Source: Octopus vulgaris
Lineage: Eukaryota
DNA: 64,000 nucleotides
Assembly (NCBI GenBank): GCA_951406725.2
Contig: OX597841.1
Coordinates: 5,518,001-5,582,000, forward strand
Reading direction: 5' to 3'
Shown: positions 1 through 64,000 of the stretch, one piece after another
How positions within the stretch are numbered: the stretch's first letter is position 1
Layout of the letters: each line of letters starts with the position of its first letter
Program-made: the position numbers and the translations under genes
The notes under the pieces: model-generated
The model's database searches: none
What the model was told of the DNA's origin: nothing
What the model saw: only the letters and a program-made list of their open reading frames with translations

Positions 1-172
1 TTAAAATCGTAGACTCATCGTTAACGCGCGCTAATAGTCAGACGGGCTCGATATGAATCACGACTATAAGATACCCGAATTTGGTTAAACTGCACCGCAA
101 AATGTGGGAGGAGTTAGAAATCTAAATCGAAGGGGACAGACATTCACACAACTACAGTTTTATATATATAGA
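1..172 (-). mobile_element. Non-autonomous Helitron, 5' part (cut by window edge)
   Basis: Reverse complement begins TCTATATATATAAAACTGTAGTTGTG and matches the 5' end of the complete element at 32220-32733. Confidence 0.75.
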
Positions 173-1569
173 TGAGTTCAGATTAGGCAGGGAATAATAT
201 TTTGATTTTTGGGGGCTTCATTTTTGAGAACTCCCTGAAAAGATGTGGTTAGGGTCACAGAACAATGATATAAACATTTTTGCAATTTCAATTCTGGTAA
301 CTCCCCAAACAGAAAGGATCCCGCATTTCTGTAGTTATGCCCTAAATTTACTGACAAAATATACATTATTAAACGATTAAAGGACTCAAAAGAAAATTAC
401 ACAAATCGGGTGTCGAAAGGGGAAATATCGTTTACCAAAAGGAAACCCGTTGTGAGGGAGGTCTTCCTGCTTGTCTTCAGGAATACTTAAAAAGCTGACA
501 AATGTCTGTAGATACAGACTAACCTTCCTATGGTTCAGTTTCTTGTCTTAGATATCACAGACCTCCGTTAACAAGTGTGCAACAAATGCTATGTAGATAT
601 ATTTTTTGACTTACCATTAGAATACTTGTTGTTCACCAGGATCCTTTCTTGAAATCCAGTTTGTTTTTCCCACCATGGATAGTAGAAATGCGCACAATAT
701 TTGCTACAACAGGCATACAAACAATTCGTGCTTTCGATCTAAGGTCCAAATGAAATATGAAGAAGGGCGAGCAAAGTTCCTCGATTGAAAGCTTTTTCCC
801 CCTTTCCTGTAAAATAGGGATCAACGAACTAAAGCTGTGATCAAGAGAATTATTAAATCACAAATCAGGTAAGTCGCTTCGTGTTATTCATAGAGAACAA
901 CGTTCACCTGAACACGAGGTATTACTACATCTGATCTAATTAGATTCGTCTTAATTAGAAGCACGTGTAGAAGCTGTTGATAATTATTCCCGCGTTTGAA
1001 CGACACCGGTGTCATATATTAAAAGTCCCCAATATAACACGAAGAGACGTTAAAATTATATTAATTCACACCTTTAATTGCATCTCACCCAAGGTAAATG
1101 ATAAAAACCTCATCCAGCTAAATAGTAATTACGTCTCAACAAGAGTGTCTTCGCATGGTCACTGAACCTGCTAAAAATAGCAGCCAAATATTTCTGACAT
1201 AATTACATCTTAGCATTAGAATGCATATATAATCGTTAGTTTGTTCATTAAACGGACATATGATTAGAAACACAGCAGGTGGTGTTCCCAACCTTTTATC
1301 AGGGGTCGCCAAACTTTTTCGACCATCGACCCTCAACTATAGCGAAGATCTAAACGGAGTCCTTCCCGGCTTTGAAATTTCTTTTTGTTTTTTTTCTCCG
1401 GAATCCCATGTTTTTAGGCCACGGAAATTTCGATTCTGGAAAAGATTTTTTCAACAATCCCAACATCAAAATTTCAGTCCCATATCCCTTTCCTTCGTTT
1501 TTTTACTTTATCCTGAAATAAAGGGGGAAGGGTTCCGTTTACGGCGTGCGGAAAGACAATGGACCGCAC

Positions 1570-2179
<610 letters not shown>

Positions 2180-2540
2180 TCAGCTATGGTCGTTCTCTTC
2201 CAACTGGAAATTAACCCCTGATCAACCCTAAATTATTAGACATTTTGGTCGTGGCCATCCCGCTTTGTTGTAAATCCAATACTGCATTGTTCAGTTTGAC
2301 TTTAAAACAAAATTCGGCTGCTATTTCTAACAGCTCGGAGGAAGATATCTCTTGACCGAAGTTGTACAAGGTCTGTGTTTGCTCCTTGTTATCAGTTTCT
2401 CCAAAGACCCAACTGAAATCTCGTCTTTAACTTCAGCTGAACAGTTCCCAGTCCCAAGACTGCCCTGGTCGTGCAGCCCTGATCAAAGGAGTTTATTTTT
2501 AACCAGACGTAAAGTAACCCTTTACTTCATAGAAACGTTT

Positions 2541-2757
2541 TATCAATCTTTCGTTTCTAGTAGACCTTTCCGTCGATTTCCGTAAAAAACTTTAATTTTT
2601 TTACATATGGGCTTGCGGGAACTTTTGAAGTAATGAGAGCGAAAGAGACTAAGAAAAAGCGATGGTATGACGAGGGAAGTTCTTTTGAAGTTACCGTGCA
2701 TGGGAAGCATTGATGTACATGTGTGTGTGTGTGTGTGTTTGATGGGGTGTGGGAGAC
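2541..2757 (+). mobile_element. Left half of GG...CC TIR MITE (same family as 39966-40399)
   Basis: Near-identical to 39968-40190; truncated by a SINE-B fragment. Confidence 0.7.
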
Positions 2758-3166
2758 AGAAAGTATCGACCCCGAAAGGATGAAAGGCAAAGTCAACCTC
2801 GGCGGAAATTGAACTCAGAACGTAACGGCAGACGAAATACGGCTTCGCATTTCGAAATACGGCTTCGCATTTCGCCCGGCGCGCTAATGTTTCTGCCAGC
2901 TCGCAGCGTTAAGATAGCAAAATATATCTGACATCGTTTCAATAGCACTGAGAGGAAAAGGGGCTCAAACAGGGGTCAGCTTCTATCGCACTGCCATTTG
3001 AACTCAGAACGTAACGGCAGACGAAATACGGCTTTGCATTTCGCCCGGCGCGCTAATGTTTCTGCCAGCTCGCAGCGTTAAGATAGCAAAATATATCTGA
3101 CATCGTTTCAATAGCACTGAGAGGAAAAGGGGCTCAAACAGGGGTCAGCTTCTATCGCACTGCCAT
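2758..3166 (-). mobile_element. SINE-B 5' halves with tandem duplication including flank
   Basis: Reverse complement of the tRNA-like SINE-B head. Segment ~2810-2996 repeats at ~2997-3166 together with unique flanking sequence. Confidence 0.8.
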
Positions 3167-3169
3167 ACA

Positions 3170-3387
3170 GCACACGCATGCGCACTAAGCTTGCTTCCGT
3201 TTATTTCTTCACTTCCCAATTTTTGCCTCCTTAATGAATTCCTTTTAATCAAGCACCATGCACAGTAATTAAGCATTTATCGTCCACTGCACACGCTTTT
3301 ATAATACATTTTTCAGCAGTTCTATTCACAACTACCATACACACACACACGCAGTTATAACAACACTGTCCTTTATAAAACATTTCC
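3170..3387 (+). promoter_or_regulatory. Promoter and non-coding exon 1 of ZNF1 (NRF1-like ACGCATGCGCA, ETS-like CTTCCG)
   Basis: Module conserved in five paralogous copies and ends at a GTAAGT donor (3388). Transcript structure is inferred. Confidence 0.6.
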
Positions 3388-3431
3388 GTAAGTATTCAAC
3401 AATGAAAATATTTCATCTTTAGTCATTTGTT

Positions 3432-3783
3432 GGCATTCTTTCGATATAACTCGACGAAACCGAAACATTTCACTTCGGGTGTTTCCGTGGGTTGTGGAGT
3501 ATAGATATAACGAAATTATGCCAGCAAGGCGATCCTTCGAAACGTTTCACTTCGGGTGTTTCCGTGGGTTGTGGAGTTTAGATATAACGAAATTATGCCA
3601 GCAATGTCTCATTTTAAGCTTGAAGAAAAAAAAGCCTCGCATATTTAGTTCTTATCTGTTTCATGGGTGGATGTAAAATCCGCAAATTTCCAAGCAGAAA
3701 ACAAGATCGAACTCTCATTTGCTTCCACGGAAACACCCGAAGTGAAGTGCTTTGATTTTGTCGAGTTATATCGAAGGAATGCC
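3432..3783. mobile_element. MITE with GG...CC termini and 8-bp TSD (Merlin-like)
   Basis: TIR GGCATTCTTTCGATATAACTCGAC / GTCGAGTTATATCGAAGGAATGCC. Flanks CATTTGTT / TATTTGTT. Empty site in the paralog near 11910. Confidence 0.8.
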
Positions 3784-3989
3784 TATTTGTTTTTGACGAA
3801 TCGATTCTTTGTGTCTGCCGTATCCTTTATACATGAAACTAGTCTGATTTGAGCGTGATTTGGCTGCTGTTTCTGGCTACGAAACCTATTTTGTTGACCG
3901 TCCATCGTTGCCGCATTTGTACGTTTTTGATTTAGTTTGAGAAATATTTTGTATTACACTTCAGTCACCCTATTTTAATTTGGTTTCGA

Positions 3990-4860
3990 CCCGAGCAAAA
4001 AAAAAAAAAAAAAAAAATAGTGCAATAGGTGTATAACAATATATAGTAAACGAATATTTTAAAAAATCTGCACTGGCGAACGGGGGTCGGGGGAGAGGAC
4101 TCGGAAAATTCACATGGAGAATGTTCCGAGTCCTCTCACCACTTCACCGTCCGTCGTCGAAATTTTTTTCTTCATATTCGTTTAATACACTTTATTTTAC
4201 ACCTAGTACACTAATTTTTGGGGTTTTTTTTCAATTTTTGTGACAGGGGGTTGGTGGGGTGCGGACTCGAATAATTCACACGATCCAGTGACTCTGGTCG
4301 AACACTGGAGTTTAAAGGTCAACGTCTGAATTTTCCGAGTCCTCTCCACCGCCCCACCCCCGTTCGCAAGCTCGCATTGTTTGTTTGTTTTTGATGTTTT
4401 TGATGTTTTTTTCATATTCGGGCGATCCTTCGGTATAGGTACCGTACGTACCGGAAGTGGCTTTCTTTACATTTCTGAAGATAACAGAAACCCTTTTCTC
4501 CTACCCCTAACCCTAACACAAACCCTAACCCCCCCCCATACATATATAAAAAATGTCATGAAATGTATCCAGTACTTCCGGTACCTATACCGAAGTTACG
4601 CCCATATTCGTTTACTACCTGTTGTGTTACACCTATTACACTATTTCTTTTCTCATTTTCGTGACCAGGTGGGGTTACTGGATCGTGTGAATTATCTGAG
4701 TCTCGCACCCCACCCGAACACAATTTTTTTTTTTTTAAATAAGTGCACTAGGTGTAAAATAAACATGTAATAAACAAATATGAAGCAAAAAAAGAAAAAT
4801 TCGCCAACGGACTGAGAAGTGGTGAGAGGACTCGGAACATCCCCGATGTGAATTTTCCAA
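3990..4860. repeat. Nested inverted-repeat remnants (old MITE-like family)
   Basis: GAGAGGACTCGGAAAATTCAC-type motifs recur in both orientations. 4100-4215 is the reverse complement of ~4740-4855, and a related piece lies at ~47320-47390. Confidence 0.5.
4421..4602. mobile_element. MITE with GG...CC termini and perfect 8-bp TSD (Merlin-like)
   Basis: TIR GGCGATCCTTCGGTATAGGTACCG / CCGGTACCTATACCGAAGTTACGCC. TSD CATATTCG at 4413-4420 and 4603-4610. Confidence 0.85.
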
Positions 4861-5033
4861 GTCAAACCGTTCAACAGTTACCAGCATGGAAAATGTGTTC
4901 TATCATGGTGATGATGACATTTTTGGATAGAGTGTCTTCAATCATGTTTGTCCAGTCAAAGCTGACCTGGGGCTGAATAACCATGTCCAATTATATTTCT
5001 GGAAAGAGAAATTTATTGTTGACTGTTTTGTAG

Positions 5034-5077
<44 letters not shown>

Positions 5078-5080
5078 GTA

Positions 5081-5492
5081 TATAATTTACAAGATAAGGG
5101 CAAAAGAAAAATTTAATGCCGAAAAAAAGACAATAATTGTCAATAAACCATTATAATTTATGTGTCTCGAAACAAACCGATAGAAATCTCTAAAAAATTT
5201 CAGCGTATTTGCCGCTGAAGAGGGGAAAATTTCTTACGAGTTAACCCCGAAATTGGACCAATACGGTAATAACAAATCTTTTTGAGATTTCAATCGGTTT
5301 GTTTCAAGACGCATAAATTATAATGGTTTATTGACAATTATTGTCTTTTTTTTCGGCATATTTGGCATTAGAATTTTTCTTTTGCCCTTATCTTGTAAAT
5401 TATTTATAAATTTAACCTTTAAAGGTATTTTTTGATATGCTGGCCATTGATAAAATTTTTTTCCCGAAAAAAAAAATGTTATCCTACATTAG

Positions 5493-5495
<3 letters not shown>
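5081..5495 (+). mobile_element. Penelope-like terminal-repeat (pLTR) relic with inverted partial copy, in (TA)n
   Basis: 5083-5200 is the reverse complement of ~5272-5403, with a hammerhead between them. (TA)n lies on both sides, and the insert is absent at the paralogous site near 14085-14097. Confidence 0.7.
5209..5269 (+). ncRNA. Type I hammerhead ribozyme
   Basis: Stem I TTGCCG/CGGTAA; core CTGAAGA (5215-5221); stem II GGGG/CCCC; GAAA (5249-5252); stem III (A)TTG-GAC-CAA(T); predicted AUA cleavage after 5263. Confidence 0.8.
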
Positions 5496-5533
<38 letters not shown>

Positions 5534-6162
5534 TATAATGTTAACACAATGTGAAGGTGTATCTCTAGTTTACAAATGTGTATGCTTCTGTTATGTAGAT
5601 TTTAGTAAATTAAAATGTTCAGTCGTTAAAGTAAATATTTGTTCCTGCAATTAATCTCTATAGAAATGTTATCAATTTTCCACTATTAAATCTCTGATTT
5701 TCAATTAGCCTCTGTATTTTAATCTGATGTTTCTTTGTTATTTCAGATTAATAGATGGACTAACAGAAGATGCACCTTCAAGCCATTCCATCTTTTAAAG
5801 ACTGAATGTAAATGTTATATGGAAGAGACAGCTAGCATTATTTCTATGAATTCATTGTAAAATTCCAAAGACATTTTGCTCTGAACTGAGATTATCAGCA
5901 AAATTTCTGCCGTAATCTGGAGTGTATACCAAATGAGTTTTGTGTGCTCTAATTAAACTTGGAGAAATTTTCATAAGAGATTGTAGATAAAGGTAACATT
6001 GAACAGAAATACAGCAGCAGAAAAAGTTGTAAAGAATAAACAATAGAAACAAAATCAACAAGAAATATATAGAAATATAGAAATATTTTGATTTGAGAAG
6101 GGAAAAGTATTGCAAAAACGTCAAAAGCTTAAATTGATTTTTTCTTGAAGACATACCTTAAG

Positions 6163-8019
6163 ATGGAGGAAAACCATCATGTGACTTTAATATCTGAAAA
6201 GTCATTCTCCCAGAAAGGTAACCAGTTTAAACACAAGCGTATTCATACAGGGAAGAAACAATATGGATGTGATATCTGTGGCAAATCATTCTCTCAGAAT
6301 GGATACCTAACTAAACACAAACGTACTCATACAGGGGAGAAGCCATATCACTGTGATATCTGTGGCAAATCATTCTCTCAGAAAGGAAACCTAACTACAC
6401 ACAAACGTACTCATACAGGAGAGAAACCATATCGCTGTGATATCTGTGGTAAATCACTCTGTGAAAGTGATAAGTTAACTGAACACAAACGTATTCACAC
6501 AGGAGAGAAACCATATCACTGTGATATCTGTGGCAAATCCTTCTCTCGGAATGGAAGCCTAACTACACACAAACGTACTCATACAGGAGAGAAGCCATAT
6601 CACTGTGATATCTGTGGTAAATCATTCTCTGAAGGCAGTGCTCTGAATTCTCACAAGCGAATTCATACAGGGGAGAAACCATATTGCTGTAATATCTGTG
6701 GTAAATCATTCACTCAATGTTTTGACTTAACTAAACACAAACGAATTCATACAGGAGAGAAGCCGTATCACTGTGATGTCTGCGGTAAATCATTCTCTTT
6801 GACATCAAGCCTAACTACACACAAACGTATTCATACAGGAGAGAAACCATATAAGTGTGGCATCTGTGGTAAATCTTTCACCCGAAATAATACGTTAACT
6901 GCTCACAAACGGATTCATACGGGAGAGAAGCCATATCAGTGTGATATCTGTAGTAAATCATTTTCTCGATATGAATGCTTCACTTTACACAAGCGTCTAC
7001 ATACAGGAGAAAAACCATATCAGTGTAATATCTGTGGTAAAACATTCACTTCAACTTCTCAGTTACGATCACACAAACGTATTCATACAGGAGAGAGGCC
7101 TTATCACTGTGATATATGCGGTAAATCATTCCATAAAAGTAATGCTTTAAAAGTACATAAATCTATTCATACAGGAGAGAAGCCATATAACTGTGATATC
7201 TGTGGTAAATCATTCTGTCAAAAGGTTGATTTAAATAAACATAGGCGTATTCACACAGGTGAGAAGCCATACAGTTGTGATATCTGTGGTAAATCATTTT
7301 CTCAAAATATTCACTTAACATCTCACCAACGTATTCATACAGGAGAGAAGCCATATCAGTGTAATATCTGTGGTAAATCATTCTCTGGAAGCAGTGCTTT
7401 GAATTCTCACAAACGTATTCATACAGGAGAGAAGCCATACCAGTGTGATATCTGCAATAAATATTTTTTGCGCTCTGACTATTTGACTATTCACAAACGT
7501 ATTCATACAGGAGAGAAACCATTTCAGTGTGATGTCTGTAAGAAGTCATTCTCTGACAGAACTAGATTAAGAACACACAAGTATATTCATACAGGAAAGA
7601 AGCCATACCAGTGTGATATTTGTGGGAAGTCATTCTCTCAAAGTAGTAATTTGATGACACACAAGCGTAGTCACACAGGGGAGAAGCCATATCGGTGTAA
7701 TATCTGCAGTAAATCATTCTCTGTAAGTTCTAGCTTAACAATACATAGACGTATTCATACAGGAGAGAAACCATTTCAGTGTGATATTTGTAAGAAGTCA
7801 TTCTCTGACAGTAGTAGTTTAAAAGCACACAAGTGTAGTCACACTGGTGAGAAACCATATCAGTGCAATATCTGTGGTAAATCATTCTCTTTTAGTAGTA
7901 ACTTAACAATACATAAACGTACTCATACAGGGGAGAAGCCTTATAAATGTGATATTTGTAGCAGATCATTTTCTCAACTTAGTAATTTAAGATTACACAA
8001 ATGTCCTCATACAGGATAG
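6163..8019 (+). CDS. Poly-C2H2 zinc-finger protein ZNF1 (~21 fingers, 618 aa)
   Basis: Uninterrupted CxxC-x12-HxxxH repeats with TGEKPY linkers. First ATG is 6163 (AAGATGG); the ORF-track start at 6145 is TTG. Putative intron 3388-5746; AATAAA at 8877. Confidence 0.92.
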
Positions 8020-8126
8020 AAGCCACATCACTGATATTTGTGGTAAATCATTCTCTCAAAGTCATGGCTTATCTAGACACATATGTATCCAGGTGAAAGT
8101 GTAACTGTATCAATGTGGAACTTCTT

Positions 8127-8496
8127 TATTTCATATAATTTGACACAAGGGCATCACACAGATGGATGCTTCGCGGGCTGGACACGGACATTGATGGTAT
8201 GAATGATGGTGGTGCAAAAAGGATGATGATGGGAGAAGACGAAAAGCGCCCGCTGACTTTTACTTCTCTAAAACAATGTTCTTTTTTCCCTTTTCCACAA
8301 AGACACAATGAGGCAATAAACCTCTTACTTAACACAATGTTCAGAATTCTTTTTTCTTTTGTTTTAAAACACACAAAAAGTCACATGTTTCACATTTTCT
8401 AGACTCGTTCAGGTTATCCGGCCGAGCAGTATCCTTGCTTCATTGAAGCATGCACCCGGTTCCAGGCCGGACCACACAAGTATATATTTATAGGAG
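8127..8496 (-). mobile_element. 5'-truncated non-LTR retroelement in ZNF1 3' UTR
   Basis: 16-bp TSD CAATGTGGAACTTCTT at 8111 and 8497. Absent from paralogous UTRs (e.g. near 17540). Minus-strand end reads CCCTTGTG...AAATAAAG. Confidence 0.7.
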
Positions 8497-9354
8497 CAAT
8501 GTGGAACTTCTTAACAACCAAAAAACATTTAAGTACCCACCTGAAATGATGTGGGCTTAGCTTTGTGAACTTTACCCATGACAACAACCAAGCCACCCAT
8601 CATTAGCTCTCTTTCTGAGGTTGTCTTTTACAGCTCTTTGAACTTTTAATGATGCCAACCTTTTTTTAGTTACTGCTTACCACATGAAGGAATATGGTTT
8701 AGTGTCAAATTTCTTTCTTCCTATGAAAATTTAAAAACAAACACCGTCTTCTATAATTAAATGTATGTACATTGGAAAAGAAATATAACAGTGTGTGATA
8801 AGAGCCTTCCCACACTCTATGTTTTATATTAACTCAACTAAACACTGTTGAGATAACTTACCTCTGTAATAGTTTTAATAAAAGCAATTTCCTCCAGATT
8901 TTGAATTTGTTTTGAGTGTGTTGAAACCAATATTGTTATATTTGGGAAGAATCAATTGGTAAAGTCTATAAACCAGGCATGTGTTAACAGTAATTACTCA
9001 GGGTCGGCAGTAGGTGATGCTAATGTAAAACAAGGAAAAATAAGGCGTGCAACCATGTTGGAGGCAGATTTAATTCTACCTATATAGTATGTAAGGAAAA
9101 CAATGTTGGAGGAATGTACATAGCATATGTATGGCTTTGATGCTGCAATTGAAAGGTAGGGGCAAATTATGGCCACCTGATCTACAAAAAAATAAATTAT
9201 ATTGTCTTTTATGCATAGTAATCAGAGTAACCCTCTTGATTTTATTGAATTTGGTGCATGTTTTGCCATAAAAGGAAACTATTATTATCGATCTATTTTA
9301 TTCAGGGTAGACACTGCCTACCCAGGCGGCACATCCCTGCCATAAACATGTTCA

Positions 9355-9570
9355 CCTCTTTCTTGTTTCAGTCATTTGACTGTGAAAATGCTTGAACACC
9401 AACTTAGGTTTTAGTCAAACACATCGACCCCAGGGTTTATTCTTTGTAAGCCTTGCAATTGTTTTATTAGTCTGTTTTGCTGAACCATTAAGTTACGGAG
9501 GTGTAAGCATACCACCACTTGTCAGGCAATGGTGGTAGGGATAAACATATATATATATATACACACGTGA
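9355..9570 (-). mobile_element. SINE-A 3' half, diverged
   Basis: Similar to the 3' arm of the complete copies, e.g. 34910-35095. Confidence 0.7.
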
Positions 9571-10040
9571 AATCAGTGCCAGTGACACGTAAGAGAACCA
9601 TCCGAATGTGGCCGTAGCCAGTGCCGGTGGCACGTGAGAGAACCATCCGAACGTGGCCGTAGCCAGCACCAGATCGACTGGCCTCCGTGCCGGTGGCACA
9701 TAACAAACACCATCCGATTGTGGCCGTTGCAAGCCTCGTCCAGTCTCCGTGCCAGTGGCACGTAAAAACTACCATCCATGCGTGGCTGTTCGCCAACCTC
9801 GTCTAGCACCTGTGTCGGTGGCATGTAAAAAGCACCATCCAAGCGTGGCCATTCGCCTGTGTCGGTGGCACGTAAAAAGTACCCACTACACTCACGGAGT
9901 GGTTGGCATTAGGAAGGGCATCAAGCTGTAGAAACACTGCCAGATCTGACTGGCCTGGTGCAGCCTTCGGGCTTCCTAGACCCCAGTTGAACCGTCCAAC
10001 CCATGCTAGCATGGAAAGCGGGCGTTAAACGATGATGATG
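9571..10040 (+). mobile_element. RTE LINE 3' UTR fragment with (ATG)n tail
   Basis: Matches 58890-59535, which follows an RTE-type RT ORF. Confidence 0.8.
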
Positions 10041-10629
10041 ACATACATACACACACACACACATATATATATCAATTAAAAAAAAAACACCTATCAATTC
10101 AATAATGAAAAATTAATTTACACAATCTAGAAAATTGCATATTATAGAAAGATTAAATATAAGATAAAACATATAACGATGATTAAGTAAAGTGCAAAAT
10201 AATAAATAAAACGTAAATGCATGGGCGACTGCTGGTCTTCCATAAACAACCTTGCTTGGACTTGTACCTGAGAGGGTAACTTTCTAGGTGCAATCATTCG
10301 GTCAGTCATGACCGAAGGGGGTCTCAGCATCTATGGCTTACTACTACAATGAGAACGTGTACACACTTACTCAACAAGAAATTAACTCTCTTAACCTCGT
10401 ATGCTTTTCCATTTACTAATTGTACAGATCAACCCATTGTGGTTTTGACTACATACTAAGTTACGATGAATAAATTTTTGTTTACAATTTCGATCAATGT
10501 TCTTCTGTCATCTTACTCATCTGCAACATCAACACCCGTTGCAATCGCTAACTGCCGACTCCAACAATCACCACAAATTACCGTTACAATTTTACAATTG
10601 GTAATCATTGACTCCACCTAACAATACCA

Positions 10630-11317
10630 ATTTCTTTATTACCCTCAAGGGGCTAAACATAGAGGGGACTGACAAACGGGTTAAGTCGATTACATCGACC
10701 CCAGTGCGAAACTGGTACTTAATTTATGCTATTGAAACGATGTAATATATATTTTGCCATCTTAAGGTGGAGAGCTGGTAGAAAGGTTAGCACATCGGGC
10801 GAAATCCTTAGCGGTATTTCGTCTGCCGTTACGTTGTGAGTTCAAATTCCGCCGAATTCGACTTTACCTTTCATCCTTTCGGGGTCGATAAATTAAGTCC
10901 CAGTTACGCACGGGAGTCGATGTAATCGACTTAATACCTATGTCTGTCCTTGTTTGTCCCCTCTGTGTTTAGCCCCTTGTGGGTAATAAAGAAATAGGTA
11001 TTTTGTCTGCCGTTACGTTCTGAATTCAAATTCCGCCGAATTCGACTTTACCTTTCATCCTTTCGGGGTCGATAAATTAAGTACCAGTTACGCACTGGAG
11101 TCGATGTAATCGACTTAATACCTATGTCTGTCCTTGTTTGTCCCTTCTATGTTTAGCCCCTTGTGGGTAATAAAGAAATAGGTACTTAATTTATCGACCC
11201 CGAAAGGATGAAAGGTAAAGTCGACCTCGGCGGAATTTTAACTCAGAACGTAACGGCAGACGAAATACGGCTACGCATTTCACCCGGCGTGCTAACGATT
11301 CTGCCAGCTCGCCGCCT
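10630..11317. mobile_element. SINE-B composite: plus-strand dimer nested in a minus-strand copy
   Basis: Duplicated GGTACTTAATTTAT at 10714 and 11181 brackets the inner dimer plus ~36 bp of captured flank. Confidence 0.8.
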
Positions 11318-11639
11318 CCCAGATGGCAAAATATATCTGACATCGTTTCAATTGCACCTCCCCCCCATATGTAAAAAAACCCACTTTCTTGAAATGTATC
11401 CGGTACTTATACCGAAGTTACGCCACTATTAATATATGGCATAGAAAATTCCCCAAAATAAAATAGTCATAAAGCCATGGGGTACTTAAATCGGAACTCC
11501 ATCGATTAACTGATTTATTATTTAACTCAGACAGATTATGGGGTACCACATTGTAGTTTGCCTGGAGGAAAAAATATTTGTGACATCTTTTCAAAAGGAA
11601 TGAGAGAAAAAGAACTGAAGCAAGAGTGAGCGGCTGGAA

Positions 11640-11861
11640 AGCGGTAATACGACATACGCATGCGCACTGAAATGTATTCCCTTTAATTGATCGCTTCAAA
11701 ACTTTTCACTGTTTAATGAATTCCTTTCAAAGAAGCAACATTCACAGTTATTTGAACATTTCTCGTCCACCACAAACACTGGTATAATACATTTATCAAC
11801 AATTCTACACACTTAAAGTATATTTCACAACTACTACACACAGAGTTATAACAACATTTCT
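11640..11861 (+). promoter_or_regulatory. Promoter and exon 1 of ZNF2
   Basis: ACGCATGCGCA near 11656 and GTAAGT donor at 11862. Paralogous to 3170-3387. Confidence 0.6.
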
Positions 11862-12199
11862 GTAAGTATAATTAAACAATGAAAATATTTCGTCTTTTAA
11901 TATTGTAGTCATTTGTTTTTGACGACTCGGTTCTTTGTGTCTGTCCTACATTTTATACATGAAATTTGCCTACTTTCTGCGTGATTTGGCTGCTATTTCT
12001 GGCTACGAAACCTATTTTGTTGACTGTCCATCGTTGCCAACATTGTTCTGTGATTTATTGGTCGAATTAATCTTCCCTGCACGCCTTCCTACATCTTAGC
12101 ACCACTACTATTTATCCCACTACTATAACAGCTCAAAATATTTGAACTAATTTGTTTATCATATTTCATATGGTTGTCCATTGTGATTTCCATCAAACT

Positions 12200-12630
12200 A
12201 TTACATTTTTTTTTTTCGTTTTTGGATTTGGTTTGCAAGATTCTTTATATGAGTTGGTGTGTTGAAGCATATTCTGTTGTGTCTGGGGAGAGTCATTTTC
12301 TTTTTGTGCCTTATAATATAACACACTCACCGGGAAAATTTCCACTTTTCTTTCTTATTTTGATCTCCTGGGGCTAAAAGCATCAGTAACACCCCACCCC
12401 CAGTGGCTAGCCACATTCAGATGGCTAGTACACTTTACATTGTCGAGCGGTTACTGTTTATATCTCGTTCAGAGATTTATTAATGCTTTCTTATTTTTAT
12501 TTTCCTAAAATTTTCGTTGCGTCTTGCAACCTTTTCAAATATTTTGACTCTGTCCGTTATTTACGATGCGTTCCTGTTTGTTTGTTTGTGTGTGTGTGTG
12601 CCTATGCATGTACGTATGTATGTATGTGTG
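12200..12630 (+). repeat. Unclassified interspersed repeat ending in GT/TATG microsatellite, interrupted by half a foldback element (12362-12482)
   Basis: Matches 36645-36840 and, inverted, 39060-39190 and 39820-39935. Confidence 0.65.
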
Positions 12631-12634
12631 TGAG

Positions 12635-12869
12635 TCCAGTTTGCTGGACATTGTTGCAGAGCTGAAAAAGAAGTAATTTCTACTCTTCTTATCTGGAAGC
12701 CATCTACTCGCAATACCAGAGGGCGCACACTATCCTACCCTGATGTAATCTCCAGGGATACAGGCATCCAGCAACAGGACCTCCGTAATGCCATGATGGA
12801 CCGTGAAGTCTGGCGTAGCATGGTAAATTCCATTGTCTCGACCACGGTCGAACAATGATGATGATGATG
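12635..12869 (+). mobile_element. LINE 3' end with (ATG)n tail (RTE-like, second family)
   Basis: Degenerate C-terminal coding remnant followed by ACAATGATGATGATGATG. Confidence 0.5.
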
Positions 12870-13212
12870 CTTCATCTGAAAGGGAAGATGGGGCTAGAGA
12901 AAATGTGTCAGTCAGAGTCTGTGTTCAAAAAAAGATGGATGCGTGTTGCACGGATGCTAGGTGTGAAAGGCCTTGCATGATCCCTTAAAAAAAGGTTTCA
13001 GTTAAAATAACAGGGCTCGTGGGGTCGGCTACCCTCTTCTTTTCACTTCATATGTCCCTTTTTGTTCGTGTGTTCTTGTAACTCATTCAATTTCATTTTC
13101 ATTGTAAATAATCCATTCGATTTCACTGTAAATAGTTCCATTTCATCCACATGACCCCCAAATCATTGTATTGTCCCCATCTATGTAAACCCTTATGGGT
13201 AATAAAGAAATA
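12870..13212 (+). mobile_element. L1/Tx1-like LINE 3' end sharing its tail with SINE-B
   Basis: Encodes HLKGKMGLEKMCQSESVFKKRWMRVARMLGVKGLA*, homologous to ~55810-55875. Ends TTGTCCCCATCTATGT..CCCTTATGGGTAATAAAGAAATA. Confidence 0.5.
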
Positions 13213-13277
13213 GCATCTGTATGTATCCTGCATATTTATGTGTTTGCATGTCCGTGGTTGTGTATTTTCTATGTATA

Positions 13278-13483
13278 CTCTCTTTCTTACTCTTTTACTT
13301 GTTTCAGTCATTTGACTGCGGCCATGCTGCAGCACCGCCTTTAGTCGAGCAAATCGACCCCAGGACTTATTCTTTGTAAGCCCAGTACTTATTCTATTGG
13401 TCTCTTTTGCCGAACCGCTAAGTGGCGGGGGTGTAAACACACCAGCATCGGTTGTCAAGCAATGCTAGGGGGACAAACACACA

Positions 13484-13550
<67 letters not shown>

Positions 13551-13708
13551 GACAGGCTTCTTTCAGTTTCCGTCTACCAAATCCACTCACAAGGCATTGG
13601 TCGGCCCGGGGCTATAGCAGAAGACACTTGCCCAAGGTGCCACGCAGTGGGACTGAACCCGGAACCATGTGGTTGGTTAGCAAGCTACCACACAGCCACT
13701 CCTGCGCC
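13278..13708 (-). mobile_element. SINE-A, full length
   Basis: tRNA-like head GGCGCAGGAGTGGCTGTGTGG with B box, central (TA)n/(CA)n, and (AAAGAGT)n-type tail. Confidence 0.9.
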
Positions 13709-14668
13709 TGTGTTTTATTCTAATGTTTAAACAAAATTAAAATAATTCTGTATTTTGTTGAATTTAGCTGTTGATTAATTAAAAAGCTACAATTATATGA
13801 AATGAGTGTAAATTCATGAGTTTTCAAATTTAATTGAAACACCGTAAAATGTTAGCAATCTTTGTAACAAAAGTGTTAAAAATGGGGTCTTTGTTGTGTA
13901 ACATAGTCCTAGATATAATGCTACTGAGAAAGATAGGATGTGTTATGCCACAAATGCTGGTGCCACACAAAGAACCCTTGTACTTGCACCACATAAAAAG
14001 CACTTGTGCTGACCTGGGGCTGAATAACCATGTCCAATTATAATTTTGGAGAGACGGAGTGTTATCGTCCACTATTTTATAGTTTAATATATATAATATT
14101 TTAGCACAATGTGAAGGTGTAGCTCTAGTTTACAAATGTGTATGCTTCTGTTATGTAAATTTTAGTAAATTAAAATGTTCAGTCGTTAAAGTAAATATTT
14201 GTTCCTGCGATTAATCTCTATAGAAATGGTATAAGTTTTCCGCTATTAAATCTCTGCTTTTCAAGTAGCCTCCATATTTTAAACTGATTTTTTTTTCTCA
14301 TTATTTCAGAATAACAGATGACATTGGCATAACAGAAAATGCACCTTCAAACCATTCTATCTTTTAAAGACTGAATGTAAATGTTATATGGAAGAGACAG
14401 CTAGCATTATTTCTATGAATTCATTGTAAAATTCCAATGACATTTTGCTCTGAACTGAGATTATTAGCAAAATTTCTGTGTCATAATCTGGAGTGTATAC
14501 AAAGTGAGTTTGTGTGCTTTAATTAAACTTGGGGTAAATTTTCATAAGTTTTTAGATAAAGGTAACGTTGGACAGTAATACCGTAGCTGAAAAAATGGCA
14601 AAGAATAAATAATAGGAACGGAATCAACAAGAAATATATAGAAATATTTTGATTTGAGAAGAAAAATA

Positions 14669-16945
<2,277 letters not shown>

Positions 16946-16963
16946 TTTAAATCTTTCTCTTGA

Positions 16964-17098
<135 letters not shown>

Positions 17099-17189
17099 TG
17101 ATGTGATATTTGTAACAAATCATTTTCTCAACATAATAATTTAAGAGTACACAAACGTGTTCATACAGGATAGAAGCCACATCACTGAT

Positions 17190-17465
17190 CATCGTCATCG
17201 TTTAACGTCTGCTTTCCATGCTAGCATGGGTTGGACGATTTTGTCTGAGGGCTGGCGGACCAGATGGCTGCACCAGGCCCCAATCTGATCTGGCAGCGTT
17301 TCTACAGCTGGATACCCTTCCTAACACCAACCACTCTTTTTAGGTGCCACTGGCAGGGGGGGGGGCGATCACCTCACTCAAATCTTTTTACACGTGCCAG
17401 TGAAGCGACGTTGGTAACGATCACGCTCGAATGGTTCCCTTTTACATGCCACGGGTATGGAAGCT
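17190..17465 (-). mobile_element. RTE-related 3' fragment shared with the ZNF4 unit
   Basis: The same insertion sits at the same position, inverted, at ~29580-29880. Confidence 0.75.
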
Positions 17466-18675
17466 AATTTGTGGTAAATCATTCTCTCAACATCATGACT
17501 TCAGCGATTGTATCCAGATAAAAGTGTAACTGTATCAGTGTGGAACTTCTTAACAACCACAAACATTTTAAGTACCCACCTGAAGTGAGATGGGCTTAGC
17601 TTTGTGAACTTTACCCATGACAACAACCAAGCCACCCATCATTGGCTCTCTTTCTGAGGTTGTCTTTTACAGCTGTTTGAACTTTTAATGATGCCAACCT
17701 CTTTTATTTTCTGCTTACCACATGAAGGAATATGGTTTAGTGTCAAATTTCTTTCTTCCAATGAAAATTTAAAAACAAACACCGTCTTCTATAATTAAAT
17801 GTATGTACATTGGAAAAGAAATATAACAGTGTGTGATAAGAGCCTTCCCACACTCTATGTTTTATATTAACTCAACTAAACACTGTTGAGATGACTTACC
17901 TCTGTAATAGTTTTAATAAAAGCAATTTCCTCCAGATTTTGAATTTGTTTTGAGTGTGTTGAAACCAATATTGTTATATTTGGGAAGAATCAATTGGTAA
18001 AGTCTATAAACCAGGCATGTGTTAACAGTAATTACCGAGGGTCGGCAGTAGGTGATGTTAATGTTGCAAAACAAAGAAAAAATAAAGCGACTGAGTTGGA
18101 GACTGATTTACTTCTACCTTTATAGTACGGTTAGGGTTAGGTTTGTATGAATGTGCGCAGGGCGTGTACAGCAGCAATACTACGAATAGCTTTAATACTG
18201 TGATTGAAAGCAGTTTTTGATGTTGAACAAAATCCTTGCAAAAGATAGGAATCTTTTGCAGACAAATATAACGCATTATATCATATTTGTATAATAAATT
18301 TTCACAATGCAAGGTTGGAAGTTTAAGGTGTTTTAGATTGTAAGATGTACACGGTGAACGCTATGGACACATAAGAGGTGCAGCAACATCAAAGGAAGAT
18401 TAACCAGGAAGATAGGTTTCACGCTCAGTAGATGCACAGGGGCAATAAACACCACATGCTCAGAAAACAGACTCCATCACATGCCAGGGTAGAAAAACTA
18501 GAAGTAGTTGATAATTTCTGCTACCTCGGTGACCAAGTCTGTAATGGGGGTGGATGTACTGCGGATGGACAAGGAGAGACCCGGCAAATAAAGTGAGTCC
18601 TCAACTGTAACCTACACCAGTGTGTATAATAAATATTGTATAATAAATTTTCACAATGCAAAGTTGGAAGTTTTA

Positions 18676-18896
18676 CCCTTTAGTGTTCAGATTATTCTGT
18701 CAGATGTGATGTTTGTTTATTTTAAATGGTTTGAATTAATCATGCATTATCTTTTAGTTTAGAGATTGCAGTCATGTGATTTTTTTAGTTTTAGAATGAC
18801 ATTGTAGGGCTGAGGTGAGAGGTGAGATCTGGTCAGTTTCAATATAAAACAGGTTAAATATTTTGGCCGGATACGGCTGGTTTGAACGCTAAAGGG
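18676..18896. mobile_element. piggyBac-like MITE
   Basis: TTTA|CCCTTTAG...CTAAAGGG|TTAA; same family as 51351-51760. Confidence 0.75.
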
Positions 18897-19019
18897 TTAA
18901 GGGGTTTTAGATGGAGGTTAGGACAAAACAACGACAACAATAACAATAGCGGTGTTGATGACAACAAGAATAGCGTGGAGGCGCAATGGCCCAGTGGTTA
19001 AATCATGCAGTTCTCTGGT

Positions 19020-20037
19020 TATAGATCAGAAAGATAGGGTTCGAGTAGACAGGGGTGCTAGAAAGAAATTAGATAACATTATATGTAATGATACCAGTGG
19101 TACCTGCCTTAAATATAGAAACAAAGACTGGAATAGGATACAAAGAACTTGTGACAAAGCAAATAGGGCAAACACATGGTATAAAACTGACCAATATCAA
19201 GGAGTGATGTTTGTAGAGGCCACAGCCCATGGAGAACTAGCTCGTAGATTTAGAAAATCCCTGAAGGAGACCAAATTCAACATTAAGATTGTTGAAAAAC
19301 CGGGGAACTCCGTCAGATCACAACTATTATTTCTTTACTACCCACAAGGGGCTGAACACAGAGGGAACAAACAAGGACAGACAGACGGATTAAGTCGATT
19401 ACATCGACCCCAGTGCACAACTGGTAATTAATTTATCTTTAAGGCGGCGAGCTGGCAGAAACGTTAGCACGCTGGGCAAAATGCGTAGCCGTATTTCGTC
19501 TGCCGTTACGTTCTGAGTTCAAATTCCGCCGAGGTCGACTTTGCCTTTCATCCTTTCGGGGTCGATAAATTAAGTACCAGTTACACACTGGGGTGGATGT
19601 AATCGACTTAATCTGTTTGTCCCCTCTGTGTTTAGCCCCTTGTGGGTAGTAAAGAAATAGGTACTTAATTTATCAACCCCGAAAGGATGAAAGGCAAAGT
19701 CGACCTCAGATCACAACTATGTAGGACGCACCCCTTTCAGAATACCATATGCACCAATGATAAATGCATGGTATGTAGGGTTAGCCCTGGCATTAACTGT
19801 GGAACTCGAAATGTAGTTTACAGCATAAGATGCATAGAAGGTGCTTGTAGAGACATGAACATGACGCACATAGGGGAGACATCTAGGAGCATTGCGGAAC
19901 AACCAAATGAACATCGGAGACAATATGACGACAAAAAGCAGTCCTCCATACTCTACCAACATGGAGGCAACTTGGGTCAACTTGACATCCGCATCTTATC
20001 CAAGCACTCAGACAAATATGGAAGTATGTCCTTATAA
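19020..20037 (+). pseudogene. Penelope-like element ORF relic (C-terminal region with GIY-YIG endonuclease)
   Basis: Removing the SINE-B insert (15-bp TSD TCAGATCACAACTAT at 19313 and 19706) joins both ORFs in frame. Cys-rich linker then VVYSIRC..C....HIGETSR......EH, the PLE GIY-YIG signature. Confidence 0.8.
19328..19705. mobile_element. SINE-B composite: plus copy nested in a minus copy
   Basis: Inner copy ~19441-19660 bracketed by GGTA(A/C)TTAATTTATC. Confidence 0.85.
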
Positions 20038-20147
20038 ATGAAACTTCTCCAATACTAAATAGGAAATATAGGTAGTAGATATTATACCCACAGTTTACAC
20101 AGGTAAGAGTAGAATAGTTGGTGGGCTGTTATGTAGACAGATGTATA

Positions 20148-20565
20148 CTCTTTATTCTCTCTTTTACTTGTTTCAGTCATGTGGCTGTGGCCATGCTGGA
20201 GCACCGCCTTTAGTCGATCAAATCGACCCCGGGACTTATTCTTTGTAAGCCCAGTACTTATTTTATCGGTCTCATTTTTGCCGAACCGCTAAGTGATGGG
20301 AACATAAACACGCCAGCACCGGTTGTCAAGCAATGCTAGGGGGACAAACACAGACACACAAACACGCACATACGTATATATATATATATATATACATATA
20401 TACGGCGGGCTTCTTTCAGTTTCCGTCAACCAAATCCACTCGCAAGGCTTTGTTTGGCCCGAGGCTATAGTAGAGGACACTTGCCCAAGGTGCCACGCAG
20501 TGGGACTGAACCCGGAACCATGTGGTTCGTAAGCAAGCTACTTACCACACAGCCACTCCTACGCC
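20148..20565 (-). mobile_element. SINE-A, full length
   Basis: Same head, microsatellite and tail structure as other copies. Confidence 0.9.
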
Positions 20566-21640
20566 ATATGTATGTATGTGTCTGTGTGTGGGTGTATGTA
20601 GAACGACCGTTTGGAAGGAGTGGTGACGATGAATGGCTCTTTTAATACACCAAACGGTCGATTACAATAAAATACGAAAAGTATGAACGTGTACGAGTGC
20701 CAGAAGGAAAAGAAACAACACAACCGGTAGAATGTTAAGAGAAATATTTTATTCCCGTGTTAACATGAGTGTGCGTCATAAGTACATATATCATAACAAT
20801 AGACAGGTCATCATGAATACATAATGTGTATGTGTGTGCATTGAATACAGAACATTGAAAGAGTCTATAACAGGGCGTTAGATGAATGTTCAGACACAAT
20901 GAAGATAAATACCAGTTCGTGGTAAGGTACACAATACTTGAAGTGGTGTAACAAGAAGTTGTGGCGAAGAAGCAGAGCCGGTTGAAGCTCATGTCGTGTA
21001 AGAAGTTGTGGCTACTATGCCGCTGCCGGTTACTTGATGCAGGAAGATCTCGCAGGTTGTACTTGCTGTTAACCGTGGTGAAGTAATTCACAAACAATGT
21101 TGAGATAGAACCTGGGTGTACGTAGAGAAATGTTGTTGACATTAAGACAGAGGTAGCAGAGATGGAGTTCCTGATGCTGCTGGACGAAGTGTTGATGTTT
21201 CTCCATGTGGCTGCTGGAACTGGCTGTGTGCTCTGTGGTCAGACCTTAGGTCTAGAACCAAAAGACCTTGACTCGATGAATCGCTGAAGTTTTATAGCAA
21301 GCTATCGGCGCAAACAGCGATTTAGAAAAGACCATGTCAAGAGACCTTATCAGAAGGCTGAGATTGGCTGGGTTGCACACTGTGCATAATAGAGCAGGAG
21401 ACAAACTGCACCTATACCAACCAATCAGAGTAGTGAACACAACAGGGTCCTAGTTGCCGAAGGCTAGCTGTTATCTACTACGTCCGTTACACTGCTCTGG
21501 ATATGTATGTGTCCAGTTAAGCCATGACTGAGAGAGTGATTTACCACAAAATATCAGTGATGTGGCTTCTATCCTGTATGAATAAGTTTGTGTACTCTTA
21601 AATCACGATGTTGAGAAAAGGATTTGTCACAAATATCACA

Positions 21641-23776
21641 TTAATTTGGCTTCTCGCTTGTATGAATACATTTATGTGATGTTAAGCTACTTCTTACAGC
21701 GAATGATTTACTGCAGATATTGCACTGATATGGTTTCTCTCCTGTATGAATACGTCTATGTATTGTTAAGCTAGAACTTACAGAGAATGATTTACCGCAG
21801 ATATCACACCGATATGGCTTCTCACCTGTGTGACTACGCTTGTGTGTCATTAAACTAGTACTTTGCGAGAATGACTTGCCACAAGTATCACACTGAAATG
21901 GCTTCTTTCCTGTGTGAATACGCTTGTGTGTTATTAAAATACTACTGTCAGAGAATGACTTCTTACAAACATCACACTGAAATGGCTTCTCTCCTGTATG
22001 AGTACGCTTATGAGTAGTCAAATTGCTTTTTCGAGAGAAAGATTTATTGCAGATATCACATTTATGTGGCTTCTCTCCTGTATGAGTACGTTTGTGTGTA
22101 CTTAATGCACTACTTCTAGAGAATGATCTACCACAGGTATTACAGTGATATGGCTTCTCTCCTGTATGAATACGTTTGTGTAATGCTACATCAAGAAGTT
22201 GAGAAAATGATCTGCTACAAATATCACATTTATATGGCTTCTCTCCTGAATGAGTACGTTTGTGTTTTACTAAACTACTACTTACAGAGAATGATTTGCT
22301 GCAGATATCACACTGATATGGTTTCTCTCCTGTATGAATACGTCTATGTGATTTTAAGCTACAATTTACCGAGAATGATTTACCGCAGATATCACACCGA
22401 TATGGCTTCTCACCTGTGTGACTACGCCTGTGTATCATCAAATTACTATTTTGAGAGTATGATTTCTTACAAATATCACACTGGTATGGCTTCTTTCCTG
22501 TATGAATATGCTTGTGAATTATTAAACTACGACTGTCAGAGAATGACTTCTTACAAACATCACACTGAAATGGCTTCTCTCCTGTACGATTACATTTGTG
22601 TACTCTTAAACCACTGCTCTGAGAGAAAGATTTATTGCAGATATCACACTGGTATGGCTTCTCCCCTGTATGAGTACGTTTGTGCGCACTTAAAGCATTA
22701 CTTCCAGCGAATGATTTACCGCAGATATTACAGCGATATGGCTTCTCACCTGTATGAATACGTTTGTGCCTAGTTAATTGCATATTTTGAAGAAATGATT
22801 TACCACAAATATCACAAATGTATGGCCTCTCCCCTGTGTGAACACGCTCATGTTTATTTAAGGTATACTTTCGATAGAATGATTTACCACATTTATCACA
22901 GTGATAAAGTTTCTCTCCTGTATGAATACATTTGTGTGTTTGTAAGTTAGAACCTGCAGTGAATGCTTTACCACAGATATTACAGTGATATGGTTTTTCT
23001 CCTGTATGTGAACGCTTGTGTATAGTTAAGTATTCATTTCGAGAAAATAATTTACTACAGATATCACACTGATATGGCTTCTCTCCCGTATGAATACGTT
23101 TGTGAGATTTTAAAGAATAATTTTTTGCGTAAGATTTACCACAAATGTCACAATGAAATGGTCTCTCTCCTGTATGACTACGTTTATGTACAGTTAGGCA
23201 TCCATTCTCAATGAATGATTTACCACAGACATCACAATGATATGGTCTTTCTCCTGTATGAGTCCGCTTGTGTTTAGTTAAATCATTATTTTGAGGGAAT
23301 GATTTACCACAGATATTACAGCAATAAGGTTTCTCCCCTGCATGAACTCGCTTGTGATATGTGAAAGCATCACATCGAGAGAATGATTTACCACAAATAT
23401 CACAGTGATATGGCTTCTCTCCTGTATGTATACGTCGGTGATTTGTAAATGCACTATTGCCAGAGAATGATTTACCACAGATATCACAATGATATGGCTT
23501 CTCTCCTGTATGAATACGATTGTGTTTAGTTAGGTGTCCACTCTGAGTGAATGATTTGCCACAGATATCACATCTATATGGCTTCTCTCCTGTATGAAGT
23601 CGTCGGTGAGATTTTAAACTACTACGTACAGAGAATGATTTCCCACAGATATCACAGCAAATTTGCTTCTTCCTTGCATCATCAATACGCTTATGTTCTA
23701 TTAGGTTACCATTCTTAGAGAATGGCTTTTTACAGATATTGAATTCAGATGATGGTTTTCCTGTATCTTTAGACAT
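21641..23776 (-). CDS. Poly-C2H2 zinc-finger protein ZNF3 (~24 fingers, 711 aa)
   Basis: Conserved start MSKDTGKP and tandem fingers. TAA falls one finger before the shared ancestral TAG. Putative intron 24163-25084. Confidence 0.93.
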   Translation of the reverse strand: MSKDTGKPSSEFNICKKPFSKNGNLIEHKRIDDARKKQICCDICGKSFSVRSSLKSHRRLHTGEKPYRCDICGKSFTQSGHLTKHNRIHTGEKPYHCDICGKSFSGNSAFTNHRRIHTGEKPYHCDICGKSFSRCDAFTYHKRVHAGEKPYCCNICGKSFPQNNDLTKHKRTHTGERPYHCDVCGKSFIENGCLTVHKRSHTGERPFHCDICGKSYAKNYSLKSHKRIHTGEKPYQCDICSKLFSRNEYLTIHKRSHTGEKPYHCNICGKAFTAGSNLQTHKCIHTGEKLYHCDKCGKSFYRKYTLNKHERVHTGERPYICDICGKSFLQNMQLTRHKRIHTGEKPYRCNICGKSFAGSNALSAHKRTHTGEKPYQCDICNKSFSQSSGLRVHKCNRTGEKPFQCDVCKKSFSDSRSLIIHKHIHTGKKPYQCDICKKSYSQNSNLMIHRRSHTGEKPYRCDICGKSFSVNCSLKSHRRIHTGEKPYQCDICSKSFSVSSSLVKHKRTHSGEKPYKCDICSRSFSQLLDVALHKRIHTGEKPYHCNTCGRSFSRSSALSTHKRTHTGEKPHKCDICNKSFSRKSNLTTHKRTHTGEKPFQCDVCKKSFSDSSILITHKRIHTGKKPFQCDTCGKSFSQSTSLMTHKRSHTGEKPYRCDICGKSFSVSSSLTIHRRIHTGEKPYQCNICSKSFAVRSSLTSHKCIHTSEKPN

Positions 23777-25084
23777 GTCTTCAAGAAAAAAATCAATTTC
23801 TCAAGTTTTTGCATTATTTTTCTCCTCAAATCAAAATATTTCTATATATTTCTTGTTGATTCCGTTCCTATTATTTATTCTTTGCCATTTTTTCAGCTAC
23901 GGTATTACTGTCCAACGTTACCTTTATCTAAAAACTTATGAAAATTTACCCCAAGTTTAATTAAAGCACACAAACTCACTTTGTATACACTCCAGATTAC
24001 GGCAGAAAGTTTGCTAATAATCTCAGTTCAGAGCAAAATGTCATTGGATTTTACAATGAATTCATAGAAACGGTGCTCTTCCATATAACATTTACATTCA
24101 GTCTTTAAATGATGGTACGCTTTGAAGGTGCATCTTCTGTTAGTCCAATATCATCTATGATTCTGAAACAATGAAGAAACATCAGATTAAAATACAGAGG
24201 CTAATTGAAAATCAGAGATTTAATAGTGGAAAATTTATACCATTTCTATAGAGATTAATCGCAGGAACAAATATTTACTTTAACGACTGAACATTTTAAT
24301 TTACTAAAAATTTACGTAACAGAAGCATACACATTTGTAAACTAGACCTACACCTTCACATTGTGCTAAAATATTATATATATTAAACTATAAAATAGTG
24401 GACGATAACACTCCGTCTCTCCAAAATTATAAGTGGACATGCTTATTCAGCCCCAGGTCAGCACAAGTGCTCTTTATGTATATATATATATAGGAGCAAA
24501 ACGTCCCCCATCCTATGGACGGTGCTGAGTTGTCAAACATTTCATCCTAACGTTCACAAAGCAACATGTCTGACCGTCCCATAGGCCTCCCCTTTGAGAA
24601 ACAGATTTAACCTAAATTTGAGACACCTGCAAAAGAGGAGATAAAGATAGACCCTTTTTTTTTTCTTAGTGAAAATCGTGCGGGTGTTAATCTGTAATTT
24701 TACCGACGTTTTTTCTATTCCAAAGAAAAACGATTTTATTCACACAAATACGCAACCGAATAGTTGAAAGTACCAGTAATGATAAGGCTGTTGACTGGGA
24801 GATCAGAAAGAAAATTACAAAAGACTGAGTCTAGTGTAATACAAAATATTTCTCAAACTAAACCATACAACAAACTAACGTTGCAACGATGGACAGGCAA
24901 CAAAATAGGCTTCGTAGATACAATAATTTCATTATATTATATATTATAAATAGCAGCCAAATCACGTACAAAGTAGGCAAATTTCATGTATAAAATGTAG
25001 GACAGACACAAAGAATCAATTCGTCAAAAACAAATGACTACAATATTAAAAGACGAAATATTTTCATTGTTTAATTATACTTAC

Positions 25085-25345
25085 AGAAATGTTGTTATAA
25101 CTCTGTGTGTGGTAGTTGTGAAATATACTTTAAGTGAGTAGAATTGTTGATAAAAGGTATTATAAGTGTTTGTGGTGGACGAGAAATGTTCAAATAAAAG
25201 TGCGTGGTGCTTGATTAAAAGGAATTCATTAAACAATGAAAAGTTTCGACGCGATTAATTAACGGGAATGCAGTTCAGTGCGCATGCTTATGTTGCATTA
25301 CGTCATCCAGCGCGCATGCGTATGTTGTATTAACGCTTTCCAGCC
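25085..25345 (-). promoter_or_regulatory. Promoter and exon 1 of ZNF3
   Basis: GCGCGCATGCGT and TGCGCATGC motifs at ~25279-25322. Donor (ACTTAC on +) at 25079-25084. Confidence 0.6.
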
Positions 25346-25407
25346 GCTGACTGAAGCTTACTTCAGCTCTTTTTCTCTCTCTGGTATTAAAACGATCTCA
25401 GAGATAT

Positions 25408-26005
25408 TGTTACGTTCTGAGTTCAAATTCTACCGAAATCGACTTTGCCTTTCATCCTTTCGGGGTCGATAACTTAAGTACCTATTTCTTTATTACCCAC
25501 AAGGGGTTGAACACAGAGGGGACAAACAAGGACAGACATAGGTATTAAGTCGATTATATATCGACACCAGTGCGTAACTGGTACTTAATTTATCGACCCC
25601 GAAAGGATGAAAGGCAAAGTCGACCTCGGTGGAATTTGAACTCACAACGTAACGGCAGACGAAATACCTATTTCTTTATGACCCACAAGGGGCTAAACAT
25701 AGAGGGGACAAACATGGACAGACATAGGTATTAAGTCGATTACATCGCCCTCAGTGCGTAACTGGTACTTAATTTATCGACCCCGAAAGGATGAAAGGCA
25801 AAGTCGACCTCGGTGGAATTTGAACTCACAACGTAACGGCAGACGAAATACCGCTAAGCATTTCGCCCGGCGTGCGAACGTTTCTGCTAGCTCGCCGATA
25901 AATTAAGTACCAGTTACGCACTGGAGTCGATGTGATCGACTTAATACCTTTGTCTGTCCTTGTTTGTCCCCTCTATGTTTAGCCTTTCGTGGGCAATAAA
26001 GATAT
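25408..26005. mobile_element. SINE-B composite: minus-strand dimer nested in a plus copy
   Basis: Duplicated GATAA(C/A)TTAAGTACC at 25468 and 25897. Confidence 0.8.
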
Positions 26006-26329
26006 AAGATATATTTTGCCATCAGGCAAACGACAATGTGTTACCCCATATGTTACCCCATAATCTGTCGAAGTTAAATAATAAATAAGTTCTTCAGCGG
26101 AATTCTGATTTAAGTACCCAATTTAATGCTTTATGATTATAGTATTACTGGAATTTTCACGAAATTTTCTATGGCAAAAAAAAAAAAGCCTACCCCAATA
26201 AATATTAAAATTTTCACTCTTTCTCGAATTTCATTTTCAAAATCAGTGTCTAAAATGCGGACAGTCCGAATCTTATCACCCGTTTCTGTTTATAATTGAA
26301 AAATAATTTTTAAAAATCCAAATTTTTTT

Positions 26330-26560
26330 AGGAGTGGCTGTGTGGTAAATAGCTTGTTTACCAACCACATGGTCCTGGTTCAGTCCCACTGCGTGGCACC
26401 TTGGGCAAGTGTCTCTACAATAGCCTCGGGCCGACCAAAGCCTTGTGAGTGGATTTGGTAGACGGAAACTGAAAGAAGCCTGTCGTATATATATATATAT
26501 ATATATATATATGCGTGTGTGTGTTTGTCCCCCTAGCATTGCTTGACAACCGATGCTGGT
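26330..26560 (+). mobile_element. SINE-A, 3'-truncated
   Basis: Head and (TA)n present; ends at the foldback element. Confidence 0.85.
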
Positions 26561-26870
26561 ATACAAGCCATCTCAATATGGCTAACCACTAAGGGTGGGT
26601 GTTACTGTAGCTTTTAGCCCCAGGAGATCATCGTCTCCAGCTGGCTTTGGCTCTTATGGTATTTACAAAGGGAGGTCATACCTCTCTCGTCAACCTAAGT
26701 GATACGCACGAACTGCACAGAAAGTGTGCCTAAAGCCAGCTGGGGACGATGTTCTCCTGGGGCTAAAAGCTACAGTAACACCCACCCTTAGTGGTTAGCC
26801 ATATTGAGATGGCTAGTATACTTTACGTTGTCGTGCAGTTACTGTTTACATCTCGTTCAGAGATTTATTA
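26560..26870. mobile_element. Foldback/palindromic MITE
   Basis: ~26560-26651 pairs with ~26729-26821. Relatives at 12362-12482 and 53331-53670. Confidence 0.8.
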
Positions 26871-27054
26871 CTACTTAATAAAGTGTACTCACAGAAATAT
26901 TACCAAGAAACCAACATACGGTCCACAATGGGGCAAGTCTTAGTCCAGCGGTCTCTACAATTGGTCAGTTATAATTTGAACAGCGGTCACAAGTTAAAAC
27001 CGTTACAATGGATATGTCAATGAAAATTTTTAAAAATAAAGGATCCGAGGAATG

Positions 27055-27442
27055 GATGGAAGCACTCCGTCGGTTACGACGACGAGGGTTCCGGTTGATC
27101 CGAATCAACGGAACAGCCTGCTCGTGAAATTAACGTGTAAGTGGCTGAGCACTCCACAGACACGTGCACACTTAACGTAGTTCTCGGGGATATTCAGCGT
27201 GACACAGAGAGTGACAAGGTCGGCCCCTTGAAATACAGGTACAACAGAAACGGGAAGTAAGAGCGAGAGAAAGTTGTGGTGAAAGAGTACAGCAGGGATC
27301 ACCACCACCCCCTGCCGGAGCCTCGTGGAGCTTTTAGGTGTTTTCGCTCAATAAACACTCACAACGCCCGGTCCGGGAATCGAAACCGCGATCCTATGAC
27401 CGCGAGTCCGCTGCCCTAACCACTGGGCCATTGCGCCTCCAC
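27055..27442 (-). mobile_element. SINE-D (tRNA-derived), full length
   Basis: Head GGAGGCGCAATGGCCCAGTGG with B box GTTTCGATTCC. TSD AGGATCCG(A/G)GGAATG. Near-identical to 61636-62027. Confidence 0.9.
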
Positions 27443-27602
27443 AGGATCCGGGGAATGCAACGAAATATGTGGAGCGGGGCCCACATATGTCCTTCAGCAG
27501 CTTAACATTATAATATTCATGGGAGAACTAGTACAGGTAATTCAGCGACTCTTTAAGGCTGCTTGGAGAGGAATCTGGACTTAACCTCGTACATAGCAAA
27601 TT

Positions 27603-28680
27603 CATCATCATCGTTTAACGTCCGTTTTACATGCTGGCATGGGTTGGACGGTTCGACTGGGGGGGGGGGGTCTGGTAATCCAGGAGGCTGCACCAGACCC
27701 CAATTTGATCTGGCAGTGTTTCTACAGCTGGATGCCTTTCCTGACACCAACCACTCCAAGAGTGTAGTGGGTGCTTTATACATATATATACATCATCATC
27801 GTTTAACGTCTGTTTTCCATGCTGGCATGGGTTGGACGGTTCAACTGGGGTCTGGGAATCCAGGAGGCTGCACCAGGCCCCAATTTGATCTGGCAGTGTT
27901 TCTACAGCTGGATGCCTTTCCTAACGCCAACAACTCCGAGAGTGTAGTGGGAGCTTTTTACGTTCCACCGGCACAGGGGCCAGAGGAGCTTGCATCGATG
28001 GATGATCGGATGGTGTTTTTTGCGTGCCACCGACACGGAAGCTAGTCAAAGCGGCACTGGCATCAGCCACATTCGGATGGTGCTTTTCACGTGCTACCGG
28101 CCCAGGGGTCACAACTACAATTTCCATTTGACTTGATACTGATATTGCTGTTGATGTACTTGACTCAGTAGGTCTCCTTAAGCACGGCAGGTCACCCTAT
28201 GATCCAAGGTACTTTTGAGTGGGCTGGTTATGCAACACCGGTGTAGATTACAGCTGAGGACTCACTTTATTTGCCGGGTCTTCTCAGTCACAGCATACCT
28301 CCAGAGGTCTGGGTCTTTTGTCATTGACTCTTTGAGGCCCAACGTTCGATGGTCATGCTTCACCACCACATCAAATTTTTGTCTTCCTGGGTCTCCCTCT
28401 ACCCCGAATTTCTTCCACTATTTGGGAGTGGCACTTCTTCACACAGCTCTCCTTGTCCATCCGCAGTACATCCACCCCCATTACAGACTTGGTCACCTAG
28501 GTAGCAGAAATTATCAACTACTTCTAGTTTTTCTACCCTGGCATGTGATGGAGTCTGTTTTCTGAGCATGTGGTGTTTATTGCCCGTGCATCTACTGAGC
28601 GTGAAACCTATCTTCCTGGTTAATCTTCCTTTGATGTTGCTGCACATCTTATGTGTCCATAGCGTTCACTGTGTACATCT
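27603..28680 (-). mobile_element. RTE LINE fragments (two tails, 3' UTR, degenerate RT C-terminus)
   Basis: (CAT)n tails at 27603 and ~27790. EKLEVVDNFCYLGDQV matches VDSFRYLGDQV at 58120. Confidence 0.8.
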
Positions 28681-30043
28681 TACAATCTAAAACACCTTAA
28701 ACTTCCAACCTTGCATTGTGAAAATTTATTATACAATATGATATAATGCGTTATATTTGTATGCAAAAGATTCCTGTCTTTTGCAAGGATTTTGTCCAAC
28801 ATCAAAAACTGCTTTCAATCACAGTATTAAAGCTATACGTAGTATTGCTGCTGTACACGCCCTGCGCACATTCATACAAACCTAACCCTAACCGTACTAT
28901 AAAGGTAGAAGTAAATCAGTCTCCAACTCAGTCGCTTTATTTTTTTTTGTTTTACAACATTAACGTCACCAACTGCCGACCCTGAGTAATTACTGTTAAC
29001 ACATGCCTGCTTTATAGACTTTACCAATTGATTCTTCCCAAATATAACAATATTGGTTTCAACACACTCAAAACAAATTCAAAATCTGGAGGAAATTGCT
29101 TTTATTAAAACTATTACAGAGGTAAGTTATCTCAACAGTGTTTAGTTGAGTTAATATAAAACATAGAGTGTGGGAAGGCTCTTATCACACACTGTTATAT
29201 TTCTTTTCCAATGTACATACATTTAATTATAGAAGACGGTGTTTGTTTTTAAATTTTCATAGGAAGAAAGAAATTTGACACTAAACCATATTCCTTCATG
29301 TGGTAAGCAGAAAATAAAAGAGGTTGGCATCATTAAAAGTTCAAACAGCTGTAAAAGATAAAATCAGAAAGAGAGCCAATGATGGGTGGCTTGGTTGTTG
29401 TCATGGGTAAAGTTCACAAAGCTATACTTGTGTGTTTTTAAACTACCATCTCACTTCAGGTGGGTACATAAAATGTTTGTGGTTGTTAAGAAGTTCCACA
29501 TTGATACAGTTACACTTTTATCTGGATACATTTACAATCGCTTAAGTCATGATGTTGAGAGAACGATTTACCACAAATTGGCTTCCGTACCCGTGGCATG
29601 TAAAAGGGCCCCATTCGAGCGTGATCGTTACCAACGTCGCTTCACTGGCACGTGTAAAAAGATTTGAGTGAGGTGATTGGCCCCCTTGCCAATGGCACCT
29701 AAAAAGCACCCACTACACTCTCAGAGTGGTTGGCGTTAGGAAGGGTATCCAGCTGTAGAAACGCTGCCAAATCAGATTGGGGCCTGGTGCAGCCATCTGG
29801 TTCGACAGCCTTCAGTCAAAATTGTCCAACCCATGCTAGCATGGAAAGCAGACGTTAAACGATGACGACGATGATGATCAGTGATGTGGCTTCTATCCTG
29901 TATGAACACGTTTGTGTACTCTTAAATTATTATGTTGAGAAAATGATTTGTTACAAATATCACATCAATATGGCTTCTCTCCTGTATGAGTACGTTTATG
30001 TATTGTTATGCTACTACTTACAGATAATGATTTATTGCAGATA

Positions 30044-31966
30044 TCACTGATATGGGTTCTCACCTGTGTGACTACGCCTGTGTGTCAACAAATTACTACT
30101 TTGAGAGAATGACTTCTTACAAATATCACACTTATATGGCTTCTTTCCTGTATGAATATACTTGTGTGTTTTTAAACTACTAACTTGAGAGAATGATTTA
30201 CCACAAATATCACACTGGTATGGCTTCTCTCCTGTATGAATACGTTTATGAGCAGTCAAACTTCCATTCTGAGAGAAAGATTTATTGCAGATGTCACACT
30301 GGTATGGCTTCTCTCCTGTATGAATACGTTTGTGTGTAGTTAACGCACCACTTCCAGCGAATGATTTACCACAGATATTACAGTGATATGGTTTCTCTCC
30401 TGTGTGAATACGTTTGTGTGTAGTTAACGCACCACTTACAGCGAATGATTTACCACAGATATTACAGTGATATGGTTTCTCTCCTGTATGAATACGTTTG
30501 TGTACTCTTAAATCATGATGTTGAGAAAATGATCTGCTACGAATATCACATTTATATGGTTTCTCTCCTGAATGAATACGTTTATGTGATGTTAAGCTAC
30601 AACGTACGGAGAATGATTTACCACAGATATCACACCGATATGGTTTCTCTCCTGTATGAATACGTTTATGCACCGCTAAGTTACTACTTAAAGAGAATGA
30701 TTTACCACAGATATCACACCGATATGGCTTCTCACCTGTGTGACTACGCTTGTGTGTCATTACACTACTACTGTTAAAAAATGACTTCTTACAAATATCA
30801 CACTGAAACGGCTTCTTTCCTGTATGAATACGCTTGTGTGCACTTAAACTACTAATTTGAGAGAATGACTTCTTACAAATATCACACTGGTATGGCTTCT
30901 CTCCTGTATGAATACGTTTGTGTATACTTAATGCACTACTTGCAGTGAATGATTTACCACAGATAATACACTGATATGGCTTCTCTCCTGTATGAATATA
31001 TTTATGTACTTTTAAGGCATTATTTCCACAGAATGATTTACCACAGATATCACAGTTATATGGCTTCTCTCTTGTGTAAATACATTTATGTACTTTTAAG
31101 GAATTACTTCCACAGAATGATTTACCACAGATATTACAGTGATATGGTTTCTCTCCTGTATGAATACATTTGTGTTTTCGTAAGTTAGAACCTGCAGTGA
31201 ATGCTTTACCACAGATATTACACTGATATGGTTTTTCTCCTGTATGTAGACGCTTGTGTATAGTGAAGCATTCAAGTCGAGAAAATGATTTACTACAGAT
31301 ATCACACTGATATGGCTTCTCTCCTGTATGAATCAGTTTGTGTTTAGTTAAAGAATTATTTCTGGTGAAAGATATACCACAAATGTCACAATGAAATGGT
31401 TTCTCTCCTGTATGAATACGTTTATGTACAGTTAGGCTTCCATTCGCAGAGAATGATTTACCACAGATATTACAGTGATATGGCTTCTCACCTGTATGTA
31501 TACGTTGGTGAGATTTAAATGGAGTGATGCCAGAGTATGATTTACCACAGATATTACAGCAATACGGATTCTCTCCTGTATGAATTCGCTTGTGGAAATA
31601 TAAAGCACTCCCTCCAGAGAATGATTTACCACAGATATCACAATGATATGGCTTCTCTCCTGTATGAGTACGTCTGTGTGTAGTTAGGTTTCCATTCTGA
31701 GAGAAGGATTTGCCACAGATATCACATCTATATGGCTTCTCTCCTGTATGAACTCGACGGTGAGATGTTAAGTTAGCACGTATAGAGAATGATTTCCCAC
31801 AGATATTGCAGCAATATTGTTTCTTCCCTGTATGATTACGCCTATGTTTAATCAGGTTACGTTTCTGGGAGAACAGCTTTTCACAGCTATTAAATTCACT
31901 TGATGGTTTTCCTGTATTTTTAGGCATGTCTTTTCTCAATCTCTCGAGTTTTTGACGTTTTTGCAT
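30044..31966 (-). CDS. Poly-C2H2 zinc-finger protein ZNF4 (~21 fingers, two degenerate)
   Basis: Acceptor at ~32001 puts the ORF-track ATG (32020) in the intron; likely ATG is 31966 or 31927 (MPKNTGKP). Ends at a short deletion creating TGA. Putative intron 32001-41804. Confidence 0.88.
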
Positions 31967-32219
31967 TATTTTTCTTCTCAAAAAAAAAAAACAAAATATT
32001 CTGAAATAACGAAGAAACATCAGTTTAAAATACAGAGGCTAATTGAAAATCAGAGATTTAATAGCGGAATATTTATAACATTTCTATAGAGATTAATTGC
32101 ACGAACAAATATTTACTTTAACGACTGAACATTTTAATTTACTAAAATTTACGTAACAGAAGCATACACATTTGTAAACTAGAGCTACACCTTCACATTG
32201 TGCTAAAATATTATATATA

Positions 32220-32733
32220 TCTCTATATATAAAACTGTAGTTGTGTGAGTGTCTGTCCCCTTCGATTTAGATTCCTAACTACTCCCACATTTTGCGATGC
32301 AGTTTAACCAAATTCGGGTATCTTATAGTCGTGATTCATATCGAGCCCGTCTGAGTATTAGCGTGTGTCTACGATGAGTCTACGATTTTTAAAATAATTT
32401 AACATAATTTCTTATTCCATTTTAATGCATAATTTTTCGTGTGTCGATGGCGGCGGAGTTGGCGTCCATGGTCACACCTGCACCTGTTTGCTTCTCCCCC
32501 TTCTTCCCTCCCTCGTGAAGCTGTGGGGGAAGGGAGTGTAAGGAAATCAACGTCGTAATGCGTTGTCAAGGAGACCAGCGTTCTTTTAGAACAACGACTT
32601 CATGGCTTGAAGACACCAAAACAGAAATGGCTAAGAAAGCCCAAATTGGCATCTATAAGGGAAGTAACTCTCTAAAAATGCTTATATAGTTATTTCCCTT
32701 ACAAACCCGAGCAACGCCGGGCGATACTGCTAG
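32220..32733 (+). mobile_element. Non-autonomous Helitron, complete
   Basis: 5' TC, subterminal hairpin CCCGAGCAACGCCGGG, 3' CTAG. Inserted between A and T without TSD; the joined flanks reproduce the paralog at ~24368-24390. Confidence 0.92.
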
Positions 32734-33010
32734 TTAAACTATAAAATAGTAGACGATAACACTCCGTCTCTCCAAAATTATAATTGGACATGGTTATTCA
32801 GCCCCAGGTCAGCACAAGTGCTTTTTATGTGGTGCAAGTACAAGTGTTCTTTATGTGGCACCAGCATTTGTGGCATAACACTCTGTCATGTATTACACAT
32901 CCAGTGGATCATACTAGCTTCATTTCTTTCAAGCCTACGCATGTCCTCAGCATTCCTGGCCCATGTTTCACTGCCATGTAGCATGTCAGTTCACACACAT
33001 GCATCATACA

Positions 33011-33243
33011 TATTTCTTTATTACCCACAAGGGGCTAAACATAGAGGGGGACAAACATGACAGACATAGGTATTAAGTCGATCACATCGACCCCAGTGCG
33101 TAACTGGTACTTTAATTTATCGACCCCGAAAGGATGAAAGGCAAAGTCGACCTCGGCGGAATTTGAACTCAGAACGTAACGGCAGACGAAATACCGCAAA
33201 GCATTTCGCCCGGCGTGCTAACGTTTCTGCCAGCTCGCCGCCT
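33011..33243 (-). mobile_element. SINE-B monomer inside an RTE fragment (RT remnant to ~33550)
   Basis: TSD TGCATCATACA. Flank encodes LVVNSFCYLGNQI...RVRIAWAKFREL. Confidence 0.85.
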
Positions 33244-33639
33244 TGCATCATACAGTCTACCTTTCACCCTGAGCGAGAGGCCTTTAGTCACCAGCAGAGG
33301 TATGAGCTCCCTGAACTTTGCCCAAGCTATTCTCACCCTAGTCGCTACACTCTCAGAGCAACCACCCCTACTACAGATTTGGTTGCCTAGGTAGCAGAAG
33401 CTATTAACGACTAGTTTCTTCCCCTGGCATGTGATGGAATCTGTTTTCTGTACTTCTTCAGTGTATCTGCCACACACAAAAAACCATTTTCCCGGTTAAC
33501 CTTCCTTTGATATTGCTGCACCTTTTATGTGTCCATAGTTTACACCGGGTACATCAGTTTTCAAATTTTATTCTGCAATCTGGGATTATCGCATGTATTA
33601 TATCCAGTGGATTTATAATGTAGGAAAAAGATATTTTTG

Positions 33640-34636
33640 GGATCTTTTCGGTTTGAACGGCAGTTTGTAACACAATTTCTAGGCAACTAAAAATTTTTAA
33701 ACTTCGTATACTGGTAGAATGTATAGCTATGGTAAGACCTCACCTGGAATTTGCATCACCGGTCTGGAACCCCTATCTTGCCCAGGACATCAATCGTCTG
33801 GAAGCTGTTCAGCGACGTGCAACCAAAAGAATACCCTCCATCAGGCATTTGCCATATCCTGAACGCCTTACTTCCCTGGGCATGGATACATTGAAACTCC
33901 GACGTCTGGCAGCTGACTTGGCAGACACCCATAAAATTATCAACCATCGCACAAACAATAACTCTGAGCACCTTTTCAAACTCCACTCGTCTAACACCCG
34001 TGGACATATTTACAAAGTCAGAAAACAGCACAGCTCCCATGACTTCAGGAAACATTTTTTCACGCTGAGAGTTGCTGAAGCATGGAACAAACTGCCGGCA
34101 TCAGTTGTTAGTTGTCGGAGCACTGCATCCTTCAAAACTTCCATGCTTCCTGAGATTCGCCAACACTACACCTGATTTCCTCCTCTCCATACACACACAA
34201 ACATGTTCACTTTCCAGACATTTCTACACTACTGCATGTACTTTATATGCACTTTCTGACAAGTTGTGGTGCACCTGAGCACTGTATACAATAATTTCAT
34301 TATTATTATAAAACATCTTTTCCTCTTGGCTTTCTTGAGAAAATTCTATAGTTTGTAAGATATTTGGTCTTTAATTTTTTGCATTTCGGCAATTTCAACC
34401 AATCAATGACCGTCTATTGAGGTGAAAACATTCTGTGCCGCATGAATATGTCCCTCGTTTAAGAAACAGATCGGGTTTATTTACATTTGTGAAGAAAAAA
34501 AAAGATATCCTCCCCACCCCACCCCTAATCCTAAAACAGATTGAAATGCAATAGATCGATACTAGGGTCATAATTATGGGTGACAATTTCATTTTGACAC
34601 CGCTAGAAAAAACTGCCGTTCAAACCGAAAAGATCC
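33640..34636. mobile_element. GG...CC TIR MITE with perfect 8-bp TSD, carrying a nested LINE fragment
   Basis: TIR GGATCTTTTCGGTTTGAACGGCAGTTT. TSD TATTTTTG at 33632-33639 and 34637-34644. Confidence 0.88.
33723..34309 (+). mobile_element. CR1/L2-group LINE 3' fragment
   Basis: ORF 33729-34175 (RPHLEFASPVWNP...LEAVQRRATK...RGH...FFTLRVAEAWNKLP) is typical of the CR1-group ORF2 C-terminus. Short (ATT)n tail. Confidence 0.85.
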
Positions 34637-34684
34637 TATTTTTGTTTTAATATTATACTTTTACTTCGTTTCACACATACAATA

Positions 34685-35095
34685 GGCGCAGGAGTGGCTG
34701 TGTGGTAAGTAGCTTGCTAACCAACCACATGGTTCCGGGTTCAGTCCCACTGCGTGGTATCTTGGGCAAGTGTCTTCTGCTATAGCCCCGGGCCGACCAA
34801 TGCCTTGTGAGTGGTTTTGGTAGACGGAAACTGAGAGAAGCCTGTCGTATATATATATATATATGTATGCATGTGTGTGTTTGTGTGCCTGTGTTTGTGC
34901 CCTCTAGCATTGCTTGACAACCGATGCTGGTGTGTTTACGTCCCCGTCACTTAGTGGTTCGGCAAAAGAGACCGATATAATAAGTACTGGGGCTTACAAA
35001 AAGAATAAGTCCCGGGGTCGATTTGCTCGACTAAAGGCGGTGCTCCAGCATGGCCGCAGTCAAATGACTGAAACAAGTAAAAGAGTAAAAGAGTA
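34685..35095 (+). mobile_element. SINE-A, full length
   Basis: A box GTGGCTGTGTGG, B box GGTTCAGTCCC, tail AAAAGAGTAAAAGAGTA. Confidence 0.9.
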
Positions 35096-35289
35096 TACAT
35101 GCAAAATCTCTTAACGTATTTTTTTTTTAGACGACTTCATCGTTCGTTATCTCCACACCCTTTGTTACCACAAACTTCTATAATATTTGCAGTTTCACTT
35201 ATTCATTTCAAACTTCTTTGAATTTTCAATCTAATGTAATTCACACTCTCTCGAAAAGGTATTTCTGCAAAATGTTATCTAAAATTACT

Positions 35290-35576
35290 TATCAACCACC
35301 TCACCAACAACAACACTGAACACTTTTTTGATCTCCATGTGTCTAACACACGTGGACATGCCTACAAAGTCAGAAAACAGCACAGCTCCCATGACTTTCG
35401 GAAACATTTCTTCACGCTCAGAGTTGCTGAAGCATGGAATAAACTGCCTGCGTCAGTTGTTGACTGCCATGACACTGCATCCTTTAAGGCCCTCATGCTT
35501 TCCGAAATCCGTCGAAACTACACCTGATTATATATACACTTTAGATGAGTTGTAGTGCACCTGAGCACTGTACACA

Positions 35577-35617
<41 letters not shown>
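35290..35617 (+). mobile_element. CR1-group LINE 3' fragment with long (ATT)n tail
   Basis: Homologous to 33940-34309. Confidence 0.85.
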
Positions 35618-36152
35618 GGGTAAAAGGAAATAGCAAAAAAGATTTGAAAATGAAGCTGGGGTGAAATTTCCGAGAGGACACCTCACCCCATCCGGTTTTC
35701 GGGCCCCCCAAAAGGGGTTTTGTAGCATAGGTAACCGGAATTCATTCAACGTAAAAAAGAAAAAAAGAAAAAAAATCCAATGATTCCGGGATATGAGTCC
35801 GGTTTCCCACTTCCCTATTTTTCCGAACAAAAATAAGGGGTTTGCAGCATATTAGGAGGTCAGGTTATTTGATTCCATTAAGCAAAAAAACTCGAGTTTT
35901 TTGGCTTAATGGAAATCGTGCGGGTGAAAAGATCAATGGCGGGGGGGGAGGGTGAAATTTCCGAGGCTTCCAGCTCACGCCACCCCGTTTTTCGGACCGC
36001 AAAAAGGGATTTTGTAGCATATTAGGACGTCACCGAAATTCATTCAACGACAAAGAAAAATTTCCAATGATTCCGGGATAGGTGGGGGGGGGGTCCGGAA
36101 ACCGTCCCCCCCCCACTTCCTTTCCGAACAAAAACAAGGAGTTTGCAGCATA

Positions 36153-36315
36153 GGCGCAGGAGTGGTTGTGTGGTAAGTAGCTTGCTAACCAACCACATGG
36201 TTCCGGGTTCGGTCCCACTGCGCGGCATCTTGGGCAAGTCTCTTCTGCTATAAGCTCGGGCCGACCAACGCCTTGTGAGTGGATTTGGTAGACGGAAACT
36301 GAAAGAAGCCTGTCG

Positions 36316-36348
<33 letters not shown>

Positions 36349-36566
36349 TTGTGTGTTTGTGTGTCTGTGTTTGTCCCCCTAGCATTGCTTGACAACCGAT
36401 GCTGGTGTGTTTACGACCCCGTCAACTAGCGGTTCGGCAAAAGAGACCGATAGAATAAGTACTGGGCTTACAAAGAATAAGTCCCGGGGTCGAGTTGCTC
36501 GACTAAAGGCGGTGCTCCAGCATGGCCGCAGTCAAATGACTGAAACAAGTAAAAGAGTAAAAGAGT
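36153..36566 (+). mobile_element. SINE-A, full length
   Basis: Same structure as other copies. Confidence 0.9.
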
Positions 36567-36837
36567 ATATTAGGAGGTTACGCAAAAAAATCCTAGTTTT
36601 TTTTTTTCTTAGTGAAAATCGTGCGGGTGGAAGAATCAAATAACACCACGTATATTGTTGTGTCTAGGGAGAGTCATTTTCATTTTGTGCCTTATAATTT
36701 AACACACACACACACCAGTAAAATTTCCACTTATTTCTTATTTTATTCTCCTAAAGTTTTCGTTGCGTCTTGCAACCTTTTCAAGTCTTGACTCTGTCCG
36801 TTATTTACACTGCGTTCCTTTTTGTTAGTTTGTGCGC

Positions 36838-36877
<40 letters not shown>

Positions 36878-37260
36878 ATGTATGTATGCATGTATGTATG
36901 TATGTATGTATGCATGTATGTATGCATGTGTGTATGTATGTATGTATGTATGTATGTATGTATGTATGTATGCATATATGTATGCATGTGTGTATGTATG
37001 TATGTATGTATGTATGTATGTGTGTATGTATGTATGTAAGTATGTATGTATGTATGTATGTAAGTATGTATGTATGTATGTATGTATGTAAGTATGTATG
37101 TATGTATGTATGTGTGTATGTATGTAAGTATGTATGTATGTATGTATGTATGTAAGTATGTATGTATGTATGTATGTATGTATGTATGTATGTATGTATG
37201 CATGTATGTATGCATGTGTGTATGTATGTATGTATGTATGTGTGTATGTATGTATGTAAG

Positions 37261-37291
<31 letters not shown>

Positions 37292-37858
37292 GTATGTATG
37301 TATGTATGTATGTGTGTATGTATGTAAGTATGTATGTATGTATCTATGTATGTATGTAAGTATGTATGTATGTAAGTATGTATGTATGTATGTGTGTATG
37401 TATGTAAGTATGTATGTATGTATGTATGTATGTATGTATGTATGTATGTATGTATGTATGTATGTATGTATGTATGTATGTATGTATGTATGTATGTATG
37501 TATGTATGTATGTATGTATGTATGTATGTATGTATGTTTGTATGTGTGTGTGTATGTATGTATGTATGTATGTATGTATGTATGTTTGTATGTGTGTGTG
37601 TGTATGTATGTATGTATGTATGTATGTATGTATGTATGTATATATGTTTGTATGTTTGTATGTTTGTATGTGTGTGTGTATGTATGTATGTATAAATGTA
37701 TGTATGTATGTATGTATGTATGTATGTATGTATGTGTGTGTGTATGTATGTCTATATGTATGTATGTATGTATGTATGCATGTATGTATGTATGTGTGTG
37801 TATGTATGTATGCATGCATGCATGCATGTATGTATGTATGTGTGTGTGTATGTATGTC

Positions 37859-37890
<32 letters not shown>

Positions 37891-38085
37891 TGTATGTATG
37901 TATGTGTGTGTGTATGTATGTATGTATATATATATGTATATGTGTGTATGTACGTATGTATATATGTATATATGTATGTGTGTATGCACGTATGTATGTG
38001 TGTATGTATGTATGTATGTATGTATGTATGTGTGTGTATATATATATGTGTGTATGCATATGTATATATGTATGTATGTGTGTGC
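36838..38085. repeat. ~1.2-kb degenerate (TATG)n microsatellite
   Basis: Direct reading. It accounts for all the YVCM/HTYI pseudo-ORFs. Confidence 0.97.
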
Positions 38086-38164
38086 ATCTGTATATATGTA
38101 TTCTGCATATTCATGTGCTTGCGTGCCCGTGTTTGTGCATTTTCTATGTATGGTACATAGTTGC

Positions 38165-38214
<50 letters not shown>

Positions 38215-38316
38215 GACATGCACACACAAGGAGACAGAGGTGCATACATATACAAACACATGCTCACCCACACCCACTTTCTATAAATAGAAAATTCACA
38301 AGCACGGACATGCAAG

Positions 38317-38949
38317 GGATCTTTTCCTTTTGGTGGCCAGATTTCAACACAGTTTCTAGTTAACTAAACACTTTGAAACTTCGTATACTGGTAGAATGTG
38401 TCAAAAGAAAACATTATTTTCACTTGGCTATTTTGATAAATTTGTAATTCGTTTGTTTAACGTAGTTTAATTTTTCGAATTTTAACCAATCCTATCGCCT
38501 CTATTGAGCTGAAATCATTTGCTGCTTTATCGATATCTTTATATATAAAAGTAAAGTTGTGTGTCTGTCTCCTACGATTTAGATTCCTAACTACTCCCAC
38601 ATTTTGCGGTGCTGTTTAACCCAAACCGGGTATCTTATAGTCGTGATTCATATCGAGCCCTTCTGGGTATTAGCGCGCGTCTACGATTTAAAAAATAATT
38701 TACCATCATTTTTCCCCATTTTAATGCATTTTTCGCTATTATATAAGGGAAGTAACTCTCTAAAAATGTCTACGATGAGTCAACGAGTTTTAAAAAAATT
38801 TACCATCATTTTTTTTTTCCATTTTTAATGCATTTTTTTGCTACTTTTTGGCTATAACTCTCTAAAAATGCTTATATAGTTATTTCCCTTACAAACCTGA
38901 GCAACGCCGGGCGATACTGCTAGTTGATAAACAAACGAGGAAAAGATCC
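38317..38949. mobile_element. GG...CC TIR MITE with perfect 8-bp TSD, hosting a Helitron
   Basis: GGATCTTTTCCT / AGGAAAAGATCC; TSD CATGCAAG. Interior resembles the 33640 element. Confidence 0.85.
38536..38923 (+). mobile_element. Non-autonomous Helitron
   Basis: A|TC start, hairpin, CTAG|T end; homologous to 32220-32733. Confidence 0.88.
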
Positions 38950-39190
38950 CATGCAAGCAGATAAATATGCAGAATACATACAGATGCACACACATACATA
39001 CATACACATATATGCATACACACACATACATACGTACATGCATGCATGTATAGGCACACACACACGCACACGCACACAAACAAACAAAAAAGGAACGCAG
39101 TGTAAATAACGGTCAGTCAAGACTTTAAAAGGTTGCAAGACGCAACGAAAATTTTAGGAGAATAAAATAATAAGAAGTGGAAATTTTACC

Positions 39191-39542
39191 GGCGCAGGAG
39201 TGGCTGTGTGGTAAGTAGCTTGTTTACCAACCACATGGTTCCGGGTTCAGTCCCACTGCGTGGTACCTTGGGCAAGTGTCTTCTACTATAGCCTCGGGCT
39301 GACCAAAGCCTTGCGAGTGGATTTGGTAGACGGAAACTGAAAGAAGCCCGTCGCATATATATATATAAATATATATAGGCGCAGGAGTGGCTGTGTGGTA
39401 AGTAGCTTGTTTACCAACCACATAGTTCCGAGTTCAGTCCCACTGCGTGGTGCCTTGGGCAAGTGTCTTCTACTATAGCCTCGGGCCGACCAAAGCCTTG
39501 CGAGTGGATTTGGTAGACGGAAACTGAAAGAAGCCCTTCGTA

Positions 39543-39605
<63 letters not shown>

Positions 39606-39817
39606 TTGTGCGTCTGTGTTTGTCCCCCTAGCATTGCTTGACAACCGATGCTGGTGTGTTTATGTCCCCGTTACTTAGCGGTTCGGCAAAATAGACCGAT
39701 AGAATAAGTACTGGGCTTAGAAAAGAATAAGTCCTGGGGTCGAGTCGCCCGATTAAAGGCGGTGCTCCAGCATGGTCGCAGTCAAATGACTGAAACAAGT
39801 AAAAGAGTAAGGAGAGT
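39191..39817 (+). mobile_element. SINE-A with duplicated head (39191-39377, then full copy from 39378)
   Basis: Two consecutive heads joined at the (TA)n tract. Confidence 0.9.
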
Positions 39818-39965
39818 AAAGTGTGTTACATTATAAGGCACAAAAAGAAAATGACTCTCCCCAGACACAACAGAATATGCTTCAATACACGAACTCATAT
39901 AAAGAATCTTGCAAACCAAATCCAAAAACGAAATACCAAATATATTTTCAGAAAAAAAAAAAAAA

Positions 39966-40399
39966 GGCAATCTTTCGTCTCTAGTAGACCTTTCCGTCGA
40001 TTTCCGTAAAAAAAATTTTTTTTTTTTACATATGGGCTTGCGGTAACTTTTCAAGTAATGAGAGCGAAAGAGACTAAGAGAAAGCGATTGTATGACGAGG
40101 GAAGTTCTTTTGAAGTTACCGTGCATGGGGGCATTGATGGACATGTGTGTGTGTGTGTGTGTGTGTGTGTTTGATGGGGTGTGGGAGACAGACAGTATGT
40201 TGTGTAAGTGAAGTGCTTCTGTTAGTGTGTGTGAAGAGACAGAGTAATGTGTGAAAGAAAGAGATAACTGAAATTTTTTACTCGGTGTATGTGTATATGT
40301 ATGTATATTACTTCAAAAGTTCCCGCAAGCCCATATGTAAAAAAAAAAAAAAATTTTACGGAAATCGACGGAAAGGTCTACTAGAGACGAAAGATCGCC
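39966..40399. mobile_element. GG...CC long-TIR MITE in a poly-A site
   Basis: ~85-bp TIR starting GGCAATCTTTCGTCTCTAGTAGACC and ending GGTCTACTAGAGACGAAAGATCGCC; A-tracts on both sides. Confidence 0.85.
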
Positions 40400-40573
40400 A
40401 AAAAAAAAAAAATGCATTTTTCAAGGAGAGGTGTGAAACTGCTCGTTTTCTGCTTGGAAATTTACAGATTTTACATACAGATATGAAGCAAGTAAGAACA
40501 TATATGCAAGGTTTTTTTGGGTTTTTTTTTTCGTCTAAGTTTAAAATGCGACATTGTTTCAAACACATAAATA

Positions 40574-40723
40574 TAAGGTTGTCCCAAAAGTTCGTAGAAA
40601 GTCTTGGAAAATAATGGTCTTTATTTTGAGGAATAATTTTTGTTATTTTTGTTGTTTTTGTTAGTTCTTGGCGAGTAAAAATTCAATTTTCGCAAGTGTT
40701 TACGAACTTTTGGGACAACCTAA
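40574..40723. mobile_element. Tc1/mariner-type MITE
   Basis: TA|TAAGGTTGTCCCAAAAGTTCGTA...TACGAACTTTTGGGACAACCTAA|TA. Confidence 0.8.
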
Positions 40724-40900
40724 TAACACATAAAAAGCAGAAGCAGACGCACAAAATATTTCTCAAACTAAATCACACAACGAACTAACAAGGCAACAAC
40801 GGACAGTTAACAAAGTAGGTTTCATAGCAAGAAAAGCAGCCAAATCACGCACATATCAGACATTCTTCATCAATAAAAGTTATGTGACAAAGAATCGATG

Positions 40901-41729
40901 CAAAGACGGCGAGCTGGCAGAATCGTTAGCTTAGAATATTTACCTTAACAGCAGAACATTTTAATTTACTAATATTTACGTAACAGAATTCTGTGCGCGG
41001 AATACACATTTGTGAACTATAGCTACACCTTCACATTGTCTTAAGATTATATATAAACTACAAAATAGTAGACAATAAGCTTCACGCTCCAGAAATATAT
41101 ACTTGGACATAGTTAATCAGCCCCAGAAGGTGTTGAGCTGGCAGAGTGGTTAGCACGCCGGGCGAAATGCTTAGCCGTATTTCGTCTGCCGTTACGTTCT
41201 GAGTTCAAATTCCGCCGAGGTCGACTTTGCCTTTCATCCTTTCGGGGTCGATAAATTAAGTACCAGTTACGCACTGAGGTCGATATAATCGACTTAATCC
41301 ATTTGTCTGTCCTTGTTTGTCCCCTCTGTGTTTAGCCCCTTGTTGGTAGTAAAGAAATAGGTATTTCGTCTGCCGTTATGTTCTGAGTTCAGATTCCGCC
41401 GAGGTCGACTTTGCCTTTCATCCTTTCGGGGTCGATAAATTAAGTACCAGTTACGCACTGAGGTCGATGTAATCGACTTAATCCGTTTATCTGTCCTTGT
41501 TTGTCCCCTCTATGTTTAGCCCCTTGTTGGTAGTAAAGAAATAGGTATTTCGTCTGCCGTTATGTTCTGAGTTCAGATTCCGCCGAGGTCGACTTTGCCT
41601 TTCATCCTTTCGGGGTCGATTAAATAAGCACCAGTTACGCACTGGGGTTAATGTAATCGACTTAATCCCTTTGTCTGTCCTTGTTTGTCCCCTCTGTATT
41701 TAGCCCCTTGTGGGCAGTAAAGAAATAAG
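40901..41729 (+). mobile_element. Chimeric SINE-B trimer carrying ~190 bp of ZNF intron sequence
   Basis: 12-bp TSD AAAGAATCGATG at 40889 and 41730. 40937-41127 matches 52231-52420. Three 184-bp bodies. Confidence 0.85.
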
Positions 41730-41804
41730 AAAGAATCGATGTGTCAAAAACGAAAGACATGAACAGCACTAAAAGAAGAAATATTTTCATTGTTGAATAC
41801 TTAC

Positions 41805-42025
41805 GGAAATGTTTTATAAAGAATAGTGTTGTTATAACTGTATGTGTAGTAGTTGAGAAATGTACTACAACTGTATAGAATTATTGAAAAAATAATGTAT
41901 TATAACAGTGTGTGTGGTGGACGAGAAATGTTTAATAAACTGCACACGTCACTGGATTTAAAAGGAATCGATGTCGAAGATACAAAACGGACGCCTGTTT
42001 GAAGTCCATGCGTCTCTTTTTCATG
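41805..42025 (-). promoter_or_regulatory. Exon 1/promoter module, probably of ZNF4 (NRF1-like motif degraded)
   Basis: Paralogous to 3170-3387 and 54629-54860. Donor ACTTAC at 41799-41804. Confidence 0.5.
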
Positions 42026-42054
42026 TACGATTAAACGGTAGGTTTAATGCACTC

Positions 42055-45000
42055 TGTTACTTGTTTCAGTCATTTGACTGCGGCCATGCTGGAGCACCGC
42101 CGTTAGTCGAGCAAATCGACCCCGGGACTTATTCTTTGTAAGCCCAGTACTTATTCTATCGGTCTCTTTTACTTGTTTCAGTCATTTGACTGCAGCCATG
42201 CTGGAGCACTGCCGTTAGTCGAGCAAATCGACCCCGGGACTTATTCTTTGTAAGCCCAGTACTTATTCTATCGGTCTCTTTTACTTGTTTCAGTCATTTG
42301 ACTGTGGCCATGCTGGAGCACCGCCGTTAGTCGAGCAAATCGACCCCGGGACTTATTCTTTGTAAGCCTAGTACTTATTCTATCGGTCTCTTTTACTTGT
42401 TTCAGTCATTTGACTGCGGCCATGCTGGAGCACCGCCGTTAGTCGAGCAAATCGACCCCGGGACTTATTCTTTGTAAGCCTAGTACTTATTCTATCGGTC
42501 TCTTTTACTTGTTTCAGTCATTTGACTGCGGCCATGCTGGAGCACTGCCGTTAGTCGAGCAAATCGACCCCAGGACCTATTCTTTGTAAGCCTTGTACTT
42601 ATTCTATCGGTCTCTTTTACTTGTTTCAGTCATTTGACTGCGGCCATGCTGGAGCACCGCCGTTAGTCGAGCAAATCGACCCCGGGACTTATTCTTTGTA
42701 AGCCCAGTACTTATTCTATCGGTCTCTTTTATTTGTTTCAGTCATTTGACTGCAGCCATGCTGGAGCACTGCCGTTAGTCGAGCAAATCGACCCCAGGAC
42801 CTATTCTTTGTAAGCCTTGTACTTATTCTATCGGTCTTCTTTTACTTGTTTCAGTCATTTGACTGTGGCCATGCTGGAGCACCGCCGTTAGTCGAGCAAA
42901 TCGACCCCAGGACCTATTCTTTGTAAGCCTTGTACTTATTCTATCGGTCTCTTTTACTTGTTTCAGTCATTTGACTGTGGCCATGCTGGAGCACCGCCGT
43001 TGGTCGAGCAAATCGACCCCAGGACCTATTCTTTGTAAGCCTTGTACTTATTCTATCGGTCTCTTTTACTTGTTTCAGTCATTTGACTGTGGCCATGCTG
43101 GAGCACCGCCGTTAGTCGAGCAAATCGACCCCAGGACCTATTCTTTGTAAGCCTTGTACTTATTCTATCGGTCTCTTTTACTTGTTTCAGTCATTTGACT
43201 GTGGCCATGCTGGAGCACTGCCGTTAGTCGAGCAAATCGACCCCAGGACCTATTCTTTGTAAGCCTTGTACTTATTCTATCGGTCTCTTTTACTTGTTTC
43301 AGTCATTTGACTGTGGCCATGCTGGAGCACCGCCGTTGGTCGAGCAAATCGACCCCAGGACCTATTCTTTGTAAGCCTTGTACTTATTCTATCGGTCTCT
43401 TTTACTTGTTTCAGTCATTTGACTGTGGCCATGCTGGAGCACCGCCGTTAGTCGAGCAAATCGACCCCAGGACTTATTCTTTGTAAGCCTTGTACTTATT
43501 CTATCGGTCTCTTTTACTTGTTTCAGTCATTTGACTGCGGCCATGCTGGAGCACCGCCGTTAGTCGAGCAAATCGACCCCGGGACTTATTCTTTGTAAGC
43601 CTAGTACTTATTCTATCGGTCTCTTTTACTTGTTTCAGTCATTTGACTGCGGCCATGCTGGAGCACCGCCGTTAGTCGAGCAAATCGACCCCGGACTTAT
43701 TCTTTGTAAGCCTAGTACTTATTCTATCGGTCTCTTTTACTTGTTTCAGTCATTTGACTGTGGCCATGCTGGAGCACTGCCGTTAGTCGAGCAAATCGAC
43801 CCCAGGACTTATTCTTTGTAAGCCTTGTACTTATTCTATCGGTCTCTTTTACTTGTTTCAGTCATTTGACTGTGGCCATGCTGGAGCACTGCCGTTAGTC
43901 GAGCAAATCGACCCCAGGACTTATTCTTTGTAAGCCTTGTACTTATTCTATCGGTCTCTTTTACTTGTTTCAGTCATTTGACTGTGGCCATGCTGGAGCA
44001 CTGCCGTTAGTCGAGCAAATCGACCCCAGGACTTATTCTTTGTAAGCCTTGTACTTATTCTATCGGTCTCTTTTACTTGTTTCAGTCATTTGACTGTGGC
44101 CATGCTGGAGCACTGCCGTTAGTCGAGCAAATCGACCCCAGGACCTATTCTTTGTAAGCCTTGTACTTATTCTATCGGTCTCTTTTACTTGTTTCAGTCA
44201 TTTGACTGCAGCCATGCTGGAGCACTGCCGTTAGTCGAGCAAATCGACCCCAGGACTTATTCTTTGTAAGCCTTGTACTTATTCTATCGGTCTCTTTTAC
44301 TTGTTTCAGTCATTTGACTGTGGCCATGCTGGAGCACTGCCGTTAGTCGAGCAAATCGACCCCAGGACCTATTCTTTGTAAGCCTTGTACTTATTCTATC
44401 GGTCTCTTTTACTTGTTTCAGTCATTTGACTGTGGCCATGCTGGAGCACCGCCGTTAGTCGAGCAAATCGACCCCAGGACCTATTCTTTGTAAGCCTTGT
44501 ACTTATTCTATCGGTCTCTTTTACTTGTTTCAGTCATTTGACTGTGGCCATGCTGGAGCACTGCCGTTAGTCGAGCAAATCGACCCCAGGACTTATTCTT
44601 TGTAAGCCCAGTACTTATTCTATCGGTCTCTTTTACTTGTTTCAGTCATTTGACTGTGGCCATGCTGGAGCACCGCCGTTAGTCGAGCAAATCGACCCCA
44701 GGACCTATTCTTTGTAAGCCTTGTACTTATTCTATCGGTCTCTTTTACTTGTTTCAGTCATTTGACTGTGGCCATGCTGGAGCACCGCCGTTAGTCGAGC
44801 AAATCGACCCCAGGACCTATTCTTTGTAAGCCTTGTACTTATTCTATCGGTCTCTTTTACTTGTTTCAGTCATTTGACTGTGGCCATGCTGGAGCACCGC
44901 CGTTAGTCGAGCAAATCGACCCCAGGACCTATTCTTTGTAAGCCTTGTACTTATTCTATCGGTCTCTTTTACTTGTTTCAGTCATTTGACTGTGGCCATG

Positions 45001-46408
45001 CTGGAGCACTGCCGTTAGTCGAGCAAATCGACCCCAGGACTTATTCTTTGTAAGCCTTGTACTTATTCTATCGGTCTCTTTTACTTGTTTCAGTCATTTG
45101 ACTGTGGCCATGCTGGAGCACCGCCGTTAGTCGAGCAAATCGACCCCAGGACTTATTCTTTGTAAGCCCAGTACTTATTCTATCGGTCTCTTTTACTTGT
45201 TTCAGTCATTTGACTGTGGCCATGCTGGAGCACCGCCGTTAGTCGAGCAAATCGACCCCAGGACCTATTCTTTGTAAGCCTTGTACTTATTCTATCGGTC
45301 TCTTTTACTTGTTTCAGTCATTTGACTGTGGCCATGCTGGAGCACCGCCGTTAGTCGAGCAAATCAACCCCAGGACCTATTCTTTGTAAGCCTTGTACTT
45401 ATTCTATCGGTCTCTTTTACTTGTTTCAGTCATTTGACTGTGGCCATGCTGGAGCACCGCCGTTAGTCGAGCAAATCGACCCCAGGACCTATTCTTTGTA
45501 AGCCTTGTACTTATTCTATCGGTCTCTTTTACTTGTTTCAGTCATTTGACTGTGGCCATGCTGGAGCACTGCCGTTAGTCGAGCAAATCGACCCCGGGAC
45601 TTATTCTTTGAAAAGCCCAGTACTTATTCTATCGGTCTCTTTTATTTGTTTCAGTCATTTGACTGTGGCCATGCTGGAGCACCGCCTTTAGTCGAGCAAA
45701 TCGACCCCAGGACCTATTCTTTGTAAGCCTTGTACTTATTCTATCGGTCTCTTTTACTTGTTTCAGTCATTTGACTGTGGCCATGCTGGAGCACCGCCGT
45801 TAGTCGAGCAAATCGACCCCAGGACCTATTCTTTGTAAGCCTAGTACTTATTCTATCGGTCTCTTTTACTTGTTTCAGTCATTTGACTGTGGCCATGCTG
45901 GAGCACCGCCGTTAGTCGAGCAAATCGACCCCAGGACTTATTCTATCGGTCTCTTTTACTTGTTTCAGTCATTTGACTGCGGCCATGCTGGAGCACCGCC
46001 GTTAGTCGAGCAAATCGACCCCAGGACTTATTCTTTGTAAGCCTAGTACTTATTCTATCGGTCTCTTTTACTTGTTTCAGTCATTTGACTGTGGCCATGC
46101 TGGAGCACCGCCGTTAGTCGAGCAAATCGACCCCAGGACCTATTCTTTGTAAGCCTAGTACTTATTCTATCGGTCTCTTTTACTTGTTTCAGTCATTTGA
46201 CTGCGGCCATGCTGGAGCACCGCTGTTAGTCGAGCAAATCGACCCCGGGACTTATTCTTTGTAAGCCTAGTACTTATTATTCTATCGGTCTCTTTTACTT
46301 GTTTCAGTCATTTGACTGCGGCCATGCTGGAGCACCGCATTTCAATCGAGCAAATCGACCCCGGGACCTATTCTTTGTAAGCCCAGTACTTATTCTATCG
46401 GTCTCTTT
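42055..46408 (-). repeat. 112-bp tandem satellite (~39 units) derived from the SINE-A 3' end
   Basis: Period 112 bp (42061 to 42173). The last unit runs directly into the rest of a SINE-A (46409-46675). Confidence 0.97.
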
Positions 46409-46675
46409 TGCCGAACCGATACGTTACGGGGACGTAAACACACCATCATCGGTTGTCAAGCGATGTTGGGGGGACAAACACAGACATACAAACATATATA
46501 TATATATGCATATATACGACGGGCTTCTTTCAGTTTCCGTCTACCAAATCCACTCACAAGGCTTTGGTCAGCCCGAGGCTATAGTAGAAGACACTTGCCC
46601 AAGGTACCACGCAGTGGGACTGAACCCGGAACAATGTAGTTGCTAAGCAAGCTACTTACCTTACAGCCACTCCTC
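46409..46675 (-). mobile_element. SINE-A head and body contiguous with the satellite
   Basis: Reverse complement of the SINE-A head, (TA)n and mid body. Confidence 0.9.
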
Positions 46676-46898
46676 CAAGCACATTCTTTTTTTCATTGCT
46701 CACACACAATTTACGGGAAATAACTCTTTTCAGAGCCCTTTTTCTCACAGATCATTGCAAACAGTGGTGTACCTGTTATTCAAAACCAAGCTTTGTAAGG
46801 TGTACAAGGCTATAACTCTTTCATCCAGACAACAGACACCTCAGAAAAATCGGTCAAGATCCTCACGGGAGAACAAAAAAAAAAATTAGCCAGCCATG

Positions 46899-47288
46899 GG
46901 CGCAGGAGTGGCTGTGTGGTAAGTAGCTTGTTTACCAACCATATGGTTCCGGGTTCAGTCCCACTGCGTGGCACCTTGGGCAAGTGTCTTCTGCTATAGC
47001 CTCGGGCCGCCCAAAGCCTTGTGAGTGGATTTGGTAGACGGAAACTGAAAGAAGCCTGTTGTATATATGTATATATATGTATGTGTGTGTATGTGTTTGT
47101 CCCCCTAGCTGGTGTGTTTACGTCTCCGTCACCTAGCTGTTCGGCAAAAGAGACTGATAGAATAAGTACTGGGCTTACAAAGAATAAGTCCCGGGGTCGA
47201 GTTGCTCAATTAAAGGCGGTGCTCCAGCATGGCCGCAGTCAAAATGACTGAAACAAGTAAAAAGAGAAAAAGAGAGAGAGAGAGAGAG
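46899..47288 (+). mobile_element. SINE-A
   Basis: Full head and (GA)n-extended tail. Confidence 0.9.
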
Positions 47289-47539
47289 CCTGGGAGTTGT
47301 TAACAAGTATGTGGAAAACGAATATGAAAAAAGAAAATGCACGCTGACGACCCGAGGAGTGGGGAGGGGACTTTCGGAAAATTCACAAGATCCGATTTTT
47401 CCGTCATAACTTCCGGTAAAACGGATACATACTGATTTTTTTTTTTTTTTACGGAGTCCCACGCTTTTGGTTATGGAGGATCTGATTCTGAAAGAAAAAA
47501 TTACAAAATTTCAATCCCCCTTCTTATTTTTCACCTAGC

Positions 47540-48075
47540 TAAAACCAGTCTTAATAAGCAGGAAGGCAGGCAAACCACAAATCCCTTCTGGTAGATGGCC
47601 CTGCTCGATCTGTAGAAAAGGCATAGGTAGAAACTCTATAAGATGTACCCAGTGCAAGCTATGGACACATAGGAGGTGCAACAATATCAAAGGAAGGCTA
47701 ATGGGAAGATAGTTTTTGTATGTGGCAGATGCTCAGGAGCAATAAACACTGGAAATGTGCAGAGAACAACTTCTGTCACATTCCAGGGAGAAAAACTAGA
47801 AGTAGCTGACAGCTTCCGTTACCTAGGTGACAAATAATTCCATTTCATTCACATGACCCCAAATCATGTTGTATTGTCCCCATTTGTGTAAACCCTTATG
47901 GGTAATAAAGAAATTCGTTACCTAGGTGACAAAGTCAGTAGTTGGGGTGGATGCTCTGAAAGTGTAGCTGCTAGAATAAGAATAGCCTGGGAAAAGTTTT
48001 GAGAGTCCCTACCTCCAGCTTGCCAGTCCTCAGTCAAACAGTCCAACCCATGCCAGCATGGAAAGCGGACATTAA
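47540..48075 (+). mobile_element. RTE RT fragment with a small nested LINE tail (47835-47915)
   Basis: Homologous to 58120-58230 and 33245-33550. The nested piece matches 13135-13212 and is bracketed by a duplicated CGTTACCTAGGTGACAAA. Confidence 0.7.
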
Positions 48076-48084
48076 ATAGTTAAG

Positions 48085-48735
48085 TTAATTTTTTGGCTCA
48101 AAAAGCAAGGCCATGTAGGGGTACATGGAGTTATGTACAGGGAGGGTGTTCATACAAAGAGTTCAGGCCATTTGTGATCAAGGGAGACTTTGAACCGTGC
48201 GGTCGTCCACATCTTCACTATCTCGTCTGGCAGCTTATTCCACAGATCTGCAACCCGGATGGAGAAAGCCCCTCTCCTTCAACTGAGATGAAATCGTCAC
48301 AGATAGAGCTTTTCGGAGCGACCCCGCAGTCGACGCTCTGGAGCAGGAGTGAAGAACAGCTCTTTCGAGAGGTTACACTTTCCGCTTATGATGTTGTGAG
48401 CAAGAATGAGATCACCACGGCATCGTCGTTTTTCTAGAGAATAAAGGTCGAGTGTCTTCAGCCTTTCTTCCTAAGACAAATGCTTGAGACCAAGAACCAT
48501 GCGGGTAGCCAGCTTCTGGACTCTTTCGAGATGATGTATGTCTTTGAGGAAATAAGGAGAAGAGGCTTGAATCCCGTACTCCAATATGGGTCTCACCAGC
48601 GTGACATAGAGTGGTAGGAATATGGCTGCTGTGAGCATTCCGAATGACTGTCGAATCAAAAACAGAACTCCGTGTGCTTTGTTGGCAGCATGGACGCACT
48701 GGGCCGAAGGCGAAAATGATGATGAACTACAGACA
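48085..48735 (-). mobile_element. CR1-group LINE 3' fragment (different family)
   Basis: ORF 48471-48740 has LYVTLVRPILEYGIQASSPY...LERVQKLATRMV. Confidence 0.8.
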
Positions 48736-49064
48736 AACAAAAACCGCTAAGTGTATATGTAGGCTTTATTAATTACGATTCTTCCCAAGTATGACAATAT
48801 TGGTTTCAACACAATAAACAAATTTAAAATCTGGAAGAAATTGCTTTTATTAAACAAATTACAGGGGTAAGTTATTTTTGGGGAGGTTGTTATCACACAC
48901 TGTTGAGTCTCTTTTCCAATGTGAATACATTTACAGTTATAGATGAGGGTATTTATTCCAGATCTTCGTACAAAAACACATTTGATAGTAAAACATATCC
49001 CTTCATGCTTTAACAAGTAACTAAAAGAGCTTGGCATCATTAAAATTTCAACCAATGTAAAAGA

Positions 49065-49567
49065 AAACAATTGCAGCGTGGAAGGTGTTTGTAAGCCATT
49101 TAAGAAACACACAAAAGCTGTTCGATTCACTTCAACATTTAAGTTTAATTTGTCAAAATATTTTCGTCGCTTTAAGGCCGCGACCTGTTTACTGACAAAA
49201 ATCCATGCTGAATAAGGTTTATATGTATATATATAGACAATTGCAGCGTGGAAGGTGTTTGTAAGCCATTTAAGAAACACACAAAAGCCGTTCGATTCCC
49301 TTCAACATTTAAGTTTAATTTGTCAAAATATTTTCGTCGCTTTAAGACTGCGACCTTCTCACTGACAAAAATCCATGCTGCATTTTGTCAGTGAATAGGT
49401 TGTGGTCTTAAAGCAACGAAAATATTTTGACAAATTAAACTTAAATGTTGAAGGGAATCGAACGGCTTTTGTGTGTTTCTTAAATGGCTTACAAACACCT
49501 TCCACGCTGCGATTGTTTTCGTTTCAGCACAATCTCAGATCGAATCACTTGCTATGCAAGTACATCT
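49065..49567. mobile_element. Unclassified insertion with direct and inverted internal copies, in ZNF5 3' UTR
   Basis: CCAATGTAAAAGA duplicated at 49052 and 49568. A ~140-bp unit occurs at 49068 and 49238, and inverted at ~49382-49520. Empty site near 60785. Confidence 0.7.
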
Positions 49568-49795
49568 CCAATGTAAAAGACTACCTCAGAAAGGCAGCTA
49601 TGATGAGTGGCTTGGCTGATGTCATGGGTAAAGTTCACGAAGTTAAGCCCACATTGTTTCAGGAGGAACTTAAAATGTTTGATGTTCTTAAGAACTTTCT
49701 CATTGATACAGTTACACTTCTGCAGGAATACATACGTTAAAAAACAACTTTTGAGAGAATGATTTACCACAAATCTCACAGTGATGTGGCTTCTA

Positions 49796-49963
<168 letters not shown>

Positions 49964-50042
49964 TTATATGATTGCATTTGTGTATTGTTAGGAGAATATT
50001 TTCAGTAAATGATTTACCATACACATAATGGTAATGTGGCTT

Positions 50043-51323
50043 CTACACTGTATGAGTGCGTTTGTGTCTTCTTAACTTACTACTTTCACAGAATGATTTA
50101 CCACAAATATCACAACAATAAGGTTTCTCTCCCGTGTGAATACGTTTATGTATTGTTAACGAACTGCTGACAGAGAATGATTTGCTGCAGATATCACATT
50201 CATATGGCTTCTCCCCTGTATGAACACGTTTGTGAGAAATGAGATAACTACATCCAATGAAGGACTCACCACAGATATCACACTGATATGGCTTCTCTCC
50301 TGTATGAATCCGTTTGTGAATGGTTAAGGAAGTATTTCGAGTGAACGATTTACCACAGATATCACACTGATATGGCTTCTCTCCTGTATGAATGCGCTTG
50401 TGTACAGTTAACTCACCACTTTCAGAGAATGATTTATCACAGATGTTACAGTGATATGGCTTCTCTCCTGTATGGACTCGCTTGTGTCTAGTTAAGTAAC
50501 CACCTTGGGAGAATGATTTACCACAGATATCACAGCAATATAGCTTCTCCCCTGTATGAATACGCTTGTGACATATCAAATTAGTAGGTCCAGTGAATGA
50601 TTTACCACAGATATCACAGTGATATGGCTTTTCTCCTGTATGAATTCGTGTGTGTCTAGTCAACGCAGTACAATGAGAGAAGGATTTACCACAGATATCA
50701 CAGCAATACGGCTTCTCTCCTGTATGAATACGCTTGTGAGAATTTAAAGCACTACGTTTAGAGAATGATTTACCGCAAATACTACAGTGATATGGCTTCT
50801 CTCCTGTATGTACAAGTTTATGTGTAGTTAGGGTAGATTTGTGAGAGAATGATTTACCACAGATATTACAGCAATATGGTGTCTCTCCTGTATGAATACG
50901 TTTGTGAGAAATGAGGTAACTACACCTGGAGAAGGAATTACCACAGATATCACACTGATATGGCTTCTCTCCTCTATGAATCCATTTGTGAGAAGTTAAG
51001 TAATGAAGTTGAGAGAATGATTTATCACAAATATCACAGTGATATGGTGTCTCTTCTGTATGAATACGTTTGTGTTTAGTGAGCGTAGATTTCTGAGAGA
51101 ATGATTTATCACAGATATCACAGTTATATGGTTTCTCTCCTGTATGAATACGTTTGTGTGTAGTTAGGTTTCCATTCTGAGAATATGATGCACCACAGAT
51201 ATCACAGTGATATGGTTTCTCTCCTGTATGAATACGCTTATGTTGAATTAGGTTACCATTCTGGGAGAATGACTTTTTACAGATAGTACAGTCATATAAT
51301 GGTTTTGTTGTATCTTTAGGCAT
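50043..51323 (-). CDS. Poly-C2H2 zinc-finger protein ZNF5 (~15 fingers, 426 aa)
   Basis: Starts MPKDTTKP with an intact first finger. TAG in a linker, relic fingers to ~49740. Putative intron 52122-54628. Confidence 0.92.
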
Positions 51324-51350
51324 GTCTTCAGAAAAAAATCAGTTCTTTAA

Positions 51351-51760
51351 CCCTTTAGTGTTCAGATTATTCTGTTAAATGTAATACTTTTTCACTCAAA
51401 TTGTTTTGAATTAATCATGCATTATCTTATAGCTTTAAGGTTTCAATGATGTGAATGTTTATTTTTAGAATGTAGGTTCTATCAGCACATATCTCCTACC
51501 ACAGCCCTGGGACAATTAAACTCTTGTGCGAGGGTTTAACCCTTTAGTGTTCAGATTACTCTGTTAAATGTAATACTTTTTCACTCAAATTATTTTGAAT
51601 TAATCCTGGATCATCTTACAGCTTTGAGGTTTCAATGATGTGATTACTTATTTTTAGAATGGCATTGTAGGTTAGGTGTGAGAGGCTAGACATCGCCAGT
51701 TTGAATATAAAACATGTAGAATATATTGGGCCGGATTTGGCCAGTTTAAACACCAAAGGG
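51351..51760. mobile_element. piggyBac-like MITE (partly duplicated) in ZNF5 5' UTR
   Basis: TTAA|CCCTTTAG...CCAAAGGG|TTAA, with a second left end at 51540. Empty site near 63608. Confidence 0.85.
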
Positions 51761-52419
51761 TTAAGTTTCTGTAATATTTATCTTCTCAAAATAAACTACG
51801 TCTATATTTCAATATATTTGTTGTTTATTCTTTAACAATATTCTTAGCTTCTGTATTTCTGTCCAATGTTACTTTTATCTCAGTCTTATGAAAATTTATC
51901 CAAGTTTAATTAGAGCACAAAACTCATTTGGTATACACTCCAGATTATGATGCAGAAATTTTGCTAATAATCTCAATTCAGAGTAAAATGTCATTGGAAT
52001 TTAACAATGAATTTATAGAAACAGTGCTAGATATCTCCTCCATATAGCATTTTCATTCAGTTTTTAAAAGATGGAAAGTTTTGAAGTTGCATCTTCTGTT
52101 ATCCCAATATCATCTCTTGTTCTGAAATAATGAAGAAACACCAATTTTTAAAATATATATACTACTTAAGAAATAGATTCAACAGTGGGAAAATTTATAA
52201 CATTTCTACAGAGATTAATTGCAGAAACAAACATTTATCTTAACAGCAGAACATTTTAATTTACTAATATTTACGTAACAGAATTTTGTGCGCAGCATAC
52301 ACATTTGTGAACTAGAGCTACACCTTCACATTGTCTTAAGATTATATATAAACTACAAAATAGTAGACAATAAGTTTCTCGCTCCAGAAATATACTTGGA
52401 CATAGTTAATCAGCCCCAG

Positions 52420-52810
52420 AAGGTGTTGAGCTGGCAGAGTGGTTAGCACGCCGGGCGAAATGCTTAGCCATATTTCGTCTGCCGTTACGTTCTGAGTTCA
52501 ACTTTGCCTTTCATCCTTTCGGGGTCGATAAATTAAGTACCAGTTACACACTGAGGTCGATGTAATCGACTTAATCCATTTATCTGTCCTTGTTTGTCCC
52601 CTCTATGTTTAGCCCCTTGTGGGTAATAAAGAAATAGATATTTCATCTGCCGTTACGTTCTGAGTTCAAATTCCGCCGAGGTCAACTTTGCCTTTCATCC
52701 TTTCAGGGTCGATAAATTAAGTACCAGTTACGCATTAATTGACTTAATCCGTCTGTCTGTCCGTGTTTGTCTCCTCTGTGTTTAGCCCCTTGTGGGTAAT
52801 AAAGAAATAG
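52420..52810 (+). mobile_element. SINE-B dimer in ZNF5 intron
   Basis: TSD GTTAATCAGCCCCAG; diagnostic head AAGGTGTTGAGCTGGCAGAGTGGTTAGC. Confidence 0.88.
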
Positions 52811-53330
52811 GTTAATCAGCCCCAGGTCAGCTTTGACTGAGCAAACATGATCAAAGACATTCCATCTAAGAACATCATCATCACCATGACAGAACACATT
52901 TTCCATGTTGGCAAGTGTTGGACGGTTTGACAAGAGACGGCAAGCTGGAGTGGTGCACCATGGTGTAATTTGTTTGTCATGGCATGGTTTCTATGGTTGG
53001 ATGCCCTTCCTAATGCCAGCCACCTTAGATAGTGTACCAGGTGCTTTCCATATGGAACTAGTACAGGTGTCCTTTATGTGACACGGCACAAGTAACTTTT
53101 TTCTTACCTGGCACCAGCATGGGTCGCATAACACATCCTATCTTTCTCTGTAGCATTGTTTATCTACGACCATATTATACAAATAGGCCACAAAGTAGAA
53201 ATAACATACAGAGGAACAAACATGCATGCAAAAACACAGGAACAAAGCACGCACGCACAACCCATTGGCTTTCTTTTCCCAACTGACAATTTACAAGACA
53301 ACATGTGGTCACGGAAATCACCGAATTCAA

Positions 53331-53670
53331 TAATAAATCTTAGAGCGAGTTATAAACAGTAGCTGCAACACACAGTGACGTATATTTGCCATTTAAATAT
53401 GGCTAACCCCTAAGGGTGGATGCTACTGTAGTTTGTAACCCCAGGAGGACACCTCCTCCAGCTGGCTATAGACACACTTTCTGTGCCCTGGCTTCCCTTT
53501 GCAAATACTGATAGGGCACAGAAAGTGTGTCTATAGCCAGCTGGAGGAGGTGTCCTCCTGGGGCTACAAGCTACAGTAGCATCCACCCTTAGGGGTTAGC
53601 CATATTTAAATGGCAAATATACGTCACAATGTTTACATTATTTCGAGTTAAAACGAAAGATTGTCATAAA
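53331..53670. mobile_element. Foldback MITE with near-perfect ~115-bp arms
   Basis: 53375-53489 pairs with 53513-53627. Confidence 0.85.
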
Positions 53671-53820
53671 ATGATTGAAGTGTAATACAATGCGTATTTT
53701 CAATGGTGTTCTGTGTTTCGTCCATTTTACTAATTCAAAATTTTTCCCTAATTCATGCATTTATTATGGGGTCTAATTAGAAGACAGCTCTTTTACCCTT
53801 ATTGCAAACCGCATTCATAA

Positions 53821-54435
53821 TCTCTCTATATTATAAAGCTGAAGTTGTCTGTGTATGCCTTCAACTGACACTATCTCCTCCGAGACCCTGCGGCGCAAGT
53901 TGACCAAAATTGAAAGTATGATCGAAGAAGGCTTGCTCTTTATACCGTAGAAGATAAAATTCAAATAGGACCATGTTAACACCAAAAATTATTTACATCA
54001 AAAAGGTGCTTTTTTTTTCTATGAAAATCCCTATTTTTTACTATTTATAAAGCTGAAGTTGTCTGTGTGTGTAAGGTTTGGTAGCCTTCAACTAACACTA
54101 TCTCCTCCGAGACCCTGCGGCGCAAGTTGACCAAAATTGAGAGTATGATAGAAGAAGGCTTGCTCTTCCTTCCATAGAAGAAAAAAATTCAAATCGGTCT
54201 ATGTTAACACCAAAAATTATTTACATCAAAAAGATGAATTTTTTTCTATGAAAATCCCTATTTTTTACGATTTTTTGACTGCTGTGTCGCCATTTTTCGG
54301 TGTATTTCAACCAGAAAAATGTTCACTTAAAGAGAATAACAAACTACATAATGCAAAATTTTTACTTTTAAAAAATTCCAATTCTAAAGGGTCGAAAGGA
54401 AAACAAGCCCGAGCAATGCTGGGCTATACTGCTTG
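53821..54435 (+). mobile_element. Non-autonomous Helitron (second subfamily, internal duplication)
   Basis: A|TCTCTCTATA start, hairpin CCCGAGCAATGCTGGG, degenerate CTTG|T end. ~210-bp internal direct repeat. Confidence 0.72.
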
Positions 54436-54628
54436 TACAAAATATTTCTCAAACTCAATCATATAACTAACGTGGCAATGATAGACAGTCAAAAAATTAG
54501 CTCCAAAGCACGAAATAGCGGCAAAATCACGCACAAATCTGACAAGTTTCATGTATAAAAGGTAAGACACGTCAAAAACGAACGACTACAATATTAGAAG
54601 ATAAAATGCTTTCTTGTATAATACTTAC

Positions 54629-54860
54629 GGAAATGGTTTATAAAGGAAATTATGATAACTGTGGTGTGCGTGGTAGTTGAGAAATGTACTATAACTGCGT
54701 AGAATTGTTGGAAATGTATTATAGCAGTATATGTGTGTGGGGGGACGAGAAATGTTTAATAGCTACATGATACTTGATTAAAAAGAATTCATTAAAGAGA
54801 CAATATTTTGGAAGTGAATGTAGAAACGGAAGCCCAGTTTAGCGCACCTGCCGACCTCTT
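54629..54860 (-). promoter_or_regulatory. Promoter and exon 1 of ZNF5
   Basis: Paralogous module with donor ACTTAC at 54623-54628, a CGGAAG, and a degenerate GCGCACCTGC. Confidence 0.55.
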
Positions 54861-54954
54861 TCATGAAAGAATTTTTTTTTTTAAGCAATTTACGGGAGAT
54901 AACTCCTTTCAGAGCTTCTTTTTCCCTCAGGTGAACCTGGTAAAGAATAGTATG

Positions 54955-55730
54955 TATTTTTTTATTGTCCACAAGGGGCTAAACATAGAGGGGACAAACA
55001 AGGACAGACAAATGGATTAAGTCGATTATATCGACACCAGTGCGAAACTGGTACTTTATTTATCGACCCCGAAAGGATGAAAGGCAAAGTCGACCGCGGC
55101 GGAATTTGAACTCAGAACGTAACGGCAGACGAAATACCTATTTCTTTACTACCCACAAGGGGCTAAACACAGAGGGGACAAACAAGGACAGACAAAGGGA
55201 TTAAGTCGATTACATCGACCCCAGTGCGAAACTGGTACTTTATTTATCAACCCCGAAAGGATGAAAGGCAAAGTCGACCTTGGCGGAATTTGAACTCAGA
55301 ACGTAACGGCAGACGAAATACCTATTTCTTTACTACCCACAAGGGGCTAAACACAGAAGGGACAAACAAGGACAGACAAACGGATTAAGTCGATTACATC
55401 GACCCCAGTGCGAAACTGGTACTTTATTTATTGATCCCGAAAGGATGAAAGGCAAAGTTGACCTCGGCGGAATTTGAACTCAGAACATAACGGCAGACGA
55501 AATACCTATTTCTTTACTACCCACAAGGGGCTAAACACAGAGGGGACAAACAAGGTTAGACAAACGGATTGAGTCGATTATATCGACCTCAGTGCGAAAC
55601 TGGTACTTTATTTATCGACCCCGAAAGGATGAAAGGCAAAGTTGACCTCGGCGGAATTTGAACTCAGAACGTAACGGCAGACGAAATACAGCTAAGCATT
55701 TCGCCCGGCGTGCTAACGGTTCTGCCAGCT
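54955..55730 (-). mobile_element. SINE-B tetramer (one head, four ~185-bp bodies)
   Basis: Junctions GACGAAATAC|CTATTTCTTT occur three times. Confidence 0.9.
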
Positions 55731-56210
55731 TAGTATGGTGGACAAGGACGAGAGGGTTGATGTCAGGCAACTTCATCGCTGGTCCTGCTTTGGTGGGATT
55801 CTTTATATTTCACCTAAAGAGACAAATAGGGCTGCAGTAAGAAAGTGTTTGATGAAAGATGGAAGAATGTCGTGTATAGAAGGTCTCTCGTGGATGCGAG
55901 ATAACCTTAAAAACCGAGGTCAGTGGAGAGGCGGGGTTCGTGGGGTCCGTAAACCCGCCCCACTCCATTTATGTAAAAAAACGTCCAGTGTGTTGTTTAC
56001 TCATTCGCTTATATAAAATCATGGTAAATTTTTATCGACCAGGCGCAAGAGTGGCTGTGTGGTAAGTAGCTTGCTAACCAACCACATGGTTCCGGGTTCA
56101 GTCCCACTGCGGGGCATCTTGGGCAAGTGTCTTCTGCTATAGCCCCGGGCCGACCAATGCCTTGTGAGTGGATTTGGTAGACGGAAACTGAAAGAAGCCC
56201 GTCATATATA

Positions 56211-56279
<69 letters not shown>

Positions 56280-56560
56280 GTATATGTTTGTGTGTCTGTG
56301 TTTGTCCCCATAGCATTGCTTGACAACCGATGCTGGTGTGTTTACGTCCCCGTCACTTAGCGGTTCGGCAAAAGAGAGACCGATAGAATAAGTACTGGGC
56401 TTACAAAAGAATAAGTCCCGGGGTTCGATTTGCTCGACTAAAGTCGGTGCTCCAGCATGGCCACAGTCAAATGACTGAAACAAGTAAAAGAGAGAGAGAA
56501 AGAGACCCCAAATAGCACCTTTATGTCTTTGTACGTCCTTTATGGATAATAAAAAAAATC
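55731..56560 (+). mobile_element. L1/Tx1-like LINE 3' end interrupted by SINE-A (56042-56502)
   Basis: LVWWTR...FHLKRQIGLQ...VFDERWKNV (frameshifted); tail CCTTTATGGATAATAAAAAAAA. GTGAACCTGGTAAAGAATA duplicated at 54931 and 56562. Confidence 0.55.
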
Positions 56561-57099
56561 AGTGAACCTGGTAAAGAATACCAGTCTTTGTAAGGTGTAC
56601 CAGGCTATAGTACTTTCTTCCGTGCTGTATGGAGTGAAATCTGGCCGGTCTATAGGGCTCAAGCAGACAAGTTCCCTACTTATGATGCAGGATTAACCAT
56701 AAGCCGTTTTGTTGCTCTTGGCTGTGCATATTTTCATAAATTTCCTCATAGCTGTATCGGCCCATTGATACTCTTCCTTTCTCATTTCTGTATTCCTTCT
56801 TTCTTTTCTTTGCCTGTTTGATTGATTTGTAAAATTGTTTTTCTTGGAATAAAAAAAGTCTATCTTTTTCTTCATTTGCCATGTTAGACCACTGAACTCT
56901 ACTACAAGTTTTTTTACCCTTTTTTTGATTATTTCCTCTTGTCCATTTCTGTTGAAGAGTATAGGCTCAGAATATGAAAGACTTTTTCATTTTTCCTGAG
57001 TGTCAAACTAATACCTTTGCTTGTTGTTCAAACACATGTCTTTCTCATTTGTGTTTCTATAAATTTCAACTAATACATATTTATTTATACATATAGAAG

Positions 57100-59535
57100 G
57101 CAACTGGACGAGTTAGAAGGCAACCGGACGTTTCTAAGGGACAACCTGCTGAGAGCCACTGACCAGATCTGTGGCTGGTGCAAAGTCCCCTCTTGTCCCA
57201 AGGTAACGTGGTGGTGGAACAATGTTGTAGACAGGACTATTAGAGAAAAGAGACAGGCTTGGAAGGACTGGAAGTATGGTGGTAGCATGGAATTGTATGA
57301 GACTGCCAAACGGGAAGCTAGGAGACAGGTTTATCTAGCCAGAGGGGAAGCAGATAAGAAAAAATTTGCCAATGTTCTGCACCGTGAGGACCAAAGACTG
57401 GAGGTGTTTCGTGTTGCAAGACAGTGTGTGAGAGAGAATTGTGATGTGGTAGGAGAGAAGTGTGTTCGCATGGAAGATGGTTCACTTGCGCTAAATGAGG
57501 ATGCAAAGAGAGAGGTCTGGAGACGCCACTATGAAAGGTTGCTGAATAAAGAAAATGAATGGGATAAAGAGAGTCTACCAAATGTTGACCCAACAGAGGG
57601 ACCAGCTATCCGAGTTGATAGTTCCTTGGTAGTTAAGGCAATTAGAAGCATGAAGACAGGGAAAGCCCCAGGCCTATCAGGAATCACTGCAGAGATGCTC
57701 AAAATATCTGGTAGTGTCGGCTATAGCCTAGTCACCCGTATAGTTAATCAGGTGATACACGAAGGAGTCATACCCAATGACTGGTGTAGCAGCATAATAG
57801 TCAACTGCTACAAAGGTAAAGGTGATGCCCTAGATACAAATAATTACAGAGGTATCAAGCTGTTGGATCAGGTAATGAAGGTTACGGAGAGGGTCATAGC
57901 CCAACTAATTAGAGAGAGAGTTAGTCTAGATGAGATGCAGTTTGGGTTCATGCCAGGGAAAAGTACCACTGATGCTATATTCCTGGTGAGGCAGCTGCAG
58001 GAGAAATACCTAGCCAAAGATAAGCCCCTGTACCTGCTTTTTGTTGATATGGAGAAAGCCTTCGACAGGGTCCCCTGATCCCTTATCTGGTGGTCAATGA
58101 GGAAACTAGGGATAGATGAATGGTTGATAGCTTCCGTTACCTAGGTGATCAAGTCAGTAGCAGGGGTGAGTGTGCTGAAAGTGTAAATGCTAGAGTAAGA
58201 ATAGCTTGGGCAAAGTTCAGAGAGCTCTTACCTCTGCTGGTGACAAAAGGCCTCTCGCTCAGAGTAAAAGGCAGACTGTATGACACATGTGTACGAACAG
58301 CCATGCTACATGGCAGTGAAACATGGGCCGTGACTGCTGAGGATATGCGTAAGCTCGCAAGAAATGAAGCCAGTATGCTCGGATGGATGTGTAATGTCAG
58401 TGTTCATACTCGACAAAGTGTAAGTACCTTGAAAGAAAAGCTGGACCTAAGAAGCATCAGATGTGGTGTGCAAGAGAGACGTTTGTGCTGGTATGGTCAT
58501 GTGGTGAGAATGGATGAAGATAGTTGTGTGAAAAAGTGCCACACCCTAGCAGTTGAGGGAACCTGTGGAAGAGGCAGACCCAGGAAAACCTGGGACGAAG
58601 TGGTGAAGCACGACCTTCGAACTTTAGGACTCACTGAGGAGATGACTAGAGACCGAGACCTATAGAAGTATGCTGTGCGTGAGAAGACTTGGCAGGACTA
58701 GTGAGACCATTACCCGTGGCCTCTACCTGGGATGTAGCCAGTCGACTTATGCATACCTTTCCTTCTTGGGACACAAAACTCCACTTGTGAAGACCCGTTG
58801 AGGCAAGTGGAAAACGGAAATCAAAATCAAAATCAAATGAAATGAAATGAAATCAGTAATCGAAGTCGATCAACATCAGTGGAAATTGCAGCTGCGATAC
58901 CAGTGCCGGTGACATATAAGCGTACCATCCGATAGTGGACGTGGCCAGTGCCGACCCTACTGGCCTCCGTGCTGGTGGGATGTAAAAGGCACCATCCGAT
59001 CATGGCCGTTGCCAGCCTCGCCTGGCCCCTGTGCCGGTGGCACGTAAAAAGCACCACCCGACCGTGTCTGTTGCCAGCGCTGCCCCGTCTGACCTCCGTG
59101 CTGGTGGCACGTAAAAAGCACCATCCGATCGTGGCCGTTGCCAGCCTCACCTGGTCCCCGTGCCAGTGGCACGTCAAAAGCACCACCCGACCGTGTCCGT
59201 TGCCAGCGCTGCCCCGACTGGCCTCTGTGCTGGTGGAGCGTAAAAAGCACCATCCGATCGTGGCCATTGCCGGCCTTGCCTGGCCCCCGTGCCGGCGGCA
59301 CGAAAAAGCACCATCCATCCGTGGCTGTTTGCCAGCCCCGTCTGGCACCTGTGCGGGTGGCACGTAAAAAGCACCCACTACACTCACAGGGTGGTTGGCG
59401 TTAGGAAGGGCATCCAGCCGTAGAAACACTGCCAGATCAGACTGGGCCTGGTGCAGCCTTCTGGCTTCCCAGACCCCAGTTGAACCATCCAACCCATGCT
59501 AGCATGGAAAGTGGACACTAAATGATGATGATGAT
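57100..59535 (+). mobile_element. RTE-clade LINE, 5'-truncated and internally deleted
   Basis: ORF 57287-58078 has KAPG, NYRGIKLL, QFGFMPGKST and FVDMEKAFDRVP. It jumps to the C-terminus (58120-58665) without the YADD region. Repetitive 3' UTR and (ATG)n tail. Confidence 0.92.
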
Positions 59536-59619
59536 ATACATCAAAAATGTGACCTCGTGTGTATCGTTGGCGATTTTTTTTCCTTTGTCTTCCCTTCTCT
59601 GGATCTTTCCTTCTCCTAT

Positions 59620-59654
59620 GTTTCCGACGAAGAGCTCCGCTCGAAACATTAAAC
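59620..59654 (+). ncRNA. Degenerate minimal hammerhead motif in a probable Penelope-like pLTR (~59540-59758)
   Basis: GTTT-CCGACGA-A-GAGC(TCC)GCTC-GAAACAT-T-AAAC. Core deviates from CUGANGA and the stem III palindrome is broken. Confidence 0.45.
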
Positions 59655-60170
59655 ACTCTTTCTTTCCTGAGCGTCCAATAATACTATATTTGTTCCACGT
59701 CCTCGCATTGTTGTGTTTTTTGTGCTTTCTTGTTTGGATTAACTGTATTTATATATATCCTTTTATGATGGGTGGAATTATTTTCTTTTATAATTTATGT
59801 ATTTAAATCTTAAGACAATAATTGTACAATCATATTATCATTGATCTCCGGGAACACACTTGTCATGTATTTAGCTAGAATGTCAAAATAAACCACTTTC
59901 TTGCCTCCGCAAATGTTATATGTAGGGTATATATTGCTCTTTGTTATTCAGAAGGCTACAGATAGATATAGCAAAAAATACATTGGAGACAAACATACTT
60001 CGAATACCTTTGAGATAAAAAGAAGTGAAATATAGGCAAACAATAACCAGTGGGTTTATAGGCTTTATTAATTACGATTTTTTTCTCAAATATAACAACA
60101 TTGGTTTCAACACATTCAAAACAGATTCAAAATCTAGAAGAAAGTGCTTTTATAAAAAATGTCACTCATA

Positions 60171-60582
60171 GGCGCAGGAGTGGCTGTGTGGTAAGTAGCT
60201 TGCTAACCAGCCACATGGTTCCAGGTTCAGTCCCACTGCGTGGCATCTTGGGCAAGTGTCTTCTGCTATAGCCCCGGGCCGACCAATGCCTTGTGAGTGG
60301 ATTTGGTAGACGGAAACTGAAAGAAGCCTGTTGTATATATGTATATATATATGTATGTGTGTGTATATGTTTGTGTGTTTGTGTTTGTCCCCCTAGCATT
60401 GCTTGACAACCGATGCTGGTGTGTTTACGTCCCCATCACTTAGCGGTTCGGCAAAAGAGACTGGTAGAATAAGTACTGGGCTTACAAAGAATAAGTCCCG
60501 GGGTCGAGTTGCTCGACTAAAGGCGGTGCTCCAGCATGGCCTCAGTCAAATGACTGAAACAAGTAAAAGAGTAAAGAGAGTA
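60171..60582 (+). mobile_element. SINE-A, full length
   Basis: Same structure as other copies. Confidence 0.9.
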
Positions 60583-60929
60583 AATGTAATTTATCTCAAG
60601 TGTAGGTGTTTTGATATAAAATACAGTGTGGGGAGGCTTTGGCCATACAGTTATGTCTCCTTTCTAAAGTGAAAACATTTACTGTTATAAATGAGGGTGT
60701 TTATTCCTGATTCTCATACCAAGAAATTTAACAGTAAACCATTTGTCCATGCTAAAGGAGGTTGGCATAATTAAAAGTTCAACCAGCTGTAAAAGACTAC
60801 CTCAGAAAGGCAGCTATGATGAGTGGTTTGGTTTATGTCATGTATATAAAGTTCAGAAAGCTAAGCCTGCCTTAACAATTTTCAGACTGATATAGTTACA
60901 CTGCTGTAGGAATACAAACATGTCCAGTT

Positions 60930-61625
<696 letters not shown>

Positions 61626-61635
61626 TAATCACAGG

Positions 61636-62027
61636 CGAGGCGCAATGGCCCAGTGGTTAGGGCAGCGGACTCGCGGTCATAGGATCGCGGTTTCGATTCC
61701 CAGACCGGGTGTTGTGAGTGTTTATTGAGCGAAAACACCTAAAGCTCCACGAGGCTCCGGCAGGGGATGGTGGTGATCCCTGCTGTACTCTTTCACCACA
61801 ACTTTCTCTCACTCTTACTTCCTGCTTCTGTTGTACCTGTATTTCAAAGGGCCGGCCTTGTCACTCTCTGTGTCACGCTGAATATCCCCGAGAATTACGT
61901 TAAGGGTACACGTGTCTGTGGAGTGCTCAGCCACTTACACGTTAATTTCACGAGCAGGCTGTTCCGTTGATTCGGAACAACCGGAACCCTCATCGTCGTA
62001 ACCGACGGAGTGCTTCCATCCATCATC
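61636..62027 (+). mobile_element. SINE-D, full length
   Basis: TSD AATCACAGG; A and B boxes; (CCAT/CAT)n tail. Confidence 0.9.
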
Positions 62028-62064
62028 AATCACAGGTAATGCAGTTATCACATTAATATGGCTT

Positions 62065-63585
62065 CTACCCTGTATGAACACGTTTGTGAGTAATGAGATT
62101 ACTACTTCCGGAGAAGGACTTACCACAGATATCACACTGACATGGCTTCTCCCCTGTATGACTACGGTCGTGCAGCCTTAAGTGACTACTTGTTGTAAAT
62201 GATTTACCACAGATATGACAGGAATAAGGTTTCTCTCCCGTATGAATACGTTTATGTATTATTAAAGAACCCCTAACGGAGAATGATTTGCTGCAGATAT
62301 CACACTGATATGGCCTCTCCCCTGTATGAACACGTTTGTGAGTAATGAGATAACTACATCTGGTGAACGTTTTACCGCAGATATCACACTGACATGGCTT
62401 CTCTCCTGTATGAATACGATGGTGCATCCTTAAGTGACTACTAGCAGCAAATGATTTACCACAGATATCACAACGATACGGCTTCTCCCCTGTATGAATT
62501 AACTTGTGAGAATTCAAAGCACTACTTTCAGAGAACGATTTACCACAAATACCACAGTGATGTGGCTTCTCTCCTGTATGAATACGTTGATGAGATGTTA
62601 AGGCACCACCGACAGAAAATGATTTACCACAGATATCACAGTGGTATGGCTTCTCTCCTGTATGAATACGTTTGTGTTTAGTCAGCTTACCACTTCCAGA
62701 GAAGGATTTGCCACAGATATTACACTGATATGGCTTCTCCCCTGTATGAATCCGTTTGTGATAAGTTAGGGTAGAAATCTGAGAGAATGATTCACCACAG
62801 ATATAACAGCTATACGGCTTCTCTCCTGTATGAATTCGCTTGTGAGAATTTAAAGCACTACTTCCAGAGAATGATTTACCACAGATATTACACTGATATG
62901 GCCTCTCTCCTGTATGTATACGCTTGTGAGACGTGAAGCTACTACGTATAGAGTATGATTTACCACAGATATCACAGCAGTAGGGCTTTTCTCCTGTATG
63001 AATACGGTTGTGAGAAATTAAATAATGAAACTGAGTGAATGATTTACCACAGATACCGCAGTGATTTGGTGTCTCACCTGTATGAATACGTTTGTGTGTA
63101 GTCAGGCTTGCATTCTGACAGAACGACTTGCCACAGATGTTACATTGAAACGGCTTTTCTCCTGTATGAACACGGCGGTGAGATATTAAGTTGGTATGCA
63201 CAGAGAATGATTTACCACAGATATCACAGCAATACGGATTCTCTCCTGTATGAATTCGCTTGTGAAAATATAAAGCACTCCCTCCAGAGAACGATTTACC
63301 ACAAGCACCACAGTGATATGGTTTCTCTCCTGTATGAGTACGTCTGTGTGTAGTTAGCTGTCCATTCTGTGAGAAGGATTTGCCACAGATATCACACTGA
63401 TATGGCTTCTCTCCTGTATGAACTCGACGGTGAGATGTTAAGTTACTATGTACAGAGAATGATTTCCCACAGATATCACAGCAATATTGTTTCTTCCGCT
63501 TATGTTTAATTAGGTTACCATTCTTGGAGGATGACTTTTCACAAATGTCTAATTCACACGATGGTTTTCCTGTATCTTTAGACAT
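62065..63585 (-). CDS. Poly-C2H2 zinc-finger protein ZNF6 (~17 fingers, 506 aa)
   Basis: Conserved MSKDTGKP start, tandem fingers, TAG in a linker. 5' UTR extends to the window end. Confidence 0.92.
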
Positions 63586-64000
63586 GTCTTCAAGAAAAAA
63601 TCAATTTCTTAAGTTTTTGACGGTTTTGCAATAATTTTTTTCTTTTCAAATCAAAATATTTCTACATTTCTATATATTTGTTGTTGATTTTGTTTCTATT
63701 ATGTATTCTTTGCCATTTTTTCAGCTGCTGTATTTCTGTCCAATGATACGTTTATCTAAAAACTTATGAAAATTTATCCAAGTTTAATTAAAGCACACAA
63801 ACTCACTTTGTATACACTCCAGATTATGACACAGAAAGTTTGTTAATAATCTCAGTTCAGAGCAAAATGTCATTGGAATTTTACAATGAATTCATAGAAA
63901 TAATGCTAGCTGTCTCTTCCATATAACATTTACATTCAGTCTTTAAATGGAGGTATGCTTTGAAGGTGCATCTTCTGTTAGTCCAATATCATCTATGATT

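What the first reader, a model, noticed from the sequence alone, without database searches (positions are those of the whole stretch)
5081..5405. Complete hammerhead ribozyme, sense in the ZNF1 intron, at the tip of a ~120-bp inverted repeat
Seen: all catalytic core positions are intact (CUGAAGA, GAAA, AUA site after 5263), all three stems can form, and 5083-5200 and 5272-5403 are complementary. The insert is missing from paralogous introns. Known: Penelope-like elements carry type I hammerheads in their terminal repeats and often insert with an inverted partial copy. Inference: in the pre-mRNA the flanking duplex could clamp stem I and let a ribozyme with a weak stem III cleave as a monomer. 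This would give ZNF1 alone a competition between self-cleavage and splicing, and a dsRNA target for ADAR.
Basis: partly seen in the sequence, partly recalled or inferred. Interest (0 to 1): 0.8.

Follow-up and report, generated by a model that had tools for sequence, protein, structure and literature searches.

The report
Hammerhead retrozyme with Penelope-type insertion scar
The hairpin is one of hundreds of copies of a small, protein-less repeat carrying a hammerhead (self-cutting RNA) motif, likely pasted in by a Penelope-type retrotransposon enzyme; this copy is predicted to fold its ribozyme shut, so it is unlikely to be a switch for the zinc-finger gene.

Summary
In detail: an intact type I hammerhead (5209-5269, predicted cut after 5263) sits between ~120-bp inverted arms, and five paralogous sites lack the insert. 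It is not a one-off. The insert runs 5082-~5497 inside a (TA)n tract and belongs to an ORF-less, ~470-bp tandem-unit family (at least 290 exact hammerhead matches): a non-LTR retrozyme. Copies end at two fixed points 90 nt apart, and two-armed insertions carry one end of each kind (44 of 46). This matches the Penelope 'tail', which has been shown to mark two reverse-transcription start sites. An autonomous Neptune-like element (13 of 14) and an unrelated 481-bp retrozyme (10 of 10) in this genome follow the same rule. The hairpin is therefore likely an insertion by-product. The clamp idea is not supported: arms alone help about 4-fold in folding models, but the inversion junction buries the catalytic core about 400-fold, making this the worst-folding of 35 intact copies. 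Covariation favours dimer cleavage. No RNA data showed splicing, cleavage or editing, and the mobilising partner was not found. Verdict: new member of a known kind, with a useful mechanistic fingerprint.

The parts
5037..5081 (.). (TA)n tract, left target flank
   Evidence: paralogs have a short TA tract at the empty site
5082..5199 (-). Inverted arm: unit positions ~73-202, ending at fixed end A against the TA tract
   Evidence: A ends in 63 of 147 outward ends
5199..5205 (+). Inversion junction; predicted to pair with 5213-5219 and bury the catalytic core
   Evidence: pair probability 0.93-1.0; lowest of 35 intact copies
5203..5497 (+). Forward arm: unit positions 1-~292, 5'-truncated, ending at fixed end B
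   Evidence: 95.6% to the nearest other copies
5209..5269 (+). Type I hammerhead, intact core, predicted cut after 5263, palindromic stem III
5405..5497 (+). ~90-nt 'tail' between ends A and B, present on one arm only; contains a short hairpin (~5450-5483)
5498..5540 (.). (TA)n tract, right target flank
5745..5746 (+). Likely 3' splice acceptor of the host ZNF gene, ~250 nt downstream of the insert
   Evidence: conserved in 4 of 5 paralogs aligned; not shown by a splice joint
6133..8019 (+). Host C2H2 zinc-finger ORF (628 aa stop to stop), one of a cluster

Best explanation
The feature is one 5'-truncated, two-armed copy of an ORF-less hammerhead repeat family with a ~470-bp tandem unit (a non-LTR retrozyme), likely inserted into a (TA)n tract by a Penelope-like reverse transcriptase/endonuclease working in trans, and its ribozyme is predicted to be folded shut at this locus. 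Steps: (1, inferred) source loci are transcribed as multimers that self-cleave, likely as double hammerheads, and may circularise. (2, inferred) The PLE enzyme nicks both strands of (TA)n and starts cDNA at two internal sites, ~140 and ~230 nt past the cut site, one per strand. (3, shown as a sequence pattern) The two 5'-truncated copies are joined back to back, giving inverted arms with one end A and one end B; both arms carry the same minor variants. (4, inferred) The template was circular or uncut RNA, since arms read through cut sites and do not pile up at them. (5, predicted) In this copy the junction sequesters the core and no second hammerhead lies in cis, so the host gene is likely little affected.
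For: Copy number: 290 exact hammerhead-pattern matches, control 0; 1766 candidates, 40 scored. Seamless tandem laps of ~470 bp, no frame over 60 aa. Of 147 outward ends, 68 are B, 63 A, 16 other; 107 abut TA-rich DNA. Of 59 two-armed loci, 46 have both ends classifiable: 44 A+B, 1 A+A, 1 B+B; 18 of 20 in the sets not found with an arm query. PLE RT starts at two internal sites on both strands and the 'tail' lies between them (PMC11167929). Same rule in an autonomous Neptune-like PLE, 13 of 14, and in an unrelated 481-bp retrozyme, 10 of 10. Opposite arms share 84 of 133 minor variants against 18 expected. 115 of 161 arms cross a cut site; 3 of 161 start within 4 nt of it. Stems I-III covary across three ~70%-identical families, including the pair that flanks a single base and can only form in a dimer (G-C 23, A-U 9).
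Against: No autonomous element sharing the unit was found; the PLE families examined carry different, U3-A8 hammerhead-like motifs. The two-site model was shown for a lizard Poseidon element with a 30-40-nt tail; here the tail is ~90 nt. Loci were found with hammerhead- or arm-containing queries, which inflates read-through counts. Shared variants could come from gene conversion between arms. The covariation counts reflect about three lineages, not 34 independent events. No cleavage, circular RNA or strand-specific expression was shown. Folding models omit tertiary contacts and proteins; the lizard hammerhead needed the PLE protein to cut (PMC11167929).
Confidence: 0.8

Rival explanations
1. 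One reading: the flanking duplex clamps stem I in the ZNF pre-mRNA, the ribozyme cuts as a monomer, and cleavage competes with splicing as a gene-specific control.
For: Intact core in sense, ~250 nt upstream of a likely acceptor. Stem III can form 4 bp with a 3-nt loop. With the junction hairpin forbidden the arms raise the active fold from 4.4e-3 to 1.7e-2. Most invertebrate type I hammerheads cut as monomers (PMC7761336 passage).
Against: Natural sequence: 4e-5 at 37 C and 7e-5 at 18 C; lowest of 35 intact copies, whose median is 6e-2; the outer stem I pair is also mutated here. Inverted arms are routine in the family. No conservation in paralogs. Eight of nine Xenopus retrozyme dimers did not cut in vitro (bioRxiv 2026.07.22.740005).
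Confidence: 0.07
2. The copies are 5'-truncated termini (pLTRs) of an autonomous PLE that was not sampled, not an independent non-autonomous family.
For: Truncated PLE ends look similar and are common (PMC4209133). Only a few hundred of >1700 candidates were examined.
Against: Every long arm loops seamlessly from unit end to unit start, up to 2.7 laps, without entering an ORF. Four families at ~70% identity keep the same closed unit. PLE coding fragments near 7 loci lie outside the elements.
Confidence: 0.08
3. The hairpin is a MITE-like DNA element with terminal inverted repeats, or a fold-back DNA duplication, that happens to hold a hammerhead.
For: A 325-bp near-perfect hairpin in TA; junctions often show a few bases of overlap.
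Against: Arm lengths vary freely; 29 of 88 loci have no inverted arm; the two ends differ by the 90-nt tail. In 16 of 51 simple two-armed loci neither arm is contained in the other, which a single fold-back cannot give.
Confidence: 0.04

Closest known systems
Metazoan non-LTR retrozymes (Cervera and de la Pena 2020, PMC7229834; Li et al. 2026, bioRxiv 10.64898/2026.07.22.740005)
   Same: ORF-less tandem units with one type I hammerhead each, low GC, palindromic stem III, a predicted self-paired circle (z = -4.1), co-occurring PLEs.
   Different: Unit 474 bp (150-450 in the 2020 paper, up to 972 in the 2026 one); mostly dispersed copies of 0.5-2.7 laps; strict (TA)n target; inverted arms with two fixed, mutually exclusive ends, not mentioned in the parts of these papers that I read; circular RNA not shown here.
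EN+ Penelope-like elements (Poseidon PAc, Neptune, Hydra, Naiad; PMC11167929, PMC8557442)
   Same: 5' truncation, inverted 5'-truncated copy, one-sided tail, internal start sites downstream of the hammerhead, (TA)n bias.
   Different: No RT or GIY-YIG ORF; tail ~90 nt against 30-40; full C3-G8 hammerhead with stem III, not the minimal form; no sequence link to the PLE termini examined.
Non-autonomous Chlamys elements such as MRC1 (PMC8557442, passage)
   Same: Non-autonomous PLE passengers with head-to-tail copies.
   Different: Chlamys and Naiad elements lack canonical hammerheads, and those passengers resemble their partner at the 3' end; no partner was found here.
Intronic self-cleaving ribozymes that race splicing (CPEB3; PMC10919898, search listing only)
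   Same: A ribozyme in sense orientation upstream of an exon.
   Different: This is a non-conserved repeat insertion with a predicted occluded core; no effect on the gene is shown.

Membership tests
Type I hammerhead ribozyme | Conserved core with three stems, stem I open | tested here: met
   covariation over 34 sequences, 92.6% cells paired against 82.3% shuffled
Type I hammerhead ribozyme | Match to an Rfam hammerhead model | tested here: not met
   0 hits at gathering score; no hammerhead family among 10 hits at E<=10. A detection limit, not a defining failure
Type I hammerhead ribozyme | Self-cleavage | not testable with these tools
   predicted occluded in this copy
Non-LTR retrozyme | Tandem units of a few hundred bp, each with a type I hammerhead | tested here: met
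   family: ~470-bp laps with consecutive hammerheads; this locus holds a single hammerhead, so it fails the two-unit 'active' criterion of Li et al.
Non-LTR retrozyme | No protein coding | tested here: met
   no frame over 60 aa in six frames of the unit
Non-LTR retrozyme | No LTR, primer-binding site or polypurine tract | tested here: inconclusive
   no LTR architecture in 88 loci; PBS and PPT were not searched for
Non-LTR retrozyme | Expressed as linear and circular monomers | not testable with these tools
   only contigs of runs guessed to be RNA were offered
Autonomous PLE | ORF with RT and GIY-YIG endonuclease | tested here: not met
PLE-mobilised element | 5' truncation, inverted partial copy, one-sided tail from two start sites | tested here: met
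   44 of 46 A+B; scattered 5' ends
PLE-mobilised element | Sequence shared with the terminus of an autonomous partner | tested here: inconclusive
   none in two PLE families compared; other clades not sampled
MITE | Fixed terminal inverted repeats at both ends | tested here: not met
   asymmetric ends, variable arms, 29 of 88 loci without inversion

The most novel reading that the evidence does not exclude
Animal retrozymes carry a readable signature of their mobiliser. Two unrelated hammerhead retrozyme lineages in this genome insert by the Penelope two-site, two-strand priming rule (one end A plus one end B per insertion, both arms from one template, read-through of the cut site, up to ~31 laps in one array). 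This would be direct genomic evidence that a PLE dimer rolls around retrozyme RNA circles, and that the family seeds many long double-stranded RNA hairpins in a genome with heavy A-to-I editing.
Probability: 0.5. Interest if true: 0.6.

Novelty: new member of a known kind. Interest (0 to 1): 0.4.

Why it matters
For the zinc-finger gene, probably little: it is a repeat insertion with a predicted silenced ribozyme. For retroelement biology it is useful. A 2020 review says metazoan retrozymes show no motif that points to their mobiliser (PMC7761336), and a 2026 preprint argues for PLEs from co-occurrence and pLTR similarity and leaves the mechanism open. The end-pairing rule gives a mechanistic fingerprint and names exact RT start sites to test with a young, intact PLE enzyme from the same genome. 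Seven literature searches returned no paper on cephalopod retrozymes; repeat libraries, supplements and subscription journals were not seen.

Tried and rejected
Rfam: no hammerhead hit. RNA evidence: no listed holder is on record as RNA; four runs laid were contigs only, which cannot show ends, strand or editing; no splice joint across the insert among the 15 joints shown, 126 not shown. Contigs of other family copies span the cut site in two runs guessed to be RNA, and contig depth steps up near the acceptor; both are too weak to use. Partner hunt: the window's PLE fragment family and a young Neptune-like family share no unit sequence; two same-strand hammerheads 2.9 kb apart on C1 were two separate insertions with no RT between them; relatives at ~70% identity are also ORF-less. 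Hydra and Poseidon clades were not searched. A splice-donor-like motif upstream of the hammerhead in the unit is not conserved across families: rejected as a PLE intron. MITE and single fold-back models rejected. Earlier findings of this scan: nothing returned. PMC10886601 passages were irrelevant.

Full report
Observation. The hammerhead is in the sequence as described. The core starts at 5215, stems I, II and III can form with 6, 4 and 4 pairs, and the predicted cut follows 5263. A C3-G8 type I descriptor finds this one site in the window, against 0.02 per simulated window. Rfam misses it. The arms 5082-5199 and 5274-5404 match at 112 of 118 bases with an ~11-nt indel. Five of five paralogous sites aligned lack the insert and show a short TA tract. 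A likely splice acceptor lies at 5745-5746, conserved in 4 of 5 paralogs, ahead of a 628-aa zinc-finger frame. The upstream exon was not found, so 'intron' is an inference.

What it is. The genome (2.8 Gb) gave 1766 candidates, of which 40 were scored, and 290 exact matches to a hammerhead pattern with 0 in the control. The family unit is 474 bp in the reference copy, repeats head to tail without a seam, and has no frame over 60 aa. 114 loci reduced to 88 distinct ones. Of these, 59 have outward-facing inverted arms and 29 do not. Of 147 outward ends, 68 lie at unit position ~292 (B), 63 at ~202 (A) and 16 elsewhere; 107 abut TA-rich DNA. The 5' ends are scattered. The window copy is an inverted arm ending at A plus a forward arm ending at B; its forward arm is 95.6% identical to the nearest other copies. 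Three related families at ~70-75% identity keep the same closed unit. This fits a non-LTR retrozyme (PMC7229834, parts 2-4 of 6 read).

How it likely moves. Among the 59 two-armed loci, 46 have both ends classifiable: 44 have one A and one B, 1 has A+A, 1 has B+B; 13 were set aside for an unclassified end. In the two locus sets not found with an arm query the count is 18 of 20. Frangieh et al. showed that a Penelope-like protein cuts and extends both DNA strands, starts reverse transcription at two internal sites downstream of the hammerhead, and that the genomic tail is the stretch between them; hammerhead cleavage was not needed (PMC11167929, parts 1-2 of 4 read). Craig et al. describe inverted 5'-truncated copies, one-sided tails and (TA)n bias in PLEs (PMC8557442, passages and section 11). 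As an internal control, a young autonomous Neptune-like PLE in this genome pairs a long with a short end in 13 of 14 classifiable two-armed insertions (two more had an unreadable end). An unrelated 481-bp retrozyme does so in 10 of 10, read by eye from loci that I picked for having opposite-strand neighbours; one more had an unclassified end and one showed a single arm. Opposite arms of one locus share 84 of 133 minor variants, against 18 expected from frequency (32 arm pairs), which points to one template, or to later conversion. In 16 of 51 simple two-armed loci neither arm is nested in the other, against a single fold-back. 115 of 161 arms cross a cut site, 15 cross two or more, and only 3 start within 4 nt of it, about what chance gives; the queries favoured hammerhead-bearing loci, so the first number is inflated. 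A cut linear monomer is therefore an unlikely template; a circle or an uncut multimer both fit. I infer two-site, two-strand priming by a PLE enzyme in trans. The partner was not found: two PLE families compared share no unit sequence, and other clades were not searched.

The ribozyme. I aligned 34 of 143 full-length hammerheads, hand-picked for diversity (12 of 118, 9 of 10 and 13 of 15 from three families). 92.6% of cells pair against 82.3% in shuffles, and 77 cells show a two-sided change against 26, though the count of pairs with such a change was not exceptional (58 of 500 shuffles) and the changes come from about three lineages. The innermost stem III pair, which flanks a single base and cannot close in a monomer, switches from G-C to A-U between families. 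A two-molecule fold gives the double-hammerhead stem III. This suggests selection on dimer cleavage in the element's own cycle, as described for type I hammerheads (PMC4209133, part 1 of 4 read).

This copy. The predicted share of active fold is 1e-2 for 5203-5275, 3e-4 for 5200-5280 and 4e-5 with both arms, because 5199-5205 pairs with 5213-5219 and covers the core. If that pairing is forbidden, the arms raise the share from 4.4e-3 to 1.7e-2, so a clamp exists but is small. Among the 35 of 118 copies with fully canonical stems, this one ranks last in both contexts tested. No second family hammerhead lies in the window. These are secondary-structure models without tertiary contacts, proteins or co-transcriptional kinetics. 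The RNA runs offered were contigs of uncertain kind and settled nothing about splicing, cleavage or editing.

Known and new. The class is known. PLE mobilisation of retrozymes is a standing hypothesis: a review says the repeats show no motif that identifies the mobiliser (PMC7761336, passages), and a 2026 preprint supports PLE origin in vertebrates from co-occurrence and terminal similarity (parts 1-3 of 5 read, supplements not seen). Seven searches found no report of cephalopod retrozymes or of the end-pairing rule in retrozymes; repeat databases and supplements, which may list these families, were not seen.

Verdict. Real feature, new member of a known kind. The gene-specific switch is unlikely (0.07). 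The insertion fingerprint shared by two retrozyme lineages and an autonomous PLE is the part worth following. Interest 0.4.

Noticed in passing
L026:1077-1200; L261-L284; G000:C1:64639824-64654958: A second, unrelated ORF-less retrozyme: 481-bp unit, 276 exact hammerhead-pattern matches, (TA)n target, two fixed ends ~120 nt apart; one array has an inverted arm plus ~31 laps ending at the other fixed end.
   Followed up: partly
L175-L179 (e.g. L178:753-4501): Very young autonomous Neptune-like PLE: ~4-kb period, a 495-aa frame and an 811-aa RT (Pfam RVT_1) frame with a GIY-YIG-like C terminus (recalled motif), a U3-A8 hammerhead-like motif and two ends ~40 nt apart; 150 near-identical hits. The clade label is my reading of motifs, not a tree.
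   Followed up: partly
L181-L259: Three older relatives of the window's family at ~70-75% identity keep the unit, the hammerhead stems, the 3' module and a CACGTG-like motif.
   Followed up: partly
window 19024-20146 (+): 3' fragment of another PLE family, split by a short repeat; 80% identical in protein to the ORF in L120.
   Followed up: partly
window 36784 (-), 12538 (-), 39131 (+): U3-A8 minimal-hammerhead-like motifs from the 3' end of that PLE family; also in 19 of 30 of its loci. Stems were not tested.
   Followed up: no
window 42052-46409: Tandem array of a 112-bp unit, ~35 copies at 97%, derived from a dispersed repeat.
   Followed up: no
window 4000-4863: Nested imperfect inverted repeats (4000-4231 self-palindrome; 4098-4217 with 4737-4863), just upstream of the finding.
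   Followed up: no
whole window: Cluster of at least six long C2H2 zinc-finger ORFs on both strands; with a 2.8-Gb genome this suggests an octopus (inference from recalled knowledge).
   Followed up: no

Follow-up and report, generated by a model that had tools for sequence, protein, structure and literature searches.

How did about 190 bp of an intron of one zinc-finger gene come to lie inside a SINE within the predicted intron of another? The question is raised by an insert at positions 40889-41741 (hereafter D41) of the 64,000-nt stretch of DNA that we analysed (the window), part of which resembles the sequence upstream of a second SINE at 52420-52810 (S52), our candidate source. The window contains six long C2H2 zinc-finger frames, two of which are confirmed by Pfam, together with many SINE copies, and its paralogous ZNF units are ~75-80% alike; gene layout and repeat sequences suggest an octopus ZNF cluster. 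The label 'SINE-B' for the SINE concerned was taken from a preliminary description of the window. D41 is made up as follows.

40889-40900, plus strand: left TSD, 12 bp, possibly 13 bp with 40901 if CpG decay hit the right copy.
40903-40930, plus strand: canonical SINE head stub of 28 nt, which stops at the base of the head hairpin; probably the head of the original host SINE.
40931-40934, plus strand: filler of 4 bases that repeats the adjacent head motif; presumably templated filler or a micro-deletion scar.
40935-41126, plus strand: captured ZNF5 intron block, 192 bp, the last part of which (41112-41126) is the left TSD of the donor SINE.
41127-41176, plus strand: atypical SINE head of the donor type, the same as 52420-52469 at 50/50 positions.
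41177-41544, plus strand: units 1 and 2, 184 bp each, mosaic, in part like donor unit 1 and in part like unit 3.
41545-41729, plus strand: terminal unit 3, 11% from the donor terminal unit with no common derived change; probably host-derived.
41730-41741, plus strand: right TSD.

All of these segments are co-oriented and lie within one TSD. Two occurrences of the 12-mer, at 40889 and 41730, are all that the 64,000 nt contain, and the preliminary description was right to place stub, block and trimer within a single 12-bp duplication; at least 12 matching bases were found in 0.38% of ~20,000 random 30-nt pairs, drawn from the same repeat-rich window. The stub starts 2 bases from the left TSD, the position expected of an original head, and is canonical rather than donor-type (the family majority letter at position 40906 was taken from read data). 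The 28-nt head and the 4-nt filler thus separate the left TSD from the captured flank, which does not begin at the TSD. The filler repeats the neighbouring head motif and is too short to point to any one pathway. A T4 run lies inside the block at 40959, and the trimer comprises 3.0 copies of 184 bp.

The gene setting of the insert is given by three further features.

30044-32038, minus strand: C2H2 array coding frame of ZNF4, the putative recipient gene.
41797-41804, minus strand: GT splice-donor motif in the ZNF4 unit, conserved in five units; the exon structure is predicted.
50043-51338, minus strand: C2H2 array coding frame of ZNF5, the donor gene.

The predicted first intron of ZNF4 would therefore contain D41 ~63 bp from its 5′ end, antisense to the gene. 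When its flanks are joined, they give one continuous alignment to each of the three paralogous ZNF units that were aligned (24.8k, 54.4k, and 11.7k), and the empty site seen earlier in the paralog near 25010 is therefore real. The region of the 12-mer is recognisable once in two of these three paralogs and in a fourth unit at 3.8k, which was inspected by eye and not aligned; it is mostly deleted in the 54.4k unit. Among the circumstances that, according to the preliminary description, would undo its reading was a TSD match that was pre-existing sequence, with the block explained by simple segmental duplication. Both parts of this are ruled out, the former because the 12-mer is found once per paralog in those that keep it, and the latter, at the scale of a whole unit, because the flanks of D41 are only 75.9% and 75.7% identical to the ZNF5 unit, against 95.8% in the block. 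ZNF4 retains its own copy of the block, 81% alike, at 32108-32219 and 32735-32807. The intron-block copies of ZNF4 and ZNF1 (32219/32735 and 5044/5530) are each broken by a ~500-bp insert, in both cases at one and the same position in an AT repeat. A 112-bp satellite derived from the end of another SINE family occupies 42052-46409 with ~39 copies; it lies to the promoter side of the ZNF4 unit, and a motif of three other units, which we take to be NRF1-like, was not found there.

The candidate source comprises the following.

52230-52419, plus strand: donor block in the ZNF5 intron, including the left TSD of the donor SINE (52405-52419).
52420-52810, plus strand: donor SINE dimer S52, from which deletions have removed 16 bp of unit 1 and 11 bp of unit 2.
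52811-52825, plus strand: right TSD of the donor SINE.

Alignment of 40935-41126 with 52230-52419 gave 182 matches, 8 substitutions, and one 2-bp indel. The match with 52231-52420 that had been called nearly identical is real, at an identity of 95.8% and with these refined coordinates. The 15-mer TSD of the donor SINE is present at 41112, 52405, and 52811; the source 5′ TSD thus lies within the captured flank, and the new TSD of D41 surrounds the 5′ flank of the source together with the element. The same unusual head had been reported for the trimer and the 52420 copy, and the letters of this second head variant are indeed confined to D41 and S52 among the 11 heads found in the window. Over the first 121 bp, the D41 block and the 52k intron group together against four other paralogs (99/98 support), and both contain an 11-bp insertion that is absent from these four, which bears out the earlier pairing of source and daughter. 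S52 is the nearest same-orientation copy to D41 among the 11 other SINE copies in the window, at a distance of 11.5 kb, a proximity that counts as a likelihood ratio and not as proof, because a scan of the window notices only nearby pairs.

Further information on the source, and on the age of the junction, came from sequencing reads. Contigs from four of the 24 runs listed were compared over 40560-41340, an interval that spans the left junction and ends before 41729/41730; joints from ~40930 to 41150-41200 were left out, as they come from other copies of the SINE family. A 220-bp contig in both X10 (organism B) and X9 (organism C) covers 40752-40967, and hence the TSD, the stub, and 33 bases of the block, with 11 other letters and 4 gaps. 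Since contigs bridge stub and block with ~5% other letters, the junction is real and predates the divergence of organisms A, B, and C. In X2 (organism A, from a study other than that of the top-ranked run X1), exact contigs cover 40752-40928 and 40965-41079, neither of which extends over the stub/block junction. The same run contains an S52-type contig and a third copy. The earlier caution that a close paralog of the ZNF5 intron might be involved was well placed, since this third, more distant copy is visible in the reads; it was rejected as the source, however, with 12 differences from D41 over 40965-41113 as against 6 for the 52k copy. S52 is thus the nearest source among the sequences seen, and a close paralog also exists. 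Reads over 40965-41145 point to one or more additional paralogs of the ZNF5 intron outside the window, with the same 11-bp insertion; in X10 and X9 (organisms B and C), contigs with the third-copy markers join the atypical head seen in D41 and S52. A fourth type, more distant, appears over this interval as well. At several sites where D41 differs from S52, a D41-like contig in X10 keeps the S52 letters, and the variant table suggests that part of the 4% block divergence arose after the species split. Neither a pre-capture allele (a SINE without the block) nor an empty allele was seen among the contigs listed for the four runs, in which SINE-family copies dominate. Run X13 has no cover at 40857-40883 and is uninformative at the site, organism D likewise gives no information there, and no single contig among those listed spans the whole insert.

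The SINE itself consists of a head and one to four tandem 184-bp units (54955-55730, 41177-41729, 10813-11184, and 25479-25852). Units within one copy often have private changes in common, which points to multimers that arose by local duplication or from multimeric masters. A TSD of at least 7 bp was found near the ends of eight of the 11 copies examined; two of these eight enclose a foreign 5′ flank, matched nearby in both cases. The second case is the SINE at 10764(+), which has a 14-bp TSD 36 bp upstream of its head. Its 36-bp flank (10728-10763, within 10714-10763) matches the flank of the promoter-side SINE of ZNF1 (3080-3117) at 33/36 positions, and also that of the inverted SINE in which it sits (11321-11359); this host SINE, at 11317(-), likewise has a near-copy of the flank at a non-native position. 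The two non-native copies begin within a few bases of each other, as would be expected of a fixed start upstream, but equally of a local template switch over the inverted repeat. Three inverted SINE-in-SINE insertions (10623-11317, 19328-19710, and 25409-26006) share the same internal target sequence, an apparent target preference, and have TSDs of 9-14 bp. LINE-type reverse transcriptase frames are present at 57074-58665, with Pfam RVT_1 on 57074-58078, and this LINE is a possible partner of the SINE. Searches with Rfam returned two matches only, both at chance level (E about 4-5), and ARAGORN 0 genes. The atypical-head pattern had 0 matches in metagenome contigs, and the SINE core pattern 0 in the genome and viral contigs searched; the core pattern was found at 121 metagenome loci (L001-L121), with alignment only over the 40-50 bp core and none over the block. 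The 25-bp core of the SINE unit (41231-41255) is exact in an estimated 7500 metagenome stretches and is likely to be a domain common across a SINE superfamily.

How far into the SINE does the resemblance to S52 extend? Across the block, head, and unit 1, D41 differs from S52 at 15/408 positions (3.7%), whereas the terminal units differ at 19/173 (11%; Fisher p=0.0015 against block, head, and unit 1, and p=0.024 like-for-like against unit 1 alone). Among 87 pairs of unrelated units in the window (median 8.1%), a divergence of 11% ranks near the 95th percentile, and no derived state common to the terminal units of D41 and S52 was found. Column 176 is G in all three D41 units and A in both donor units, the G form being the one that predominates in the family's loose-end consensus from the reads. 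Decay is evident in the donor terminal unit (10 derived substitutions, one deletion), which may itself have been overwritten. The middle of D41 is less simple. The divergence from donor unit 1 is ~4% for D41 unit 1 and likewise for unit 2; over columns 36-165, unit 2 is identical to donor unit 1 at 113/115 positions (2 differences), and the A at column 132 is found only in D41 unit 2 and donor unit 1 among 15 units. Donor-like sequence in unit 2 therefore reaches deeper into the body than would be expected of a single clean switch. Unit 1 has four derived states in common with the unrelated 55k copy and three with the donor; the two likenesses are equivalent, so that no particular switch point is indicated. 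Later duplication or conversion of units must, on these comparisons, be assumed for the mosaic units 1 and 2. D41 is thus composed of a donor-type head beside the copied flank, a mosaic middle, and a non-donor terminal unit distally; a donor-type 5′ side with a non-donor 3′ end and a non-donor stub at the left TSD makes it a hybrid.

We consider it most likely that D41 is a SINE trimer whose head was interrupted by a copy of the ZNF5 intron during repair that used S52 as a DNA template. A canonical SINE would first have retrotransposed into the predicted first intron of ZNF4, making the 12-bp TSD; the TSD and the empty site are there to be seen, and the place of this event at the head of the series is our reconstruction. 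A break or stalled fork in the 5′ part of that SINE may then have released a DNA end that paired with the 52420 copy through SINE homology. Leftward synthesis would have run through the donor head, the donor left TSD, and ~190 bp of unique flank, all of which are present in D41. The new strand was probably end-joined to the remaining 28 nt of the host head, leaving the 4-nt filler that now marks the junction. Unit-level duplication or conversion would finally have mixed units 1 and 2, where the mosaic is plain and its order in time is conjectural.

We infer that the SINE came first and the block later. If an ordinary SINE, with the stub as its head, had inserted earlier, the TSD would be explained equally well, and it may thus say nothing about the date of the capture. 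If SINE homology initiated the event, the position of the block next to the donor head follows automatically, the choice of the nearest same-orientation donor is explained, and no antisense RNA is needed. Retrotransposed copies disperse, and in a genome that we take to be ~2.7 Gb, the prior for one landing within 11.5 kb would by our estimate be near 1e-5. A T4 run stops Pol III read-through, and the one in the block would do so for transcription from the stub; a composite Pol III unit that propagates itself was rejected on this account. Conversion between Alu elements is reported to be elevated within ~10 kb (PMC8230782 and PMC6598467, citing Aleshin & Zhi 2010), DDSA is described as the repair of a break in a repeat from an ectopic copy, with duplication of the ectopic site (PMC3276153), and background on template switching and end joining is given in PMC7615360 and PMC4888836.

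The preliminary description had proposed that SINE activity moves ZNF-unit DNA between paralogs in the cluster, and had preferred an RNA route, by 5′ transduction or a switch of the reverse transcriptase. The movement is associated with a SINE, as proposed. The RNA route as first choice is not supported. Of the explanations that compete with repair from S52, the foremost, although we think it unlikely, is a single retrotransposition with two template changes, in which the LINE reverse transcriptase passed from SINE RNA to ZNF5-intron RNA, copied 190 nt of flank, and returned, or was joined by ligation, to a 5′ fragment of SINE. The RNA could have been an antisense transcript, or sense pre-mRNA used in second-strand synthesis, and TSD and chimera would have formed together. 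Such an event gives the same product, the non-donor 3′ unit included, and TSD-flanked L1 chimeras with U6, tRNA halves, and Alu are described, in the accessible part of bioRxiv 10.1101/2025.02.02.635956, as arising by template switch, RNA ligation, and twin priming. The 28-nt stub, which ends at the hairpin foot, is near the size of a tRNA fragment; the G at 40934 may derive from a cap; and a second TSD-enclosed flank exists at 10728-10763. However, two switches, a local antisense Pol II RNA, and reinsertion 11.5 kb from the source are all required, and the nearest same-orientation source is not predicted by the mechanism itself, unless nascent local RNA was used. Moreover, repetition of the head motif fully explains the filler, and the tRNA-half chimeras in the same source, as far as it is available, are mostly antisense, whereas the parts of D41 are all co-oriented. 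A more general form of the idea, in which DNA of the gene adjoining the insertion site is repeatedly acquired by the SINE with its LINE partner, through a switch onto nascent ZNF RNA at integration, seems distinctly doubtful to us. If true, intron and promoter-side sequence would be shuffled among ZNF paralogs by way of RNA made close to the locus.

In its plain form, 5′ transduction would proceed, as in SVA, from a plus-strand Pol II start upstream of the 52420 SINE; it predicts the absence of a stub and a match to the donor up to the 3′ end; neither holds, and transduction is therefore not supported. To save it, one must suppose that the stub was acquired on integration and that conversion overwrote the 3′ unit in either donor or daughter, a combination that we judge very improbable. 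The block does contain the source 5′ TSD, which in the accessible text of PMC12593883 is a criterion for SVA source elements. Units 1 and 2 each lie close to donor unit 1, and within this SINE family the 10764(+) copy shows a TSD-enclosed 36-bp 5′ flank and no stub, as true transduction would leave. Yet transduction leaves the stub of D41 unexplained, the two terminal units are not related, and D41 and donor units disagree throughout at column 176; the donor is a dimer and D41 a trimer, the source is close by, and no TATA-like motif was found at the expected distance, the nearest being 76 bp upstream. In all, SVA-type transduction in its plain form fails two of the four testable features.

Tandem ZNF clusters grow by unequal exchange, and unequal crossover between two same-orientation SINEs could have duplicated 11.5 kb, of which a later deletion of ~11.3 kb left 190 bp. 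Exactly the arrangement of D41 would result, including a hybrid SINE with the head of the donor and the tail of the host; nevertheless, two events are needed, with a breakpoint that fell by chance within the first 30 nt of the host SINE, and we give this course of events only a slight chance. An assembly chimera might be suspected in so repeat-dense a locus, where no listed contig covers the entire insert, but is extremely improbable given that X10 and X9 bridge the stub/block junction, that block and donor disagree at 8 sites, with the D41 version exact in X2, and that the TSD and the empty-site paralogs are coherent. Integration of a circle, as for SVA/lcr16a, was rejected, as it predicts reciprocal chimeras and both donor TSDs, which were not seen.

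Returning to repair from S52, D41 is a new and small instance of a known process, the repeat-mediated capture of sequence between ZNF paralogs. Neither an exon nor a promoter was seen in the moved DNA, which lies mid-intron, so a functional effect is unlikely. The value of the locus is rather that it provides a case, resolved to its breakpoints, of SINE-mediated DNA exchange between paralogs in a C2H2-ZNF cluster of the cephalopod type, and that it cautions against taking a TSD-enclosed flank alone as proof of RNA transduction. According to the available part of a 2026 review (PMC12988792), breakpoint-level tests are lacking for the role claimed for SINEs in the restructuring of the octopus genome, and composites of this kind, counted in a census, would therefore provide a direct one. 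Titles and the openings of abstracts, with few subscription papers covered, yielded no literature on the D41 locus or on the capture of SINE flanks in cephalopod ZNF clusters, and nothing relevant was found under the old octopus SINE names.

How D41 relates to systems already described can be judged from the accessible portions of the papers concerned. The U6/L1, tRNA-half/L1, and Alu/L1 chimeras (bioRxiv 10.1101/2025.02.02.635956) likewise have a short 5′ piece of small RNA fused within one TSD, but consist of two segments, whereas D41 has three, the middle one being unique intron from 11.5 kb away. SVA 5′ transduction (PMC12593883) resembles D41 in that the 5′ flank and TSD of the source lie inside new TSDs; there, however, no head precedes the flank and the body matches the source, and both features fail in D41. 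The circle-mediated duplicative transposition of SVA (PMC9132208) has in common with D41 movement at the DNA level, chimeric elements, and source TSDs inside recipient TSDs, yet leaves two reciprocal full chimeras and both source TSDs at the inner junctions, where D41 has one 28-nt stub and the donor left TSD only. Non-allelic gene conversion between Alu elements (PMC8230782, PMC6598467) similarly gives a mosaic SINE with intact TSDs and a donor ~10 kb away; unlike it, the D41 tract goes past the homology and adds unique flank. DDSA (Fiston-Lavier 2007 as described in PMC3276153) and one-sided invasion or template switching (PMC4888836) differ from D41 in that only ~240 bp of its tract are demonstrably donor-derived, that both of its original TSDs are kept, and that its pathway is deduced from the product. 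They nonetheless share with the route proposed for D41 the break within a repeat, the ectopic invasion, the copied flank, the repeat at one end of the duplicate, and perhaps the micro-scar at the other. They also predict a hybrid repeat, of donor type beside the copied flank and of recipient type distally, and D41 has a donor-type head and a non-donor terminal unit. As DDSA or one-sided repair expects, the same repeat is present in the same orientation at donor and recipient at one breakpoint of D41.
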